Source: Candidatus Yanofskybacteria bacterium RIFCSPHIGHO2_01_FULL_41_26
Lineage (GTDB): Bacteria > Patescibacteriota > Minisyncoccia > 2-02-FULL-40-12 > GWA2-44-9
Assembly (NCBI GenBank): GCA_001794055.1
Contig: MGJB01000006.1
Span: 90,168 to 154,167 of the forward strand
Length of the DNA stretch: 64,000 nt
Reading direction: 5' to 3'
In this document: one piece after another, positions 1 to 64,000 of the stretch
How the letters are laid out: each line of letters opens with the position of its first letter
How positions within the stretch are numbered: position 1 is the stretch's first letter
Notes under the pieces: generated by a model
Told to the model about the DNA's origin: nothing
The model's input: only the letters and a program-made list of their open reading frames with translations
Database searches by the model: none
Position numbers and translations under genes: made by a program

Positions 1-1273
<1,273 letters not shown>

Positions 1274-1297
<24 letters not shown>

Positions 1298-2464
1298 AAC
1301 CCCTTTAAAATCTTCCTCGATAAACTTGAAAATAGTTTCGACTCTCTTTTGCCAAGTATAATTTTTAACTTCTTCAAAGGCCTTTTTGGTTAATTTTTGG
1401 GATTCGTTTGGATTTTTCAAAACAAATTTAATGCCACCAGCCAAGGCCAAAGCGTCATCCGAGTTTACTGGAACAGAATTTTTTTCATTTAAAATTTCTC
1501 TTAAGGAAGGCAGGTCCGAGGCGACAATAGGCCGTTTAGATGCCATATATTCAAACATTTTTAAAGGCGAGGTGTAAGATCTTGATATTTCTTCTCTGGT
1601 AGAATTGGGCAATACAAGCACATCCGCCGCTTTCAAAAATAATGGTATCTGATTATAACGTTTGTGTTCCAAAATCAAAACATTATTCAATCCTTGTGCT
1701 TTTTGTTTAAAACTTTTTATATCACGCTCCGTCCCTCCTATAAATACAAACAACATTTTGCTGTCAGAAATTGGGAATCGATCATTAGAAATCAACCTTG
1801 CCGTCTGAAGCAAAGTTCCCGTTCCTTTCCACTCAAACAAATGCCCAGTATACATAACGATATTTTTGTCTGACGGCAGGCCCGTTTTAACCCTTGCTTC
1901 CTGTTTCGATATATCAATGTCAAAATCCGATAAATCAACTCCATCAGAAGCTACGAGTATATTTTCCGGCCTAAAACCAATTTTTGTAAAGTTTTCTTTA
2001 AGGTGTTTGGTAATAACCACAACCTTTAAATTTATACTTTTAAATCTTTTGTAAAATAGTTTACGACAACTCGAAAAATTATGAGCTTCATAAATTAAAT
2101 TTTTCCTGAAAAAACTTAACAAAAAAAGGGGCATCTCGTCTCTGGAGAAAACAAGGTCAGTCCGTTGAGATAATGCAGAAAAACTTAAAAAAAACGCTGA
2201 TATAAAACTTTTTATATAAAAAGATATTTTGTCTAATTTGCCCGCAAAATAAAAGTCGGGGGCCCAAATTTTTTTAACTGTAAAATTATTTTTTACAGAG
2301 TAATACGAATATATGTCTTCTCTGATAAACGGATTTCTCCTGTGCGGAAAAATTAGGGTAACGCTAAAACCTAAATTGGCCATTGCTTCGCATGTTTTGG
2401 CGATCTGAATACCATAAGCCTTTTCTGTTGGAAGACGGAGGTTGGCGATATAAGTTAATGTCAT
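1274..2464 (-). CDS. glycosyltransferase family 1 (GT4)
   Basis: C-terminal GT-B motif EEISRSYTSPLKMFEYMASKRPIVASDLPSLREIL (EX7E-like). Confidence 0.85.
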
Positions 2465-3624
2465 AGAGACTGGAAAAAATTATAAAATTTATTCGCCACA
2501 ACCTTATAACTGAAATTTTCTTCAACGTATCTTTTTCCGGCCTTCCCCAATTTATTTCTTAAGCCTTCATCTTTTCCCAGCCTTAACATGGCCTCAATCA
2601 AACCTTTTATATTCTCTGGTTCAACCAACAAGCCTGTCACTCCATCCAAAACAACCTCCTCAACAGACCCTGTCCGGGTAGAAATTACCGGCACTTCCAT
2701 TAACAATGCCTCGGCCATGGAATATCCGAATTGCTCCTCCCATCCGCCAAAAGAAATACTGGGATATAAAAAAACATGAGAAATAGACAAAAGTTCCCTA
2801 AGTCCAATAGGGTTAAGCCAAGAAATTTTTGTTATGTTGTCTTCTAGACCAAATTCAATTACCAGTTTCGATATTTCGTTTTCATATTCCCCCGTTCCGG
2901 CTATCATTAAATGGACATTCGGTAAAACAGAAAAAACCTGCTTAAAAGCACGGATTATATTGTGTATGCCTTTTCTGTATCCTATCGCTCCGGCAAAAGA
3001 AAAGACCAGCTTATTCTTGAGGCCATGGATTTTTAAAAACTCGTCAGCATCTACTTTGTGAAAAAAGTCTGCATCAACACCACTCATAGGAATAACGGCA
3101 ATTGGCTTCTTGGTCAAATTTTTAAATATTTTTTCAGCCTTGCGATTGCCGCAAATTATACCGTCAGATAATAACAGATTTAACTTTATGATAACTTTCT
3201 TTAATAAAAGATTTGGTCCCTTAAATTTATTCTCGTAAGGAATGTTCTCCCAAGTGAAAATGACATGCTTGAGACCTAAGAATTTAGACCAGAATGCTTG
3301 ATAAAGCGTGGTAATAAGAATAGGTTCGCTCGAACTATAAACAAGGTTAATCTTTTTTTTTCTCTTTAACCGCCACAAAATAAAAGGGAAAATAGGCATC
3401 CATCCCTTAAATAATCCCCCGATGACAGGGTAGTGGGAATGATGAAAATAGGCCTTGGCGCTGAACACATTTGAATCTTTTGACGGATAATAAACTATTT
3501 TGCCATTTTTAACTTTCCATGATTCCGGCAAAAGAAAAAAAATCTTGCCTTGAGCAGGATAGTGCCGCCATGTGTTAAAATAATTTTCTCTAATATAAGG
3601 AAAGCCAGCTATTAAAATATTCAT
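2461..3624 (-). CDS. glycosyltransferase family 1 (GT4)
   Basis: GWEEQFGYSMAEALLMEVPVISTRTGSVEEVVLDGVTGLLVEP motif. Four-nt overlap with neighbours indicates an operon. An A9 homopolymer (poly-T at 3352-3361 on plus) lies inside the CDS. Confidence 0.85.
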   Translation of the reverse strand: MNILIAGFPYIRENYFNTWRHYPAQGKIFFLLPESWKVKNGKIVYYPSKDSNVFSAKAYFHHSHYPVIGGLFKGWMPIFPFILWRLKRKKKINLVYSSSEPILITTLYQAFWSKFLGLKHVIFTWENIPYENKFKGPNLLLKKVIIKLNLLLSDGIICGNRKAEKIFKNLTKKPIAVIPMSGVDADFFHKVDADEFLKIHGLKNKLVFSFAGAIGYRKGIHNIIRAFKQVFSVLPNVHLMIAGTGEYENEISKLVIEFGLEDNITKISWLNPIGLRELLSISHVFLYPSISFGGWEEQFGYSMAEALLMEVPVISTRTGSVEEVVLDGVTGLLVEPENIKGLIEAMLRLGKDEGLRNKLGKAGKRYVEENFSYKVVANKFYNFFQSL

Positions 3625-4667
3625 GATTCGCGTATGTGTTTTAACAATTCACCCGCTAAAATACTACTGGCAAGCTTCTCGTTGAATAACGTCTTGGCCC
3701 CTTCGCCGATAATACGGCTGCGATCGGAAGAATTCTTCAGAAATCTAATTTTTTCAGCAAGATCTTCGGGGTCGGCCTTACGGCAAAATAATACATTTTC
3801 TCCATCGCTCAAAAGTTCCCTTGCGGCCGGCGTATCGGCAGTTATTACCGGTTTTCCCATCGCTATTGCTTCATAAACCTTATTCGGTATGACCAGATCC
3901 GTTTTTGGACTATCACCGAAGATGCCTAGACAAATATCGGCCATGGCGACATGTTCAGTCAGATCGAAATAGGACATTTTATCAATAAAATTAATATTTT
4001 TAACATCCAGATCAGCTGCTAATTTTCTATTTTTTTCGTATGTTTGACCTCGGCCTATCAAATTAAACATGATATTCTCTTTTTCAAGTAATTTAGCCGC
4101 TCGGATAATATATTCTACTCCTTGTAGGGGTATATAATAACCGTGAAAATGAACTAAGAACTTATCTTCCTTTTTTGCTGATTCTCTCGGATAAAAAACA
4201 TCTTCGTCGGCGCCGACAAATATCCTTTTAAACTTGTCGGGCGGTAATCCAAATTCTTCAACAAAAAAATTAACATGAGCGTTTGTATCTAATAATACAA
4301 GATCGGCCAAACGACAGGAAAATTTATCGATCCAACGATAATATTTGGCTCGCCAACTGGTCTTGTTAAAATATTGCCGGTCTAAAATGTAGCCGCCATA
4401 ATGAGAAGTAAAGGCATCAAATACAATAGGCTTGAATGTTAGTAATCTGGCTAGAAACATTACCTCCTGACCAGGAAAACCTACTATCATTACATCAAAT
4501 TTTCGTCTTAATTTCAAATACTTTAGAATTAGTTTTAAATATTTAAAAAAGGATTTTATTTCCTCACGACATTCTACAATCTCTGTTCCGTTTTGTTTTA
4601 ATCCCTTTATCAATACTCTATTTCGAGAATAATCGGGATTATATACGCCAAAATACAAAATTCTCAT
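3621..4667 (-). CDS. glycosyltransferase family 1 (GT4)
   Basis: YEAIAMGKPVITADTPAARELLSDGENVLFCRKADPEDLAEKI GT-B C-terminal motif. Confidence 0.85.
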   Translation of the reverse strand: MRILYFGVYNPDYSRNRVLIKGLKQNGTEIVECREEIKSFFKYLKLILKYLKLRRKFDVMIVGFPGQEVMFLARLLTFKPIVFDAFTSHYGGYILDRQYFNKTSWRAKYYRWIDKFSCRLADLVLLDTNAHVNFFVEEFGLPPDKFKRIFVGADEDVFYPRESAKKEDKFLVHFHGYYIPLQGVEYIIRAAKLLEKENIMFNLIGRGQTYEKNRKLAADLDVKNINFIDKMSYFDLTEHVAMADICLGIFGDSPKTDLVIPNKVYEAIAMGKPVITADTPAARELLSDGENVLFCRKADPEDLAEKIRFLKNSSDRSRIIGEGAKTLFNEKLASSILAGELLKHIRES

Positions 4668-4757
4668 TTGTTTTATCTATTAGGCCTGTTGGCTAAATAT
4701 ACAGGCTTCGTGTATTATACTTACATAACATAAAAGTCAGGTCAAATTAAGATAACT

Positions 4758-5576
4758 ATGATTACTTTCAGGAAATTAGGACTCTTAGGGAGGTTTGGCA
4801 ATCAGCTTTTTCAATATGCCGGCGCCAGAATGTACGCGGATATCAATGGATTTAAGAGCGCTTTTCCAGGTTGGGTTGGTAATAAAATTTTCGAAAATAT
4901 CATATCTTATAACAATCGCGAGTATCTGTTGAGCCGGTTTTTGCCAACTCGACAATTAAACGACTTTCTCTCTTATACCCGCACAGACAAAATAAAATAC
5001 ATGCTTCGTCTTCAGAAACAACTGCCCCAAACTATTGCACTGAATAAATTATATGCGCATCCGGAAGATAATATAAACTTTTTAGGATATTTCCAAAATG
5101 AATTGAGTTTAAAAATATTAAAGGAAAGAAAAAATTACGTTTTAGGTTGGTTTGTTTTTAAAAAAGATATCGCTGATGAGTTTAAAAAGGTAACTCAAAA
5201 CTATAAGCCCTGGACAGGAATTCATATTCGAAGAGGCGACTTTGTAAAAAGGGGCCTTTCTCTGCCGGTTTTTCTTTACAAAGATTTTTTAAAAAGTGTC
5301 GACAAAAAAAATATTTATATTTCCTGTGATGACCCGGAAACAATCTCTGAATTTAAAGATTACTCGCTTATAAGACCAGCAAATCCCTTGCCCGAAATAC
5401 CTAATTTTATCTTTGACTTTTGGATGTTAAAAGAGTCAGAGATGGTTTTGGGTTGCGGTTCGACTTTCTCTTGGTGGGCGGCTTATTTAGGTAACCGAAA
5501 CAATTATTTCAGTCCACCGCTGACTCATTTGTGGCCAAAAGGATATAAACCGACATTAGGAAAAATGGATATCTGA
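4758..5576 (+). CDS. alpha-1,2-fucosyltransferase (GT11)
   Basis: Matches GT11/FutC signature blocks: GRFGNQLFQYA (GGLGNQMFQYA), GYFQN, IHIRRGDF (HxRRGDY) and STFSWWAAYL. Divergently transcribed from the GT4 operon. Confidence 0.8.
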   Translation: MITFRKLGLLGRFGNQLFQYAGARMYADINGFKSAFPGWVGNKIFENIISYNNREYLLSRFLPTRQLNDFLSYTRTDKIKYMLRLQKQLPQTIALNKLYAHPEDNINFLGYFQNELSLKILKERKNYVLGWFVFKKDIADEFKKVTQNYKPWTGIHIRRGDFVKRGLSLPVFLYKDFLKSVDKKNIYISCDDPETISEFKDYSLIRPANPLPEIPNFIFDFWMLKESEMVLGCGSTFSWWAAYLGNRNNYFSPPLTHLWPKGYKPTLGKMDI

Positions 5577-5582
5577 ATTTTA

Positions 5583-6584
5583 TCATTTGAACAAATGAAT
5601 TATTTTCATGGCCCTCTGCTTTAAAGTGTGGTCTTTCAACAGACGTTCATGGCCCGCTTTTGCAATAACTTGTCTTTCATTCTCATGTTTGAGATAATAG
5701 TCAACCTTGGATTGCAGGTCGTTTAGATCTCGAAAAATAACTATTTCTTTGCCTGGAATAAAAAGATCTTCCACATCCTTTCGCCAGTCAGAGATCTGAA
5801 AACCTCCGGCCGCGACAATTTCAAACGTCTTAACATTAACGCCGTTTGTTGCCGGTCTTGTATTCATATTTAGACAAATCTTCGCACGTTTATACGCCTT
5901 GACTGATTCGGCTGCATTAAGCGGCCCGAAATATCTGTCAGCCAATTGGGTCTTCTCCCATCCGCTCCAGCCGAATATTTTTATGTCATAATTTTTAAGA
6001 GCCAATAAGGCCTCCGCCCTTTCCGGATATGCCGCCCCAATAAAACAAATGTCGCATTGAAATTTTTCTTTATCTTTTTCGATAATATCGGCGCCAAGTT
6101 CAACCGGATCAGCTCCGAATGGCACATATTTTATCTTATTTGGAAACTCTAACGTCCTTCTTTCCGTGATCGATGAATCAAATGTCAAGAAAAAATCGTA
6201 ATAGGCGTAACGCGATAAAAACCATTTGTCATATGGGGGGCGATAAATATTCTCTGGAAACCAATTTGCGGTTTTTATGCCCATCTCTTTAATCTTGTTT
6301 AACGTGTTGGGCCTGACACTGGTTGCTTTTATAAACAAAACTGCTTGCGGTTTGAAATTAACACAAGCCAAGATTAATTTATTCTCCAAAAGTTTTTTAT
6401 TGAACTGCCTTAAATGCGGAGTCTTTCTCGCTATGTTCCATAATACAGAAATTTTTCCTAAAAATTTAGGAAGAAAATGCGCCATCCGTTCCTCTATATA
6501 AAAAATATCAACGCCGCAAGCAATAAATGCTCTTTTAATTTGATCATTATAATCGGAATGAGGTGCGACAATTATCAGTTTCAT
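5583..6584 (-). CDS. CgeB-like glycosyltransferase (DUF3880/Glyco_trans_1_2-like)
   Basis: C-terminal KAYKRAKICLNMNTRPATNGVNVKTFEIVAAGGFQISDW...LKHENERQVIAKAGHERLLKDHT resembles the CgeB spore-maturation GT family. Confidence 0.55.
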   Translation of the reverse strand: MKLIIVAPHSDYNDQIKRAFIACGVDIFYIEERMAHFLPKFLGKISVLWNIARKTPHLRQFNKKLLENKLILACVNFKPQAVLFIKATSVRPNTLNKIKEMGIKTANWFPENIYRPPYDKWFLSRYAYYDFFLTFDSSITERRTLEFPNKIKYVPFGADPVELGADIIEKDKEKFQCDICFIGAAYPERAEALLALKNYDIKIFGWSGWEKTQLADRYFGPLNAAESVKAYKRAKICLNMNTRPATNGVNVKTFEIVAAGGFQISDWRKDVEDLFIPGKEIVIFRDLNDLQSKVDYYLKHENERQVIAKAGHERLLKDHTLKQRAMKIIHLFK

Positions 6585-6607
6585 TTTTTAATATTCTCGA
6601 TAGAACT

Positions 6608-7660
6608 TCATGTAAACATACCGCTTATTTTAGATATAATTTTTTTTAGATCATGATGTTTAACAACAGATTCTTCTAAACTTTCGCTCATTTCCTTTAT
6701 TTTTTCAGAAGATAACTTCAGAAAATCCTCTACTTTATCTGCTAAATCTTCCGCATTTCCATATTCAAACAGCAAATACTTTTCGTAACCAGCCAAATAC
6801 GGAACAAAAACAGGATTAGCAACAAAAACCATACATCTCATAGCCATCGCCTCCAGAACCACCTTATCAATTCCGCCCTTAGGCGCAGGATTAATTAAAA
6901 TATCGGCTTTTTTGTAGTATTCAGTGGTCTGACCATAAGGAATAAATCCGATAAATTCCACTTGATTATTTAAATTTAACTCTCCGACTAATTTTTTCAA
7001 ATCTTCAAAATACTTAAAATCTGGAGGCATTACTGGTTGGCCGACTATTTTCAACTTAAAATTCAATCCTCTACTTTTTAAAATTCCCATCGCCTTAATA
7101 AGAGTTTCGAAATTCCTAATTCTAGAAATCCGCCCTATGCTTAAAATCATTAGTTCATGACTCGATGTTCTTGATTCAAGGTTTTTAAATCTATTTATGT
7201 TGATCCCATGGCCAATTTCAACTATTTTTTTGCTTTTTAAATTTAAACTTTCTTTTGCGGCTGTAGCAATTCTGTAAGCAAGTCTCTCGGCTATCTTTAA
7301 TTTTAAAGTTACTGAGCGATGTAAATACCACAAAATTATTTTTTTTCTGTATAAAAAAGTGAGTGGCCAGGAAGCAATAACGAATATCGGCGAGGAGTAT
7401 GCAAAAATGCCGCTGGAGCTTGGTACAAATCGCGCTAGGTGCCAGTAAAAAATAATCGCCTGCGTAAATTTAGACAGACCGCGCTCTTTACCAAGTGAAT
7501 AGATGTGGACCTTTTCTGGCAATGTATATATACCCTTCGAAACAGTTATAATATTAACTTCGCTGAAGTTTTTTGCAAACTCTCTTATCCAGTCAATAAA
7601 AAACCCGCGATGGTTGTCGTTCTCATCAACTTTCTGGGTTATAATTAATAAATTTTTCAT
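6608..7660 (-). CDS. glycosyltransferase family 1 (GT4)
   Basis: GGIDKVVLEAMAMRCMVFVANPVFVPYLAGYEK GT-B motif. Confidence 0.75.
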   Translation of the reverse strand: MKNLLIITQKVDENDNHRGFFIDWIREFAKNFSEVNIITVSKGIYTLPEKVHIYSLGKERGLSKFTQAIIFYWHLARFVPSSSGIFAYSSPIFVIASWPLTFLYRKKIILWYLHRSVTLKLKIAERLAYRIATAAKESLNLKSKKIVEIGHGININRFKNLESRTSSHELMILSIGRISRIRNFETLIKAMGILKSRGLNFKLKIVGQPVMPPDFKYFEDLKKLVGELNLNNQVEFIGFIPYGQTTEYYKKADILINPAPKGGIDKVVLEAMAMRCMVFVANPVFVPYLAGYEKYLLFEYGNAEDLADKVEDFLKLSSEKIKEMSESLEESVVKHHDLKKIISKISGMFT

Positions 7661-8799
7661 TTTAACAAATTTTGAAGTTTTTCAGCGTAATCTTTTATTG
7701 TCGCTTTCTTTTCAAATTGTCCCACTATCTCCAGACCGCCTTGGCTATATTTTTGATACAAATCAGGGCTATTCAGCAGCTCTATTGCCTTGTGGGCTAT
7801 ATAATTAGCCTCCCAAGCCACAATCTCGCCCTCCAAGCCGTTTTTAAGCAAATCAGGCACTATTCCAACTGGGGTTGCCAGAACCGGCACCCCACAGGCC
7901 ATAGCCTCAACCACGACCCGAGGACCACCTTCATTAAAAGACGACATCACAAGAATCTTTGATTGATTAAGCAATTTGGCAACTTCTTGAGAATCCTTGG
8001 CCCAACCATAAAGTAAGACGTTATCTTGCAATTTCCAATTTTCAATTTTCGACTCACAATAATTTTTAAGTGACCCGTCTCCAACTATAAGAATTCTTAA
8101 TTTAAAACCTTGAACTTTGAGTTTTTTTGCCGCTTCTATTAATAGAACGATTCCCTTGTTGGGCTCTAATCGGCCGATGAAAATTAAATCATATTCTTTA
8201 GGCAAATTCATCGGCTTGAACATGTTCAAATCTATATATATTGACGGAATATAAGTAATTTTATTTTCAGGCACTCCGGCTTTCACTAAAAATTCGAGGG
8301 TTTGTTTTTGATTGACGACCCTGACCGCTGTTGCTTTTGAAGCATCAAACTTTATCAACCACCCCATTAAAATCCGATAGACGCTTTCTTTTGGGTTTGC
8401 CGCTTTTGGGTATCCGGAAATGTGGTGGATCTCAAGAACATAAGGAACTTTAGTTTTAAGCCACAATAATCTTGCTCCGATCCCATTATAAAAAGGTGGG
8501 AATTCGTGCACGATCATCAGGTCGAATTTCTGCTCTTTATAGATTTCCATCCCTTTCTTCAGAAACCAAAATGGATGAAGAATCAATGGCCAAGGTGAAA
8601 TGTGAACATAAACATTCCCAAACAGAGGTTCAGCCTTGGGGAGATTTGAGATTGAACCTATGTAAGTTTTAGGTGAAATGATATCAATCCTATCCCAATA
8701 TTTATGGAACTCTTCCAGAGTATTATAAAATGCCCCTTTTTTGCCGGAGGCCAAATCTTTCGCGCTACCTAATCCTGTTATCATCAAGAGTTTTGCCAT
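7657..8799 (-). CDS. glycosyltransferase family 1 (GT4)
   Basis: FNEGGPRVVVEAMACGVPVLATPVGIVPDLLKNGLEGEIV motif. Confidence 0.85.
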   Translation of the reverse strand: MAKLLMITGLGSAKDLASGKKGAFYNTLEEFHKYWDRIDIISPKTYIGSISNLPKAEPLFGNVYVHISPWPLILHPFWFLKKGMEIYKEQKFDLMIVHEFPPFYNGIGARLLWLKTKVPYVLEIHHISGYPKAANPKESVYRILMGWLIKFDASKATAVRVVNQKQTLEFLVKAGVPENKITYIPSIYIDLNMFKPMNLPKEYDLIFIGRLEPNKGIVLLIEAAKKLKVQGFKLRILIVGDGSLKNYCESKIENWKLQDNVLLYGWAKDSQEVAKLLNQSKILVMSSFNEGGPRVVVEAMACGVPVLATPVGIVPDLLKNGLEGEIVAWEANYIAHKAIELLNSPDLYQKYSQGGLEIVGQFEKKATIKDYAEKLQNLLK

Positions 8800-8800
8800 A

Positions 8801-9964
8801 TCAATTTATTAACACTCTAATAGTTTCTTCAAACATTTTTTCCGAACTGAAATGCTCTGCCGTTTTTTTTCCTTCTTTCTTGAATTCTTCTCGTAATTCC
8901 AGGTCTTGCCAAAGAGATCTAATGGCCTCAATGAGATTAAACTCATCCTGATATTTAACCATAAAGCCGTTTTCTCCCTGTCTGACAATTTCTTTGTTTC
9001 CTCCCACAGCTGTCGTAATAACAGGCACACCGGCTGTCATAGCTTCCAGTATTTGATGCGAAAAACCTTCATAACCGCTATTGAGAACAAACGTGTCCGC
9101 CGCCGCCAGATAAGTTGCCAGCTCTTCCTGCGATTTTCTACCGACCAGATAAACCTTTCTTTCCAAACCAAGATTTTTGACCATTGATTCCAATATTTTT
9201 TTGTCAGACCCATCACCAACTATAACCAAACGGAAAAGTTGGCTTATATCCGAAAGGCGGGGCATGATCTTAATCAACATGCGAAACCCTTTCCAAGGCA
9301 CCAAACGCCCTGCGGATAATAAAATATCTCCATAAATGCCTACTTTTTTCTTAGCTTCTTCTTGACCGATGTCCGCGCTCTTAAAAGCAACCCCATTGTA
9401 GATGGTTGTAATTTTATCACCCGAAACGCCCCAGCCCCGGACAATTCCGGCCAGATACTTAGAAGGAACAATAATCTCATCGGCACTTTTACAAGCTCGA
9501 ACCTGAACTTTATGCAAAAAGCCTATCCAGCCGGTTTTTTTTGCTTTTTGAAAATCATCTATAAGCAGGTCTGTTTTATTTTTTTCCACTGCCACTTGCC
9601 AGGCATAATCACCGGCTATTCTAAGATAAAACTTCTTTTTAAAAAATCTTGCTCCAATCAAAGATGGAATTGCTCCGCTTAAAGTGCTCAACGAATATAC
9701 GATGTCGCTGTTTTTGCAGGTAAAGAAAACTTTCAAACCAAATGAGGCATGTTTAAAAAACCAAAAATTTTTCTTCCAAACACGTTTCACTTTAAACTGA
9801 TAATTTTTATCTTGCTCATGTTTTCTGACTGATGAGTATGTAATAACTTTAACTTTATAATCTTTTGACAATCTTTGAGCCAAAATTCTGACATACGAAG
9901 CCGGTCCGCCTATATCAGGAGGAAAGATACCTGTCACAATCAAGATGTTTTTTACTTTTTTCAT
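8801..9964 (-). CDS. glycosyltransferase family 1 (GT4)
   Basis: YEGFSHQILEAMTAGVPVITTAVGGNKEIVRQGENGFMV motif. Confidence 0.85.
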   Translation of the reverse strand: MKKVKNILIVTGIFPPDIGGPASYVRILAQRLSKDYKVKVITYSSVRKHEQDKNYQFKVKRVWKKNFWFFKHASFGLKVFFTCKNSDIVYSLSTLSGAIPSLIGARFFKKKFYLRIAGDYAWQVAVEKNKTDLLIDDFQKAKKTGWIGFLHKVQVRACKSADEIIVPSKYLAGIVRGWGVSGDKITTIYNGVAFKSADIGQEEAKKKVGIYGDILLSAGRLVPWKGFRMLIKIMPRLSDISQLFRLVIVGDGSDKKILESMVKNLGLERKVYLVGRKSQEELATYLAAADTFVLNSGYEGFSHQILEAMTAGVPVITTAVGGNKEIVRQGENGFMVKYQDEFNLIEAIRSLWQDLELREEFKKEGKKTAEHFSSEKMFEETIRVLIN

Positions 9965-10728
9965 TTGATAAACAAATTAAATCTAATTATATGCCAGATT
10001 GCCGCCAATCCATCTTTCCAATTTATCTTTTTACCGTCTTGATAAGTCCTGCCGCTATACGAAATTGGCACTTCAATAACTTTAAAATGTAACTTTCCGA
10101 TCCAAGCAGTTAATTCGGGATCAATACCAAATCTTTTGGATTTAAGATGGGGGTAGATTTGGTTTATTGAGTCCTTGGAAAAAACTTTATAGCAAGTGTA
10201 CATATCGGTTAGTTTAACTCCGCTTAAAATATTGGACATCCAGTTTAATGCCTGGCTGAACAGATAGCCACTTTTGTAAATAATTTTGTTTTTCTGTTCT
10301 GGTTTCATAAAACGCGAGCCATAGACAACATCGGCCTTGTTTTCTATTATGGGTGTTATCAGATTAGGGTATTCTTGCGGATTGTACTCAAGATCGGCAT
10401 CTTGAATTAAAATAATATCCCCCGCTGCCTCCTCGAACCCCCTTTTTGTAGCCGCACCTTTACCCATATTCTTATCTAAAAAAACGACATTATACTCCAC
10501 CTGTGGATAACCGACTTGCGAAGTCGGTATGTGGATAAGTTGATTTAGTATCTCTCTAGAGCCATCGGTTGATCCGTCATCAACTAAAATAATTTCTTTC
10601 TTGAGAGGCAAACTAACTGCCTCAACAGCATTGATTAATTTTCGCAAAGTTCTTTCTTCATTATAAACCGGGATAATGATGCTCAATTTTTTACAATCAA
10701 ATTCGTTCATAAATTTTAGCAAATTCAT
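9961..10728 (-). CDS. glycosyltransferase family 2 (dolichyl-phosphate hexose transferase-like)
   Basis: LSIIIPVYNEE...VDDGSTDGS...IQDADLEYNP GT-A DXD signature. Contains a degenerate in-frame REP copy at 10500-10540 encoding HIPTSQVGYPQV. Confidence 0.8.
   Translation of the reverse strand: MNLLKFMNEFDCKKLSIIIPVYNEERTLRKLINAVEAVSLPLKKEIILVDDGSTDGSREILNQLIHIPTSQVGYPQVEYNVVFLDKNMGKGAATKRGFEEAAGDIILIQDADLEYNPQEYPNLITPIIENKADVVYGSRFMKPEQKNKIIYKSGYLFSQALNWMSNILSGVKLTDMYTCYKVFSKDSINQIYPHLKSKRFGIDPELTAWIGKLHFKVIEVPISYSGRTYQDGKKINWKDGLAAIWHIIRFNLFIK
10500..10540. repeat. degenerate REP palindrome copy inside the GT2 CDS
   Basis: cctgtggataaccgacttgcgaagtcggtatgtggataag. The left arm and the stem ccgactt/aagtcgg are identical to the 39-bp REP at 26530, 37799 and 38548. 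The right arm is decayed. Confidence 0.6.
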
Positions 10729-11848
10729 TGGCTATAATATTCCAATTGTATTTCTCGGCAACCAATGCTCTGCCATTATTAATAATTTTTTCTCTTAACT
10801 GTTTGTCGCTTAGCAATAATATAATTTTTTCAGCTAAATCTTTAGGGTCGGAAACTTTGCAAAAAAGACCCGTCTGCCCGTTTTTTAAAAAATCAGGGAT
10901 TCCACCTACGGCCGTACCTACTATAGGCAATCCTGCCGCCATTGCCTCCAGAAACGCCGTGCCAAGACCCTCTGAAAGAGAAGGCCTGACAAAAATATCC
11001 GCCATAAATAAATATTTTGGCAATAAATCATTTGAAATGTCCCCCAAAAATTCAATGTGATTTTCCAACTTTAAATTTTTAACTTTTAACTTTAAATTTT
11101 TTTCTAACGGGCCGTCTCCCACTATCATTAGCTTGGCATCAGGAATTTCTCTGATAACCATGGCCACTGCTTCTATCAAATCTCCGATACCATTTTTCTT
11201 AACTAATCTCGAAACCGTAATAATGACTTTTTTGTGATTCATGATTCGTGATTCATGATTAGTGAATTTTTCCAAGTCTACTCCGTTTGGTATCACGCTT
11301 ATCGGTATTTTAGGATTTTGGGATTTAACATATTGTGCAAGATAATTACTGATCGCCGTAACTGAATCTGTTTTTCTAAAAATAAGATATCGGAAAAATC
11401 GCATCAACCACGACTGCTTATTTAAAACTTTCCCTTCCTGTATGGTGACGATGAGCGATGTTTTAGGATATATCCATTTCAGCAACCAACCTCCGCCAGC
11501 CGCCTGAGAAGCCTGAAAAGCATGAATGATATTATACTGGCCATATTTGCGCATCAACTGGTGCGCTTTTAAAAAAATAGCTATTGGGAAAAAATTTTTG
11601 GGCAATAAAAAATTGAGAAGGCTAAAGGAATTACCGACGCGATATATATTCACGTTGCCCATTTGTTCAAATGCAGGGATATTTTTTGATCCGCCTCCGC
11701 CAGTAGGGGCGGATGGCGGACGAGAGGTAATTAAATCAAAATAAATTCCAGGCAATCTGTCTGTTATGTTTTTTATAGCAAGCTCAGAACCGCCCACTTG
11801 AGGCAAATAAGCTGTAGTAAGTATTAGAACTCTGGATTTTTGAGTCAT
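10697..11848 (-). CDS. glycosyltransferase family 1 (GT4)
   Basis: SEGLGTAFLEAMAAGLPIVGTAVGGIPDFLKNGQTGLFC motif. Start moved to MTQKS (11848) to avoid overlap with the divergent gene. Contains a 7-nt x4 tandem repeat at 11237-11264. Confidence 0.8.
   Translation of the reverse strand: MTQKSRVLILTTAYLPQVGGSELAIKNITDRLPGIYFDLITSRPPSAPTGGGGSKNIPAFEQMGNVNIYRVGNSFSLLNFLLPKNFFPIAIFLKAHQLMRKYGQYNIIHAFQASQAAGGGWLLKWIYPKTSLIVTIQEGKVLNKQSWLMRFFRYLIFRKTDSVTAISNYLAQYVKSQNPKIPISVIPNGVDLEKFTNHESRIMNHKKVIITVSRLVKKNGIGDLIEAVAMVIREIPDAKLMIVGDGPLEKNLKLKVKNLKLENHIEFLGDISNDLLPKYLFMADIFVRPSLSEGLGTAFLEAMAAGLPIVGTAVGGIPDFLKNGQTGLFCKVSDPKDLAEKIILLLSDKQLREKIINNGRALVAEKYNWNIIANEFAKIYERI
11237..11264. repeat. heptanucleotide tandem repeat (RTGATTC)x4 inside a GT4 CDS
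   Basis: gtgattc atgattc gtgattc atgatta seen directly. Encodes HESRIMNH in the inter-domain linker. Confidence 0.6.
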
Positions 11849-11876
11849 TTTGTGGTAATTTTGGCATAAAATAACA

Positions 11877-13139
11877 ATGAAATCAACCCCGAACAATACT
11901 TATATAAACACGAACGGAGACCTCAAAAAAAGGATTCTATTCGTAATTACACAGTCAGAATTGGGAGGAGCCCAAAAATTCTTGTCTAATCTTATTTCTC
12001 ATTTGGATAGGAATAGATATGAGTTTTTGGTGGCAGTCGGTTCAAGCGGTAATGGCGATTTTTTGAGAGTACTGAAGACTAAAGGCATTTCCTATCAAAC
12101 TCTTAATTTTTTGAAGCGAGACCCGGCAATAAGCGACCTTAGGGCTGTTTTTGAAATCCGCAGTTTGATCAAAAATTATCGTCCCGATGTTTTGTTTTTA
12201 AACAGTTCTAAGGCCGGATTTATCGGCTCTTTGGCCTCCGTATTTCCAACAAGGATAAATGCCGTAAAAGTTATTTACAGAATAGGCGGATGGTCATTTA
12301 ATGACCCGTGGCCGAAGTGGAAAAAACTGCTTTGGATTATCTTGGAATGGTTAAGCGCTAAATGGAAGGATGTTTTAATCGTTAATAATCAGAATGACTT
12401 GGAACAAGCTAAAAAACTAAAGATAAAACCCCGAATGCAGACAGTTTTGATTCACAATGGCATAGAGATTTATAAATTGGACTTTATGCAAAAGGAGGAA
12501 GCGCGAACAAGGTTGTTCGAAAAAACCGCTAAGTATTCCGATGGAGATACTCCCGCCCCAGAAGAACAGGGTTCGCCCCATGAAGTTGGACAACAAACCC
12601 AACATGTCATCGGCACGATCGCCAACTTCTACCCAACTAAAGGTTTGGAATATCTTATTCAAGCTGCCGATTATTTTCACCGAGGTTCGATATCGGTGAG
12701 TGATGCAGATAGTCTTATTTTTTTTATTATTGGAGACGGAGAATTAAGACTCGAACTGGAAAAAATGATACGAGAAAAAAGGTTGGGAGAAAAAGTTTTT
12801 CTTTTAGGCCAAATTCCCGATGCTTATAGGTTTTTGCCAGCTTTTGATGTTTTCGTTCTTCCATCAGTTAAAGAGGGTTTTCCTTGGGCGCTGATTGAAG
12901 CGATGTCGGCCAAATTGCCGGTCATTGCCACTGACGTAGGAGCAGTGTCGGAAATAATTGATAATTATAAAAACGGTTTACTAGTAAAACCAGGGGACCC
13001 AATCAAATTGGCGGAAAAAATCAACGAGGTCTTAAGAAATGACCATCTTAAAAATGAACTTGGCATCCAGGCCCACCAAACCGTGCTTTTCAATTTTGAG
13101 CTTGATAAGATGGTAAAAAAGATTGAGGAACTACTCTAA
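11877..13139 (+). CDS. glycosyltransferase family 1 (GT4)
   Basis: KEGFPWALIEAMSAKLPVIATDVGAVSEIIDNYKNGLLV motif. Confidence 0.85.
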   Translation: MKSTPNNTYINTNGDLKKRILFVITQSELGGAQKFLSNLISHLDRNRYEFLVAVGSSGNGDFLRVLKTKGISYQTLNFLKRDPAISDLRAVFEIRSLIKNYRPDVLFLNSSKAGFIGSLASVFPTRINAVKVIYRIGGWSFNDPWPKWKKLLWIILEWLSAKWKDVLIVNNQNDLEQAKKLKIKPRMQTVLIHNGIEIYKLDFMQKEEARTRLFEKTAKYSDGDTPAPEEQGSPHEVGQQTQHVIGTIANFYPTKGLEYLIQAADYFHRGSISVSDADSLIFFIIGDGELRLELEKMIREKRLGEKVFLLGQIPDAYRFLPAFDVFVLPSVKEGFPWALIEAMSAKLPVIATDVGAVSEIIDNYKNGLLVKPGDPIKLAEKINEVLRNDHLKNELGIQAHQTVLFNFELDKMVKKIEELL

Positions 13140-15385
13140 AAATCTCTACCGAGACTCTTTACAAACACTCTGGCATCAGCCTCAAAAGACGGGTCAACCT
13201 GAACCGCTTTATGAGCCATTTTTACAGCATCATCAATTCTTCCCAAATTAGCGTATGCGGTTGCCAGTGATGCATAATGCTGGGGGTTATTTGGATTAAC
13301 TTGAATCAACATTTCGTAGACCCAAGCAATATGGACAAAATCTTTGGTCTTGATATAAGCATTTACCAATCTTGCAAAATCCTCTTCGCGGGGACTATAC
13401 GGGTTTTTGCTCAATAGGGCCCTTTTTAAATCCTCTGCCCCGCTTAAGTCCCCGTTTTCTATTTTAGCCGCTCCTAAGTATGCATGGGATATGCCAGTAT
13501 CCGGATTTAAATCGACTGCTTTTTGGAAAAATTCAATGGCTTTAGTATAATCTTTTTTATTAAGATATGCTTGGGCTATTTCATAATAAGTTCTGATAAA
13601 CGTCGGCGAAAGTTCCAATGCTTTCATTGAATAGGCCAAAGCACTGTCATTATATGGTGACCCTGGATCTTCTTTACCAAACATGATATTCAATCGAGAA
13701 CCATAGAGATATGGCAGATTATCAATCGAGTTTTCTTTAATGTTTTTATCAACTTCTGTTATCGCATATTTATAAGCATCTTGGACTATTTTTTCTTTAA
13801 TACTCGGACCGCCTCCGCCGACCAGATATTGGGCAAATCTGTGTCTGTATTCATACTTGCCAGGCACATCATAAGACAAAGCTTCTTTATATTTTTCTAA
13901 AGCTCCATTAAAGTCGCTTGCCCACCCTCTTACAATAGCTCTTGTAAGTGTGTAGTTGGCCCTGGAAGGCAAAAAATTGGTTTTATATATCAACACTAGG
14001 ACAGAAACGACTAAAACAATGGTTAAAATGCCGATAAGAAATCTGTTTTTGATAACCGGGAAAGACATTTTTGTTTCTTCCTTTCGTTCACGCCCAAAAT
14101 AGGATACATATCCGGCAAGCGTAAAGAAAACAACAAAATTAGCCGAGGTGTCAAATATGAAAGAGTTGTGGATCATATATGCAACGACCGCTGAAGTAAG
14201 TCCTACACCGTAAACGACAAATTCGTTGTTCTTCATTAGTCTTCGAAGATGGGCGAACAAAGAAACAAAAATATTAACATAGGCCAAAAACCCCACAAGA
14301 CCCATCGTCACCAAAATCTCGATGAACATATTGTGGGCCCTGTCAAAAAGAGTCTCCGAGCCGATTCCCACAAAAAACTTCGGATTAAAATATTTCGAAA
14401 AAGGAATATTAAAATTCTCCGGCCCCCAGCCAAGAAGAATTGTTTTTGGATTTTCACTCCATCCTTTCAGCCCCGCCTGCCAGGCCCAAAAACGCGTCTG
14501 AACAGTAACTGAAGTAAGTGATAAATTGGTTATTCTGCTCAAATACCCGGAGTTTTTTACAAAAGAAGAGTTGTTAAACAATCCGACAAAAATAACGAAT
14601 AAGACAACAAGACCAACTAGAGAGCCGAACACCAACCTTCCGGTATGTGACTTTTTGCGCTCCATCCACAAGAACGCAAAAACCATAAGCCCGACCGCAT
14701 AACCTAAAATTGAACCTCTAACCGCAGTCATCAGAACAACAACAGAAGTTATTACAAAGGCTAGCAAATACAGAGTTCTTCGATTTTGAGTATTCCTGGG
14801 ATTTAAATACATTATCAAAGACAAGAACACGGATAGTAATTCATAGCCGGCAAATAAAGCTGCATTGCCGATGGTGCCGAATATCCTCGCACGTCCTCCT
14901 GATCCAAGGAAAAATTCAATATTTGTTTTCTGGGCAAATCCATAAAACGCCGATAAGACACCAATAAAAATAGTCAGGTCAAGCAATCTTTGCCAATGTT
15001 CTTTTTTTGTAAATACCGAAGTTAAAATTATAAAGAATAAAAAGTAATGCCAAAAAGTCCAAAGACCGCCCATTCTTTCAAGAGTGCCCCAAAAACTTGG
15101 ATATTTCAAAACACTGGTCAAGGTAGCCAAAGTAAACGCTAAAGCAAAAAACAATAAAGCCCAAAATATTCTATCTCGGCGAGGTAGAAAAAAACGGTTT
15201 TTAAAAACCAATACCAAATAAGCCACTCCTAAAACTTCAATTAAACTCCTAAAAATTATAACCTTCCCAAAATGAAAAGGGGAAATGAAATCCTTCCAAA
15301 TAATGAGCGGCACTAACGCCGTCAAATAAATTCCGAACCGGATAAATTTAACTAGACCCGATTCTCGTGATAATTGTTGTTGCAT
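13136..15385 (-). CDS. O-antigen ligase/polymerase-like polytopic membrane protein with C-terminal TPR repeats
   Basis: About 10 predicted TM helices in the N-terminal 450 aa. C-terminal TPR-like repeats (AYLNKKDYTKAIEFFQKAVDLNP; AYANLGRIDDAVKMAHKAVQVDP). Confidence 0.55.
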   Translation of the reverse strand: MQQQLSRESGLVKFIRFGIYLTALVPLIIWKDFISPFHFGKVIIFRSLIEVLGVAYLVLVFKNRFFLPRRDRIFWALLFFALAFTLATLTSVLKYPSFWGTLERMGGLWTFWHYFLFFIILTSVFTKKEHWQRLLDLTIFIGVLSAFYGFAQKTNIEFFLGSGGRARIFGTIGNAALFAGYELLSVFLSLIMYLNPRNTQNRRTLYLLAFVITSVVVLMTAVRGSILGYAVGLMVFAFLWMERKKSHTGRLVFGSLVGLVVLFVIFVGLFNNSSFVKNSGYLSRITNLSLTSVTVQTRFWAWQAGLKGWSENPKTILLGWGPENFNIPFSKYFNPKFFVGIGSETLFDRAHNMFIEILVTMGLVGFLAYVNIFVSLFAHLRRLMKNNEFVVYGVGLTSAVVAYMIHNSFIFDTSANFVVFFTLAGYVSYFGRERKEETKMSFPVIKNRFLIGILTIVLVVSVLVLIYKTNFLPSRANYTLTRAIVRGWASDFNGALEKYKEALSYDVPGKYEYRHRFAQYLVGGGGPSIKEKIVQDAYKYAITEVDKNIKENSIDNLPYLYGSRLNIMFGKEDPGSPYNDSALAYSMKALELSPTFIRTYYEIAQAYLNKKDYTKAIEFFQKAVDLNPDTGISHAYLGAAKIENGDLSGAEDLKRALLSKNPYSPREEDFARLVNAYIKTKDFVHIAWVYEMLIQVNPNNPQHYASLATAYANLGRIDDAVKMAHKAVQVDPSFEADARVFVKSLGRDF

Positions 15386-15424
15386 AACAAATATAAAATA
15401 CCATAATTTACAAAAATTTCAACC

Positions 15425-16723
15425 TTATTTTAGAGTTACTCTGTAAATTATTCCGGCAGAATCATCTGAAACATAAAGTGCTCCATCAGGCCCGAACTTC
15501 AAATCAACCGGCCGGCCGGATATTTTACCATTATCTCCTAACCATCCTGAAATAAAATCCTCCGGCTTTTGAGACAGAACCTTACCATTAGCATCTAAAT
15601 CATATCTGACAATCTTGTACCCGACGGCAATGCTTCTGTTCCAAGAACCATGAAACGCCACTAAAAGATCCCCCGCCCATTCTTTGGGCCATCCTTTATC
15701 TGTCGGAATAAAAGTCAAGCCCAAAGGAGCCGAGTGAGCTGGAATTTCTATAATGGGCGGTTCTGTCTTGGCGCAATCAGCAGACAGATCAATTCTTTTA
15801 ATTTTTTCCGGATTAAATATTTTATCTTTTATCCGATTACCATAACAAAATGGCCAGCCAAATCGTTTAGCGCCAAATTTATCTTCTGAGCCGGCAACTT
15901 TGATAATATTTATTTCGTCTGGCGGCAAAGAGTCTCCCAAATTATCACGCCCCATTTCTGATGCCCATATTTCTTTTGTCTTGGGGTGAAAAGTAAAAAA
16001 CACGGAATTCCTCAATCCTCCGGCAAACTCTGCAGTATAACTGCCTTCTGGGTCGGACTCTAAAATTGCCGCTCTTTTCCAGGTAGTATCTTCAACACAA
16101 ACATCGCAAGACGAACCGACACTTATATACAACTTGATATCGACAAGGGTGTTATTCCCCTTTTTTCCCGGCAATAGAGGGATTTTCCTAAAATTAGGCC
16201 CAAAAGATATTGTCCTCGTAAAATGTTGGCCATCAGCCGGAAGGTTAGTAATGTTTTTACCAACTCCATCAATTAATTTGCCAGTATTAGCATCGTAGGC
16301 ATACTTCACAATCTGCTGTGTCTCAGCAACATACAAATAAGTAGTTTTCCCGGAACTTACTTGTCTTGAGTCTGTCGAAGGATAAAAATCCAAACCGTGA
16401 GGCAATCTTAAGTTTTCGATTAAAATATGCCCCGATTCAAAATATCCATTTTTGTCTTTATCTTCCAAAACACTAACCCTGCCCGCTTTTGTTTCGCTTA
16501 CCAGCATTCTGTTCTTAGAATCAAAAACCATGACTCGGGGATTATCTAGATTTTTAGCCGCAATAGTAATTTTCAAACTTTCCGGAAGTTTAAGAAAGGA
16601 AAGATCAGTGTTGAAAATTTCCTGTATTGCGGACTCTTGGGGAGATTGAACATAAAACCAATTAAATACAACAAACGCAGCAAATACGACGGCTATTGCT
16701 AAAATTTTATATTTATTGAACAT
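15425..16723 (-). CDS. PQQ-dependent sugar (glucose/sorbosone) dehydrogenase-like beta-propeller protein, membrane-anchored
   Basis: N-terminal TM helix. HGLDFYPS...LYVAETQQIVKY...YISVGSSCDVC...EMGRDNLGDSLPPDEIN pattern of the soluble aldose/sorbosone dehydrogenase family. Confidence 0.55.
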   Translation of the reverse strand: MFNKYKILAIAVVFAAFVVFNWFYVQSPQESAIQEIFNTDLSFLKLPESLKITIAAKNLDNPRVMVFDSKNRMLVSETKAGRVSVLEDKDKNGYFESGHILIENLRLPHGLDFYPSTDSRQVSSGKTTYLYVAETQQIVKYAYDANTGKLIDGVGKNITNLPADGQHFTRTISFGPNFRKIPLLPGKKGNNTLVDIKLYISVGSSCDVCVEDTTWKRAAILESDPEGSYTAEFAGGLRNSVFFTFHPKTKEIWASEMGRDNLGDSLPPDEINIIKVAGSEDKFGAKRFGWPFCYGNRIKDKIFNPEKIKRIDLSADCAKTEPPIIEIPAHSAPLGLTFIPTDKGWPKEWAGDLLVAFHGSWNRSIAVGYKIVRYDLDANGKVLSQKPEDFISGWLGDNGKISGRPVDLKFGPDGALYVSDDSAGIIYRVTLK

Positions 16724-16743
16724 ATTTTAAAACATATTAACTT

Positions 16744-16770
16744 AAAAACAAAAGACCCGCAAATGGGTCT
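16744..16770 (-). terminator. intrinsic terminator downstream of 16799..18037
   Basis: agaccc-gcaaat-gggtct hairpin preceded on plus by an A-run (a T-run on the minus strand). Confidence 0.5.
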
Positions 16771-16798
16771 CCTGTTTTTAAAACAAAAATTTAAATTA

Positions 16799-18037
16799 CT
16801 AAATTGCTTTCAAATAGTCGCCATGAACCCAAGCATCTTTGGCCTGGTATTTTATCTTATGCCATGAACCTGACTGGCCCAAACTTTCTAATACTTGTCC
16901 CAGTGGAAGTTTGCCTAAAATAATGCTTGAAGTGCCGGCTGACGTTCTCACGTTGAGTTGGTCGGTGCCAACAACTTTATATTGTTTTTTAACAACCGAA
17001 CTTGGTGTCGGTGTTGAAGACATGGTTTTTCTAGAATAATCAGGTATTTGATTAACGGAAGTATACGCTGTTCCCTGCGGATACCAATTAAATTCTTTTG
17101 TATTGATGCAAAATACTTTTTTGAAAAAGTCAGCATCATCCGCTACGGCTTGTTCACCGGTAGTGTTAACCCAGTGAAGCTTTCCGGTATCTTCGCCGGT
17201 CGTTTCTACTCCATAAACCTTTTTATCATTGGTTTCACAATTTCTGAAAAGGCCGGAAGTTACAAATAGATCCCTTGTCACAGACGTAGTACCTTTAACT
17301 TTGTTAAAACCGCCAAGATGGCCGTAGAATCCAAATATGGCAGGATTTAAGAATAACCTCTTGTAGCCATATGGATTGACTATGTAAACATCCGGGTCGC
17401 TTGAACCAGCCGCGCTGATAACATCGCCATCTTTCAAACTCGCAGCTGACAAACTTACAAATCCTCTTGAGGCCGGAGTTGATTTGCTTACGGAAACAGA
17501 AACCGGGACTGAAACTGGAGTCGGGGTTGCCGAAACCGCCGGACTCACAACTGGCGCGGGAGTTGGGGTTGTAGTAGTTGTAGTAGTTGTAGTTGTTGTA
17601 GTTGTTGTCGTCCCGCCCCCTCCACCACCACCTCCGCCACTAGAACCACCGACGCTGCCAGTAGAGCCGCAAATAGTTGAACTGGGTGTTATTATTACTG
17701 TTGTCGCAGCAGATACAGTCAGATTTAGAGTTGATTTGCTTTCGGCGCAGGAATATGAAAAACCGCCATCGTTTTCTAATAACTTTCGGCCGGCTGATTC
17801 GAGATTAAAACTCTGGCCGGCAGAAATCGTGACCGTTATTTGAGTGCTGCTTACTACCACCGAATCCGCATCGGAACCGCCTACTATGTTAAAGTTTCCC
17901 GAGTCAAGCTCTATGGTAGTATCTTCTGTAAAATAAGCATCGCCGACAGCTTTTGCATGGTTAACTCCGATCAAGAATATTCCACCAAGCAAGATGGCAA
18001 CGAGAACTAAGGAGGATTTGTTTTTTATTTGTTTCAT
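16799..18037 (-). CDS. secreted protein with poly-Gly/poly-Thr linker and C-terminal SH3b domain
   Basis: Start set at MKQIKNKSSLVLVAILLGG (signal/TM). Has a G11-T15-PTPAPV low-complexity linker and a C-terminal SH3_3-like VNVRTSAG...GSWHKIKY...GWVHGDYL. A roughly 115-aa module is homologous to the N-terminus of 28831..32583. Confidence 0.6.
   Translation of the reverse strand: MKQIKNKSSLVLVAILLGGIFLIGVNHAKAVGDAYFTEDTTIELDSGNFNIVGGSDADSVVVSSTQITVTISAGQSFNLESAGRKLLENDGGFSYSCAESKSTLNLTVSAATTVIITPSSTICGSTGSVGGSSGGGGGGGGGTTTTTTTTTTTTTTTPTPAPVVSPAVSATPTPVSVPVSVSVSKSTPASRGFVSLSAASLKDGDVISAAGSSDPDVYIVNPYGYKRLFLNPAIFGFYGHLGGFNKVKGTTSVTRDLFVTSGLFRNCETNDKKVYGVETTGEDTGKLHWVNTTGEQAVADDADFFKKVFCINTKEFNWYPQGTAYTSVNQIPDYSRKTMSSTPTPSSVVKKQYKVVGTDQLNVRTSAGTSSIILGKLPLGQVLESLGQSGSWHKIKYQAKDAWVHGDYLKAI
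17565..17640. repeat. coding trinucleotide repeat (Thr codons ACN x15 followed by Gly codons GGN x11 on the minus strand)
   Basis: gtagtagttgtagtagttgtagttgttgtagttgttgtcgtcccgccccctccaccaccacctccgcc seen directly. Confidence 0.7.
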
Positions 18038-18038
18038 T

Positions 18039-18452
18039 TTATTTTTTTTGAAGTTGCATACTTCGAATAGTGTTAACAACCGGAGAGTCATCGTTTAGGT
18101 TTTCCCAGAACAATACTTGATCTTGATTTATTGTCATTTTGTCTTTGGGTTTATGAGGTTCAATCGCACCAAGTTTGACAAGTTGGCCAGCTCCATTTTC
18201 GTTAACTTTGACATAATAAACATCCGCCAGAATCAAATAATCAGAGCTAGCATTCTTTAAATGTCCAAAATATATCTGGTCATTTGTTAAAAATACGGCT
18301 TGAAATGTATTTGAATCTATAAAATCATTCCGGTCATAGCGATCATATGTAAGATAGTCCACAAAGAACTGCATCCCAACATAACCAATCGCAATAACCA
18401 GAACCGTCAAACCTACAGCCATGCCAACTAAGACATTCTTGTTTTTAGCCAT
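18039..18452 (-). CDS. hypothetical small membrane-anchored protein
   Basis: N-terminal TM helix (VLVGMAVGLTVLVIAIGYVGMQFF). No recognisable domain. Confidence 0.4.
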   Translation of the reverse strand: MAKNKNVLVGMAVGLTVLVIAIGYVGMQFFVDYLTYDRYDRNDFIDSNTFQAVFLTNDQIYFGHLKNASSDYLILADVYYVKVNENGAGQLVKLGAIEPHKPKDKMTINQDQVLFWENLNDDSPVVNTIRSMQLQKK

Positions 18453-18464
18453 ACTTGAATTATC

Positions 18465-19568
18465 TTACCTGCAAGATACTGTGCTAACAGTTAAAGCCGT
18501 GCCTCCGACATAAACACGAGCATAGACCGGCTTTCCTGCGGTATCTGTAAGTTGAAGACAAGATCCTTTGGTCCCATCAGAACTTCCAAAATACATACTT
18601 GCGGTGCCAGCCTTTACAAATTCAGCAACATATGCGGTGCTGGAACTGGCTACATTAGAACCAACAACAAGATTTCTCGTGATAAAAGCGTTTCCTGCCG
18701 AGGCATAACCAACTACTTCAAAATCAACTGCTACCGAAGCAGTGCCGTCCAAAAATGTCTTGCCATTTACTTCTAAAGCGCCTGTTAAAAGTAAGTCATT
18801 ACTGGCATCGATGTCCGTAGCATGACCAGTAGTAGCAGTTCCAAATCTTGAATATGCCACAGAAGCGGTCGCACCAGATAGACCAGCTACCTGAATTGCG
18901 TTTGGAGTGAAGAAATAAGATGCCGATGCCGTGCCTTGGACTTCAAACTTGGTTGAGGGTGTATCTCCAACGCCAACTCTCCGGTTTGTAGTATCGATGG
19001 TTAAAACGGTTGTAGTTCCAGCCGCATTTTGGAATCTGAAAGCAGTAGTGCTATCGTTATTCATTCCCGGCCTGACTTGACCGTTGGCTAAGAATAATAT
19101 TCCAGATACAGAAGCAACACTACCAAAAGAAGCCGTAGCTCTAACTTCTAAGTCGCCGACAATTAAAAGATCGTTAGTAGTTGTAATATAATTGGCGTGA
19201 TTGGTGGCAGAAGTACCAAATCTGTTATAGGCCACGGAGGCCACTCCGCCTACCTGCAATGTGTTAGCGGTCATTAAGTATGACGCAGAAGCTGTGCCTT
19301 GGACTTCAAAGGTTGTTGAAGGTGCGGCGCCGACACCTATTCGAGCATTTGTACTATCGCCTATAAGATAATTAGTACCGGCAGCATTTTGGAATCTAAC
19401 AGATGTAGTAGAATTAGCCGCTGGATTCACAAGAAAAGTACCCGTCGTACTCATGTTGGTCCCGATAGTGCTTGCAGCAAAAACGCCCAAGGGCGCAAGG
19501 ACAAAAACAGAAACTAAAGTGACTGAAAGAATCGACCAAGAAACCGACTGAAAGTTATATTTTTTCAT
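18465..19568 (-). CDS. secreted protein with internal tandem ~120-aa duplication
   Basis: Signal peptide. Two repeats, each RFQNAAGT...VGVG..PST.FEVQGTASASY...ASVAY.RFGT..T.HA......NDLL..G.LEV. Confidence 0.5.
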   Translation of the reverse strand: MKKYNFQSVSWSILSVTLVSVFVLAPLGVFAASTIGTNMSTTGTFLVNPAANSTTSVRFQNAAGTNYLIGDSTNARIGVGAAPSTTFEVQGTASASYLMTANTLQVGGVASVAYNRFGTSATNHANYITTTNDLLIVGDLEVRATASFGSVASVSGILFLANGQVRPGMNNDSTTAFRFQNAAGTTTVLTIDTTNRRVGVGDTPSTKFEVQGTASASYFFTPNAIQVAGLSGATASVAYSRFGTATTGHATDIDASNDLLLTGALEVNGKTFLDGTASVAVDFEVVGYASAGNAFITRNLVVGSNVASSSTAYVAEFVKAGTASMYFGSSDGTKGSCLQLTDTAGKPVYARVYVGGTALTVSTVSCR

Positions 19569-19631
19569 ATGTTATTAATTATAATTCAACAGTCTAATAC
19601 CGCACAAGCCCACTTATCAACAACCCTTATT

Positions 19632-21233
19632 TTAAAATTCATACACCAAGAAAGAATACCCTACCCTGTCGATGGGTTGATAAAAAGAAGACCAATCAAG
19701 TCTGTCATCAAGCCGCATTTGGCTTAATTCTTTTAATCTTATAAGAAAATTAATATTTACAGCATACCTTCCCGATAGATTTGAAATAGATGTTTCTGTC
19801 GAAGGTATGATATTTTTAATCCCGTAATATTTCGGATCAAAATATATATTGGCATCCGAATTCACAATTTTCGTATCAGGGTATTTTTTTTGATATTCTG
19901 CAAGACGTTTTAAATCATGTTTCCATTCCAAGTTTGAGTCATCCAAATACTTATGTCCATTGGCGGACCCCCCGATAAATTCATTAAAGTAGGCCAAATA
20001 ATCCGGGTAGATGCTCACGGCAGAAAAAACATACCAAATGGCCAGAACAAAAATTAAAATGGTGCCTGTTTTAATTTTTGTTCTGGAATTTTCAATTTTA
20101 AATTTCCAATTTTCGGTTAACCTTACCAACCCTCCTGCATAAAGAGTCAGGAACGGAAAAACCGGTAATAGATAACGAACACCAAGATTATGGGCTTTTA
20201 AATTTGTGACGAACAAGAAAAAAACAACAGGCATAAATATAAATAGTTTGTCCCGATTACTGATATTTAATTTTTTATGGAAAACCAACGCAAACACCAA
20301 AGCAGCCAGCACAGGAATGGGAGTCTTTATCAAAAATGCTTCCAGAAAATAATACCACCAGCCGTTTTGTGAAAACTGGCCGTTCAAATAGAAACTATAA
20401 TAAATATTCGCATCGGCATAAACCATGTTTATGCCTTTTAAGTAAAACCCCGAGTCCGTCGGCATAAAGTAAGAAAAATACACAACCACAAAAGCAGGAA
20501 TAATCATTATGGCTGTCATTTTGACAAACCCGCTAACCACCGAGTTAAAATCATTTCGTCCTGACTTGGCATAAACAAAAATCAAAAATAAAATTACCGG
20601 CAAAAACACAACAGCCGAAAATTTAGAGCTCAATGCCAAACCAAGAAATAATCCAGAATAAATTAAATGCTTGTTAATATTGGTTTTGACAAATTTCCAC
20701 AAATAATAAAAAGCGACAAACGAGAAGAGGGCCAAAGCTAAATCAGTGGTCACAAATTGAGCATGGGCAATAATGTTAGGCATAAAGGCATAAAGAAATA
20801 AAGATAATAGGCCCGCTTTGGAATTGAACATTTCAAAAGCCCATCGATAAATATAAAACCCCAGCAAAACAGAAAAGAGCATGATCGGCAATCTTCCCCA
20901 AAACAACAACCTGTCCACATTATTGGAAGTCAAAAACTTTTTGCCGAATTTCCATTCATTTTTAAAAGGTCCGACTAAATCGGGGTCTTGACTGTCAAAT
21001 TTCAAATTCATAAACAACAAAGGAAAGGAGGAAATCAATTTTACAAAAGGCGGATGCTGAGGATTTAACGTAATTTGTCCCGTTTTCCAATAAGAATAGC
21101 CGCTTGGAAGATGAGTTATTTCGTCGCTTGCCGGACTGAAGTTTTGAGAGCTGAAAAACGGCAAAAGAAAAGTCACGGCCAATAGGAAAATTATAGCAAC
21201 CTTAACCATCAAACTGTTTGAAAATTGAATCAT
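19632..21233 (-). CDS. GT39/ArnT-like lipid-carrier-dependent glycosyltransferase (PMT_2 family, GT-C fold)
   Basis: Polytopic. First-loop DE motif (SPASDEITHLPSGYSYWKTGQ) and NPQHPPFVKL motif typical of the dolichyl/undecaprenyl-phosphate-sugar protein mannosyltransferase / ArnT family. Confidence 0.7.
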   Translation of the reverse strand: MIQFSNSLMVKVAIIFLLAVTFLLPFFSSQNFSPASDEITHLPSGYSYWKTGQITLNPQHPPFVKLISSFPLLFMNLKFDSQDPDLVGPFKNEWKFGKKFLTSNNVDRLLFWGRLPIMLFSVLLGFYIYRWAFEMFNSKAGLLSLFLYAFMPNIIAHAQFVTTDLALALFSFVAFYYLWKFVKTNINKHLIYSGLFLGLALSSKFSAVVFLPVILFLIFVYAKSGRNDFNSVVSGFVKMTAIMIIPAFVVVYFSYFMPTDSGFYLKGINMVYADANIYYSFYLNGQFSQNGWWYYFLEAFLIKTPIPVLAALVFALVFHKKLNISNRDKLFIFMPVVFFLFVTNLKAHNLGVRYLLPVFPFLTLYAGGLVRLTENWKFKIENSRTKIKTGTILIFVLAIWYVFSAVSIYPDYLAYFNEFIGGSANGHKYLDDSNLEWKHDLKRLAEYQKKYPDTKIVNSDANIYFDPKYYGIKNIIPSTETSISNLSGRYAVNINFLIRLKELSQMRLDDRLDWSSFYQPIDRVGYSFLVYEF

Positions 21234-21257
21234 TGAAAATTTATTGAAAATTGAAAA

Positions 21258-23072
21258 TTATAAATTGCTTTCGGCTATCTTTATCATCTCCCCTATCTCA
21301 GGAGCTTTGTTTCCGAATGTCTGTGCGTTTTTCAAATAAATTAATGCCTGTTTATATTCTTTTTTAACAAAATATGCGGTACCCACCACCGCGCTTATAT
21401 CAGGATTGTCTAAACTTGATCCAAAATATTTACTCATCATTTCCAATGCTTTGTCCGGTTTATTCAGGGCAATTTGAACATAAGAATACTTTATTATATA
21501 TTCTGCCGTAGCATAAAAATTTATAACTTTAAGAAAATTATCACCCGCCTCCTGAAGCCGTCCTTGTTTTAAATATAACCTTGCCAGGTTTATAGAAGAA
21601 TTTGTTGCATCTGGATTCAATTCTAAAGACTTTTTAAATTTTTCTTCGGCTAAAACATAATTTTTCTCATGATCAGCGACAACTCCCAACAAGTTCTGAA
21701 GATGAGAATTATTTTCGTATATGTTTCTAGCAATTTGAAGCTGTTCTTTAGCTAAATCCCACTCACCAGCTCTTATGTGTACGCCGGCCAATGCTGTTCT
21801 GGTAATTAGGCTATTGGGAGATTCTTTAACTGTTGCATTAAACAATGTCTGACTGTCACGCCAGTCCTTATTTCTTACGATGGTTCTAACACCATAAAAA
21901 ATTAAAACAACAGTCAAAAATCCGTATACCACTTTAGCATCCAATTTTTTATATTCAATAACTTTCTTCAAGATCCAAGCAATAATAATCGTAAAACCAA
22001 AAGATGGAAAATACATTAATCTTTCCCCCATTATTGTTCCCACCGGTTTAATCAAATTAGAAATAATAAGGTAGGGGAACAGGAATAATACTGCACCAAA
22101 AGAGATCTCTTTGTTTACTTTTTTATAAAAAACAATAAGAACAACCAACAAGATGAGGATCAGGATTCCGACCGCAGATTCAAGAGAAACAAAGGGATTG
22201 CTTACTGTTTGTATGGTATTAAAAGAATAATCCGCAGAAAGATGGATCGGCCATACCAATCTTTCGACATACATAAACAAAACCTTAAACGCCGTGAAAA
22301 TTCTTTCTAAAAAAGATGAAAAAATCAAATGATTTTCTACAATAGTTGTCGTAGCAGCTCCAAAGAAATAACTGCCCAAAGCTTTGTATCTTAATATCGC
22401 ATAAAGTCCGAACGGTAAAAAGAAAAAAAGCATATTTCCGATTGATTCCTTTATTTTTTTATGTAAAACAACAAAGTCAATATATAAAATTACCGGCAAC
22501 ACCATTAAGGCCGACTCCTTGCTTAATAGAGCCAATAAAAACGATATAGAACTTAATATCTTATTTTTATTAACAAAAAAATAAATACTGATGATACTGA
22601 ACAAGAACGATAAAAGCTCTGCTCTTCCAACAATAGAAGTTACCGCTTCAGTATGAATAGGATGGGTCAAAAACAACAAAAAAGTTGCGTAGGACAGGAA
22701 CTTATTTTTAAATAAAAAGTAAATCAGCCAAAAAACCAAAAAAGAATTTAGGACATGAATAATAATATTGACGACATGAAAACCAGCCGCTTGTCCCGAG
22801 CTTGTGGAAGAAGAAAGCGAACTATTTATATAATGATTGATGGCATAAGAAGCCATGGCCAAAGGGCGATAAAGTCCTGTTTTGGGCATATTTTGATGAT
22901 AAGGAGAGATAAAGAGATTAAAAAAATTACTTGGGTCTGTTAGATCGCCCCGATTTTGAACTACTGTTACGTCGTCAAACACAAACTCACCTGAAATACC
23001 GTTTCCGAAAACCAAAAAAGACAGAATAATTGCCAAAATAAAAATAATAACAAATTCCCGATTGAAAATCAT
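21258..23072 (-). CDS. TMTC/DUF1736-like polytopic membrane protein with C-terminal TPR repeats (putative GT-C glycosyltransferase)
   Basis: N-terminal roughly 400 aa multi-TM with a first-loop FDD motif (GEFVFDDVTVVQN). C-terminal TPRs (NLLGVVADHEKNYVLAEEKFKKSLELNPD...). Confidence 0.6.
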   Translation of the reverse strand: MIFNREFVIIFILAIILSFLVFGNGISGEFVFDDVTVVQNRGDLTDPSNFFNLFISPYHQNMPKTGLYRPLAMASYAINHYINSSLSSSTSSGQAAGFHVVNIIIHVLNSFLVFWLIYFLFKNKFLSYATFLLFLTHPIHTEAVTSIVGRAELLSFLFSIISIYFFVNKNKILSSISFLLALLSKESALMVLPVILYIDFVVLHKKIKESIGNMLFFFLPFGLYAILRYKALGSYFFGAATTTIVENHLIFSSFLERIFTAFKVLFMYVERLVWPIHLSADYSFNTIQTVSNPFVSLESAVGILILILLVVLIVFYKKVNKEISFGAVLFLFPYLIISNLIKPVGTIMGERLMYFPSFGFTIIIAWILKKVIEYKKLDAKVVYGFLTVVLIFYGVRTIVRNKDWRDSQTLFNATVKESPNSLITRTALAGVHIRAGEWDLAKEQLQIARNIYENNSHLQNLLGVVADHEKNYVLAEEKFKKSLELNPDATNSSINLARLYLKQGRLQEAGDNFLKVINFYATAEYIIKYSYVQIALNKPDKALEMMSKYFGSSLDNPDISAVVGTAYFVKKEYKQALIYLKNAQTFGNKAPEIGEMIKIAESNL

Positions 23073-24928
23073 TTTTGCAATTCTTTGATAAAACTTTTCA
23101 TCAATTCGCCAGTTTGAGGATCTAACTCGGCGTATTTTAACCCTGTTTGTAAATCTTTTAGGGCTTGGTCTTTATTATTAAGCGCGACATAAACCAGCGC
23201 CGAATTGTAATAAACACGAAGATTATTCGGGAGAAGAAGCTTAAGCTTTTCGATATTTTCAACGGCTTTAGTCAGGTTGCCTTGTTGAGCATATATAACC
23301 GACAAATTTTGATAAGGATAATAGAAGTTGGGATTAATTTCTATCGCTTTTTCGTATAACTTGATTGCTCCGTAAATATCCCCCCTAGATTGCAAAATAG
23401 TGCCTAAATTAAAATGAGGTTCGGCAAATATGTCACCTAGAGAGGCAGCGATTTTATAATATTTCTCGGCATTTTCCATGTCTTTTTTATTGTAATAGAT
23501 ATTTCCCACATTATTATTTATCCTGGAACTGTCCGGTTCATATTTTAGGATGTCAAGATAAAAAGCAAGCTGATTACCCCACAGAAGATTGCGCTGAATT
23601 GATTGATAAGCAAAGAAAGAAAAGTAGGCAACTAATACGGTGATCATCAAGATTCGACAGAGTTTCCAAGGGGTGGAAATCCCACTCCGAGAATTTTGGA
23701 TTTTCAAAAAGGTCGAATCTTTAAAATCCAAAAGTTTAACCAAATAAAAAGAAAAAACGAGCCAAAAACCAACCATTGGCAGATAGAGCCAATGCTCATA
23801 CATTAATGCATTTACCGGTGTAATACCGGAAACAGGTCCAAGAGAAATAAAAAACAACGCCACGCCAAAAAACCAGACCTGAAAAATTGCGGGTCGTAGG
23901 TTGTGAGTTGTGAGTTGACGCTTATACAGATGCCTTAGCCAAATCAATAATCCGATAAGGCCCAAAAAAATCGGCCAAACCGGCCACTGAAACAACGAGG
24001 TGTAGACAACAGCGCCTCTCTCCATGTGAAGACCCGTCGGAACTATCAAAAGTTTTAGATATTCCCACAGTATGGGCAGAAAGGTAAATACTCTGACATA
24101 TAGATTTTCAGAATAAATATTAGGTTCAGCGTAAAAATTAAGGGTATTCTGAAAATTTAAAACCGTAAGCCTCAAAATTCCATAAACGACAACTACTGCA
24201 AAATAAGGCCAAATTTTAATTAGGCCATGTTTTACGGATTTCAAAAATCGTTCTTTTGAGATAAAAGAAATATAAAAAGCGACAGCCAAAAACGGGAAAA
24301 TTATCGCAGTTTCCCGACTTAAAAGAGCCAAGACCAGAAAAACTAAGGACAGCACTCTATTCAAGGTTAAACCTTGTATCCTTCCAAGGTTTAACCTTGG
24401 AGTAGTTTCTGATCGATAGAACAAAATCAATGTCGCCAACATGAATGTCGTCACCAAAGCGTCTCCCCTGCCCGATATGTAGGTTATTGCCTCCGTTTGC
24501 AAAGGATGAATCAAAAATATCAAAGAAGTTAAAAATGCCACTGCCAAAGTTCGACCCTTTGAAATCCCAAGGTCAAACTTTTTTAACAATAAGAAAATTA
24601 AAATACCATTGGCCACATGAATCAAATTGCTCAGTAAATGATAGCTTAGCGGTTTAATACCTGAAATTATATAATTTAAAGCAAACGTAAAAAATAAAAA
24701 AGGTCTGTAATAATTACTTTTCAAGCCCACTCCCGCAAGAGTATTATGGGTAAGCCAGAATTTAATATTATCCCAGCTTATTGTGTGGACAAAATTATTT
24801 CTTATTATCCAATCCTCATCATCCCAAAACAACTGGTTATTCAAATTAAATGAGTAAATAAAGCCGCTTATGACGATAAGGACTACGATCGGCAGCCAAA
24901 CTTCTTTTTTTAACAGTAGTTTATTCAT
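23069..24928 (-). CDS. TMTC/DUF1736-like polytopic membrane protein with C-terminal TPR repeats (paralog)
   Basis: First-loop WDDED motif. C-terminal TPRs (NVGNIYYNKKDMENAEKYYKIAASLGD...GAIKLYEKAIEINPN...). Confidence 0.6.
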   Translation of the reverse strand: MNKLLLKKEVWLPIVVLIVISGFIYSFNLNNQLFWDDEDWIIRNNFVHTISWDNIKFWLTHNTLAGVGLKSNYYRPFLFFTFALNYIISGIKPLSYHLLSNLIHVANGILIFLLLKKFDLGISKGRTLAVAFLTSLIFLIHPLQTEAITYISGRGDALVTTFMLATLILFYRSETTPRLNLGRIQGLTLNRVLSLVFLVLALLSRETAIIFPFLAVAFYISFISKERFLKSVKHGLIKIWPYFAVVVVYGILRLTVLNFQNTLNFYAEPNIYSENLYVRVFTFLPILWEYLKLLIVPTGLHMERGAVVYTSLFQWPVWPIFLGLIGLLIWLRHLYKRQLTTHNLRPAIFQVWFFGVALFFISLGPVSGITPVNALMYEHWLYLPMVGFWLVFSFYLVKLLDFKDSTFLKIQNSRSGISTPWKLCRILMITVLVAYFSFFAYQSIQRNLLWGNQLAFYLDILKYEPDSSRINNNVGNIYYNKKDMENAEKYYKIAASLGDIFAEPHFNLGTILQSRGDIYGAIKLYEKAIEINPNFYYPYQNLSVIYAQQGNLTKAVENIEKLKLLLPNNLRVYYNSALVYVALNNKDQALKDLQTGLKYAELDPQTGELMKSFIKELQK

Positions 24929-26948
24929 TGAAATATTTACTTAAAAAATCTTTTGCCTGCGTATTGTTTTTATCCAATCTCACAGCTTCTTTGAAAAAGG
25001 CCTGGGCGTTTTCAAGCCGGCTTAAGTTCATATAAACCACTCCCAAAATAAAATAATATTGACTCTCTTTCAAGCCTAAATCAATCGCCATTTTTATATT
25101 TTCCGCCCCCAATTGCTGATTTTGTTTATCCGAGTAAGAAACGTGAATAAATCCTTTGTGGAGATAAGGATATGGATTTTTGGGATCAATTTTTATAACT
25201 TCATCGGCAAAATAAGCCGATGCTTCCAGCCAATCAATTTTAAACAAAACGCGTGACAAAATAAGATTTAGGTCGGCCTTGTTTTTATTTGAGTTTTTTA
25301 TATTAGCAGATATTTTATCTATGGCATTTTTATCAATAATGGAAAATTTAGAAATAACCCCGGTGTTTTTACTATTATTCTTAAGCAGAATGATTGCATC
25401 TTCGTTAATATAAACAATTTTCCAGTCCAGGTTTTTGGCAATATTTCTTAAAAAATTATCGGCCCAAGGCGTAACATCATTATATCCAAAAAATATGAAG
25501 TTGATGCCATATTTCCCTGAAAATTCAAGCCACTTTTTCTTATCCTCTTGCATCGGCTTATATGTCTCGCTAAAAAACTCAACCGAATATGCTTCTGGCC
25601 TGTTGTCAACAAAAACTTTCTCTTGGGGGTACAGCTGCCATATCAAATATCCTCCAATATCAAAATTATTAAACATTGGTCCTTTGATATTGTTTTGTTT
25701 GACAAAATCAACAGCTCTTTCCAGTCCATTCGGAACAGAAAAACCGGATACCCTGGAAACTCCCATATACCTGTAATATGTATTATTTGCCACAAAAAAA
25801 ATAAGCAAAATAATCAACGCGGAAAACAGAACTTTAAAAAAACTGCTCAATCTTTTAACTTGAGGTTTAACTTCAAGTTTATAGAGATTAAACCTCTGTA
25901 GAACATCTGCCAGTAGGATCGCCAATATCGGGAAAGACGCAAGCGCGTACAACGGCAAATTGCGTAACATCCTGAATCCAGCATACACAAAAAATGCCAT
26001 AGTAAGTATTTCAAAGACCCTTTGTTTCGATTTTTTTGCGGTCAGTATCAAAGAAATAACTAAAAGTACCACCGAAAGTTTAAAAATAAAAACCGGCAAA
26101 AGAAAACCTCTAAGGTTGGCCAGAAAAGAAAGGGTTTGATTCTCAACTATGTTGTATCCGTACTCGTTCAGCACTTTAAAGGGCAAAAGTGCACCTTGAA
26201 TTCCGTTCGGATTTATAAGTGTTGCCAAGCTGGTTAGTGATCCAATCAACACTATTCTGATAAGGTCCGACCTTTTAGAAACAAGCCGGTCTATGAGAAA
26301 TGCTAACAACAGAAATGGTCCGATAAAAAAATAAATGTGCAAATTTACCCAAAACAATTCCAAAATCGGCAAAAACCAGAGAAAAAAATAATTTTTTTCA
26401 TATTTTGCCTTTAATATAGCAAACAAGAAAAATGACAAAATGACGAAACTGAATATCTCCGGTCGGACTTCCGTTCGCTGGATAAATATGAACATTGAGA
26501 GAAGGAAAGATACTAAAAGAGACCAGAAACCTGTGGATAACCGACTTCGCAAGTCGGTTATCCACAGGTGTTTTATAGTAAAAAATAGTAACAAAAACGC
26601 AATCAGTACCAAGGCGGTTTTAACAAGAGTTAATCCGATAAATCCAAAGTAACTGAAAATACCAAAAAATATTACCTCGCTTAACCAGTGATGGTTGATA
26701 AAAGGGAAATCCGGCTCGGTAAAAGAAAATAAATTTGTCTTTGGAACCTCTTTTGTCTGCCAAATAATCTCGCCAACCTTAAGATGCCGACCGATATCTT
26801 GGCCGATAGTGTCAAAGTTGTGAATCAAAAAACTCCCCAAAAGTACAAAAATGAGAACAAATAAATAGTTTTTCTTAAGGAAGTACAACAATGGTTTTAC
26901 CATCGCATTGTTTTTCAAAAAGTTTGACATAGCCCCCTTCAGTAACAA
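24921..26948 (-). CDS. polytopic membrane protein with C-terminal TPR repeats (third paralog-like member of the array)
   Basis: Multi-TM N-terminal region. C-terminal TPR-like repeats (YFILGVVYMNLSRLENAQAFFKEAVRLDKNN). Contains an in-frame intact 39-bp REP (26530-26568) encoding HLWITDLRSRLST. Confidence 0.55.
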   Translation of the reverse strand: MLLKGAMSNFLKNNAMVKPLLYFLKKNYLFVLIFVLLGSFLIHNFDTIGQDIGRHLKVGEIIWQTKEVPKTNLFSFTEPDFPFINHHWLSEVIFFGIFSYFGFIGLTLVKTALVLIAFLLLFFTIKHLWITDLRSRLSTGFWSLLVSFLLSMFIFIQRTEVRPEIFSFVILSFFLFAILKAKYEKNYFFLWFLPILELFWVNLHIYFFIGPFLLLAFLIDRLVSKRSDLIRIVLIGSLTSLATLINPNGIQGALLPFKVLNEYGYNIVENQTLSFLANLRGFLLPVFIFKLSVVLLVISLILTAKKSKQRVFEILTMAFFVYAGFRMLRNLPLYALASFPILAILLADVLQRFNLYKLEVKPQVKRLSSFFKVLFSALIILLIFFVANNTYYRYMGVSRVSGFSVPNGLERAVDFVKQNNIKGPMFNNFDIGGYLIWQLYPQEKVFVDNRPEAYSVEFFSETYKPMQEDKKKWLEFSGKYGINFIFFGYNDVTPWADNFLRNIAKNLDWKIVYINEDAIILLKNNSKNTGVISKFSIIDKNAIDKISANIKNSNKNKADLNLILSRVLFKIDWLEASAYFADEVIKIDPKNPYPYLHKGFIHVSYSDKQNQQLGAENIKMAIDLGLKESQYYFILGVVYMNLSRLENAQAFFKEAVRLDKNNTQAKDFLSKYFNE
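26530..26568. repeat. REP palindrome (39 bp, perfect) inserted in-frame in a CDS
   Basis: cctgtggataaccgacttcgcaagtcggttatccacagg. Same sequence as the RAYT-flanking copies. Confidence 0.85.
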
Positions 26949-27522
26949 AATTTCCCCGTGTATCCACTAGCCGGCCGTATTGGATTTTGGCGGCCATTTC
27001 ATATCGCTTGTACTTGGGGCTATCCGGCAATATCACGCCCAACAAACTTTCTCCGTTGGGAATAGGGATATTGGAAAATATATTCGGTCCGACCGATATG
27101 TCATCCTGGGGAGTTACCGTCCAAAAAACATTTCTTCCCGGATGATCAATCCCTTTGTAGACAAACAGGGCATCCTGATTGTCATAAGTATTATGATCCA
27201 AAAATTTTATTTCGCCTTTCAATTCACAAGAAGCATCAGCCAAGAGCAGCGACCAGGGCACAGTTTCGCCAACAAAAGATGTCTGGCCATTGCCGGTGGG
27301 AAGCGGAACTGGAACCTTAGTTACGTTTGGTCTTACTGCGCCCTCCGTAGCCCCTGGCGAAGGACGGAGAATAGGAGGAGACGAGACTGTCGGAGATACT
27401 GATGGCTCCGGATAATTAACGACATCAGGTGCCTGAAGGATATTAGATGTCCAAATATAAAACCCTACAAAAAATAAGCCTGCCACTAAAATAACCACCA
27501 AAATAATATTGTTTTTAGACAT
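26875..27522 (-). CDS. hypothetical secreted Pro-rich protein
   Basis: N-terminal TM/signal (MSKNNIILVVILVAGLFFVGFYIW), then a Pro/Ser-rich linker. Overlaps the upstream gene start region. Confidence 0.45.
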   Translation of the reverse strand: MSKNNIILVVILVAGLFFVGFYIWTSNILQAPDVVNYPEPSVSPTVSSPPILRPSPGATEGAVRPNVTKVPVPLPTGNGQTSFVGETVPWSLLLADASCELKGEIKFLDHNTYDNQDALFVYKGIDHPGRNVFWTVTPQDDISVGPNIFSNIPIPNGESLLGVILPDSPKYKRYEMAAKIQYGRLVDTRGNFVTEGGYVKLFEKQCDGKTIVVLP

Positions 27523-27540
27523 GAGAAGATGTTAACCAAA

Positions 27541-28719
27541 TTAACGTGAAAAGTCAAAATATCCAGAAAAAAGAGCTCTCAAACCACTCACAACAAATGT
27601 CCATGGACTTGACGATTTAACTTGAAACTCAGGAATAGTAAGAGGAATAGAAACAAAATCAGGGTCATGTTCTGATTTGCGATAATGACCATAAATATAG
27701 ACTTTGTATTGCTTTGTGAAGTCCAGCCCAAGGCCATCATAAATAAATGACTTATCTTGATTACCCTCCGTTACTTTCATCTGTTTGGTCCAAAGGGGAA
27801 TTTGAGCATTTTTATCATCAGAAATCATAATCAAATAGTCAGGGGTAGAGTCAACGGGCCAACTGCTAGCTATGCTCCACTTAAAAGTTGGATAGATTCC
27901 TGCTGTTCGCTGGTTATCAGTTGGACTTAAAATATCCACGGGGCTCAAGAACATCAATTTGGTTTCCGATGATGGCCGGGTTTCCTGTCCGTCTTTATCC
28001 GCGCCCACGACATAATAGATGTACTCCCCTTCTGAATAGTTTGCCGCCGGCAAGTATGCAACCGCGTCCCTTCCGCCGGGAGGCACGATTCTCTGAATAG
28101 ACCAGTACCCGCATTGGCCCGCTTCGGTCATCATCCATTCTCCGTCAATATCTATGTCTTCACAACCGGTTGAGGGCATCTCTTCAAAAGTAGCAACTCG
28201 GACAAAATATGCATGACCTGGCTTTTTTTCATACAATCGGAAATTCTCAATTTTGTCCGCCTCTTCATCAGAATATTTAAAAACAATCCTTTGGCCGATA
28301 CGGCCGAAGTTTGAGGTGATATGAGAAATAAGCCAATCAGCTCTTATGTAATCCGGGGCCGGAAATTGAAGATTAACTTTTGCTGGAATGAGCGGAACAG
28401 AAGAAACACTCGGAATTGGAGTCGTTGTGCCCTCCGTAGCCTTTGGCGAAGAGTGGGGCGAGGCCGACTCTAAAACAATTGGTTCTCCTTCTTTAATAGA
28501 TGCTACTTCTTTTTTGGAAACAACTTTTACGCTTTGCCATTTAAAATTACGAAAGTTAAACACTTCAATACTGCTTACCCACTTCTTTGTATTGTTATTG
28601 ATTAAGTAAACCTTAATATCGCCTTTGGCCCTTAACAGTGTTCCGTCCAGATAGCCGGCATTTGCGGCAAAGGAAAACGAGAAGAACAAGACCAAAATTA
28701 AAAACCTAATTTTTGACAT
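27541..28719 (-). CDS. hypothetical secreted protein
   Basis: Signal peptide MSKIRFLILVLFFSFSFAANA. Ser/Pro linker (SPKATEGTTTPIPSVSSVP) sharing a roughly 25-nt motif with the neighbouring gene. Confidence 0.5.
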   Translation of the reverse strand: MSKIRFLILVLFFSFSFAANAGYLDGTLLRAKGDIKVYLINNNTKKWVSSIEVFNFRNFKWQSVKVVSKKEVASIKEGEPIVLESASPHSSPKATEGTTTPIPSVSSVPLIPAKVNLQFPAPDYIRADWLISHITSNFGRIGQRIVFKYSDEEADKIENFRLYEKKPGHAYFVRVATFEEMPSTGCEDIDIDGEWMMTEAGQCGYWSIQRIVPPGGRDAVAYLPAANYSEGEYIYYVVGADKDGQETRPSSETKLMFLSPVDILSPTDNQRTAGIYPTFKWSIASSWPVDSTPDYLIMISDDKNAQIPLWTKQMKVTEGNQDKSFIYDGLGLDFTKQYKVYIYGHYRKSEHDPDFVSIPLTIPEFQVKSSSPWTFVVSGLRALFSGYFDFSR

Positions 28720-28755
28720 GTCTTAATGATACCATAAAGTCGGGCCCTGAAGAAA

Positions 28756-28783
28756 TCAAAACCCGCCTTTCGGCGGGTTTTGA
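28756..28783 (-). terminator. intrinsic terminator of the large surface-protein gene
   Basis: tcaaaacccgcc-tttc-ggcgggttttga, a 12-bp perfect stem with flanking A/T runs (bidirectional). Confidence 0.7.
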
Positions 28784-28830
28784 TTCTCTAACAGTTCCTT
28801 AGAAATCAGAACTGTCGGATGTTTACCAGA

Positions 28831-31800
28831 TTACCTCTGGAAGGTCGGACCATACAACGGCAAGCTTCTTATGATACCCGTCGCTGAAGGCGTATCTAAA
28901 GAATTTGTCGTATTGTCATAGTTGCCTACCCAGTTGATCAAGCCAGCCAGATCATCCTGCAAAGTTACTTGGAAGTAATCGGCAGCTCTGCCTGTAGTTC
29001 CAGCATTTGCATAGTGCTGTGTCGGGTTGTTCAATCTGATACTGAAGGTCCTTGTTTCTCCTCCAGCAATTTCTATATCCTGACCGGTAAAGTTGAAGGA
29101 TATGGAAGCGTTCCAGTCCGGTCGGACACCAGAGGAACCATTCCCCATGCTAATGGTCTGACTTGTATCAGCCGCACCGGGAGTGCCAAGGCCTCTAAGA
29201 GCGCTCGGACCGTCAATCACGGTTCCCTGTTCATCCAAGACAGAGAAGGTAGTGCTGGTTGTCGTATTTACATGTGAGTCACCAGAAGCTACCACTTCAA
29301 AGTTGATGGAACCGGATCCGTTATGTTCATTGTCAAATCTCAAGTTGGCAGTGGCAAGACCCATCGCCGTTACCGAGAATTTGAACACAGTCGGAGTGCC
29401 TATCAAGCTGTATGGCGAAGATAGGGCAACCTGCTCAATCTTCGGAAATACTCTATAAACGGTCTGGTTATACGCACCAGACACATCATTAATGTTCGTG
29501 CTGGTACCATCCAGTACGGTGCCCGAACCCTCACCAACTGCTCTGAATCCGTTAGTGAAGCTCCCGTCATACCTGTCAACCAAATCCAACGAGAAGGCGA
29601 CCAGTGTGGTGTCAGCAGTTGTACCTGTAGTTTGGGTAGCTCCTTCATCCTTGGTCTTCATGTCGGCGTTCACGGCAATTTCCAAACTTGCGTCTTTCGG
29701 AACATAAGGTCTGTCTGCATCTGTGGTTGACCAATTGAAGTTCGCGGAAGCCGCATTGCTAAACGACTGGAACTTGGTCATCGTAGCTCCCGATTTAGTC
29801 TTGTAGGTCAAGATAACATTTTTGACATTTTTGGCGCTCGTATCTTCGTCAGAAGAGGAAGCGGCAATCGTCAATTTCTCAATATATTGAGCCTCATCTG
29901 TAGCGGTTAATCTGAACTTGGAGACCGGAGCGTTTACCTGGCCCCAATATAAGGCGCCTTTTACAGGACTTGAAGCGGCAGTGGCCAATGTCATTGAACC
30001 GCTATTCTTCACGGTCAAGACCTGGGTCGGGGTTGTAGTGCCATTAACTGCAGCAGCGCCGGGATTTACGGTGTTGGAATCAGAATCCAACGAGGTAACA
30101 TCTCCTGTTGCGGCGATGTCGAAGGAATAGACGTCACCAGCTGTACCTGAAGCGGTATTGTTGGACAAATCAACCCTTACCAACATTGTCTTTGACGTTC
30201 CTGCTGGAATATTCCAGTCCAAGTTCGAGAAAGTCATCGTACCTGTTCCGGAAGTACCCAACAAATTACTTGAAATCTTGTCTGAACCGGCAATCAAAAC
30301 ACCCGTTCCGGCTTCATATAACTGAACCTTGGCCGTTGCATTAGCAATTGATATTCCCGTATCTGTCGTATCAGTACCTTCGTCCAAAGTTGCGCCTGAA
30401 TCAGCGGCATAACCAGTAATCTTAATAGTAGTTACCTTGAGCGCAGAAGCCTGGCCTGCGGCAAAGGTAATACCAACCGCATCAACATCCTTCATGCCCC
30501 TTATCTTTGTCTGGTCAGTCGGAGAACCGGCTAAGCTCAAAGTCAAAGCGGAAGAAGTAATAGTAATGTTAGAACCGGCAATATCCGAACGGGGAACGAT
30601 ATCCGCGGAAGCAACCGCAGTATTTGTTCCGGCATACTTCATCTTGGATACAGCGGCAGTATCATCGCTGTAATCATCCAATATGACCTTGAATACGCTG
30701 TCAGTATCAAGCAATTGAGTGCCACTGCCAAGCGAAGTGTCTACGTCGCCGGTAACTTTGAAGTTGTAAGTTACGCCGGCAAGCAGATCAAGGGTGTCGG
30801 TAAATTGTTCTTGAGCGCCTGTTGCGTTGTCGGGACAGCTGCCAGAATCATCAGCATGGTCAAATGCCGTGCCGTCTTTAGGACCCATCACAACAGTGTT
30901 GGTATCCTCATTCCAGACCTTGACATCGTTTAGGTCGTCCCAGTCACCTTCGGTTGCGGCATTATCATATGTGCCGTCATTTCCAGAATCAGCACAAATA
31001 GTGAACTCGGTCTGTTTGATCTCTATGTTTGAAGCGGCGGTCATCGAGAATCTCAACAGAGTAACATCAGCTACCTGTGTACCAATCGTAGTGGCATTAG
31101 GACCGTTGTAAACCAAGGTCAATGCTCCACCCATAAGCGTCAAGGTAGTTGCTTCAGCGGCAGTGTCAAGAGCGGCAATACCCTGAGCAGCGGTAGCATT
31201 AGTAGTATCCATACCTTGGCCATATTGGTCGCCCACTGCCCAAACATCCGGAGCGGTCTCAAAGTAAAGGTCAACTGTCTCGTCTTTCTTTCCACCCACA
31301 TCTCCGTAAACCTTGAAGGTGGCATTGCCTCCTTTAGAGATAGTATATCCAGAACCAAGATCAAAAACGAGATAGTTGGTGCTTGTAACTGAACCCGCCC
31401 ACTCCATTGCTCCGGTCTTTAGCTTAACATTAGTCAAATCAGCCGGCTTTAATGTGCCGTCGTTCAACATTGTCAAGCGCTTTACTGAAGCGGCTTCGGT
31501 ATTTGCCGTAAGCTTAAATTCGGAAAGCTGGGCTTGCTTCTGTCCAACCGTCGGGTCGGAAAGTGAACCAACTTTAGCGACATCCAGTCGGCCAGACGAA
31601 GCGCCGGAGATGGCAAAGTTGTTGCCGCTCAAAGGCGCTCCGGATACTACTGAACCTCCCGCTGCGGTTACACCCAGCAACTGAAAGTAGTTAACATTAC
31701 CGGCTCCTCCAGTAAGTATGTCGCCAACAAATGAGAGGTCTTTTGAACCGTCCACAGCAATATTCAATAAGAATGATGCCTCACCCGATGCAGACGAAAA

Positions 31801-32583
31801 TGTCTTACCTGAAGTCAATCTTTTTGCTCCATCGTAGACATATACATTACCAAAGTCATCAGTGGTACCAGGGCCTAATCTCTTAAGAGTCACGGTGTTG
31901 ACTGTACCCGAACCACTTACTCTAACTCTTAACATCTCAACTCCGGTGGCATTGTTGGTAATAGTCTGGGCTGACGGATTTCCAGGCGCCAACATAACCG
32001 ACAACGGTCCTGAAACTACTGGAGCCGGGGCAGCAACTGAACCGCCTCTTGCATAAGCAGGAACTTGATTTACTGAAGAGTAATTAGAACCTACAGAATA
32101 CAGAGCAAATTCAGCCGCATTGATGACGAAAACCTTCTTGAAGAAATTCGGATCATCGGCAACCGCCTGTGCACCAGAGGTATTAACCCAGTGCAACACG
32201 GCTACATCTTCTCCGGTTGTTTCTATTCCATAAACTTTCTCATCTCCGTCAACTCGGAATAAACCGGAAGTTACAAATGCATCTCTGGCAGCAGCAGATA
32301 CATTCTTAACACTGGCAAATCCTCCGAGGTGTCCGTAAAGATTAAAGATTTGCGGATTCAAGAATAATCTCTTGTATCCCCAATCGTTGACGATATAGAC
32401 ATCCGGGTCATCAGAACCGGCTGCGCTAATCGTGTTGCCTTCTTTCAAACCATAGTCTGAAGGAGCAACTGCGAAAGCTGTAAGAGACAGCACTCCCGAA
32501 AGGGATAGTACCGTCGAAACAGCTGTAAGGATCGCGGCGGTTTTTATCAAACCGACACGATTGCCTTTTAATAAATTCGACAT
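28831..32583 (-). CDS. large secreted cell-surface protein (1250 aa), S-layer/adhesin-like
   Basis: N-terminal signal/TM. N-terminal roughly 115-aa module homologous to the 16799..18037 protein (SAAGSDDPDVYIVN..GYKRLFLNP.IF..YGHLGGF). The rest is T/S/G/A/N/D-rich, predicted beta-rich repeats. Long 5' leader. Confidence 0.7.
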   Translation of the reverse strand: MSNLLKGNRVGLIKTAAILTAVSTVLSLSGVLSLTAFAVAPSDYGLKEGNTISAAGSDDPDVYIVNDWGYKRLFLNPQIFNLYGHLGGFASVKNVSAAARDAFVTSGLFRVDGDEKVYGIETTGEDVAVLHWVNTSGAQAVADDPNFFKKVFVINAAEFALYSVGSNYSSVNQVPAYARGGSVAAPAPVVSGPLSVMLAPGNPSAQTITNNATGVEMLRVRVSGSGTVNTVTLKRLGPGTTDDFGNVYVYDGAKRLTSGKTFSSASGEASFLLNIAVDGSKDLSFVGDILTGGAGNVNYFQLLGVTAAGGSVVSGAPLSGNNFAISGASSGRLDVAKVGSLSDPTVGQKQAQLSEFKLTANTEAASVKRLTMLNDGTLKPADLTNVKLKTGAMEWAGSVTSTNYLVFDLGSGYTISKGGNATFKVYGDVGGKKDETVDLYFETAPDVWAVGDQYGQGMDTTNATAAQGIAALDTAAEATTLTLMGGALTLVYNGPNATTIGTQVADVTLLRFSMTAASNIEIKQTEFTICADSGNDGTYDNAATEGDWDDLNDVKVWNEDTNTVVMGPKDGTAFDHADDSGSCPDNATGAQEQFTDTLDLLAGVTYNFKVTGDVDTSLGSGTQLLDTDSVFKVILDDYSDDTAAVSKMKYAGTNTAVASADIVPRSDIAGSNITITSSALTLSLAGSPTDQTKIRGMKDVDAVGITFAAGQASALKVTTIKITGYAADSGATLDEGTDTTDTGISIANATAKVQLYEAGTGVLIAGSDKISSNLLGTSGTGTMTFSNLDWNIPAGTSKTMLVRVDLSNNTASGTAGDVYSFDIAATGDVTSLDSDSNTVNPGAAAVNGTTTPTQVLTVKNSGSMTLATAASSPVKGALYWGQVNAPVSKFRLTATDEAQYIEKLTIAASSSDEDTSAKNVKNVILTYKTKSGATMTKFQSFSNAASANFNWSTTDADRPYVPKDASLEIAVNADMKTKDEGATQTTGTTADTTLVAFSLDLVDRYDGSFTNGFRAVGEGSGTVLDGTSTNINDVSGAYNQTVYRVFPKIEQVALSSPYSLIGTPTVFKFSVTAMGLATANLRFDNEHNGSGSINFEVVASGDSHVNTTTSTTFSVLDEQGTVIDGPSALRGLGTPGAADTSQTISMGNGSSGVRPDWNASISFNFTGQDIEIAGGETRTFSIRLNNPTQHYANAGTTGRAADYFQVTLQDDLAGLINWVGNYDNTTNSLDTPSATGIIRSLPLYGPTFQR

Positions 32584-33160
32584 TTTAATTTTTTAATAAC
32601 TGAACTGGTGCCGTCGCTCTGACATATCTATATTTTTAAATTTCGATATGTCGAGTCAACCAACGCCAGAACAGGTTTTTAATAACACTAATTAACTGAA
32701 CTGACCGACCACAATATTTCTAAAGTCCACCTATTTCGACCTGGCAAATTTTAGAAGTGGTTTACAACTTTAAAACTTAATTTCATTTCTAATCTAAGCA
32801 TCAATTTTTTCTTGCTGTCCTGATTGTCAATGTCCTTTCATTGGACTGCCTGCCTCTATAGATATTTCGATATGTCTATCTACGATGTCAATATTTCGAA
32901 ATATCACTAAAGGCAGAAAGTCCGATATCTACTCAAAAAACGACCTGAAATTAGATCGATTACGAATCTTTTAATTCTTTAATTCTTCATATTTAATGCC
33001 GTTTAACGGCCAGTATTGTCCGCCAATACTACACAAAATACATTTGACAGTCAATGGTGACAAACCATGACTTCATAATAAGTATAAAGGTTATAATAAG
33101 GCCTGCAAGGGGTCAAGTGTGGATAAATCAGGCCATATTTTGGCGTAAAATCAAGGTTTA

Positions 33161-36100
33161 TTATTTGATACTCATTACCTTGCTGCCATACCCCCAAATA
33201 ACCCTATTTTCACTTAAAACCGGGGATATAACCGAGCTTACTCCCGTTGAAATGTGCCATCTCTCATTGCCGTCCTTATCAACGCCATAAACATCTCCCG
33301 ACTGGGTAGAGAAATAGGCACCGCCGTCTTTGTCTACTGCTATCTGTTGGTTTATTTTACCTTCGGCCTGGAATGACCAACTAACCGTAAGGTCAGATTT
33401 ATTAAGCGAGAAAAGTTTTGAACCGGAAGCAGGATTTGACCAGCTGTAATCTAAACCGACAAGAAGATTGGTCGGGGTAATTGAAACCATTGTTGCCCCC
33501 GAACCATTGCTGGCCGGTTCAATAACAGTCGTATTCAAAACAGAACCGTCAGGTGGAATGACGAACATTCTAAACCCGAAAGAAGAACCCCCATCATAAC
33601 CGATAGCCGAATAAGTCTTGCCTGTTGATTTGTCATGTGACGGATTCGACTGCATACTGCCATTGGCGCCGGTATAAGCCAAATCCCAAATTTTTGAGCC
33701 ATCAGACAAATATTTTGTAAAAAATTGATTACCGCTTATCCGTCTTGCCACAACACTATCGCCATTTTCAAGAACAATCGGAACAAAACCACTCAGGCCA
33801 GGATTACTGGCTTGGGTCTTTGTTGAGCCGCCTGTATTTAACACGACAAGCTTGTCGTTGCCGCTTGAATAGGTAAAATATGGTTCACCTTTTTCGGATA
33901 CAGTAAAAGCTTTGATCGTACTTGCATCATCATAATCCCATTTCTTGGTTCCGTCGGAATTAAGAGCCGTAAAAGCCAAAACTCCGCCAGCTCCGATACG
34001 GCCAAAATACACCACACCATCAGATAAGATTGCCGGGGTGCCAATACTGACATTGGTGGCGTATTCCCATTTTTGTACGCCATTTTTATCAAGTTTTATT
34101 AATTTTCCGGAACCGTTGGCCGAGCCGAAATAAATACCTCCGTCAGCTGAAACAACCGGCTGACCTACAGTATTTCCGGCTCCGGCATCAAATTCCCAGC
34201 TTATTGTTGCCCCAACACCCGGCCCCGCCAAACTAGCCGCAAAAGACGTGTGATATTGGTCTTTACCGAGCATAGACCAAGCCCCGTCGTCTATCGCGGA
34301 TGGGAAACTCACCTCGGCTATATTAGAAATATCTGAACACTTATCCACAGTTTCCCCATTACCGACTTCGCAAGTCGGTATGTTGATAACTTTTGTTTTC
34401 AGGGCAAAATAAAGTGTCTGGCCATAGTCATGGGCAATATCGGGAGTTACGATTTGCGATTCTCCCTCATTTCCGACGCTAGGCAAACTAGAGCTGGCTA
34501 CTTTTATTGCTAAATCCCAACTGGCGGAAGAAGGGAAACCGGTGAGCGAATATCGCAAATCGTAACTCAAACTGGCCGGACTGTAACCGCCTGGGTCGGG
34601 CGCCGACCATGAAATGGTAAGCGGTGAGTTGATGGTGGCCAATAAGTTGGTAACGGCTGATGGAGCTTGAGTTATAACATCAGCGCTATTCTGGGATTTA
34701 GGAGTTGATGTGGCGGTAATCCATCCGCCATCCATCCGTTGGGCAGTTTTTTTAGTGTCATTGTTGCCAATAATTTCGTCATTGCCGTTTATTTTCCACG
34801 CATTTGAACCATCAACTTGGTCAATTACAGTTCCGGAAATGTCTTTCAAAACTAAATTTTCTCCCGTATTGCCTAAAGCGCCGGTGTATATTTGGTCGGC
34901 ATCAATATCAGGCAACGTTTGATCATCGGTCCTTTCTAAGACATAAAAGCCAAACGGACTTATATTGCCAATCAGTGTTATGTCTGGCGTACCGTCTTTT
35001 GACTTAAGATTCCAATTGTTAAGATTTATGGTTTTGTTGGTGATGTTACGAAGTTCTATCCACTCATCGTTCGATAATGACGCTGAGGTTCCCATCCAAG
35101 CAATTTCGTTTAGGACAATGTCACCAAGATTGGCAGTGTCACCATCGGGTTCTGGTGACGGGATGGGTGACGGTGACGGCGATTGTGACGGAGTGGGAGT
35201 AGGAGTTGCTTGCGGTGAGCTTGTCGAATCCGGTGTCGAAGATGACCCGCCTCCTCCGCCGCCATATGAAACAATAACCTGAACCGCTGTGCTGTTTTTG
35301 GCTTTAGGCGTTCCGTTTATCAACCCGCCGGTTGCATCTTTATTTGTTGATGTCCCGGAAAAACTTTTCCAATTTGAGGCGCTATTACCGGCTTTCATCG
35401 AATCTATTCTCTCCATTGAATTCTTTGATGTTGAGTCACCGAAATACCATGCTTCACCCGTGCCACCAACCACATCTACCACAATGCCAATGCTATCAAA
35501 CAGTCTGATCATTTCGCCTGCATTGTTAAGGCCTCCTTGGCCAAAACCTGCAGCCAAATCAGCTGTTATATCGCTTACGGTATTATCATCTGTCCTCTCA
35601 ATTAAAAAATAGGAATTCGCTTGAATAATTGTCCCTTCCGAGAAAATAATATCAGGGGAATCATCGCTTGAAACCAACCGCCAACTGGATATGTCTATTG
35701 GGTTGTTTTCGGTGTTATAAAGCTCAATCCATTCATCTGTTGCAGAGGCATCCGTCCCCGCCCAGGCAATCTCGTTTATGACCACTGTGCCGAATTTCTT
35801 TGCTGTGGATAATTTTGGGATAGGAGATGGGGTTGGGGTAGTTGACAGCTTCGGTGTCGGTGCTGGTGTTTTTGATGGTGACAGAATAGGTGACACAAGA
35901 GGTGACACTATTGTGACACTGGTGACAGGTGTCTTTGTCACCAGTGGTGACGGTGACACTACTTGATTTGTCACCTTCGGTGTTGGTGTCACCATGTTGT
36001 CACCATCATTTGAGTTATCCACAATGTCATTATCGGTGCTAATTCCTATTAACCCCAGCAATCTTGCAAACCAGTTTTTCTCTAGCGGTTTATTGGCATA

Positions 36101-37075
36101 TTCTTGTTTTGCTTTCTCCGCTTCTGTTAAAAACAAGTTCAACGCCCCAGAGCCGTTAAGAACTACCTCTCTTGATAATCGGTCCCAATAGCCATCGAGG
36201 ATATCCTCACTCGATATTGTTAGTTCACCAGTTTTAATGATATTTTTAACTAATACATAATTACCACTCTTGTCTTTTTTATACCCTACTAAATCCTCCT
36301 CTCCTTTTTGATTTTTCTTATAAATCCAAAAATCTATTGTTGGGTTTGCATAGTTACTATCATTAATCGTATCTTTACTAAAAAAATTCCCATTTGAATA
36401 CTTGGCTATTTTATCAAAATATTCGCCCAGATTAGCAAGAATCACGGGCTTCAATCCTTCTTTTTTAAATTTAGAAGCAACATTAAAGTTATCAGGACTC
36501 CATTTCGCCATTTCATGTTCATACGGACTGCCGAATGTTCCTACCGGCGGATGGGGATCATTTCGAGTGTGGTCGGGAACTCCCATATCTTCCAATAAGT
36601 GCAGAAGGTGACCAAATGCAAGCATGGCTCTTTGTCTGTCTCCTTGAGCATAATCATTCATTGCTCGTTCATAAGAAAAGTCATCTGGACTTTTAATTAC
36701 CCCCGCTGATTGAGCAATACTATTGTTGGACATGGCAAGATTTGATTGAGCGCCAGAACTCATCGCCCACTGTTTGGATGTAGGGAATCCGGCCATACCA
36801 ATATTGTGAACTGGGTCATAGAAATGATTCATCGGCCTCATACCTTGGTCTTCATCCATGGAACCCTGAATTATCCAAGTTTTATCTTGATTATTTAACT
36901 TTTGAGAAAAGTTAAGATTATAAAAATCAACAATCTCGTCGGTTAACGCCGGGTGAGTATGCGGCTGGTCGTAAGCCGATGCTTTGGTAATGAAAAAGGC
37001 GCCAATAAGCGCCCCTCCTACTATTAAGTTTTTGATTCGTTTATGCCTCATAACTGGCTGATTTTCCATATCCAT
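33161..37075 (-). CDS. multidomain secreted protein: Zn-dependent phospholipase-C-like domain + 2 lamin-tail (LTD) domains + PQQ-like beta-propeller
   Basis: Signal/TM. MNHFYDP and HLLHLLEDMGVPDH motifs (Zn_dep_PLPC-like). Two INEIAW.GT.AS..DEWIEL.N LTD motifs separated by Pro/Thr/Ser linkers. C-terminal GG.YFG...G.L..LD.NG..KW repeats (PQQ/BamB-like). Degenerate REP inside at 34351-34400. Confidence 0.65.
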   Translation of the reverse strand: MDMENQPVMRHKRIKNLIVGGALIGAFFITKASAYDQPHTHPALTDEIVDFYNLNFSQKLNNQDKTWIIQGSMDEDQGMRPMNHFYDPVHNIGMAGFPTSKQWAMSSGAQSNLAMSNNSIAQSAGVIKSPDDFSYERAMNDYAQGDRQRAMLAFGHLLHLLEDMGVPDHTRNDPHPPVGTFGSPYEHEMAKWSPDNFNVASKFKKEGLKPVILANLGEYFDKIAKYSNGNFFSKDTINDSNYANPTIDFWIYKKNQKGEEDLVGYKKDKSGNYVLVKNIIKTGELTISSEDILDGYWDRLSREVVLNGSGALNLFLTEAEKAKQEYANKPLEKNWFARLLGLIGISTDNDIVDNSNDGDNMVTPTPKVTNQVVSPSPLVTKTPVTSVTIVSPLVSPILSPSKTPAPTPKLSTTPTPSPIPKLSTAKKFGTVVINEIAWAGTDASATDEWIELYNTENNPIDISSWRLVSSDDSPDIIFSEGTIIQANSYFLIERTDDNTVSDITADLAAGFGQGGLNNAGEMIRLFDSIGIVVDVVGGTGEAWYFGDSTSKNSMERIDSMKAGNSASNWKSFSGTSTNKDATGGLINGTPKAKNSTAVQVIVSYGGGGGGSSSTPDSTSSPQATPTPTPSQSPSPSPIPSPEPDGDTANLGDIVLNEIAWMGTSASLSNDEWIELRNITNKTINLNNWNLKSKDGTPDITLIGNISPFGFYVLERTDDQTLPDIDADQIYTGALGNTGENLVLKDISGTVIDQVDGSNAWKINGNDEIIGNNDTKKTAQRMDGGWITATSTPKSQNSADVITQAPSAVTNLLATINSPLTISWSAPDPGGYSPASLSYDLRYSLTGFPSSASWDLAIKVASSSLPSVGNEGESQIVTPDIAHDYGQTLYFALKTKVINIPTCEVGNGETVDKCSDISNIAEVSFPSAIDDGAWSMLGKDQYHTSFAASLAGPGVGATISWEFDAGAGNTVGQPVVSADGGIYFGSANGSGKLIKLDKNGVQKWEYATNVSIGTPAILSDGVVYFGRIGAGGVLAFTALNSDGTKKWDYDDASTIKAFTVSEKGEPYFTYSSGNDKLVVLNTGGSTKTQASNPGLSGFVPIVLENGDSVVARRISGNQFFTKYLSDGSKIWDLAYTGANGSMQSNPSHDKSTGKTYSAIGYDGGSSFGFRMFVIPPDGSVLNTTVIEPASNGSGATMVSITPTNLLVGLDYSWSNPASGSKLFSLNKSDLTVSWSFQAEGKINQQIAVDKDGGAYFSTQSGDVYGVDKDGNERWHISTGVSSVISPVLSENRVIWGYGSKVMSIK
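34351..34400. repeat. degenerate REP palindrome copy inside a CDS
   Basis: ttatccacag...accgacttcgcaagtcggtatgttgataac. The stem and loop are identical to the REP family. Encodes INIPTCEVGNG in-frame. Confidence 0.55.
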
Positions 37076-37614
37076 ATATTAGTCATCGTATTCTTAGAAA
37101 AAATAGTTTCTGCATTAAATCTACCTGCTGGAAGTGTGATTTTTTGGGTTTTTCCACCCGAAACAGGAAGTTCCGTTGTTGAAGGAGTTTCTCTTGTGTA
37201 TGAATATGTATATCTCACTTCCTCATCGTTACGATTTTGAGGAGTCCAAAATTTTCTGTTTTGTTCTAGTTCACCAATGAGATTTACCAATAAATTTTGA
37301 GATTGATATTCTTGAAATGTTTTTAGCCAGTTATCTTGTTTGCCCACCACAAAATACTTACTCGCCAAAGTCGTATCTCCCTTGCGCAAGGCGTCCAAGA
37401 ACATATCATAAGTTTCCTCTGGGGTTTTACCGCCATATTTGTCTTCACGGTAGGGTTTTTCCCATTGGGCCTGGAGTCGTTTGGCTTCCCAATTTGCCCG
37501 AAGATTATTGACATACGGCATGCCATTAAGGACAAACCACAAGACACCACCAGCCAGCAAAACCAAAAAGAGCACCCCGTACCAGCTCTTTAAGTTAATC
37601 CACAATTTATTCAT
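37048..37614 (-). CDS. hypothetical membrane-anchored protein
   Basis: N-terminal TM (WYGVLFLVLLAGGVLWFVL). Overlaps the 5' end of the 1304-aa gene by 28 nt (operon). Confidence 0.4.
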   Translation of the reverse strand: MNKLWINLKSWYGVLFLVLLAGGVLWFVLNGMPYVNNLRANWEAKRLQAQWEKPYREDKYGGKTPEETYDMFLDALRKGDTTLASKYFVVGKQDNWLKTFQEYQSQNLLVNLIGELEQNRKFWTPQNRNDEEVRYTYSYTRETPSTTELPVSGGKTQKITLPAGRFNAETIFSKNTMTNIWIWKISQL

Positions 37615-37798
37615 TAGTAAATCCTTTTGAACTGCCGCGAAATTAGAAGGTCCGCTAAATTAAGGAGGGATTTATAATCTATCGCACCCAATTCGCGCAG
37701 CAGATCAAAAAAATCTACTCTTCAAAAAATTTACTCTTTTTTCTTACACTTTTATTTATCAAAACAACTTCTCACTGTCAACCCAACCAATCCACCAC

Positions 37799-37837
37799 CC
37801 TGTGGATAACCGACTTGCGAAGTCGGTTATCCACAGG
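37799..37837. repeat. REP palindrome (39 bp, perfect), left flank of RAYT
   Basis: cctgtggataaccgacttgcgaagtcggttatccacagg. The loop is inverted relative to the right-flank copy. Confidence 0.9.
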
Positions 37838-37861
37838 TACACTTTGGCAATCCAACAAACT

Positions 37862-38536
37862 ATGGCAACTGAACAAAATTTTTACCACACGCTAAATAGG
37901 GGTGTCGAAAAACGTAATATATTCCTAGATAAGCAGGACCATTTTCGTTTTATTCACAATTTATATGAACTCAATAATGAAGATAGGGTTGATACCACCT
38001 TTCATTCTTTTAAAGAAGATCCGAATCTTACCGACTTCGCAAATCGGAAACAAAGAAAAATATTGGTAGACATTCTTGCGTTTTGTTTAATGCCAAATCA
38101 TTATCACCTGCTTCTTTCACCAAAAATAGAGGGTGGGGTTCCTAAGTTTATGAATAAGATAAACATTGGCTACGCAAAATATTTTAATAAAAAATATAAG
38201 AGAGTTGGAGCGTTGTTTCAAGGAAGATATAAAAAAATATTAATAGCAGATAATACTCACTTTCTCCACCTTCCTTTTTATATCCATTTCAATCCGCTTG
38301 ATTTAAAATATCCTGAATGGAGAGAAAATAGAATATTAAATGCTGAAAAAGCTTTAGGGTTTTTAAAATCCTATCGTTGGAGCAGCCATTTAGACTATTT
38401 GGGTGTTAAAAATTTTCCGTCGATTATAAATAATGGCTTACTTACAGAAATTTTTGACGGAAGTAAGGGTTACGAAAAACTGATTAATAATTACCTAAAA
38501 GATATTCAAATAGATCCAGAGGTTGCGTTAGAATAA
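37862..38536 (+). CDS. REP-associated tyrosine transposase (RAYT; IS200/IS605-like Y1 HUH transposase)
   Basis: HUH motif LMPNHYHLL. C-terminal ALFQGRYKKILIADNTHFLHLPFYIHFNP matches the RAYT W/FQxR(Y)...IRDE..L.....YIH.NP block with the catalytic Tyr. The ORF-track start (37802) lies inside the REP palindrome, so the start is placed at MATEQNF. Confidence 0.8.
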   Translation: MATEQNFYHTLNRGVEKRNIFLDKQDHFRFIHNLYELNNEDRVDTTFHSFKEDPNLTDFANRKQRKILVDILAFCLMPNHYHLLLSPKIEGGVPKFMNKINIGYAKYFNKKYKRVGALFQGRYKKILIADNTHFLHLPFYIHFNPLDLKYPEWRENRILNAEKALGFLKSYRWSSHLDYLGVKNFPSIINNGLLTEIFDGSKGYEKLINNYLKDIQIDPEVALE

Positions 38537-38547
38537 AGAATGGTAAC

Positions 38548-38586
38548 CCTGTGGATAACCGACTTCGCAAGTCGGTTATCCACAGG
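38548..38586. repeat. REP palindrome (39 bp, perfect), right flank of RAYT
   Basis: cctgtggataaccgacttcgcaagtcggttatccacagg. Confidence 0.9.
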
Positions 38587-38590
38587 TGGT

Positions 38591-39310
38591 TTATTTTTGT
38601 TTGCGGACAAGAATATTGGCGAGGTGAAGTGAATCAAAAGTTCCAGCATCAACCCAATATTTTTTGGCCTTGACATAATCCATTGCGCCTTCCCTGATAT
38701 AAAAATTATTCACATCAGTTATCTCGTATTCTCCTCGGTTGGATAGTTTAAGGTTTTTGATAACATCAAACACCCTATTGTCGTAAAGATAAAATCCCGT
38801 TACAGCCCAGTTGGTCGCAGGTTTTTTGGGTTTTTCGACAATATTTTTAATCGTTCCGTCTTTACGAAAAGAGGCCACGCCAAATCTTTGCGGATCAGAA
38901 ACTTTTTTTAAAACTATCAGGCCTCCCCTTTCTTTTTTAGAAAATTTCTTTACAGCGACGGAAAGATTGTCTCCGAAAATATTATCGCCTAAAACAAGGG
39001 CGACCGAATTGTTTTCGGCGAAAGACCTGGCTAAACCTAAACCATGAGCGATTCCCAATGGATCAACCTGAATTGTATAATATAAGTTGACACCCAGTTC
39101 ACTGCCGGAACCAAGAAGTTTCACATATTGGTCTGTATGTTCCTGCCCGCAAACTATCAATATATCCTTAATGCCGGCATTTTTAAGGGTAAGAATGGGA
39201 TAGTGGATTATCGTTTTATTTCCCACAGGCAAAAAGTGCTTTCCGACAACTTTTGTAACCGGCCAAAGGCGCGTGCCTTTACCGCCCGCCAAAATAACAC
39301 CTTTGATCAT
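38591..39310 (-). CDS. sugar-phosphate nucleotidyltransferase (glucose-1-phosphate thymidylyltransferase-like, short form)
   Basis: MIKGVILAGGKGTRLWPVTKVVGKHFLPVGNKTIIHYPILTL matches the RmlA/G1P nucleotidyltransferase N-terminal signature. Confidence 0.75.
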   Translation of the reverse strand: MIKGVILAGGKGTRLWPVTKVVGKHFLPVGNKTIIHYPILTLKNAGIKDILIVCGQEHTDQYVKLLGSGSELGVNLYYTIQVDPLGIAHGLGLARSFAENNSVALVLGDNIFGDNLSVAVKKFSKKERGGLIVLKKVSDPQRFGVASFRKDGTIKNIVEKPKKPATNWAVTGFYLYDNRVFDVIKNLKLSNRGEYEITDVNNFYIREGAMDYVKAKKYWVDAGTFDSLHLANILVRKQK

Positions 39311-39325
39311 GTACATTAATTACCA

Positions 39326-39922
39326 CTAAACGATCGAATAGTAAACGGCGTTGTCCTTGGCCCATTTACGGATCAAGCCTTCGGCAGCTAATTCTTTTAA
39401 GTTCCTTTTTACAGTCCTCTCGGATAATATATTGAATTCTTCAATAATTTCTTTGGTGCGAGAATTGGGAGATCGTTTGATAAAATTAAAGATCCTATCT
39501 TTGTTTGAACTCTCCTTTAAATTTTTAAAGTGAGAATTTTTAGGAACAGAAGCAGGTGGCTTATTCTCTTTCAGTTTCGGGGTTAATTGGATTAGCTGAC
39601 CAGACGACTTGATCAGATCGAGTTTGAAACTTAGAAGATTTTTGCGGGTGTAAAGAAGGGGAGTGATTAATGTGGATTTAGAATGTTCCAGATAATCTAG
39701 AAGTTCTAATAAATCATCAGTTGCATTTCTGAATTCAAGAAAATTAATATTATGCGACACTACATCCTCTCCTCCTAAAGTAAGCAATTTAATGTAGCCG
39801 GCAACAAATTCGGATATTTTATCGTATAATTTCTGAGCTAGAAACTTGTCTTTCAATCCAGAAAAAAGTTTCACCAAAAATATTATAGAATTTATGAAAT
39901 TTTTTAAACCATCTTCTTCCAT
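39326..39922 (-). CDS. hypothetical protein with C-terminal winged-helix DNA-binding-like domain
   Basis: C-terminal SERTVKRNLKELAAEGLIRKWAKDNAVYYSI resembles a wHTH. Confidence 0.35.
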   Translation of the reverse strand: MEEDGLKNFINSIIFLVKLFSGLKDKFLAQKLYDKISEFVAGYIKLLTLGGEDVVSHNINFLEFRNATDDLLELLDYLEHSKSTLITPLLYTRKNLLSFKLDLIKSSGQLIQLTPKLKENKPPASVPKNSHFKNLKESSNKDRIFNFIKRSPNSRTKEIIEEFNILSERTVKRNLKELAAEGLIRKWAKDNAVYYSIV

Positions 39923-39940
39923 GGCTCGGATACTAACACA

Positions 39941-40954
39941 TCAAAAAAAATTATTGAAGAGTCCTTTCGCTTTATCCCAAAATTCCGGATGGCCGTTTTG
40001 TTTCATCCAATACCACCATTCGGCGCCCCAAAGATAAAAAGTATCAAACCCGGTCTTTGAAGAGAAGCTTATCATCTCACCAAACTTGTCTATTCCCATT
40101 CTCTGTAACTGGATATCAATGGGCGTATCGATTATTGGCTGAAGCAACCATGGTTCGGCAGAAAGCTCGATAACCATTGATGGTTTTGTTCCATAAATCA
40201 AACGAGTTAAAGAGTGTTTAATTCTGAAAAAAGCTGGCGTTATCGGATACCGAAGAGGACCGATGGCATTTCTCCACCACACATAAAGATATATGCTAGT
40301 CCCAAACACATCGCCTTTTCTATATGCTTGATACCAAGTTCCAAATTCACCACTATCAGTAAGTATCACTGGATGAACGGGGTCCAACCGATGAACCAAA
40401 GCAATTTCTTCATCCAAAATTTCTGAAGCTTTCTCATTATGCTGTTCGCAAGAAGACCGGCTGAAAAATCTTAGAAAAATCTCGTTTTCAACTTGCCAAT
40501 ACCGCAAAGCTGGCGAATTTTTATACCTATTTACAACCTTTTCAATATATTTTACGAGCTCTTGTTTGTGTTGATCATGAGACAAAGGAACAACCCAATC
40601 TGGAGTATGGCACTCCGGCCAGCCGGGAAGCCGATGGCCAACAGCAATTATTACCGAAGCATTCCTCTTTTCAGCCTCTTGCACCTGAAAATCAAGTTCA
40701 GAAAAATTGTAAATACCCTCTTTCGGTTCAGTAAGAGGCCAATGGGCAACGAGTCGCAGATTTCTTACTTTTAAATCATCGAGAACAGCCAAATATGTTT
40801 TCTTCCAGTCAAGTTTTAACTCATTAGAATGAAAAACACTAAAAGAGACCCCGTATACAAAATTTTTTTCAGGAGACATGTCCCATGATAAAATCCAAAG
40901 AAAACTTAAAGCAGCAATAAAAACCCAAAGAATTATATTTTTTTTGTTGATCAT
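39941..40954 (-). CDS. membrane-anchored glycoside hydrolase (clan GH-A-like)
   Basis: N-terminal TM. YWQVENEIF (NEP-type catalytic acid motif) and aromatic-rich TIM-barrel-like composition. Family not resolved. Confidence 0.4.
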   Translation of the reverse strand: MINKKNIILWVFIAALSFLWILSWDMSPEKNFVYGVSFSVFHSNELKLDWKKTYLAVLDDLKVRNLRLVAHWPLTEPKEGIYNFSELDFQVQEAEKRNASVIIAVGHRLPGWPECHTPDWVVPLSHDQHKQELVKYIEKVVNRYKNSPALRYWQVENEIFLRFFSRSSCEQHNEKASEILDEEIALVHRLDPVHPVILTDSGEFGTWYQAYRKGDVFGTSIYLYVWWRNAIGPLRYPITPAFFRIKHSLTRLIYGTKPSMVIELSAEPWLLQPIIDTPIDIQLQRMGIDKFGEMISFSSKTGFDTFYLWGAEWWYWMKQNGHPEFWDKAKGLFNNFF

Positions 40955-41820
40955 CTGAATAACATCAAAAAACCAACGCCAATGAAAGATATTCCAAGAA
41001 GCTTTTTGATGAGTATTTTTCTGGTAATATTTTCGGCCACATCAGGAAATATCTTTCCGAAAATAAGGGCCAGAATAAATACAAAAGAAAACTGTACGCC
41101 CAAAAGAGCATTCACCAATGAAACATTGCCGAGTTGAATAGCGTAGTAAAGGGTCAAGAAACCAACCCCCGCGATAATCTTATTTAAAATAAACAGAAAA
41201 AGGGAGGACTGTGGAGCATTTTTCAAGGAATTTGAAATTTCCCCCCTTGCTCGCGGAAAAACAAGCATAAACAGAGACGAACCGACAAAACCTATCCGTG
41301 TCCAAAAAATACCATTAACAAAATCGGAATAATTAAACGTCCACTTGAGAAGAACCAACGAAAGGCCGAAAAATAAACCTGCCAAAATTGAATATCTGAA
41401 AATGTCCCGCCTGATCATGCCAAGAAACAAGATTCCTAAAACCAAAAACACAAAAGCCAATCCATTATTTGTTCCTAGTTTTTCTTTTAAAATAAAGACT
41501 GATAAAACATAAGTAAAAATCGCGCTTAAAGTAGCAACATTGATAGATGCCACCGACACATCGCTTAATTTTATAGATTTATAAAGAAAGAAAAGAGCAA
41601 TAAAAAAAGCTGTTCCCGATACGAACGAAATAAAAAAATATTGAACACCAAGCCAGGCCACTCCAAATGGAATTAAAACCACGGCAAGAATGCTCAAGAT
41701 AGAAACTCCGAATGCATAAGCAAACGGACGAGGGAGAGAAGAGGAGAGGAGATGCTTGTCGATTACGAAAGCAATTGCATTTACAAAATAAGCTGTTAAG
41801 GCGAGATAAATCCAAAGCAT
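40951..41820 (-). CDS. EamA/DMT-family transporter
   Basis: 10 predicted TM helices with two EamA-like halves. Confidence 0.65.
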   Translation of the reverse strand: MLWIYLALTAYFVNAIAFVIDKHLLSSSLPRPFAYAFGVSILSILAVVLIPFGVAWLGVQYFFISFVSGTAFFIALFFLYKSIKLSDVSVASINVATLSAIFTYVLSVFILKEKLGTNNGLAFVFLVLGILFLGMIRRDIFRYSILAGLFFGLSLVLLKWTFNYSDFVNGIFWTRIGFVGSSLFMLVFPRARGEISNSLKNAPQSSLFLFILNKIIAGVGFLTLYYAIQLGNVSLVNALLGVQFSFVFILALIFGKIFPDVAENITRKILIKKLLGISFIGVGFLMLFR

Positions 41821-41860
41821 GAAAATATTACTAATCTAAAATTATTAATTTATTATCTTG

Positions 41861-42129
41861 GAGCTAACGCTATGGATATTTCTCAGTCGCGATACCGGCA
41901 AATTGCGAGTGGCACAAGAAGCAACAACGAAGGTGTACTCATTGTACTCCGAGGAGGAGCGACGCAGTGTCCACTCGCAATTTGCCTTATCCCTCCTGGT
42001 TCTAGCTATTTTGTCCTATCGCTGCGTTACTTCTCGTCGCTGTAGTACCAACTACAACTTCCTTGAAGTGCCTGGCGCTAAGACAAAATAGCTAAGAACG
42101 CGACTGAGAAATATCCATAGCATTAGCTC
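41861..42129. mobile_element. MITE-like element (269 bp) with 31-bp terminal inverted repeats and nested internal inverted repeats
   Basis: Left TIR gagctaacgctatggatatttctcagtcgcg (41861-41891). Right TIR is its reverse complement with 1 mismatch (42099-42129). Internal ggcaaattgcgagtgg/ccactcgcaatttgcc pair. The right TIR encodes the last 10 codons (NAMDISQSRS*) of the GH1 gene. Confidence 0.55.
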
Positions 42130-43315
42130 TACATATTTTAGCATATTCAAAAGCCGAAGGACGAATTTTTCTGGCAAATGTCGCATAATCAATCTCAACT
42201 AATCCGAAACGCGGTCTAAAACCATATGCCCACTCGAAATTATCCAAAAGCGACCAGTATAAGTACCCTCGGATATCAACGCCGTCATGAATGGCCTGCC
42301 AAACCCATTTTAGATGTTCTTTTATAAATTTTCCACGCCGTTCGTCCTTGCTATCAGCAACTCCATTCTCGGTGATAAAAATAGGTTTTTTATACTTTTT
42401 AAGCTCCATGAGACGATGGTAAATACCTTTGGGATAGACGTCCCAATTCATTTCTGAGACAAAATCGACCCGCCGCAGTTCACGGGTGCCCGGCAAGCGC
42501 ACGGTCGTATAGTAATTTAAACCTATAAAATCCTGGTAGGGAAGAGTCTTATTCCAAAAGTATAAATTTACGAACTGATCCAAAAACTTTACTATTCCCT
42601 TGAACACCGGATGACTCATAATGTGTAAATTATTTTCAACTCCCCCAACGAGTGGTTCTATATTGTGCGACGTTGAATCATACAATCCTTGGTTTTTCGG
42701 TGAAACATCATAAACCCTCTTTATTTCCTGATAGGCGAGTGTATGCGACCGAACTATATTATTCCGAACCTTGATTGCTTTGAAAATATTATGTTTTTGC
42801 GGCGGCCATTGTCCTTTTAAATATGAGCCTCCGGCGTATATCCAAGGCTCATTAAAAGTTATCCACAGCCCTACTCTATCTTTTAAATTATCCACAACAT
42901 ACTTTACATATCTTGTAAATATTGTCGGACTATCAATGTTTAGGAATCCTCCTTTTTCGGCGAACCAGACGGGGTTAGTGAAATGCCAGAGAGTTATCAT
43001 CGGCTCAATCCCCCTCTCCTTCAAGGCCTTGACGACATTGACATAGTGATGCATAGCTTCATGGTCAAATATCCCCTCCTTCGGTTCTATGCGGGACCAC
43101 TCAATAGAGAAGCGGTGAATATTTTGATTTAAACTCTTAGCAATATCAAAATCTTCCTCGTAACGGTTGTAACTATCGCAGGCCTTTCCTGAACGAAATT
43201 CGGGCGGACGAGATTTCTCCCATTCGGACCAGTCATTGTAATTGTCTCCTTCTATCTGGTGGGCCGATGTGGTGCTCCCCCACTTGAATCCTTCAGGGAA
43301 TTGCATGTAAGACAT
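42092..43315 (-). CDS. GH1 beta-glucosidase/beta-galactosidase
   Basis: TFNEPW (acid/base) and ITENGVA (nucleophile) family-1 glycoside hydrolase motifs. Roughly 400 aa. Confidence 0.85.
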   Translation of the reverse strand: MSYMQFPEGFKWGSTTSAHQIEGDNYNDWSEWEKSRPPEFRSGKACDSYNRYEEDFDIAKSLNQNIHRFSIEWSRIEPKEGIFDHEAMHHYVNVVKALKERGIEPMITLWHFTNPVWFAEKGGFLNIDSPTIFTRYVKYVVDNLKDRVGLWITFNEPWIYAGGSYLKGQWPPQKHNIFKAIKVRNNIVRSHTLAYQEIKRVYDVSPKNQGLYDSTSHNIEPLVGGVENNLHIMSHPVFKGIVKFLDQFVNLYFWNKTLPYQDFIGLNYYTTVRLPGTRELRRVDFVSEMNWDVYPKGIYHRLMELKKYKKPIFITENGVADSKDERRGKFIKEHLKWVWQAIHDGVDIRGYLYWSLLDNFEWAYGFRPRFGLVEIDYATFARKIRPSAFEYAKICRANAMDISQSRS

Positions 43316-43413
43316 GCTTTAATTCTAACCTTAAAAAACCCTTCGGCAAAGCACTTCGGCTGTGAGCTCAGTGTCGAACAGCTCAAGGTAAACAAAAAAC
43401 GGGTATTGCCCCG

Positions 43414-43980
43414 TTAATTTACTTTCACAACAGCAAGCCTGACCCTTCTTTCATTCTTATCCCAAACTAATCTTTTTATTACCGAAGAAAGCTCTTCTAC
43501 GCTCGAAAACTTTAAAACAAAAATGTCAGTTTCAATATCCCTTATCAGGCCCCCCGTCCTAATAAAAGAATGGGTGTCAGAATTTGGATTATCCAAATGG
43601 CCTAAAACATAATGCCCAAGCTCGTGAGCCAAATATGCGCGCTTTTGCCTATTATCAAAACTGATAATATTTGGCGGAAGAAAAAGTTGAAGAGTTTTAC
43701 CGTTGTCCTTATACTTTATCCCTGTATCAGAATATTCTGACAGCCTTATGTTTAACTCTATTAACGGCAACTTTCTACCATACTCCTTCTCTATGTCCAC
43801 GACTAGCTGTTCAGAAACCATCTTAACTTGCACAAAATCTTTCTGATAAAACTCCTCGATTGCTTCTTTGAGCCCCAAAAATGAAAGTGATAAGTAGATA
43901 TTAAAAGTAAAAGATCCGGCTAGAAATAATCCGACAACAAAGTAAGGAATTTTGACCATTCTCTTCGTCAAATTTCTCAA
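43414..43980 (-). CDS. membrane-anchored HExxH zinc metallopeptidase-like protein
   Basis: N-terminal TM. AHELGHYVLGHL motif. Confidence 0.45.
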   Translation of the reverse strand: MRNLTKRMVKIPYFVVGLFLAGSFTFNIYLSLSFLGLKEAIEEFYQKDFVQVKMVSEQLVVDIEKEYGRKLPLIELNIRLSEYSDTGIKYKDNGKTLQLFLPPNIISFDNRQKRAYLAHELGHYVLGHLDNPNSDTHSFIRTGGLIRDIETDIFVLKFSSVEELSSVIKRLVWDKNERRVRLAVVKVN

Positions 43981-44044
43981 TTGAGATCCCTTCCTTGTAA
44001 ATCAAAATCTACCCCAATAATAAGCCTTTTCACAAAAATAGCAA

Positions 44045-44584
44045 TCACCTGCTAGATGCTTGAACGGCTAAGAGCTCCACTTCAAAAACAAGAGTTGAAT
44101 TTGGAGGAATTAATCCGTTGCCCACATTTTGAGAGCCATAGCCAAGCGAAGGAGGGACTATCAGTTTTCTATTGCCTCCAATTTTCATACCGGGAATACC
44201 AATATCCCAGCCCTTGATTAACTGGCCAACTCCGATTTGAAAGGTCGCCGGTCCGCCGTGTTTTGCAGATGCATCAAAGACGGTACCATTTTCCAAAGAA
44301 CCGATATAATTCACGGTTATGGTATCCCCCGCCTTGGCCTCAGAACCGGTACCAACTTTCAAATCTTGAATTTGTAATCCATTTTCCATTTGTATAATTT
44401 TATTGTTTTCAGGTGGTATTGGTGTCGGAGTCGGCGACGGACTGACGCTTGTTATAGGGCTTGGACTAGCCGTAGTGTTTTGATCAACCTGAATGTTATT
44501 TATTTTTCTATAAAAAATGAATGCAACAATACCGAACAAGATGACAACAATCGTGATAGCAAAAATAGATTTGGTCATTAACAA
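44045..44584 (-). CDS. FKBP-type peptidyl-prolyl cis-trans isomerase, membrane-anchored
   Basis: GTVFDAS...FQIGVGQLIKGWDIGIPGMKIGGNRKLIVPPSLGYG...LVFEVELL FKBP_C signature. Confidence 0.8.
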   Translation of the reverse strand: MLMTKSIFAITIVVILFGIVAFIFYRKINNIQVDQNTTASPSPITSVSPSPTPTPIPPENNKIIQMENGLQIQDLKVGTGSEAKAGDTITVNYIGSLENGTVFDASAKHGGPATFQIGVGQLIKGWDIGIPGMKIGGNRKLIVPPSLGYGSQNVGNGLIPPNSTLVFEVELLAVQASSR

Positions 44585-44590
44585 ATGATA

Positions 44591-45556
44591 TCAAAGTGGC
44601 CTGGGTTTTTCAATTTTGAGTAAATCCGGATCGATGGTGCGCTGAAAACACGTCCTTTCAGCATTATATTTCCAGGTTTGCATCTCGCCCCCCGAATACG
44701 GATACATCATAGGGACGGCTTTTGGGCTGGCAGTATTTATATCCGAACTTGATGTTTCAAATGTCGCGCAAAGTTCAAATTTCAAACTACCCAGAGTTTT
44801 GTATTCATAAGCCACACCCGTTTTGGGATCTCTCGGAATCACTATGCCCAAAATATCATTGGCCATCTCATCTAAATTCTTGGGCAATTCATTTTTCTTC
44901 TGCCAATAATTAACAATCTGGCCTTGCAAAGAAGAAAGGTCCTGGACCCGTCTTTCGTCAAACCTTACTGTTCTTTGATTCTGGGGCGAACCGGCCACAA
45001 AGAAACCAAACACTATCGCAAGCACAACAATAGCAACTACAATCCATGTATAAATCTTCATTCCATCAAATCTTTTCTTAGGTTTGGTTTTTAATTCACG
45101 CAGTTCAAAATAATAATGAGAAAACACAGAACCAGCTACGAAGAAAATGGTCAAGACCTTAAGAACAAATCTAGCCGTCAACTCACCTTCCAAAAAAGTA
45201 TTGATCAAGGCAACCAAGTCCCCTATTATCACCAAGGCGGCCGCAAAAACCGTCAAATACAAAAGCCATCTTCTTATCTTCAATTCGCGCTTTTCCGGAT
45301 TTTCCTCAATATCTTTTTTCAAAAACCTTGAAACCCAGATATATAAGGGGAAAATAACTATCAAGGTTGCTAAAGATTGCCGAATTGATCCGTAATAGTT
45401 TGATGGCGAAAAGTAATAGTCATTTAAAAGATCGGGAAAATAGACATTAATGTACTGAAAAACTAATATCCCAAAACTGATAGCACTGGCTATCAAAGTA
45501 ATTATTGACAACAGATACAGAAAGACGTCGCGAGGCAAATTTTTGTTTATATCCAT
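44591..45556 (-). CDS. hypothetical polytopic membrane protein
   Basis: Several TM helices. No recognised motif. Confidence 0.4.
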   Translation of the reverse strand: MDINKNLPRDVFLYLLSIITLIASAISFGILVFQYINVYFPDLLNDYYFSPSNYYGSIRQSLATLIVIFPLYIWVSRFLKKDIEENPEKRELKIRRWLLYLTVFAAALVIIGDLVALINTFLEGELTARFVLKVLTIFFVAGSVFSHYYFELRELKTKPKKRFDGMKIYTWIVVAIVVLAIVFGFFVAGSPQNQRTVRFDERRVQDLSSLQGQIVNYWQKKNELPKNLDEMANDILGIVIPRDPKTGVAYEYKTLGSLKFELCATFETSSSDINTASPKAVPMMYPYSGGEMQTWKYNAERTCFQRTIDPDLLKIEKPRPL

Positions 45557-45565
45557 AATATAATT

Positions 45566-45907
45566 TTATCTTAATTCTGTGCCAAGAGCAACCTCTTTTT
45601 CGGGTATAATTAAGATTGGGCCAGTTTTACTGTTAGCGGCCAGAACCATGCCTTGACTTTCCAGACCCATCAAAGATCGGGGTTCAAGGTTGGCAACAAT
45701 AACAATTTGTTTGCCGATTAAATCTTCAGGATTATAGGCCTTTCCGATTCCGGCAATTACCTGCCTGCCGGCAGGTAGGTTTGCCTTTTCTTCTGGACCT
45801 AAGTCGAGTATTAATCTGAGTAACTTTTCCGAACCATCAACACTCTCGGCTGAAACAACTTTTGCCACTTTCAACTCAACTTTTTTGAATTCATCAATAG
45901 TTATCAT
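45566..45907 (-). CDS. tRNA-binding domain protein (CsaA/Trbp111/MetRS-C-like)
   Basis: FKKVELKVAKVVSAE...GRQVIAGIGKAYNPEDLIGKQIVIVANLEPRSLMGLESQGMVLAA is the OB-fold tRNA_bind signature. Confidence 0.75.
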   Translation of the reverse strand: MITIDEFKKVELKVAKVVSAESVDGSEKLLRLILDLGPEEKANLPAGRQVIAGIGKAYNPEDLIGKQIVIVANLEPRSLMGLESQGMVLAANSKTGPILIIPEKEVALGTELR

Positions 45908-46001
45908 ACTTTATGGTAGTTTACAAAAAGTGATGATTGTGGCTAAGAAGAACGTTCGGAGGCTACCCCGGGCCGAGATAGAGCAAAAACCCAGCAGAGT
46001 T

Positions 46002-46505
46002 TTATGTGTTCTTCGCGACACGATCATCACTTTTTGTAAGTCCTGCTTTTTTGAATTCTGTTAATTTAACTCCAGTCTTTTTGGACAAAGTAAGGACGGC
46101 TTTAGATGCCTCATAGCGAGACATATAAAAATTACCGTAAACAACCTCTTTTATTCCTGCATTGACCATCACTTTAAAACAATCATAGCAAGGTGAAATA
46201 GTCAGATAAATTGAGGCGCCTTCAATAGGAGTTCCATTCTTGGCCGCTTGGGCTATAGCATTAGCTTCAGCGTGAGCCGTTCTGATGCAATGTCCGTCAA
46301 TAATTTCATGGCCGATATCATCACAGTGGGCCAAACCTCGGGGGGCACCATTATATCCGGTCGACAAAATTACTTTATTCTTAGCAATCACAGCTCCGAC
46401 ATGAGCGCGGTCGCAAGTTGAACGCTTCGCAACCACTTTTGCTATTTCAAGAAAATACTCATCCCAAGACGGTCTTTTGTTGAGTTTCGATTTCGGCTTT
46501 GGCAT
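46002..46505 (-). CDS. dCMP deaminase (cytidine/deoxycytidylate deaminase family)
   Basis: HAEANAI...PCYDCFKVMVNAGIKEVVY zinc-binding H(A)E...PCxxC motif. Confidence 0.85.
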   Translation of the reverse strand: MPKPKSKLNKRPSWDEYFLEIAKVVAKRSTCDRAHVGAVIAKNKVILSTGYNGAPRGLAHCDDIGHEIIDGHCIRTAHAEANAIAQAAKNGTPIEGASIYLTISPCYDCFKVMVNAGIKEVVYGNFYMSRYEASKAVLTLSKKTGVKLTEFKKAGLTKSDDRVAKNT

Positions 46506-46529
46506 GTTTTTAGATTAACAAATATTTTT

Positions 46530-46568
46530 TATTAAAACAAAGAGCCGAGTCTCACTCAAGCTCGGCTC
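46530..46568 (-). terminator. intrinsic terminator closing the GC-rich island transcript
   Basis: gagccgag-(11-nt loop)-ctcggctc hairpin. On the minus strand it is followed by tttgttttaat. Confidence 0.55.
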
Positions 46569-46855
46569 GAATTCTTCATTTCCTCTCCTTTTAAGTCTGA
46601 AGTTGGCGGGCCATGAAGGATTTTTACCTTCACCTTTCGGTTTTGGAGACCGATCGCTCTGTCTTTTAAGCTACTGACCCAAAATTGTGAAAAAACGAGG
46701 GAGGGAATCCGTGGGCGCTCCGCACACCTCCGGGGAGCATGCCCCAAAGGTGCGTATTACTCTCGGATTTTCCACAATTCCCTCCCACCAAAATCCTGAG
46801 CTTAGTCTAAGGACTTTTGTGGGAGACCGAGCACATTGTGCTCGGTCGGATGACG

Positions 46856-47176
46856 CTACAGGTAGCGCTTGAAGGCCTGGCGGGCGGCCATGGTTCGCTC
46901 GGCGCGGCGCCGTTCCATCTCGACTACCGTTTGCGGGTAGCGATAGAAACGGAGACCGGCCTTGCGACCCAGAGCTGCGCACCGACCACAGTGGATGTGA
47001 TCGGCCAGATCCTTGGCCATGGAAGGCCAGCGACCGGCCATCCTGCGTATGGCGGCCAGCGTCGGCACCCAGGCCTCGGCCTGCGTCAGCTTCGCCGTGC
47101 ACGGCTTGCCCGGATAGGGCTCGCCATGACACACAAAGGGCTTCGCCGGCACAACAATGGAAACTTGCTCTGTCAT
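46856..47176 (-). CDS. hypothetical small Cys4 protein of foreign (high-GC) composition
   Basis: Consensus SD aggagg 4 nt upstream of ATG (47181-47186 rc). GC3-rich codon usage. Four Cys as CHGEP...KPC...HCGRC. No family recognised. Confidence 0.4.
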   Translation of the reverse strand: MTEQVSIVVPAKPFVCHGEPYPGKPCTAKLTQAEAWVPTLAAIRRMAGRWPSMAKDLADHIHCGRCAALGRKAGLRFYRYPQTVVEMERRRAERTMAARQAFKRYL

Positions 47177-47208
47177 CTGACCTCCTAAAAAGAACTGGTT
47201 AAACTACT

Positions 47209-47251
47209 CCCATCAAAATGTTCAAAATCGAGCTTTTAACATTTTGATGGG
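47209..47251. promoter_or_regulatory. 14-bp perfect inverted repeat (operator- or terminator-like) between the two high-GC ORFs
   Basis: cccatcaaaatgtt-N15-aacattttgatggg. Sits 33-75 nt upstream of the 46856..47176 start. Confidence 0.4.
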
Positions 47252-47333
47252 ATGGGGAGAATTGCCTGTTCTACTCTCCCCCTTTGCCTGTTTATTTTTC
47301 GTCGGACACAGCAGGCTCCGACTAGGGTACCCG

Positions 47334-47591
47334 CTAGTTCAAATGAATCAAACTAGCGAACCACTGCGGTCCTAATACCCTAATGCCGTTTTCCCTTGCA
47401 AGCTCTCGTAGAGCCGCAAGTTCATCGACATAAGGAGTAAGAACTTCACCCCCATTCATCCGTTCCACCTTTCGGAAGAACTTTTGAATAGAAGCGCAGT
47501 AGTTAAATAACTCCAGCGCAGGTCTTACCTGACCATCTGGAGCTGGTACCCAGCTGAAAGTGGGCTTCCGCCCACCCTTCGGCTTGTACAT
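47334..47591 (-). CDS. hypothetical high-GC small protein
   Basis: 85-aa ORF with GC-rich codons. No SD or recognisable domain. Could be spurious in GC-rich DNA. Confidence 0.25.
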   Translation of the reverse strand: MYKPKGGRKPTFSWVPAPDGQVRPALELFNYCASIQKFFRKVERMNGGEVLTPYVDELAALRELARENGIRVLGPQWFASLIHLN

Positions 47592-48302
47592 ATCATGAAA
47601 AGAACTCTTCGACTCACTCTGTTCGCTCAGAGCAAGCCCGGGAGGGATGGTGGTGGGCGCTGGACCGTAGCTCGCAAGCAGCGAGCTTCAGGCATTCGCG
47701 ATCCATTTGGGTTCACCTGATACCAAGCCGTCGCCGTCACGGAAGGCCTAGCCCCCGCGGCATACGATCGGTCTCTTGGCTAGGTTCCGCACAACGCTCG
47801 CTTGCTAAACGAGGGTCCCCAATGCGGTATTCCTGCCACGCCATTCACCACATCCCCCTACTTAAACTGATTCTGCCACCAATGCAATGAACATGCACCT
47901 CGACAGAGAGTTTTACCGGCTAAAGCACGGTACACTCCGAGACAAGAATAATCAGCTTAAGCAGGAGGACGTGATGGTCATCAAACCACTGCCCCCTCCT
48001 ACTCTACCTACTTTTATAAAGTTTGGCTAAAGAGCTCAGAACCGATTTGAGGGTCCGGTATATTTGTTTAACGGTTGCCTCTCAATTTGATCGTTTCCTC
48101 TTTCTTTAACCTTACGGCAAGATACTATCACAAAACAAAAATCTTGTCAAGTCCTTTTGACATTTTAAAACTAAAAAACATCAAAAACTGGCTTAGAATA
48201 TAGATTATTTTACTACTATATTTTGTCAGTAAAAACTGAATTTATACTCAAGATCAGACCTCAAATAAATTTCCCGAGGACCGTCCTCGGTGTCAACAAA
48301 GC

Positions 48303-48331
48303 TTGACAAAATAAATAAAGTAGAATATAAT
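48303..48331 (+). promoter_or_regulatory. consensus sigma70-type promoter (TTGACA-17-TATAAT)
   Basis: TTGACA at 48303-48308, a 17-nt spacer, TATAAT at 48326-48331. Confidence 0.6.
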
Positions 48332-48337
48332 AGTAGA

Positions 48338-48496
48338 CGATGGCAGGACAGGAGTTCTGCCTTCAGGAAAGGAGGATTCATCGTGGGAGCTCTATAAAGA
48401 CCTTATTTATAGACCTACGAAAATAAAGTAGTAAAAAATGGTCGTCCTAAAATCCACTTTCAGACACGAGAGGGCCCCGCTACGGGGCCATTTTTT
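48338..48496 (+). ncRNA. candidate small RNA / regulatory leader (~160 nt) bounded by a consensus promoter and an intrinsic terminator
   Basis: Starts downstream of the -10 box. Internal hairpins (ggcag...ctgcc; cgatg...catcg). SD-like ggaaaggagg plus a GTG 4-codon mini-ORF. Terminator ggccccg-cta-cggggcc + ttttttaaaa at 48473-48496. Confidence 0.4.
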
Positions 48497-48538
48497 AAAA
48501 TCATTGTCCAATCAAATTATTTCTAATACAATTAATAT

Positions 48539-49282
48539 ATGTTTGAAAAGTTACGACATCTAGGACTTTCTGAAAACGAAGCCAAAATATATATGGCCAT
48601 GTTGGAGTTGGGCCCTTCAATAGTAGTTGAAATTGCAAGAAAATCCCAAATCAACAGACCGACTTCTTATGTTCAGATTGAATCCCTCAAGAAAAAAGGG
48701 CTTGTCAGCACTCAAATAAAAGGCAAAAAACAATACTTCATGGCCGAATCTCCCGATAAATTAGAACTCCTGATAGATAGTGAGTTCAAAACACTTGAAA
48801 ACAAAAAAAGTGAACTAAATACTTTTTTGCCGGAATTACTGAATCTTTTTAATAGTTCTGATCAGAGACCGCATGTTAAATTCTTTGAAGGCAAAGAAGG
48901 TGTTTTGGCTTTGCAAAAAGAATTTTTAAAAACAGATGATACTCCTATACTTGGAATCACATCTCTAGATAACGTATTTGAAGTATTCCCTGAATTTGAA
49001 AATACTTACATAAAGAAAAGAGTCCAAAAGAAAATATCTTCCCGAACGATTTATACTTCCAAGAAAGGCCCCATATTAAAAGAATCGGACGAGACAAGCT
49101 TACGAGAATCCAAATACGTTGAGCCGAATCAATTGCCTCTCGGAATTGATATCACTGTTTTCAAAAACAAGGTTGCCATTGCAGCCCTTAAGGGTAAAAT
49201 ATCCGGAACCCTAATCGAACACGAAGAAGTTGCCGATTCTTTCAGGGCAATTTTTGAACTTGTTTGGAGTAAAATAGATTAA
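48539..49282 (+). CDS. TrmB-family transcriptional regulator
   Basis: N-terminal HTH: GLSENEAKIYMAMLELGPSIVVEIARKSQINRPTSYVQIESLKKKGLV. A possible leaderless promoter TTGTCC-17-TACAAT ends 7 nt before the ATG. Confidence 0.75.
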   Translation: MFEKLRHLGLSENEAKIYMAMLELGPSIVVEIARKSQINRPTSYVQIESLKKKGLVSTQIKGKKQYFMAESPDKLELLIDSEFKTLENKKSELNTFLPELLNLFNSSDQRPHVKFFEGKEGVLALQKEFLKTDDTPILGITSLDNVFEVFPEFENTYIKKRVQKKISSRTIYTSKKGPILKESDETSLRESKYVEPNQLPLGIDITVFKNKVAIAALKGKISGTLIEHEEVADSFRAIFELVWSKID

Positions 49283-49291
49283 AAATCAAAC

Positions 49292-49552
49292 TTACAGTCC
49301 TTGTAGGTCTTTGTCTATCGCATCAAATTCTGAATTTAAATCTCCTACATCAACACTGTTTATATCCTGATTAATGGCGGCAGCCTCGACATCAGGCGTA
49401 GGACTAACCTGAACTTGTGGAGGAACTGACACTTCTCTCATCCACCACACCAAAGCAAGTAATACCACTACTCCGGCTACAACAGTAATTAAAACTGTTT
49501 TTTTGTTACCATCCGAAGAATAATCTGCCATGTTATTTTGTGTATTTTCCAT
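49292..49552 (-). CDS. hypothetical small membrane protein
   Basis: Single TM (VLITVVAGVVVLLALVWWM). Confidence 0.35.
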   Translation of the reverse strand: MENTQNNMADYSSDGNKKTVLITVVAGVVVLLALVWWMREVSVPPQVQVSPTPDVEAAAINQDINSVDVGDLNSEFDAIDKDLQGL

Positions 49553-49571
49553 GTTTGTTTAGTTGGTTATT

Positions 49572-50438
49572 TTATTGAACTGGAGTCGCTTGCGGTGAGC
49601 TTGTCGAAGCCGGACTCGGAGAAATTGAAGGTGATGTTGTTGGCGTTGGCGAAATTTTGGGCTTAACAACAAGCTGAGCCAGTGCTACGGCCGCATCTTT
49701 AACAGCTGAATGAGCAGCCTTGACTGCGTCTCTTACTTCGACTAAATCGGCGCCAAGAGATTGGCGAGCTTTGCCGACATCAACCTTCAAAGCGCTTTCA
49801 CTGGTAACTTTGATTGTATATGTCTTTCCAGACTGAGTTTCTACAGCTGTGCGGGCCAATGCAATAGCAGTGATAGCCTTTTCTGCCGCCAAACGAACCT
49901 CTGAAACATCAAGCCCTCTTTCTGTAGAAACCCTATCGGCTCTCTTACTGACTCTAACCATCATTTCCTCAAGCTTGTCCAACACATTAGAAAAATGCTG
50001 TACCATTTTTTCATTTAATGCATCCATTCGCTGGTCTATTCGCTCCACAGTTTCTTTCTTGCGTACATCTTTAATTTTTTCAAGACGTGTTTTAAGTTCT
50101 TCTCTTTTAGTCTTGATTTCATCTTTCAATGCTTCTCTTTTTGTTTTGACTGTTTCCTTAAATTCTTCTCTGCGTTTTTGGATATCTTCCCTTACCGCTT
50201 CTGTTGTGTTTTTAAGTTCAGCTTTTGCATCCTTAATCTCAACCCTCACTTTAGTTTTAGCATCTTTGATATTCTTCTGAAGTTGATCTTTCTGCTCTCG
50301 CATTTTGACTTTAACTGCTGGAGAAGCAGACACATTCGTGGGAAGAATAGACACATTCTTATTCGAATCTTCAGCCAAAGCTAAATAACTCACTGACAAA
50401 ACACCGACCAAAACCGAAGAAATAATATATTTATTCAT
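49572..50438 (-). CDS. secreted coiled-coil protein with C-terminal Pro/Thr/Ser-rich tail
   Basis: Signal peptide. K/E-rich heptad-like repeats (KTKREELKTRLEKIKDVRKKE). C-terminal PTPTTSPSISPSPASTSSPQATP. Confidence 0.5.
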   Translation of the reverse strand: MNKYIISSVLVGVLSVSYLALAEDSNKNVSILPTNVSASPAVKVKMREQKDQLQKNIKDAKTKVRVEIKDAKAELKNTTEAVREDIQKRREEFKETVKTKREALKDEIKTKREELKTRLEKIKDVRKKETVERIDQRMDALNEKMVQHFSNVLDKLEEMMVRVSKRADRVSTERGLDVSEVRLAAEKAITAIALARTAVETQSGKTYTIKVTSESALKVDVGKARQSLGADLVEVRDAVKAAHSAVKDAAVALAQLVVKPKISPTPTTSPSISPSPASTSSPQATPVQ

Positions 50439-50472
50439 TTTGTTTATATTGTTTGTTAATTTTAAATTATTT

Positions 50473-50730
50473 TTAATTTAAATCCAATTCATCCAACAAT
50501 TTACCCAGCTCATTAAGTTCCTGATCAACCGATGCGTTTTCTCTCAAGTCTCTTTCCTGGCTTCGGACAACTGAATATATTGAGGCGTTCAGGATTTCAA
50601 ATTCTGTATTAGCTTGGTGAAATTGCAAGCTTAAAGAAATTGCCACGCCAAAAATAGCAATCAAGGCCAAAACCAAATGAAAATCAAGCTGTTTTTCCAA
50701 TAAATTCATGAAATTCCTCATTGACTTCAT
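50473..50730 (-). CDS. hypothetical small membrane protein
   Basis: One TM (LVLALIAIFGVAISLSL). Confidence 0.35.
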   Translation of the reverse strand: MKSMRNFMNLLEKQLDFHLVLALIAIFGVAISLSLQFHQANTEFEILNASIYSVVRSQERDLRENASVDQELNELGKLLDELDLN

Positions 50731-50825
50731 TTTAATAGAAAACCAAAGAAATACAAAACGAATTTGTTTATAACTAATTTGTGTGATTTAATTACGGCAA
50801 CTGTTATTTAAAAACGGCTTTCGCA

Positions 50826-51563
50826 ATGGAAATATGGGCACATCAGGGCAAAATAAGCCCAAATTACCCGGGGAATACTTTAGCTGACTTTAATCAGGCT
50901 CATGAAATAGGCGTCAAGGGAATTGAAACCGATGTTTGTTTTACTGCTCCGGACAAAAATGGAAAACAAAGGCCTGTAATTCATCATCCCAACAAAGACG
51001 GTGCTCCGCCAAACGAAAGTCTTCCAAGCCTAGATTCGTTTTTGGAATTACTTAAAAGCTTACCTAAGCTTTCATGTTGTCTTGAACTAAAAGAAGATAA
51101 TGAAAAACTGGTAAGCGCAGTAGTTGATAAAATTACTGAATACGGACTAGAGGGTAGGATTTATCTCACCGTTTGCCAAACAAGGGTCCCATTTCTGCAA
51201 CTTGAAGCTTCAGCAAAACTTATTTTTAAAGCCAGAGTCCAAAATCCCAAAATTAAAACCCACATCATCGCGACATTTCCATTCAACCTGCCTGCTTTAG
51301 CCCGCAAATACAGTCCCGATATCATATCCCTCGGTTGGCTGCCTGAATCAAAATTAAGTGAATGGTTTTTTAAAACGTTTTTGATGAAACTTGTAAATTT
51401 GAGGCACCAAATAAAACTGGTTCAGGATGCGGGCACAAAAATTATCGGAGGAATTGTAAATGAAGAAAAAGATTTTGAATATTTTGTCCATCTTAACGTA
51501 GATGGAATTATGACCGATAACTCTATCACCGCCATGAAATTCATAGAAACAAAATCCCCTTAA
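50826..51563 (+). CDS. glycerophosphodiester phosphodiesterase (GDPD family)
   Basis: IWAHQG...GNTLADF...GVKGIETDVCFTAPDKNG resembles the GDPD N-terminal H-R/Q-G and E-x-D blocks. Confidence 0.65.
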   Translation: MEIWAHQGKISPNYPGNTLADFNQAHEIGVKGIETDVCFTAPDKNGKQRPVIHHPNKDGAPPNESLPSLDSFLELLKSLPKLSCCLELKEDNEKLVSAVVDKITEYGLEGRIYLTVCQTRVPFLQLEASAKLIFKARVQNPKIKTHIIATFPFNLPALARKYSPDIISLGWLPESKLSEWFFKTFLMKLVNLRHQIKLVQDAGTKIIGGIVNEEKDFEYFVHLNVDGIMTDNSITAMKFIETKSP

Positions 51564-51609
51564 CGGGGATTTATTACGTAGGATAAAGATTGTGTAAACT
51601 GTTAAAATT

Positions 51610-53610
51610 TTACAAAAACCTTGCTATAAGCAGCGCCACAATGTTGGCCACCTTAATCATTGGATTGATGGCTGGGCCGGCGGTATCTTTGTAAGGGTCG
51701 CCTACCGTATCTCCTGTTACAGCCGCCTTGTGAGCATCGGATCCTTTTCCACCATAGTTTCCGTCTTCAATATATTTTTTGGCGTTGTCCCAAGCCGCAC
51801 CACCCGATGTCATTGAAATCGCAACAAACAATCCAGTAACAATCACGCCGACGAGCAATCCCCCAAGCGCCTCAGGGCCAAGAATAAATCCAACAAGCAC
51901 AGGAATAAGTATCGGTATTAAAGCCGGCAATATCATCTCCCTCAATGCGGCCTTGGTCACAATATCAACCGCAGTCGAATAATCAGGTTTTGCTGTTCCT
52001 TGCATAATTCCAGCTATCTCCCTGAACTGTCTTCGTACCTCATCAACAACTGCTCCCGCTGCTTTTCCAACAGATTGCATGGCAAGCGAACCAAACAAGT
52101 AAGGCATCATTCCTCCGATAAATAATCCAATGAGCACTCTGATGTCGGAAAGTTCAAAAACTACAATTCTTCCAAATTCAGAAAGTTCCTGCGTGTATGC
52201 CGCAAACAAAACCATTGCCGCGAGTCCCGCCGAAGCAATAGCATATCCTTTTGTGACAGCTTTAGTTGTATTTCCAACAGCATCAAGTGTGTCAGTGTGT
52301 TCACGAACTTCCTTCGGTAATCCCGCCATCTCGGCGATACCGCCGGCGTTGTCGGTAATCGGACCAAACGAGTCAATCGCCAAAATAAGACCGGTTAAAG
52401 AAAGCATGCTCATCGTTGCTAATGCAATTCCATATAATCCCGTCAATGAATAAGCGAGGAACATTGCCCCGGCAATTACAATTACAGGTAACGTGGTTGA
52501 TTCCATTGAGACGGCTAGTCCAGCAATAATGTTTGTGCCGTGTCCGGTCGTTGAGGCCTTGGCAATCTTTTTAACAGGGCTGAATTTTTTAGAAGTATAA
52601 TAATCCGTCACTAAAACCATAAGAGCCGTAACCGCGATACCAATTAATAAGGACGAAAACAATCCTCCATTGCTAATTCCACTTACGACAGTATTTCTGG
52701 TGACCCAATAAAATAATCCGACAAGAATAATTGCAGTAGCGCCAAGGCCCTTATAAAGAGCATTCATAATGCCACCAGCTTGCCCTGAGGAATTCGAAGG
52801 AGTGAGACGCACAAACAAAGAACCGATAATTGATGCAAAAACTCCTAGTGCTCCGATGAATAATGGAAATTCAACCACAGAGGTTGAACCTCCGTAAAGT
52901 AAACTACCGAGCAGCATTACCGATAAAGCCGAAACAACATAAGTTTCAAAAACATCGGCCGCCATGCCAGCACAATCGCTGACATTATCCCCCACCTGAT
53001 CGGCAATAACTGCTGGATTCCTGGGATCATCTTCGGGAATTCCGGCTTCAACTTTTCCGACAAGGTCGGCTCCGACATCAGCGCCTTTGGTAAATATTCC
53101 ACCTCCGAGACGAGCAAATACAGAAATTAAAGAAGCGCCAAAACCCAAACCAATAAGTGACTTCACATCACCACTCCACCAATAAAAAACTGTGAGCGAC
53201 AACAGAGCCAAACCAACAACAAAAAATCCGGTAACAGCACCGCCCTTAAAACCCATATCAAAAGCTCGAGCCAAACCATGTTTAGCTTCTTCAGCCACAC
53301 GGCCATTAGCCCTGACCGCAATCATCATTCCGATATATCCAGCTAAAGCAGATGAAACTGCACCAACAATAAATCCCGCTGCGAGTGTAAAACCAAGCCA
53401 TTTCCATAGTATTAAAACAGCAACCACTCCGACAAAAAAGACTGTTCTGTTTTGTCTTTTTAAATAAGCTGAAGCCCCTTCCTGAATGGCTTTTTGGATG
53501 GAGACCATTTTTTCATCCCCAGCCGACTTCTTGAGCACTCCCCAAATCAAAAACGCGCCATATCCCAGCGACGCCACCGACGCTAACAATGAAAGTAGTA
53601 ATGTATTCAT
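51610..53610 (-). CDS. hppA: membrane-bound proton-translocating pyrophosphatase (K+-independent type)
   Basis: [20 protein letters not shown]...[22 protein letters not shown]-PPase signatures. The GNTTKA motif (Lys rather than Ala) is the established marker of K+-independent enzymes. Confidence 0.9.
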
Positions 53611-53656
53611 CCCGCTAAAATACCAAATTCTCCGAAAAATTTCAAATCGTTTCTAA

Positions 53657-53706
53657 AATACAATGGGGGTCTTTGTATAAATGTATACAAAGACCCCCAT
53701 TGTATT
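53657..53706 (-). terminator. 23-bp perfect hairpin (likely terminator of 53801..54181)
   Basis: aatacaatgggggtctttgtata-aatg-tatacaaagacccccattgtatt. A T-rich run follows on the minus strand. Also lies in the hppA upstream region. Confidence 0.45.
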
Positions 53707-53800
53707 AGCACACCACCTCCGCCGGTTGATTAGGTTGATAGATGTAAATTGGCAATAATTTGTCAAACTAAAAGCCGAGATAAATCCCGGCCTTAAAAAA

Positions 53801-54181
53801 CTATTCCAATTCTGCCAGCCTTTTCTGTAAATTCTCTATTTCTCTTAATGTACTTTCCGTTCCTTGCCATCTAGCCCTACCGGCAACAATCGTGAGCTCA
53901 TCTATTCTGGCCTTAAGAATCTTTTTCTCGTTACGACCACATTGCAAACCAAAACAAAAAGCTTTGGCCAAATTAGATGGAGTAAAAGGATCTTTGGTAA
54001 AAGATAAAAGATGTTCGATATTTTGAGAATACTCTTCGTTAGCCTTAAATGTTTCTAATATTTCCCAATAGTAATTGAAGCTGTCCCTACTTCCATTGGC
54101 TTGCCATAAATCTTCAAAGCTTCTATACAAACCACAACGAATATCGTTAGAAATCTTACTTTTCAATACAATAAATAACAT
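53801..54181 (-). CDS. hypothetical protein
   Basis: 126-aa ORF. No recognisable motif. Confidence 0.35.
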   Translation of the reverse strand: MLFIVLKSKISNDIRCGLYRSFEDLWQANGSRDSFNYYWEILETFKANEEYSQNIEHLLSFTKDPFTPSNLAKAFCFGLQCGRNEKKILKARIDELTIVAGRARWQGTESTLREIENLQKRLAELE

Positions 54182-54459
54182 AGTCCTCTCCTCCTCTCCC
54201 GATTGTTAAAGTACCCCAGACAAAAAACCACCTTGGCTTGTCTGGCCAAGACGTTCTTGAGAAAAGATAATCTTGAAGAGGGTTAACTAATCAAAACCGC
54301 CGTGGCCAAAAAGCCAAAATAGGCGTATTTCTTATAGCCACGGTTATTAACTGCCAAATTGTGGTTCTGGTTAAACTTCATTGAGAGAATTTTAACAAAA
54401 TTTACCGATCTTGTCAAACCCCGCCTCATCAAATGACAAAAATAATGGGGGGCGGAGCG

Positions 54460-55515
54460 CTACACTCTCGGAGCGTCTATTTTTTCTACATCGTCTCGTT
54501 CCCCTATCTCAACTACATTCTTGACCCTGTCGGCCATAAGTGAGAGGCGTTTTTCGGAAGCATCGTATGCGGATTTAGTATTATCAATATGTTTTCCAAG
54601 GCGCTGGAAATCTTCGGCGAGTTTGTTGCTATCGGTGTAAATGCGTTCAAGGCGTTTCATGACTTCTTTGGTCTGCTTGTTAAATTCCACATCTTTAAAC
54701 CAGTGACGGATAGCTGATATTGAAAGAGCAAATGTGTTTGGTGAAACGAGAAAAACTCTTTTTGAACGGGCATAGCTCGGAATATCTACATCTTTAATGT
54801 TGTTAATAACTTCGTAATAAACCGTCTCGGCCGGCACATACATCAATGCCAAATCTGTTGTCCCCTCCGACGGCAAGAGATACTTGGATGCAATCTCATC
54901 TATTTTCTTTTTCACATCGGAATAAAATGATTTGCGATGAATATCTTTTTGAATGTCATTATCGGCGTTGACCATTTTTTCAAAATTTTCCCAATTGAAT
55001 TTAGAATCGATCGGCAAAATAAGTCTGTTTGGCAGATTCAACACAGCATCAACCGCTTCGCCCGATTTAAAATAATGCTGGAGCTCATACATGTCTTTGG
55101 AGAAATACTGATTGAGCGCCGCCTCAAGCGAAGCTTCACCCCAAATACCGCGAAGCTTCGGCGATTTAAAAATATCCTGAAATGAAGAAACGCTTTTCAC
55201 AGACGCGTGCATCTGTTTCATATTTTCCTGAATCTGGGTCATGTTCTGGGTAAAACTCTGAACCTGTCGACTTACGGTCAGTGTCGCTCGTTCGCCTGCT
55301 TGTCTGTTCTTTTCAAGTTGGTCATTCATCAGAGCCGAAAGAGCATCAAAGCGCTGATGGAGCACCAGATACTTCTCATCGGGTTCTTGTTTCTTCGGCC
55401 TCATCATCAAATAGACATTGATACCCAATAAAATCAGAGTTGCCGAAGAAACAACAAGAATTAATATAAATAATTGATTGGCCATTGTGGTCAGATATTT
55501 AATCCATTTTATCAT
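54460..55515 (-). CDS. rmuC: DNA recombination protein RmuC
   Basis: N-terminal TM + coiled coil, then RGIWGEASLEAALNQYF (RmuC GxWGE motif). Start placed at MIKWIKYL. Confidence 0.7.
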   Translation of the reverse strand: MIKWIKYLTTMANQLFILILVVSSATLILLGINVYLMMRPKKQEPDEKYLVLHQRFDALSALMNDQLEKNRQAGERATLTVSRQVQSFTQNMTQIQENMKQMHASVKSVSSFQDIFKSPKLRGIWGEASLEAALNQYFSKDMYELQHYFKSGEAVDAVLNLPNRLILPIDSKFNWENFEKMVNADNDIQKDIHRKSFYSDVKKKIDEIASKYLLPSEGTTDLALMYVPAETVYYEVINNIKDVDIPSYARSKRVFLVSPNTFALSISAIRHWFKDVEFNKQTKEVMKRLERIYTDSNKLAEDFQRLGKHIDNTKSAYDASEKRLSLMADRVKNVVEIGERDDVEKIDAPRV

Positions 55516-55553
55516 ATAAAAAAACCTCTCGCAATGAGAGATTGAATATACAA

Positions 55554-56630
55554 CTAAGGAATCCACTGATATAAAAATCCGGGCGGAGGCAAAGCATTCT
55601 CAACAATTTTTTCCGCCTTCCCAGAATTTACACGCGAAACACTTTCAATGAAAGCATCAAAAAAACCAATTTCTTTCTGATAAATTACTAGCCGCGGATT
55701 AGTAACCCCGGTTAATTCTTTAGCCACTTCAATGGCTTTTTTTATATAGCCAACCTCGTCTACAAGACCGAGAAGCTTGGCGTCCTGAGCCGTCCAAACT
55801 TCGCCTGTAGCTAATACATCCATCTCTGAACTACCTAATTTCCTGCCCGCCCTCACGATCGCAACAAATCTTCCATACAAAGTATCGACAATCCTTTGAA
55901 GAACCCTTCTCTCTCTTTCAGACATTTTCCTGAAAGGAGAGCCGATATCTTTCATCTCGCTTGATTTAATAGTCTCTATTTTTAGTCCAATCTTTCCGGC
56001 CAAACCTTCAAAATTATACAATTCCATAATAACGCCGATACTTCCGACTATGGATGTCGGCGAGGCGACAATTTTGTCCGAGTTTGCGGTAATATAGTAA
56101 GCGCCCGAAGCAGACATGGAATTTACAAAAGCCACAGTCTTAATCCCATAAGTTTTAAGTTTTAACACCTCGTTGAACAGCTTATCGCAAGCCGTTACTT
56201 CACCGCCCGGACTGTCAATATAAAAAATGACCGCCTTAGTGGAAAAATTTTTCTGAGCCGCAATGAAAAGCTGGTCAAATAAATTTTGATAAGAATCTCC
56301 GTCCGCAATTGCTCCGTTTATCGGAATTATCACAAAATCGCCTGTTGTCGGTTTCTGATTCTCAACAATCTGGGATTGTATTGATATTTTATCCGAGAAC
56401 TGCCGATCTCTTATAGCTTCTTCAATAAATAATTTTTCTGTATAGTTTTTATAGACTTTTGAACTTCCACTAGAATTAAAAAACAAGTAATAACCGCCAA
56501 ACCAGACAACAAAGCCTATTGTTGCAGGTATAATGGATCTTATAAAAGCATTGGCCAAGACTCTTTTTATTTTCACTTGATTCCTTTTTAAAGGTGCCCC
56601 GAAGAATAGATAACAAAAAACAGCAACCAT
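55554..56630 (-). CDS. sppA: signal peptide peptidase SppA (S49 family)
   Basis: IDSPGGEVTACDKLFNEV...SMSASGAYYIT S49 serine/lysine dyad blocks. Start trimmed so as not to overlap the tRNA. Confidence 0.7.
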   Translation of the reverse strand: MVAVFCYLFFGAPLKRNQVKIKRVLANAFIRSIIPATIGFVVWFGGYYLFFNSSGSSKVYKNYTEKLFIEEAIRDRQFSDKISIQSQIVENQKPTTGDFVIIPINGAIADGDSYQNLFDQLFIAAQKNFSTKAVIFYIDSPGGEVTACDKLFNEVLKLKTYGIKTVAFVNSMSASGAYYITANSDKIVASPTSIVGSIGVIMELYNFEGLAGKIGLKIETIKSSEMKDIGSPFRKMSERERRVLQRIVDTLYGRFVAIVRAGRKLGSSEMDVLATGEVWTAQDAKLLGLVDEVGYIKKAIEVAKELTGVTNPRLVIYQKEIGFFDAFIESVSRVNSGKAEKIVENALPPPGFLYQWIP

Positions 56631-56648
56631 GTCCAATCGCATCAAATT

Positions 56649-56724
56649 TGGTGGACCGGAGGGGGCTTGAACCCCTAACCTCCCGCGTGCAAGGCGGGTG
56701 CTCTACCAATTGAGCTACCGGCCC
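56649..56724 (-). tRNA. tRNA-Ala(TGC)
   Basis: GGGCCGG acceptor with G3:U70, D-arm GCTCAATTGGTAGAGC, anticodon loop CTTGCAC, T-arm AGGGGTTCAAGCCCCT, encoded CCA. Confidence 0.85.
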
Positions 56725-56789
56725 CTTACATTTTCAATAAATTATGCTATACTATAACACAGTTTATTGACACTTAAAAGGAATTCCGA

Positions 56790-57134
56790 ATGGTTACAAT
56801 AACACCTGATGCTGCCACTAAATTAAAAGAGTTGATCGCTCAAGAAAATAAAGACGCCCAAATTCCAGAAACCGCTGGTTTAAGATTGTTTGTCCAGGGC
56901 GGGGGTTGTTCAGGATTCCAATATGGGTTATCCATAGAAAAATCCCCGGCGGCAAACGACAGTGTTTTTGAATCTAATGGAATTAAGATTTTTGTTGATC
57001 CCATCAGTATCAGCTACTTGGCCGGAGCAGAAATAAGTTTTGAGGACAAAGACTTAATGGGCGGCGGATTTAAGATTAACAATCCTAATGCCAAAGGGAC
57101 CTGCGGCTGCGGCCAGTCGTTCGATCCCAAATAA
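56790..57134 (+). CDS. A-type iron-sulfur cluster carrier (IscA/ErpA/HesB family)
   Basis: LRLFVQGGGCSGFQYG...VDPISISYLAGAEISF...GTCGCGQSF. Confidence 0.85.
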   Translation: MVTITPDAATKLKELIAQENKDAQIPETAGLRLFVQGGGCSGFQYGLSIEKSPAANDSVFESNGIKIFVDPISISYLAGAEISFEDKDLMGGGFKINNPNAKGTCGCGQSFDPK

Positions 57135-57156
57135 CCCGTTTACAACGGGCTTTTTA
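57134..57156 (+). terminator. intrinsic terminator
   Basis: cccgtt-tac-aacggg followed by ctttttatttg. Confidence 0.6.
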
Positions 57157-57187
57157 TTTGGTAATCTTTTTATGTTTTTTATAATTT

Positions 57188-57259
57188 GCGGGCGTAGTTC
57201 AGTGGTAGAACGCTGTCCTGATAAGACAGAGGCCCTTGGTCCGATTCCAAGCGCCCGCA
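57188..57259 (+). tRNA. tRNA-Ile(GAT)
   Basis: GCGGGCG acceptor, D-arm GTTCAGTGGTAGAAC, anticodon loop CTGATAA. The T-loop reads TCCGATT (C at position 55). No encoded CCA. Confidence 0.8.
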
Positions 57260-57290
57260 CAAAAAAATAAGAAGTTTTCTAATGACATAT

Positions 57291-57881
57291 TTACAATGCC
57301 TGCAACTCTTTTAATGTTTTTCTGTAGAGGCCAACCGCTCTTTTGGCTTCAGTGTAGCGGAGAAAATAATTAGTGTCATGAACTAATCGGTTTCTTATCT
57401 TATGGGCTTCCCAAAGATTTTGAAGAGTTGTTAATTGGCCGGGTTGGATATTCATAAGCCGATCTCCCATCGTATCTCCGAGAAATCCGGCGCTTTTCAA
57501 CAACTCGTCAACCAGTTTGTCGGCTTCAATGACAGCAAATTTCCATTCTGCTTCGCGGGTGGAGTTAATGTGTTTTTCAATTTCTTCCCAGCGAACATTC
57601 AATCCTGATATAGCCGGTTGAGGAGGTAAGAATTCTTTGACTAAATTTACTTTTACCCCAATCAGTCTTTTTGTTTTTATTATAACTATTGCAATTAAAA
57701 TGCTGAGAAGAATACTGATTGCTATGAGAATTAATTTCACAATATTCCAGTTTTGGTCCTGTCCGAATCCCGGTAAATATTCCAAGGCTTGTGCAACTGT
57801 AAAATTTCCAATCTTAAAATCAGAAACATGATATAAATTTTCGGCAGTGTTTTGTATTAAGTTGTTATAGTAAACAGGCAT
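57291..57881 (-). CDS. hypothetical membrane protein (possible HEPN-like Rx4H motif)
   Basis: Central TM (LILIAISILLSILIAIVII). C-terminal AHKIRNRLVHD. Weak evidence only. Confidence 0.35.
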   Translation of the reverse strand: MPVYYNNLIQNTAENLYHVSDFKIGNFTVAQALEYLPGFGQDQNWNIVKLILIAISILLSILIAIVIIKTKRLIGVKVNLVKEFLPPQPAISGLNVRWEEIEKHINSTREAEWKFAVIEADKLVDELLKSAGFLGDTMGDRLMNIQPGQLTTLQNLWEAHKIRNRLVHDTNYFLRYTEAKRAVGLYRKTLKELQAL

Positions 57882-59389
57882 TATTTTAGCACTTGTTCAA
57901 GCTGATAGGATACATTTAAAATTATTTCTTCGTCAAATGGCCGGCCTATAACCTGAAATCCAATTGGCATTTTGCTTTCTCTGCCCAAACCACAAGGAAT
58001 GGATATCCCCGGAAGGCCGGCAAGATTTAACGGAACAGTATAGATGTCTTCTAGGTACAGAGCCAAGGGATCGGACGTTTTCTCCCCCAACTTAAACGCC
58101 GTATGAGGCGCAGTTGGACCGACAATGACATCAACTCCGCCGGCTGACGGATTGAAAGCATCATCAAAATCTTTTTTAATTAAAGCCCTAACTTTTTGAG
58201 CTTTCAAATAATAAGCATCATAATAGCCGGATGATAATGCATAAGTGCCCAGCATAATACGGCGTTTAGGTTCAGGACCAAATCCTTCCGATCGAGATTC
58301 ACAATAAGAATCAAGCAAGGTTTTTGCGTCAGTTGATGAATAACCATAGCGAACACCATCGAAACGGGCAAGATTTGCTGAAACTTCGCATGGCACCGCT
58401 ATATAATATGCAGCCAAAGCATATTCAAAATTAGGCAGAGAAATATCGATAATATTACAACCAAGATTTTCTAATTTTTTGATAGTTGCTCTTATTTTTT
58501 CTTCAACTTCAGCCGAAAGTCCGGCACGAAAGAATTCTTTTGGCACACCAACCCTTAATCCTTTGATTGGTTTTTCAAGATTAGCAGTAAAATCGGGAAC
58601 TTCCCGGCTGACTGTGGTTGAGTCAAATATGTCATGGCCACAAATAACATTTAACACCAGAGCAGCATCATATACGTTTTTTGTAAGCGGACCAATTTGA
58701 TCAAATGATGAAGCCATGGCAATCAGACCATGCCTTGAGACCCGGCCATAAGTTGGTTTTAATCCGACAATTCCACACATGCTCGCAGGTTGGCGCACTG
58801 AACCGCCAGTATCAGAACCGAGAGCAAAAACAGCAAGGTCTGCGGCGACAGCCGCAGCAGAACCACCGGAAGAACCGCCGGGAACGCGAGTCAAATCATG
58901 AGGATTTTTAGTAGGTCCGAAAGCTGAATTTTCTGTTGAAGTCCCCATGGCGAATTCGTCAAGATTGGTTTTTCCAAGAAAGAATGTGCCGGCTTTTTTG
59001 AGTTTTTTAACAACTGTTGCATCATAAGAGGCGATATAATTTTTAAGTATTTTTGATCCGGCAGTAGCAATGGTTCCCTCAATAAGCATATTGTCCTTTA
59101 TTGCCGCAGGCACTCCAAACAAAGGTGTCCTTTGTTCCTCAAAATTTGTGGTATAATAATGTTGATCGAAAGTTGACAGATAGGCGTTTAGTTTTTTATT
59201 CTCCTTTTTAATTTTGTCAGAGTACTTTTTAAAAATTTCTTCTGCCTTAAAATGACCTTTTTGAAGGCCGTCTTTGATATCTTTAATTGTGAATCCTAAT
59301 GAGTTCATAATGTTATAAAGTTCGTAAAGTTCATCAAGGGCTTTATAAACTTTAAAAACTTTTAACTTTCTACTTGCGCGAAAAAACAC
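57881..59389 (-). CDS. gatA: Asp-tRNA(Asn)/Glu-tRNA(Gln) amidotransferase subunit A
   Basis: Amidase signature [32 protein letters not shown]. Confidence 0.9.
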
Positions 59390-59675
59390 TTTTTATTTTA
59401 ATAAAACGTTTTTCGCTAGCTGGCGCTTGGCCGATAAGTTTTTTGTTTAATTCCTCATCCATTTCGAAATCCTTCCTATACTTATCTTCCCTGAAGGAAT
59501 CAACCAACCCTGTTGTCTGGTACAGAGGTTCAACCTTTGTAGTATCAACTTCGTTCAGTTTTTCTATATACTCCAAAATCGAAGAAAGATCTTTTTTAAG
59601 ACCTTTTTCTTCTTTCTCGCTTGTTTTTATTCTCGCCAGTTCGGCGATGTGTCTGACTTCTTTATCGGTTAGCAT
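59370..59675 (-). CDS. gatC: Asp-tRNA(Asn)/Glu-tRNA(Gln) amidotransferase subunit C
   Basis: [22 protein letters not shown]...VEPLYQ matches GatC. Start moved from the ORF-track 59801. Overlaps gatA (operon). Confidence 0.7.
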
Positions 59676-59847
59676 AAGAATGGAGTGGGTGGACAGCGTT
59701 TTCATTCTGTCAAGGTGAGCAATCCTGCGCCTTTTCTCAGCCACACCCACAGATAAAATATACCACGAATCAATTGGCATTATCACTATTGACCTACACA
59801 AGTTTTTATGATAATATAATAATATCTTTCGCTTTGGGTGGGACGAG

Positions 59848-61887
<2,040 letters not shown>

Positions 61888-61904
61888 TTAAACGGCTAAC
61901 AATA

Positions 61905-62273
61905 TTAATATTCCTGCACAATAAATGATCGCGAAACCCCTCTATAAGTTCCGACGACTCGATGATTAAGCGGTATTTCTGCAGAAGCGCATGTTGCCAC
62001 CGTATTTGCAGATCCAGGAAAGTATACGGCAAAAGTTGCACCGTTAGCCATGACTGGCTGTCCCGTAGCCGGCAACTTGCCTCTTTGAGTATACAGACAC
62101 CACTCCAAAGCACTGTCTGCCGCGTATTCCGCTACTGCTGAATTTATGGCGTTGCCGGCTGTTTTAAGTCTTGGCAATAATATATTACCCAAAGCTAAAG
62201 TGGTGGAAAGAATAACCCCCAGTATTAAAACGGAATAGATTAAAATTGAACCTTTTTGGGTTTTGTGTTTCAT
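61905..62273 (-). CDS. hypothetical secreted/pilin-associated protein
   Basis: N-terminal hydrophobic segment (KGSILIYSVLILGVILS). Adjacent to the prepilin genes. No cleavage motif seen. Confidence 0.35.
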   Translation of the reverse strand: MKHKTQKGSILIYSVLILGVILSTTLALGNILLPRLKTAGNAINSAVAEYAADSALEWCLYTQRGKLPATGQPVMANGATFAVYFPGSANTVATCASAEIPLNHRVVGTYRGVSRSFIVQEY

Positions 62274-62274
62274 G

Positions 62275-62838
62275 TTATGGATATGAAAATTCGTCAATCA
62301 CATCTCTGGAAGAAACTGATGTTTGAAGATTTATTTGAATAATTTCTTTACCAGTCCGGTTTTCTACTGTAGTAAGTATCGCCACTCGAGGCGTTTGTTT
62401 ATCGTTTGCCAGCGAACCTTTTACGCAAAAATTCATTCTTGCAAAATTTACGCTTGGCGTACTGACAGCCAAAAAGGCTCCCCCGTTCTCATTTTTTTCC
62501 ACGGATCCGTTATTTACCCTATAAACAACCGCTCCTTTACTGGGATGGGTTATCGTAAGTGTTGTTAGGTCGCAATTTGGAGATTCTTGATTGGCAATTC
62601 TACTTACCCTAATATCTCTAGACATCACCTCAAGGACAAACAATGAATTGTCCTGTATTTTTTGCGTTGCCAGCGTTCTTCTTTGAAGACTGACTATTTG
62701 AACAAAAATAGCGCTTACCGACATCCCTATAATGGAAAATATCAGAGAAGTAATCAAAACTTCAACTATGGTGAAACCTCTTTCTTGATTCTTGAACCCT
62801 GAATCTTGAGTCGGTTTTCTTAAGGTTTTATGTTTCAT
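62275..62838 (-). CDS. type IV pilin / pseudopilin (prepilin-type N-terminal cleavage/methylation domain)
   Basis: QERGFTIVEVLITSLIFSIIG class III signal. Confidence 0.7.
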   Translation of the reverse strand: MKHKTLRKPTQDSGFKNQERGFTIVEVLITSLIFSIIGMSVSAIFVQIVSLQRRTLATQKIQDNSLFVLEVMSRDIRVSRIANQESPNCDLTTLTITHPSKGAVVYRVNNGSVEKNENGGAFLAVSTPSVNFARMNFCVKGSLANDKQTPRVAILTTVENRTGKEIIQINLQTSVSSRDVIDEFSYP

Positions 62839-62856
62839 GATTTATATTGTATGATC

Positions 62857-63345
62857 TTATTTCCAATTGAATAAATGGGATTCCACATTGACATCTCTGG
62901 CCCTGTTACCTTTTTCAGTCCAAATAACATTGCTTACAATTTTTAGTTCAGCTGCGTTAATTTTAGTCAAAGTTATTGTCCTTTTAAAAATAGTATCGGT
63001 TCCGTTTGTATAATTGTACAAACCATTATTTATTTTTAGAGGTGGGTTCGAGCCCAGAGATATCAAAGAATCGGAATCCCATTCGATCCTATAAATACCT
63101 TCGGAAAGACCGCTATCAAAAACAACACCATTGAACCAGTTAGTATCTCTTAATGCCCTGACTACCTCAACGCCTTCTTGAGCCAAATTAGCGCCGATAA
63201 GATTGTTTTTGACAACAGAGGCAGTTGCGGAAAAATTGCTTGCAAGAATAAGCGCCGGCCCCAAAGCAATAGTTAAAATAACCAAAGCCACCAAGGCCTC
63301 AATCAGAGTAAATCCCCTATTCAATTGTTCCCGATGTTGATACAT
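62857..63345 (-). CDS. type IV pilin / pseudopilin
   Basis: NRGFTLIEALVALVILTIALG class III signal. Confidence 0.7.
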   Translation of the reverse strand: MYQHREQLNRGFTLIEALVALVILTIALGPALILASNFSATASVVKNNLIGANLAQEGVEVVRALRDTNWFNGVVFDSGLSEGIYRIEWDSDSLISLGSNPPLKINNGLYNYTNGTDTIFKRTITLTKINAAELKIVSNVIWTEKGNRARDVNVESHLFNWK

Positions 63346-63874
63346 TTATTGTTTTGCAGTCCTGAGGGCATGTACCCCCTATCTTGCCGATGGTGATAGA
63401 TATTGAAGCACTCGCAGAAGAATTATTTATAAAAGTTGTCGGATTAGGCGGTTCAAAAAATATATCGCTAAAAGAAGATTTAAATTCGACTTTTGGATCA
63501 TATAAAGTTTTGATGGGTAGAATTTTGAAATCATTGCCGTTAAAATTTCGATCCTCGGAAACGCAGTTAACGACGGAAGCATTAGGTCCCGCATAAACAG
63601 AATAGGATGTATTGTTTTCATAATGGATGCCGTATCCACAGCGAATGGCCAATCCTGCGCCTCCTCCGTCATCAAGCCTGACACTTCCGTTAGCTTTTTC
63701 TTGGGTGGCTCTAACTTGGCCGATAAAATCACTCGCGCTTTCGCTCAAATCCAAGCGGGTTCTTTGAAAACTAATAAGCATGAAAGTTGTTATAATTCCA
63801 GTTATAGATGCCACCACAAGTAATTCTACTAATGTGAACCCTGCGTTTTTAAAAAAAATAGTCAGTAATTTCAT
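63317..63874 (-). CDS. type IV pilin / pseudopilin
   Basis: NAGFTLVELLVVASITGII class III signal. Confidence 0.7.
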   Translation of the reverse strand: MKLLTIFFKNAGFTLVELLVVASITGIITTFMLISFQRTRLDLSESASDFIGQVRATQEKANGSVRLDDGGGAGLAIRCGYGIHYENNTSYSVYAGPNASVVNCVSEDRNFNGNDFKILPIKTLYDPKVEFKSSFSDIFFEPPNPTTFINNSSASASISITIGKIGGTCPQDCKTINVSTSGTIE

Positions 63875-64000
63875 TTTGAAAAATAATTACTAGAATTGAG
63901 ACGCCGGACAAAAAGGAGCCAAAAGGTAAAGCAGTTTTTCGATTGGCCTTCCCCAAAATTATCAATCCAATTCCCACCAAGGCCGCTATCCAAACAGAAA
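63853..64000 (-). CDS. prepilin peptidase (A24 family), C-terminal fragment, 5'-partial
   Basis: Minus-strand frame translates to ...VWIAALVGIGLIILGKANRKTALPFGSFLSGVSILVIIF..., resembling the PilD C-terminal (LPFGPFLALG) block. Overlaps the pilin start. Below the ORF-track size threshold. Confidence 0.35.

What the first reader, a model, noticed from the sequence alone, without database searches (positions are those of the whole stretch)
41861..42129. MITE-like element whose terminal inverted repeat supplies the C-terminus and stop codon of a GH1 beta-glucosidase
31-bp TIRs (1 mismatch) bound a 269-bp non-coding element with further nested inverted repeats, located between the GH1 gene and the EamA transporter gene. 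The right TIR (42099-42129) is read as the last ten codons (NAMDISQSRS-stop) of the glycosidase. So either the element inserted into the gene's 3' end and created a new C-terminus, or the TIR has been recruited as coding sequence. The 77-aa ORF inside it (41858-42091) is probably not real.
Basis: seen in the sequence. Interest (0 to 1): 0.6.

Follow-up and report, generated by a model that had tools for sequence, protein, structure and literature searches.

The report
Small mobile palindromic element in GH1
A 269-bp non-coding, hairpin-forming mobile DNA element has inserted into the last codons of a beta-glucosidase gene in a candidate-phyla-radiation bacterium, giving the enzyme a new tail and stop codon; it belongs to a family of such elements that matched no Rfam model and no paper I could find.

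Summary
A 31-nt inverted repeat with one mismatch bounds 41861-42129, and two inner hairpins lie inside it.

Six orthologous GH1-EamA loci have the two genes overlapping or 10-92 nt apart. The window has 271 nt there, and DNA homologous to the native GH1 3' end survives just beyond the element. So this is an insertion that replaced the last ~9 codons. The stop codon lies in the inner hairpin, not in the repeat itself.

No second copy is in the window. A sensitive protein search on the spurious 77-aa ORF led to related elements at unrelated sites in other CPR bacteria. These include Candidatus Azambacteria and two 97%-identical copies in a related Yanofskybacteria locus.

The family shares one T-shaped fold. 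41 of 103 predicted pairs show compensatory changes. The interior sequence blocks are conserved and the arms vary. In six of eight copies the flanks read T-A/G. In two copies, removing the element plus one TA restores the host reading frame.

Best reading: a MITE-type non-autonomous transposon that duplicates TA. The mobilising enzyme is unknown. It is not in Rfam. The kind is known but the family appears new. Effects on mRNA processing are inferred only.

The parts
41861..42129 (.). The inserted element, bounded by the inverted repeat (269 bp). It is non-coding.
   Evidence: It is absent from six orthologous loci. It is homologous to elements in L015, L016, L020, L021, L022 and L006.
41861..41891 (.). 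Outer arm proximal to EamA. It pairs with 42099-42129.
   Evidence: In the family alignment, 19 of 31 outer-stem pairs show compensatory changes.
42099..42129 (.). Outer arm proximal to GH1. It is read on the minus strand as the codons (R)ANAMDISQSR of GH1.
42092..42121 (-). New GH1 tail AMDISQSRS plus the TAG stop, supplied by the element. The stop at 42092-42094 lies in the stem of the inner hairpin.
   Evidence: None of 59 orthologue C-termini inspected has this tail.
41897..41986 (.). Inner hairpin B, with a perfect 16-bp stem. Its interior carries the conserved purine-rich blocks 41915-41933 and 41949-41967. AGGAGGAG.GA is invariant in all eight copies.
   Evidence: Ten of 24 stem pairs covary.
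41988..42001 (.). Central junction TATCCC...GGTT. In other family members it forms a small covarying hairpin (CCCTTCGGG, CCCCTCGGGG, CCCGAAGGG).
42003..42094 (.). Inner hairpin A, with a 20-nt stem. Its interior carries the conserved pyrimidine-rich blocks 42020-42040 and 42055-42072, and the invariant tip stem GTAG...CTAC at 42042-42055.
   Evidence: Seven of 23 stem pairs covary.
41831..41860 (-). Displaced native GH1 3' end, CAAGATAATAAATTAATAATTTTAGATTAG. It reads (Q)DNKLIILD-stop in the GH1 frame. The native EamA leader TAATATTTTC follows it.
   Evidence: It aligns with L012 (TGTAGGGATAATAGATTAATT...) and with L006 (...ATTAGTAATTTTTTCATGCTTTGG).
41859..41860 (.). Flanking dinucleotide TG. 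Its partner is TA at 42130-42131. These positions are TA/TA, TA/TA, TG/TG, TA/TG and TA/CC in the other five copies of this subfamily, so this is a candidate 2-bp target-site duplication.
42092..43315 (-). GH1 beta-glucosidase gene (407 aa), whose 3' end was hit by the insertion.
40951..41820 (-). EamA-family transporter gene. In relatives it overlaps or abuts GH1; here it is separated from GH1 by the element.

Best explanation
This is one copy of a family of about 270-bp non-coding, palindromic, non-autonomous transposable elements (MITE type) found in Patescibacteria/CPR genomes.

Shown:
- It is an insertion into the last codons of GH1.
- It replaces the native tail with AMDISQSRS-stop.
- It pushes EamA 271 nt downstream of GH1. 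In relatives EamA overlaps or abuts GH1.
- Relatives of the element sit at unrelated sites in other genomes and in two copies in a related locus.
- All share a T-shaped fold: a roughly 31-bp outer stem plus two long hairpins. The stems covary. The conserved sequence lies in the hairpin interiors, as four copies of a GGAGCGACG-like motif, two in each orientation.

Inferred:
- It moves as DNA by a transposase supplied in trans that targets and duplicates a TA dinucleotide.
- The conserved interior motifs are that enzyme's binding sites.
- In this operon it is co-transcribed and forms a very stable RNA structure. That structure uncouples EamA translation from GH1, and may be cut by RNase III or protect the GH1 message.
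- Insertions survive at gene ends because the arms carry usable stop codons or start codons.
For: Insertion:
- GH1-EamA spacing is -4, -4, -4, 10, 17 and 92 nt in six orthologous loci, against 271 nt here.
- Native 3'-end DNA persists after the element.
- The tail is unique among the orthologue tails inspected.

Family:
- A HMMER search with the spurious ORF found four proteins. Their loci carry homologous elements between ScpA and ScpB, before a histidine kinase, before a DoxX gene and before an MFS gene.
- A further copy lies after an RRF gene.
- nhmmer found two copies, 97% identical to each other, in the related locus L006. At both positions the window has no copy, and at the first its spacer is only 12 nt.
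- Mean column identity in the alignment is 75%.

Structure:
- 92.8% of cells are paired.
- 41 of 103 pairs carry compensatory changes, against 18.4 in shuffles (0 of 500 reach the observed value) and 4-10 when partners are slid.

Non-coding:
- No homologues in word-index protein searches of the translated frames.
- About 50% amino-acid identity at 64-73% nucleotide identity; L006 copies have stops in all frames.

Target duplication:
- Flanks read T-A/G on both sides in five of six copies of this subfamily and never as the inverted CA.
- In L016, deleting the element plus one TA restores an ATGA stop/start overlap and a kinase of unchanged length (638 aa). In L021 the same deletion restores a continuous 434-aa MFS reading frame. 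Deleting the element alone, or the element with both TAs, does not restore either.

Precedent: MITEs that overlap gene 3' ends and supply tails and stop codons are documented (PMC5896051, PMC10969869).
Against: - No second copy is in the 64-kb window. The rest of the source genome could not be searched, because neither large DNA collection returned the source contig.
- This copy's flanks are TG/TA, not a perfect duplication. A TA-duplication model predicts a 271-nt insertion, whereas keeping the homologous native frame needs 270 or 261 nt.
- No transposase gene or full-length parent element with matching ends was found.
- The ends are the least conserved part of the family and the interior is the most conserved. 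That is the reverse of what a transposase reading terminal repeats would predict.
- Pairs of near-identical copies differ almost only in the outer 13-15 nt of both arms (L006a/b 8 of 26 against 0 of 243; L015/L022 11 of 29 against 4 of 235). This is not explained.
- Only eight copies were available.
Confidence: 0.72

Rival explanations
1. It is a mobile element recognised by shape and moved through a single-stranded intermediate, in the manner of REPIN/RAYT or IS200/IS605-derived elements. A folded T-shaped strand would be cut and joined by an HUH (Y1) enzyme, or copied by a polymerase that re-templates the ends at each insertion.
For: - The stems covary while their sequence is free.
- Single-stranded DNA would fold strongly.
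- The outer arms differ between otherwise identical copies.
- There is no clean duplication at this copy.
- In L006a, removing exactly the repeat-bounded 270 nt restores the 12-nt spacer seen in three relatives, which implies no duplication there.
- A RAYT-like Y1 gene with its own flanking palindromes lies about 3.3 kb away.
Against: - The RAYT's palindromes share no evident sequence with the element.
- No Y1 gene is called within 4-5 kb of the L015, L016, L020, L021 or L022 copies.
- The two inner hairpins are unlike each other, whereas IS200/IS605 ends resemble each other (my own knowledge).
- The T-A/G flanks and the frame restorations in L016 and L021 favour a 2-bp duplication.
- An imperfect 7-8-nt direct repeat that would fit end re-templating is only marginal (combined P = 0.03).
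Confidence: 0.17
2. It is a cis-acting structured RNA belonging to the operon: an EamA leader, a riboswitch, a processing site or a terminator.
For: - The fold is extremely stable on the gene-sense strand, where the arm mismatch becomes a G-U pair.
- It lies within an operon.
- Structure is conserved across the family.
Against: - It is absent from all six orthologous GH1-EamA loci.
- Relatives sit beside unrelated genes and in both orientations relative to transcription.
- No Rfam family matches.
- No terminator-like or promoter-like site lies at the element or in the EamA leader.
Confidence: 0.03
3. It is an intervening sequence removed from the transcript, so that the native GH1 tail, still intact and in frame downstream, is restored.
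For: - The displaced native codons remain open in the GH1 frame, which implies an insertion length divisible by three (270 or 261 nt).
- In L006b, removing the repeat-bounded 268 nt restores an orthologue-like N-terminus, MEEWIFPEG.
- The long stem brings both junctions together.
Against: - No group I or group II intron or ribozyme match, even at E = 10.
- Several copies lie outside coding sequence (L006a, L022).
- Copies occur in both orientations relative to transcription.
- The repeat-bounded unit here is 269 nt, and removing it does not restore the frame.
- In-frame length has a one-in-three chance.
Confidence: 0.04
4. It is an assembly artefact, such as a chimeric inverted duplication.
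For: Long perfect palindromes can arise from amplification or assembly errors.
Against: - The sequence is identical in JGI, NCBI and ENA assemblies made with different assemblers; 11 contigs carry this GH1 protein, whose tail is read from the element.
- Homologous elements occur in unrelated samples.
Confidence: 0.01

Closest known systems
Bacterial MITEs that overlap gene ends: QMITE1/QMITE2 of Coxiella burnetii, and Correia elements of Neisseria
   Same: - Small, non-coding and bounded by inverted repeats.
- Fold into stable stem-loops.
- Multi-copy.
- Sit at gene boundaries and supply C-terminal residues and stop codons (PMC5896051).
- Correia transcripts are cut by RNase III at the repeats (PMC10969869).
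- Correia elements duplicate TA (my own knowledge).
   Different: - No sequence similarity.
- The host is a CPR bacterium.
- The fold is T-shaped with two long inner hairpins.
- The conserved sequence is interior rather than terminal.
- Copy number seen so far is low.
ERIC and similar long imperfect palindromes of enterobacteria
   Same: - Transcribed palindromic repeats.
- Substitutions preserve pairing (my own knowledge).
- They can alter stability of the host mRNA (PMC10969869).
   Different: - ERIC is about 127 bp and forms one hairpin.
- It is enterobacterial.
- No homology was detected.
Rickettsia palindromic elements (RPE)
   Same: Palindromic selfish DNA tolerated inside protein-coding genes, altering the protein (PMC10969869).
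   Different: - RPEs are read through in frame as extra peptide segments.
- This element carries stops in the host frame and truncates or replaces the tail.
REPIN/RAYT systems and IS200/IS605-derived palindromic elements
   Same: - Hairpin-forming repeats with little or no target duplication.
- A RAYT-like gene with flanking palindromes is present in the same window.
   Different: - The RAYT's palindromes are a different sequence.
- REPINs are about 100 nt and consist of two inverted REPs (my own knowledge).
- The flanks here suggest a 2-bp duplication.

Membership tests
[quoted passage not shown] | Length under about 500 bp with no coding capacity | tested here: met
   It is 269 bp. The ORFs are compositional: no homologues in word-index searches, about 50% amino-acid identity at 64-73% nucleotide identity, and stops in all frames in the L006 copies.
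[quoted passage not shown] | Terminal inverted repeats | tested here: met
   31-nt arms with one mismatch. All eight family copies have arms of 23-36 nt.
[quoted passage not shown] | Multiple copies or different insertion sites, with presence/absence at orthologous sites | tested here: met
   - Two copies in L006.
- L015 and L022 are 98% identical in the interior at different loci.
- Presence and absence differ between the window and L006 at three sites.
- Only one copy is in the 64-kb window, and the rest of this genome was not testable.
[quoted passage not shown] | Target-site duplication flanking the repeats | tested here: inconclusive
   - The window copy has TG/TA.
- Perfect 2-bp repeats occur in L016, L021 (TA) and L020 (TG).
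- Frame restoration in L016 and L021 works only with one TA kept.
- L015 has TA/CC.
- L006a fits zero duplication.
[quoted passage not shown] | A parent insertion sequence with the same ends and a transposase | not testable with these tools
   - None is in the window or fetched loci.
- The whole-collection scans used the variable arm and returned only chance hits.
REPIN/RAYT | The element is built from the REP sequence that flanks the RAYT gene | tested here: not met
   The RAYT-like gene (37844-38536) is flanked by CCTGTGGATAACCGACTT...AAGTCGGTTATCCACAGG. The repeat search did not group this palindrome with the element, and no shared sequence is evident.
IS200/IS605-derived palindromic elements | Similar subterminal hairpins at both ends, no terminal inverted repeats, no duplication | tested here: not met
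   It has long terminal inverted repeats. The two inner hairpin stems are unlike each other.
Group I / group II introns and known ribozymes | Match to the Rfam covariance models | tested here: not met
   There is no hit beyond chance microRNA, lncRNA and snoRNA matches at E up to 10, for the window copy, L015 and L006.
Cis-regulatory leader or riboswitch of EamA | Conserved upstream of orthologous genes in a fixed orientation | tested here: not met
   It is absent from six orthologous loci. Family members lie beside unrelated genes in both orientations.
Rickettsia palindromic elements | In-frame read-through as an inserted peptide segment | tested here: not met
   The GH1 frame meets a stop 30 nt into the new sequence, and further stops follow.

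The most novel reading that the evidence does not exclude
The family is a mobile element defined by structure rather than by its ends. On this reading a T-shaped single strand (DNA or RNA) is the transposition intermediate, and the conserved interior motifs are the recognition sites. The outermost 10-15 bp of the arms would then be re-made or re-selected at each insertion. That would explain why otherwise identical copies differ only there, and always in a compensated way. It would be a new transposition style, found in the reduced genomes of CPR bacteria.
Probability: 0.15. Interest if true: 0.7.

Novelty: new member of a known kind. Interest (0 to 1): 0.4.

Why it matters
CPR/Patescibacteria genomes are small and tightly packed, and I found no description of MITE-like repeats in them.

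- This family shows that such genomes still carry active selfish DNA.
- It survives by landing on gene boundaries and supplying replacement start or stop codons.
- It breaks assemblies: contigs start or end at copies.
- It is annotated as 'hypothetical protein' in public records.
- Its strong covariation means a structure-based scan could mistake it for a functional RNA gene.
- Its conserved interior motifs give a handle for finding the enzyme that moves it.

Tried and rejected
Searches that found nothing useful:
- Exact 20-mer scans of the arm in genome, metagenome and viral collections gave only chance hits in coding sequences of unrelated organisms. Neither large collection returned the source contig.
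- Three further viral scans with inner-hairpin and outer-arm patterns, and one with the conserved core, found nothing.
- blastn against phages and plasmids found nothing.
- Word-index protein searches with the 77-aa ORF, and with the open stretches of the other five frames joined, found nothing.

Ideas I held and then dropped:
- I first thought the right arm was native GH1 coding sequence, because NAMDIS resembles the N-x-L-E-I-S tails of orthologues. The orthologous loci showed a real insertion with the native 3' end displaced downstream.
- I explored whether one outer arm is target DNA and the other an inverted copy made by snap-back synthesis, with a 7-8-bp duplication. The repeat is only marginal (P = 0.03), and the outer arms are homologous between copies at different loci, so I dropped it as the main model.
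- The alternative rod-like fold is the minimum-energy structure in four copies. Its interior helices show almost no covariation.
- I tested whether the two inner hairpins are duplicates of each other. There is only weak similarity between one interior and the reverse complement of the other (z about 2.6).
- A covariance model of the whole element was not built, because a model of about 270 positions would probably exceed the calibration limit.

Full report
**What is there.** The window is part of contig MGKG01000028.1 of assembly GCA_001794675.1, and NCBI names its GH1 protein as from Candidatus Yanofskybacteria. The inverted repeat is as described: 41861-41891 pairs with 42099-42129, 31 nt with one mismatch, and 207 nt lie between the arms. 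Two further repeats lie inside. One is 16 nt and perfect (41897-41912/41971-41986). The other is 20 nt at 90% (42003-22/42075-94).

The region folds as a long closing stem carrying two long hairpins. The energy is -149 kcal/mol on the gene-sense (minus) strand and -139 on the plus strand. Both lie more than 13 standard deviations below shuffles. As single-stranded DNA it gives -77 kcal/mol, z = -12.6. The sequence is identical in three independent assemblies. No Rfam family matches, even at E = 10. The arm has no other match in the window, and blastn and nhmmer find no second copy in the 64 kb.

**It is an insertion into GH1.** Six orthologous loci keep the gene order FKBP - GH1 - EamA - GH, in some with one extra gene between FKBP and GH1. 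In these loci the GH1 stop overlaps the EamA start in three cases. It lies 10, 17 and 92 nt upstream in the others. The window has 271 nt.

Orthologue tails read ...EYAKIC[KR]xNxL... followed by a few residues. None has AMDISQSRS.

Directly after the element, on the gene strand, comes CAAGATAATAAATTAATAATTTTAGATTAG TAATATTTTC ATG (41831-41860 and leader). This aligns with L012 (TGT AGG GAT AAT AGA TTA ATT, that is CRDNRLI). It also aligns with L006 (...ATT AAA AAT TAG TAATTTTTTC ATGCTTTGG). So the native 3' end and the EamA leader were displaced, not lost.

The stop codon now used (42092-42094) lies in the stem of the inner hairpin, not in the 31-nt repeat.

Two reconstructions of the native tail fit about equally well:
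- ICR|DNKLIILD-stop, a 270-nt insertion, which fits L012.
- ICRAN|QDNKLIILD-stop, a 261-nt insertion, which fits L006's CKANQLD...ELMIKN-stop.

The exact junction is therefore uncertain by a few bases.

**It belongs to a family.** Searching for the arm sequence failed. Both large collections returned only chance hits and did not return the source contig.

A full HMMER search with the 77-aa plus-strand ORF found four proteins of 87-119 aa at about 50% identity. One is a 'hypothetical protein' of Candidatus Azambacteria. Their loci carry homologous elements of about 270 bp at these positions:
- between ScpA and ScpB (L015);
- between a 236-aa gene and a histidine kinase (L016-L019);
- before a DoxX gene (L020);
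- before an MFS gene (L021).

A variant in the same 90% protein cluster lies after an RRF gene (L022). An HMM built from the alignment then found two more distant copies in locus L006, from another Yanofskybacteria assembly (1868-2137 and 2744-3013). These are 97% identical to each other. They sit on either side of the FKBP gene, at positions where the window has no copy.

So presence and absence differ between the window and L006 at three sites. Two contigs start or end at a copy (L007, L022), as expected at assembly breaks caused by repeats.

**Anatomy of the family.** Mean column identity in the five-sequence alignment is 75%. Interior identity of the window copy to the others is 64-73%, and about 45% to the L006 subfamily.

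The conserved parts are interior:
- a CGCGATA junction;
- two purine-rich blocks in one hairpin (CAAGGAGCGACGACG and GAGGAGGAGCGACGCAG);
- two complementary pyrimidine-rich blocks in the other hairpin;
- a small central hairpin;
- an invariant GTAG...CTAC tip.

The stems vary but stay paired. 92.8% of cells are paired. 41 of 103 pairs carry compensatory changes, against 18.4 in shuffles (0 of 500 reach the observed value) and 4-10 with slid partners. These comprise 19 of 31 pairs in the outer stem, 10 of 24 and 7 of 23 in the two hairpin stems, and five in the two short tip helices.

A rod-like alternative, in which the purine blocks pair with the pyrimidine blocks, is the minimum-energy fold in four copies. 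It shows almost no covariation in those helices.

G-U against A-C mismatches give no consistent strand preference. Copies lie in both orientations relative to the host genes. The data therefore do not say whether the selected structure is in RNA or in single-stranded DNA.

The ORFs are not genes:
- amino-acid identity is about what neutral drift at 64-73% nucleotide identity gives;
- several frames are open in the GC-richer copies;
- the L006 copies have stops in every frame.

**How it moves.** This part is inferred. In the six copies of the window's subfamily, the two bases outside the repeat are as follows:

| Copy | Left flank | Right flank |
|---|---|---|
| Window | TG | TA |
| L015 | TA | CC |
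| L022 | TA | TG |
| L016 | TA | TA |
| L020 | TG | TG |
| L021 | TA | TA |

Where a G occurs, the other side is never the inverted CA. These therefore behave as direct repeats, not as extensions of the inverted repeat.

In L016, deleting the element plus one TA gives GTTGAA-ATGA-ATACTACACTG. This restores a stop/start overlap and a kinase beginning MNTTLRTK..., still 638 aa like the present one, which begins MRFTLRTK. In L021, the same operation joins an upstream ORF to the MFS gene as one 434-aa frame. In both loci, deleting the element alone, or the element with both TAs, breaks the frame.

This points to a transposase that duplicates TA. From my own knowledge that is the habit of IS630/Tc1-mariner elements and of some IS5-group elements.

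Four observations argue against a simple version of this:
- The window copy needs an extra 1-nt change to fit.
- L006a fits zero duplication (12-nt spacer restored).
- No parent element was found.
- The ends are the least conserved part of the family.

Pairs of nearly identical copies differ almost only in the outer 13-15 nt of both arms. L006a and L006b differ at 8 of 26 outer positions, all compensated, against 0 of 243 interior positions. L015 and L022 differ at 11 of 29 against 4 of 235. Both give p of about 1e-9. Three explanations are possible, and I could not separate them:
- gene conversion that cannot reach the edges of a repeat;
- insertion into small palindromic target repeats (the L006 copies can be read as a 244-bp core with TA or AT duplications inside 22-24-nt palindromes);
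- some re-templating of the ends at insertion.

**What it does here.** This part is also inferred. The operon transcript must now carry a structure of about -148 kcal/mol whose 5' arm is the end of the GH1 reading frame.

Shown consequences are a changed GH1 tail and the loss of the tight GH1-EamA junction. The last conserved helix, ...SAFEYAKIC, is intact.

No terminator-like or promoter-like site lies at the element or in the EamA leader. Cutting of the 31-bp duplex by RNase III, or protection of the GH1 message, is plausible by analogy with Correia and ERIC elements (PMC10969869) but is untested.

In three copies that landed at a gene's 5' end (L016, L021, L006b), the downstream arm provides an in-frame ATG. 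The window copy provides a stop. This fits survival of only those insertions that keep the host gene expressed.

**Comparison and verdict.** MITEs that overlap gene 3' ends and donate tails and stop codons are well documented (QMITE1/2; review). What appears new is the family itself. It is not in Rfam. It has no phage, plasmid or viral-contig relatives. I found no paper describing MITE-like repeats in CPR bacteria. Its T-shaped, strongly covarying fold and conserved interior are unusual enough to merit a proper genome-wide census. That census would also settle how the element moves.

Noticed in passing
window 37799-38587; also 26529-26568, 10492-10546, 34358-34392, 38028-38047: A Y1 (HUH) transposase gene at 37844-38536 has REP-associated tyrosine transposase as its best NCBIfam match, below cut-off (42.6 against 80 bits). 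It is flanked on both sides by a perfect 39-40-nt palindrome, CCTGTGGATAACCGACTT...AAGTCGGTTATCCACAGG. Further full or partial copies lie elsewhere in the window, one of them inside the 1304-aa ORF. This looks like a RAYT/REP system in a CPR genome.
   Followed up: partly
L006 4213-4232 (GH1 3' end); also proteins P0035, P0056, P0033, P0039: A perfect 20-nt GC-rich palindrome, CCTGCCTGCCGGCAGGCAGG, sits in frame in the L006 GH1 tail and is read as LPAGRQ. Similar PAGRQ, PVGRQ or PAGGE segments interrupt other GH1 orthologues at another position. These look like small palindromic insertions tolerated inside coding sequence.
   Followed up: no
L006 2733-3015 and window 43290-43330: The second L006 copy overlaps the GH1 start. 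Its outer arm contains ATGTCTTACAT, which is also the start of GH1 in the window (MSY...), although the window has no element there. Removing the repeat-bounded 268 nt in L006 restores an orthologue-like start, MEEWIFPEG. Either an ancestral copy was later deleted in the window's lineage, or the arm copies the flank.
   Followed up: partly
L016 5001-5273 (protein P0122 = OGD31292.1 and others); L015, L020, L021, L022: Public annotations-119-aa 'hypothetical proteins' across these elements. They are almost certainly spurious ORFs.
   Followed up: yes
L007 positions 5-57; L022 end of contig (4292): Contigs start or end inside or next to copies of the element. This is consistent with assembly breaks at a repeated sequence.
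   Followed up: no
window 45921-46039; 32840-32926; 53657-53706: Other local inverted repeats unrelated in sequence to the element: a 119-nt unit with 21-nt arms at 95%, a unit with 34-nt arms at 79%, and a perfect 23-bp hairpin with a 4-nt loop.
   Followed up: no
protein cluster of P0121 (alignment A3); L015 left arm l14 / right arm r10: Among 14 near-identical variants, the two residues encoded by one base pair of the outer stem (K/N and S/F, at the centre of a CTTAAG site in each arm) occur in all four combinations. This suggests recurrent change or recombination at that pair.
   Followed up: no

Follow-up and report, generated by a model that had tools for sequence, protein, structure and literature searches.

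The locus examined here lies within a 64-kb stretch from Candidatus Yanofskybacteria (CPR), hereafter called the window, meaning the whole stretch that was analysed. A putative small RNA (sRNA) gene is placed there between a TrmB-like regulator gene (trmB) and a GC-rich small-protein operon read from the opposite strand. The features, numbered from the first letter of the window, are as follows.

48122–48150, minus strand: promoter of the divergent GC-rich small-protein operon, TTGACA, 17 nt, TG-TAGTAT (10/12, extended -10)
48145–48162: second TGTCA-N8-TGACA palindrome, whose left half coincides with the -35 of the divergent promoter on the minus strand
48291–48308: palindrome TGTCA-N8-TGACA (TGTCAACAAAGCTTGACA), with the -35 of the sRNA promoter as its right half
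48303–48331, plus strand: sRNA promoter, TTGACA (48303–48308), 17-nt spacer, TATAAT (48326–48331); 12/12
48337–48496, plus strand: predicted small RNA of about 160 nt; start placed 6–8 nt past the -10, end at the U-run
48342–48361, plus strand: hairpin A, the 5' stem-loop, GGCAGGAC-AGGA-GUUCUGCC, predicted by RNAalifold
48366–48375, plus strand: Shine-Dalgarno (SD) sequence GGAAAGGAGG (ggaaaggagg), core GGAGG at 48371–48375, 7 nt ahead of the start codon
48383–48397, plus strand: mini-ORF GTG GGA GCT CTA TAA (fMet-Gly-Ala-Leu-stop)
48392–48412, plus strand: hairpin H1, CUAUAAA-GACCUUA-UUUAUAG, overlapping the last codon and stop of the mini-ORF; present in the minimum-free-energy (MFE) fold
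48414–48432, plus strand: tentative small hairpin H2, CCUAC-GAAAAUAAA-GUAGU, recognised only by inspection of the letters
48440–48467, plus strand: pyrimidine-rich tract GGUCGUCCUAAAAUCCAC plus UUUCAGACAC, which pairs with the SD region in the MFE fold
48473–48496, plus strand: intrinsic terminator, GGCCCCG-CUA-CGGGGCC (48473–48489; seven G-C pairs, 3-nt loop) followed by A and U6 (48490–48496)
48504–48532, plus strand: own promoter of trmB, TTGTCC (48504–48509), 17 nt, TACAAT (48527–48532); 9/12 in the scan
48539–49282, plus strand: TrmB-like regulator gene, 247 aa, with the Pfam TrmB helix-turn-helix (HTH) and a TrmBL2-like architecture

The transcription unit and its fold

The sRNA promoter at 48303–48331 is the sole 12/12 match to TTGACA-17-TATAAT across the 64-kb window, and allowing up to one mismatch gave two matches against 0.56 expected. 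The terminator is strong and was picked up by the terminator scan. An earlier note on this DNA had pointed to a perfect promoter, a GC-rich hairpin with a T-run, an SD-like stretch and a mini-ORF, all of which are indeed present at the positions given there. Promoter and terminator scans of the whole 3-kb region were, taken together, not enriched over shuffled sequences; hence, a transcription unit is argued from the perfect promoter and the fold and, most of all, from what is conserved in relatives.

The plus-strand RNA (48338–48496) is predicted to fold with -57.2 kcal/mol (z = -5.5; 0 of 200 shuffles equally stable), and the opposite strand of the sRNA interval gave z = -2.4. In the MFE fold the CCUACG of the H2 region pairs with the start of the mini-ORF and not as H2. 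The pyrimidine-rich tract is the counterpart of the penultimate hairpin of the relatives (GGUUCGGAA...UUCUGRAC), and the 3' domain to which it belongs is AT-rich in the window copy, variable and poorly conserved across the family. The region had also been described as free of ORFs, which is right except for short unconserved ones. Among these, a 51-aa antisense ORF (48226–48381), called by some pipelines, resembles relatives across the promoter only and, judged by this comparison, is spurious. The stretch 48337–48496 thus looks like a discrete small-RNA gene bounded by its own promoter and its own Rho-independent terminator; the unit contains no protein-length ORF, and the arrangement is kept in relatives, as for an independent small-RNA gene.

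The Rfam scan proposed in the earlier note matched no family: at the gathering threshold Rfam 15 reported three tRNAs only across the whole window, a search of 46500–48700 at E<=10 gave nothing relevant, and for seven full-length relatives no match came up, either at the gathering threshold or at E<=0.5. A match to tracrRNA (RF02348; 21.7 bits and E = 1.7, against the 70 bits needed) was driven mostly by the terminator and was set aside as chance; the window holds no CRISPR repeat array, and the neighbours of the RNA are the TrmB-like and small hypothetical proteins, with no cas9. RNase P, tmRNA, SRP and 6S RNA came into consideration through motifs seen by eye (GAAAGUCC, ACAGAA and GGUUCG) and were set aside, as Rfam and ARAGORN detect none of them and the layout of the unit does not match theirs.

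Related RNAs and their short reading frame

Counted by pattern-based censuses and not by a covariance model, 58 distinct copies of the unit were found beside TrmB-like genes. Sequence comparison thus indicates that the window RNA is a member of an uncatalogued RNA family of groundwater CPR bacteria, found in Yanofskybacteria and neighbouring Parcubacteria beside TrmB-like regulator genes. The common plan comprises a 5' hairpin, usually with a GGAGG/CCUCC/GGAGG three-segment toggle, followed by the SD, a three- or four-codon ORF, a variable 3' domain and the terminator. The promoter block is 82–100% identical over 31–60 nt in L001, L003, L088, L090 and L091, and promoter, hairpin A, SD-ORF and terminator are common to the relatives despite large intervening insertions and deletions; the terminator is present in all close relatives with examined 3' ends except L003. 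The signature of promoter, SD and mini-ORF occurs in 7/7, 16/33 and 49/80 loci with a closer TrmB, in 1/47 loci with a distant TrmB and in none of the shuffled loci. At shorter range, the eight other assemblies carrying this trmB were compared over the 252 nt that end with its ATG (226 nt in the truncated L173): seven are identical to the window, and the eighth shows two base differences in this stretch. A lack of conservation of the interval in related genomes was part of what the earlier note named as refuting the element; they do conserve it, and the candidate unit that it had drawn from promoter to terminator recurs in them with promoter, 5' hairpin, SD, mini-ORF and terminator.

The homologous units occupy the same place but are longer (about 235–300 nt), and the window copy is the shortest form seen in the family. 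In the longer relatives the toggle consists of three complementary segments with lineage-specific extensions, so arranged that CCUCC can pair with either an upstream GGAGG or the SD. Helices A, B and P3 of the relatives are 93%, 65% and 83% paired, respectively, with 12 pairs changing on both sides; the loops are variable, and no conserved core was defined. Of these structures the window copy retains hairpin A alone; hairpin B, the two toggle segments and the variable hairpin C, which most members possess, are missing from it, as is any CCUCC. A hairpin straight after the mini-ORF stop, like H1 of the window, is common in other members. The comparison with homologous regions for covariation, likewise suggested in the earlier note, bore fruit for hairpin A, in which RNAalifold reports compensatory changes at four of six pairs; across the relatives, 93% of its cells are paired and four of seven pairs change on both sides.

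The SD and the four-codon GTG mini-ORF, which had reminded the earlier note of leader-peptide attenuators, turned out not to be incidental and are the hallmark of the whole family. The SD is found in 58/58 distinct members, with an SD-to-start spacing of 4–9 nt in 56 of them, and all 14 synteny-defined close relatives have a four-codon ORF at the same point with synonymous differences. Most members were gathered by a pattern containing the ORF, which is offset by this synteny-defined set and by censuses blind to the ORF. In the census of CCUCC...GGAG...start contexts, four codons (n = 33) and three codons (n = 19) dominate over every other length up to 11 codons (n = 1–6 each), and shifted frames give no peak at three to four codons; in the census of all SD-plus-start sites, 96 have length 4, against 33–36 at lengths 1, 2 and 5. 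The wobble base of codon 2 takes all four identities (T19, C15, A17, G3). A longer protein, read in an in-frame ORF of about 34–40 aa from the upstream GGAGG to the mini-ORF stop, was rejected, as this ORF occurs in one subgroup only and is absent in the window.

The genome itself hardly uses SD sequences: 6 of 55 genes in the window have any SD-like core, and only three strong SD-plus-start combinations stand at gene-like starts there, the mini-ORF being among these. Its ribosomes, therefore, may not read the SD in the usual way. Another SD-led gene is a neighbour, the divergently transcribed gene of a 106-aa zinc-ribbon protein; a reading of the C-terminus of this protein as bS21-like was unsupported (hhalign probability 1.3%).

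Since the genome is SD-poor, an SD need not mean initiation, and the RNA might act untranslated, by base-pairing or by binding a protein, with GGAGG...AUGGG...UAA being an RNA motif and not a gene. The GGAGG and CCUCC segments do form helices. The near-invariance of AUGGG holds for its nucleotides and could equally stem from an RNA motif, and where few genes, such as that of the 106-aa neighbour, are SD-led, a C-rich or CCUCC element would make a highly specific seed. However, the length of the frame varies in steps of three only (three or four codons), its last position is always a stop triplet with all three in use (TAA 31, TGA 16, TAG 11; n = 58), ATG alternates with GTG as the start (45 and 13), and positional variability follows the order 2<1<3 (entropy of 2.71, 0.74 and 4.43 bits at codon positions 1, 2 and 3). 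Moreover, the window copy has no CCUCC, and in a crude test with RNAduplex the RNA paired no better than shuffles, either with the mRNA of the divergent operon or with the 5' end of trmB (z = 1.6 and 0.14). Local complementarities between the sRNA and trmB (GUCCUA/UAGGAC and UUUCAGA/UCUGAAA) stand in the wrong order for a single duplex and were discarded. Taken as sequence, the mini-ORF behaves like a translated one, with its lengths in phase, three stops, ATG/GTG alternation and 2<1<3 variability, and we consider an untranslated RNA unlikely.

The trmB gene and the leader question

The neighbouring protein carries an N-terminal winged helix-turn-helix (PF01978, E = 1e-14, residues 5–67). Its AF2 model (pLDDT 78) best matches TrmBL2 (5bpd, E = 4e-12) and TrmB (3qph, E = 3e-9) and shows the HTH, the long dimerisation helix and the C-terminal alpha/beta domain of this fold; the TM-scores of the model against both structures are only about 0.4 because of domain orientation. 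The sugar-binding C-terminal subdomain of TrmB proper is absent (247 aa, against 338 for TrmB), and the NCBIfam TrmB equivalog models score 21–34 bits against cut-offs of 500–650. On the evidence of the Pfam match and the model, the TrmB assignment holds, and the protein is TrmBL2-like in length and architecture. No TrmB-like relatives were found in IMG/VR, and a phage or mobile origin was rejected on this ground.

Two ways of expressing trmB had been envisaged in the earlier note, either through the element, by attenuation or riboswitch-like control, or from a near-leaderless promoter of its own. The latter was borne out by recurrence: the -10 box of the predicted promoter ends 6 nt ahead of the ATG, which would make the mRNA leaderless, and among 104 distinct TrmB start contexts, 42, almost all from the closer TrmB relatives, have a -10 box 6–9 nt ahead of the ATG and no SD.

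In the former case, the RNA would be a cis-acting leader in which a ribosome on the mini-ORF decides on read-through past the terminator. In the window the RNA does lie on the same strand as trmB, with 42 nt from the end of the U-run to the ATG (48539), and in L156, L159 and L164 the 5' arm of the terminator begins right behind the stop codon and would be masked by a ribosome terminating there. Three-codon uORFs led by an SD do drive attenuators, as does uORF(MIN) of B. subtilis vmlR, which senses through the initiation of its translation (PMC9226507). Like vmlR uORF(MIN) and Listeria lmo0919, the RNA has a 3–4 codon ORF with its own SD inside a stem-loop, on a short transcript with an intrinsic terminator. 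Unlike these systems, with their chain of anti-antiterminator, antiterminator and terminator and their resistance gene, it has no predicted antiterminator and no adjacent resistance determinant, and the downstream gene encodes a TrmB-like regulator that has its own promoter or is convergent. A short ORF with a ribosome-binding site is also what trp, his and leu attenuators possess, but here there is no run of codons for a sensed amino acid, as the 3–4 codon frames vary at residues 3 and 4, and the predicted folds offer no mutually exclusive antiterminator and terminator. Predicted MFE folding of the window RNA and ten relatives (the search picked no terminator for L003) left the terminator in place, with no pairing to compete with it, with or without a ribosome footprint masking the mini-ORF. 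In the window, moreover, 76 nt separate the mini-ORF stop from the terminator. The orientation of the downstream gene is not conserved either: among distinct members, about 13 RNAs share the strand of trmB and lie upstream of it, and about 38 run convergently towards it from the opposite strand, their terminator abutting the trmB stop codon, so that read-through there would be antisense. As for a riboswitch, no platform switching a downstream gene was recognised; the toggle of the relatives governs the SD of the mini-ORF only and is missing from the window copy.

Hence, control of trmB through the element found no support, and a leader or attenuator is, in our judgement, decidedly unlikely. 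The element is most likely a stand-alone small RNA, as far as its sequence and predicted folds tell. Its strong promoter could still add to trmB expression by residual read-through, of which a few per cent could matter. The RNA has a parallel in Sinorhizobium rnTrpL/peTrpL, an attenuator-derived, trans-acting RNA and peptide; rnTrpL is reportedly a small terminated transcript with a leader ORF that lasts as an RNA of its own (PMC7298713, PMC7968998). Unlike the RNA described here, with its 3–4 codons and no attenuated gene, trpL has 14 codons, including Trp codons, and is a true attenuator upstream of trpE(G).

Candidate operators, mode of action and significance

TGTCA-N8-TGACA has two matches in the 64-kb window, against 0.01 expected, and both lie over a -35. 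At the related loci, all of which were retrieved through TrmB, which leaves the window as the only independent background for the TrmB-palindrome-RNA association, a spacing of 8 was found 144 times, against 0–11 times at any other spacing within 4–12. As in TrmB and TrmBL2 regulators, a protein with a TrmB HTH and a TrmBL2-like fold is encoded beside promoters overlaid by a dyad-symmetric site, although the known operators of Thermococcales TrmB differ in sequence from TGTCA-N8-TGACA. The positions of both palindromes suggest that they are candidate operators of the adjacent TrmB-like protein and that this protein probably controls the RNA.

The divergent arrangement of the small-protein operon and its promoter is kept in relatives. 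A reading of the GC-rich island downstream of the divergent promoter as one large non-coding RNA was rejected, since the island contains two genes for small proteins whose amino-acid sequences are conserved. These small proteins have no match in Pfam, PHROG, NCBIfam, PADLOC or PDB sequences, and an AF2 model of an island small protein (pLDDT 68) has no fold match in the PDB.

Considering these observations together, we regard it as somewhat probable that 48337–48496 is a stand-alone small-RNA gene, the shortest form of the uncatalogued TrmB-side RNA family, and that the TrmB-like protein regulates it. The protein would repress both the RNA and the divergent small-protein operon via the two palindromes, so that the regulatory arrow would run from TrmB to the RNA. 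The mini-ORF would be translated, and the RNA would work through the loading of a ribosome on it. Among the longer relatives, CCUCC would pair with the upstream GGAGG or with the SD, and this two-way pairing would couple exposure of the SD to the fold of the 5' domain; since the window copy has no toggle, the proposed coupling cannot operate there in the same way, and its SD may stand free or be bound to the pyrimidine tract in the 3' part of the same RNA. Transcription would stop at the terminator whatever the ribosome does, and the product would therefore be a discrete RNA and not a trmB leader. Ribosome loading might serve to stabilise the RNA or change its fold, to occupy the few ribosomes that can read an SD in an SD-poor organism, or to make the tetrapeptide.

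Several known systems share parts of this scheme. Translation of the short ORF of the lambda bar minigene, and not its product, affects expression or tRNA pools. Likewise, in the axe-txe and LEE1 leader minigenes an ORF of two to a few codons with an SD acts on neighbours or tRNA pools by its translation and not by its product (PMC8708949, PMC3262186); unlike the mini-ORF, however, minigenes sit within mRNAs or operons and do not form the conserved core of an RNA family with its own promoter and terminator. The pairing of CCUCC with the SD or with the anti-sequestor GGAGG in the longer relatives recalls SD-sequestering translational riboswitches and RNA thermometers, except that the SD here controls a 3–4 codon ORF only, no ligand-binding core is defined and the window copy is without the toggle. 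A precedent for an extended SD in an SD-blind lineage is rpsU of Flavobacterium johnsoniae, where it marks the need for ribosomes with a free anti-SD (PMC9976891, PMC7797042, PMC13000453). The CPR genome likewise almost lacks SD use and has few genes with an extended SD (three strong ones in the window), but the mini-ORF lies on a small RNA and not in a ribosomal protein gene, and CPR ribosomes are not known to sequester the anti-SD. We speculate, quite tentatively, that the family is a new class of ribosome-engaging small RNA particular to CPR/Parcubacteria, which would be highly expressed and under TrmB-like control, which combines an extended SD, a 3–4 codon ORF and, in most lineages, a CCUCC anti-SD mimic, and which may sense, capture or redistribute a small pool of SD-reading ribosomes and thereby set the translation of the few SD-led genes, e.g., that of the 106-aa zinc-ribbon protein.

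Alternatively, the product of the gene might be the tetrapeptide (fMet-)Gly-Ala-Leu and not ribosome occupancy. The anatomy resembles that of an expression cassette, running from the strongest promoter and a stabilising 5' hairpin through a strong SD and the ORF to the terminator, and the close relatives keep the peptide in the form M-G/W-S/A-L/V, its codons changing synonymously. Nevertheless, the 58 members encode 32 different peptides of three or four residues (M-G-x or M-G-x-x), in which Gly2 alone is constant, no modification, export or immunity gene is recognisable nearby, and the shortest accepted peptide genes known to us are longer than four codons (mccA has seven); a peptide product is, in our view, very improbable. 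That the window copy is a decaying remnant of a longer ancestral RNA, its function lost, as its missing hairpins and toggle segments and its AT-rich, poorly conserved 3' domain might indicate, seems very improbable, given the perfect promoter, the intact terminator, SD, start and stop, the near-complete identity among the other assemblies, a fold far more stable than shuffles and a second short-form lineage (L095/L096) that keeps the same parts with synonymous ORF changes.

CPR bacteria, a very large and mostly uncultivated share of bacterial diversity, have tiny genomes and cells that hold few ribosomes, and, to our knowledge, very little is known of their regulatory RNAs; in the set of papers searched, neither regulatory RNAs of these bacteria nor an RNA of this kind were described. 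The locus offers a concrete, widely conserved candidate for a CPR regulatory RNA with a clear anatomy and an obvious partner regulator. For annotation, it implies that trmB is leaderless here and that the 51-aa ORF on the opposite strand is spurious. If translated, the 3–4 codon frame would be among the shortest conserved reading frames known, and it would be unusual in that it is no uORF but forms the core of an RNA that stands by itself. Moreover, the presence of strong SD sequences in one module of an SD-poor genome may tie this RNA to the question of why SD-poor lineages retain the anti-SD.

Parts and conservation of the RNA

The window derives from a Candidatus Yanofskybacteria genome (CPR/Parcubacteria), and the TrmB-like protein encoded 3' of the predicted small RNA (sRNA, 48337-48496) shows 100% identity to one from Yanofskybacteria RIFCSPLOWO2_01_FULL. 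The promoter, terminator, Shine-Dalgarno (SD)-like sequence and mini-ORF described in an earlier note, together with a promoter for the regulator gene (trmB), were all found in place. The features considered here are as follows.

48303-48331, plus strand: sRNA promoter, TTGACA-17-TATAAT, 12/12 match to the consensus
48342-48361, plus strand: hairpin A, the 5' stem-loop of the sRNA, with compensatory changes
48366-48375, plus strand: SD-like sequence GGAAAGGAGG
48383-48397, plus strand: mini-ORF, GTG GGA GCT CTA TAA
48473-48489, plus strand: terminator hairpin with seven G-C pairs, followed by A and U6
48539-49282, plus strand: trmB (247 aa), preceded by its promoter TTGTCC-17-TACAAT
46690-48150, minus strand: divergent unit, promoter TTGACA-17-TG-TAGTAT (48150-48122)
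47334-47591, minus strand: 85-aa gene, no SD
46856-47176, minus strand: 106-aa gene, Cys-rich (Cx9C...CxxC), strong conserved SD

The sRNA promoter is the sole 12/12 match within the 64 kb, and the predicted sRNA fold reaches z = -5.5 on the plus strand, against -2.4 on the opposite strand. The sRNA is in no Rfam family, as a scan that included permissive thresholds matched none, and a literature search found no description of it. A 21.7-bit tracrRNA match was discounted as noise; no CRISPR array is present. Some public assemblies (related loci L169 and L171) annotate a 51-aa gene on the minus strand at 48226-48381, opposite the promoter and 5' end of the sRNA; this ORF matches relatives over the promoter alone and is probably spurious.

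Related loci were collected by exact look-ups of TrmB homologues and by scanning genome and metagenome collections with TrmB as the anchor. Close relatives (TrmB identity 76-87%) carry a near-identical promoter, 5' stem-loop and SD with a four-codon ORF at the same place, and a G+C-rich terminator directly 5' of trmB. In hairpin A both sides change in four of six RNAalifold pairs, and the hand-drawn structure, with 93% of cells paired, beats all slid controls. The RNA mostly spans approximately 235-300 nt in these relatives vs 160 nt in the window, its middle being missing from the window copy and from one other lineage (L095/L096). An assembly artefact does not account for this short form, since its exact sequence recurs in seven of eight other assemblies, the eighth differing by two bases.

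A census that required a promoter, an SD and a short M-G ORF, the ORF thus being part of the pattern, yielded 58 distinct family copies. The signature was present in all seven loci from exact look-ups (L001-L007), in 16/33 genome representatives with TrmB identity of at least 41%, in 49/80 metagenome loci at or above 48%, and in one of the 47 genome representatives at 29-40%; shuffled versions of the same loci gave none. The full-length plan runs from the promoter through hairpin A, hairpin B, a GGAGG, a variable hairpin C, a CCUCC and a short linker to the SD GGAGG, a 4-9 nt spacer, the ORF (AUG or GUG, GGN, one or two further codons, stop), a variable 3' domain and the terminator. The CCUCC is able to pair with either GGAGG, the pairing being extended in lineage-specific ways (e.g., CAGGAGG:CCUCCUG:CAGGAGG; CGGGAGG:CCUCCCG), and in minimum-free-energy folds it is predicted to take one or the other. 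As modelled, this geometry is that of an SD-sequestering switch, which would govern the mini-ORF alone. The window copy is a minimal form that consists of the 5' hairpin, SD-ORF, small hairpins and terminator; it has no such toggle, and the predicted fold pairs the SD with the pyrimidine tract in the 3' part of the same RNA (48440-48457).

Hairpin C of the L001 sRNA contains a G+C-rich repeat of 34-42 nt, GGGTTGCCGTCATGCGACGACTGCTCCGCTGCGCGGGTTGCC (L001 3749-3790), which is also present elsewhere in related loci (L129/L131 6361-6469; also L005, L090, L098, L100, L103 and L105), some of the copies being in tandem with a period of 34 nt. The window does not have this repeat, which partly explains why the sRNA differs in size between loci.

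The mini-ORF in a genome sparing of Shine-Dalgarno sequences

Shine-Dalgarno sequences are hardly used by this genome: an SD-like core (GGAG, GAGG or AGGA within -18 to -4) precedes just 6 of the 55 predicted genes in the window, where gene upstream regions in general are A/T-rich. A strong SD is found at only two genes, the 106-aa gene (47176), where it is kept in relatives, and a 126-aa gene (54181). The mini-ORF is the third strong SD and start in the window, and two of the three cases fall within the module formed by the sRNA and the divergent operon. In the SD-blind Bacteroidia, a gene that stands out by an isolated strong SD is translated by ribosomes in a special state (PMC9976891, PMC7797042, PMC13000453). 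Approximately eight genes, including trmB, have a -10-like box 5-10 nt 5' of the start and are possibly leaderless. The promoter ranking second in the window (TTGACA...TAAAAT, 54417-54389, minus strand) is followed by a leader of approximately 208 nt with a terminator-like hairpin and U-run (approximately 54250-54222); next come an SD longer than any other in the window, GGGAGAGGAGGAGAGG, and the 126-aa ORF (53801-54181, minus strand; no Pfam match). The stretch 54181-54417 may be another regulatory leader.

To offset the ORF-containing collection pattern, two further censuses were made without an ORF in the search pattern. Among all SD-plus-start sites of 160 non-redundant loci there were 96 ORFs of exactly four codons, vs 33-36 for lengths of 1, 2 and 5. 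CCUCC...GGAG...start contexts gave 33 ORFs of four codons and 19 of three, other lengths up to 11 occurring one to six times each, and the two shifted frames had no peak at 3-4 codons; the mini-ORF therefore varies in length only in steps of three. Across the 58 copies the start codon is ATG (45) or GTG (13), the stop TAA (31), TGA (16) or TAG (11), and the third base of codon 2 (GGN) T (19), C (15), A (17) or G (3). In 14 synteny-defined close relatives the peptide reads M-(G/W/L)-(S/A)-(L/V/A), with summed entropies over codons 2-4 of 2.71, 0.74 and 4.43 bits at codon positions 1, 2 and 3. These statistics carry, indirectly, the marks of a translated frame, and judging from sequence we infer with fair confidence that the mini-ORF is translated.

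In one subgroup, in which the sRNA and trmB are on opposite strands (L125, L135, L011, L018, L104, L147, L023, L122), an ORF of approximately 34-40 aa starts from the upstream GGAGG (e.g., MLSKSHSKEPDDRNEKGKKRRLTTIAHLPPARQEGEMGAG), passes through hairpin C and shares the frame and stop codon of the mini-ORF; no frame of this kind is conserved in the remaining members, among them every close relative of the window. In some lineages the divergent operon leader itself carries an SD and mini-ORF (MGGL, MGSL, MGGM; L017 approximately 5272-5500, L123 from approximately 5279, L157 from approximately 1573); a long hairpin comes next, and then a further SD and an ORF of 69 aa (MPVPHPTRIG...). The same module therefore also exists as a true uORF.

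Relation to trmB and the divergent operon

The proposal that read-through from the sRNA feeds or controls trmB, by attenuation or in a riboswitch-like manner, is not supported, since no antiterminator is predicted, trmB has its own promoter, and most copies lie on the opposite strand. When the SD-ORF region was forced unpaired to mimic a ribosome, the window and nine of the ten folded relatives still kept the predicted terminator hairpin (in the tenth, L003, the terminator search found none), and no antiterminator appeared in any of these folds. The alternative, a near-leaderless trmB promoter, is borne out: it ends 6 nt before the ATG and its -10 box recurs in relatives. Such a box, often in the extended form TGnTATAAT, lies 6-9 nt before the ATG with no SD in 42/104 distinct TrmB start contexts, mostly of closer relatives, which indicates a leaderless trmB mRNA. 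Approximately 13 distinct sRNA copies are upstream of trmB on the same strand and approximately 38 downstream on the opposite strand, where the terminator ends at the trmB stop codon (L007, L011, L012). Hence, the sRNA is most likely not a trmB leader, and with fair confidence we regard it as a discrete terminated RNA.

What remains constant is the neighbourhood: the sRNA is divergent from a small-protein operon, with trmB at its 3' end in either orientation. The palindrome TGTCA-N8-TGACA occurs exactly twice in the window (48145-48162 and 48291-48308; 0.01 expected), each copy overlapping the -35 of one divergent promoter. Related loci contain 144 matches at spacing 8 and 0-11 at spacings 4-12, and it also occurs where TrmB identity is just 30-38%; because all loci were retrieved through TrmB, the 64-kb window is the only background for these counts. 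The TrmB-like protein has a TrmB winged helix-turn-helix, and its predicted fold is nearest to TrmBL2 and TrmB. On the simplest reading, it would bind the palindromes and repress both the sRNA and the divergent operon; that the sRNA is under its control we infer with fair confidence. A perfect 7-bp hairpin, CCGAGGACCGTCCTCGG (48274-48290), lies between the divergent promoters directly left of a palindrome; read on the minus strand it resembles a terminator, and the relatives examined lack it at that place. In Uhrbacteria and other Patescibacteria (L041-L087; TrmB 29-40% identical), another very strong promoter, TTGACAAAATGGCATTTTTATGCTATATT, lies downstream of trmB, its -35 overlapped by the palindrome in several loci, and leads into sequence of another kind that looks structured. 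Different RNAs may therefore be under the control of this regulator-operator pair in different lineages.

The GC island on the left is not one large RNA, as it holds the two small minus-strand protein genes. Both products retain amino-acid conservation in relatives, at identities as low as 33-40%, and match no family, structure or fold, or defence system. The operon leader is G+C-rich, extends approximately 530 nt from the divergent promoter to the genes, and has an AGGAGG...CCUCCU helix near 47960-48000; at the 3' part of the unit a long hairpin and U-run stand just before tRNA-Trp (46604-46680). A 40-nt element in this leader, GACAGAGAGTTTTACCGGCTAAAGCACGGTACACTCCGA (47901-47940; also L088 1748-1786 and L008 7-46), recurs as a 100% identical insert in the terminator loop of another species' homologous sRNA (TrmB identity 87%) and might represent a small element that moves or recombines.

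Known systems and possible roles

The nearest working analogues are short-uORF attenuators such as vmlR, in which a 3-codon uORF(MIN) with its SD in a stem-loop lies 5' of the terminator (PMC9226507). The sRNA differs from an attenuator in lacking a predicted antiterminator, regulatory codons and a conserved gene downstream. Minigenes come second (PMC8708949, PMC3262186), and third rnTrpL, an attenuator-derived RNA with the peptide peTrpL (PMC7298713). A riboswitch is likewise disfavoured: the toggle of the relatives would govern only the SD of the mini-ORF, and the window copy has none.

We class the sRNA as a small RNA whose conserved core is the mini-ORF. Ribosome loading on the mini-ORF might remodel or stabilise the sRNA, or it might engage SD-competent ribosomes; as a further option, the mini-ORF may yield a tetrapeptide.
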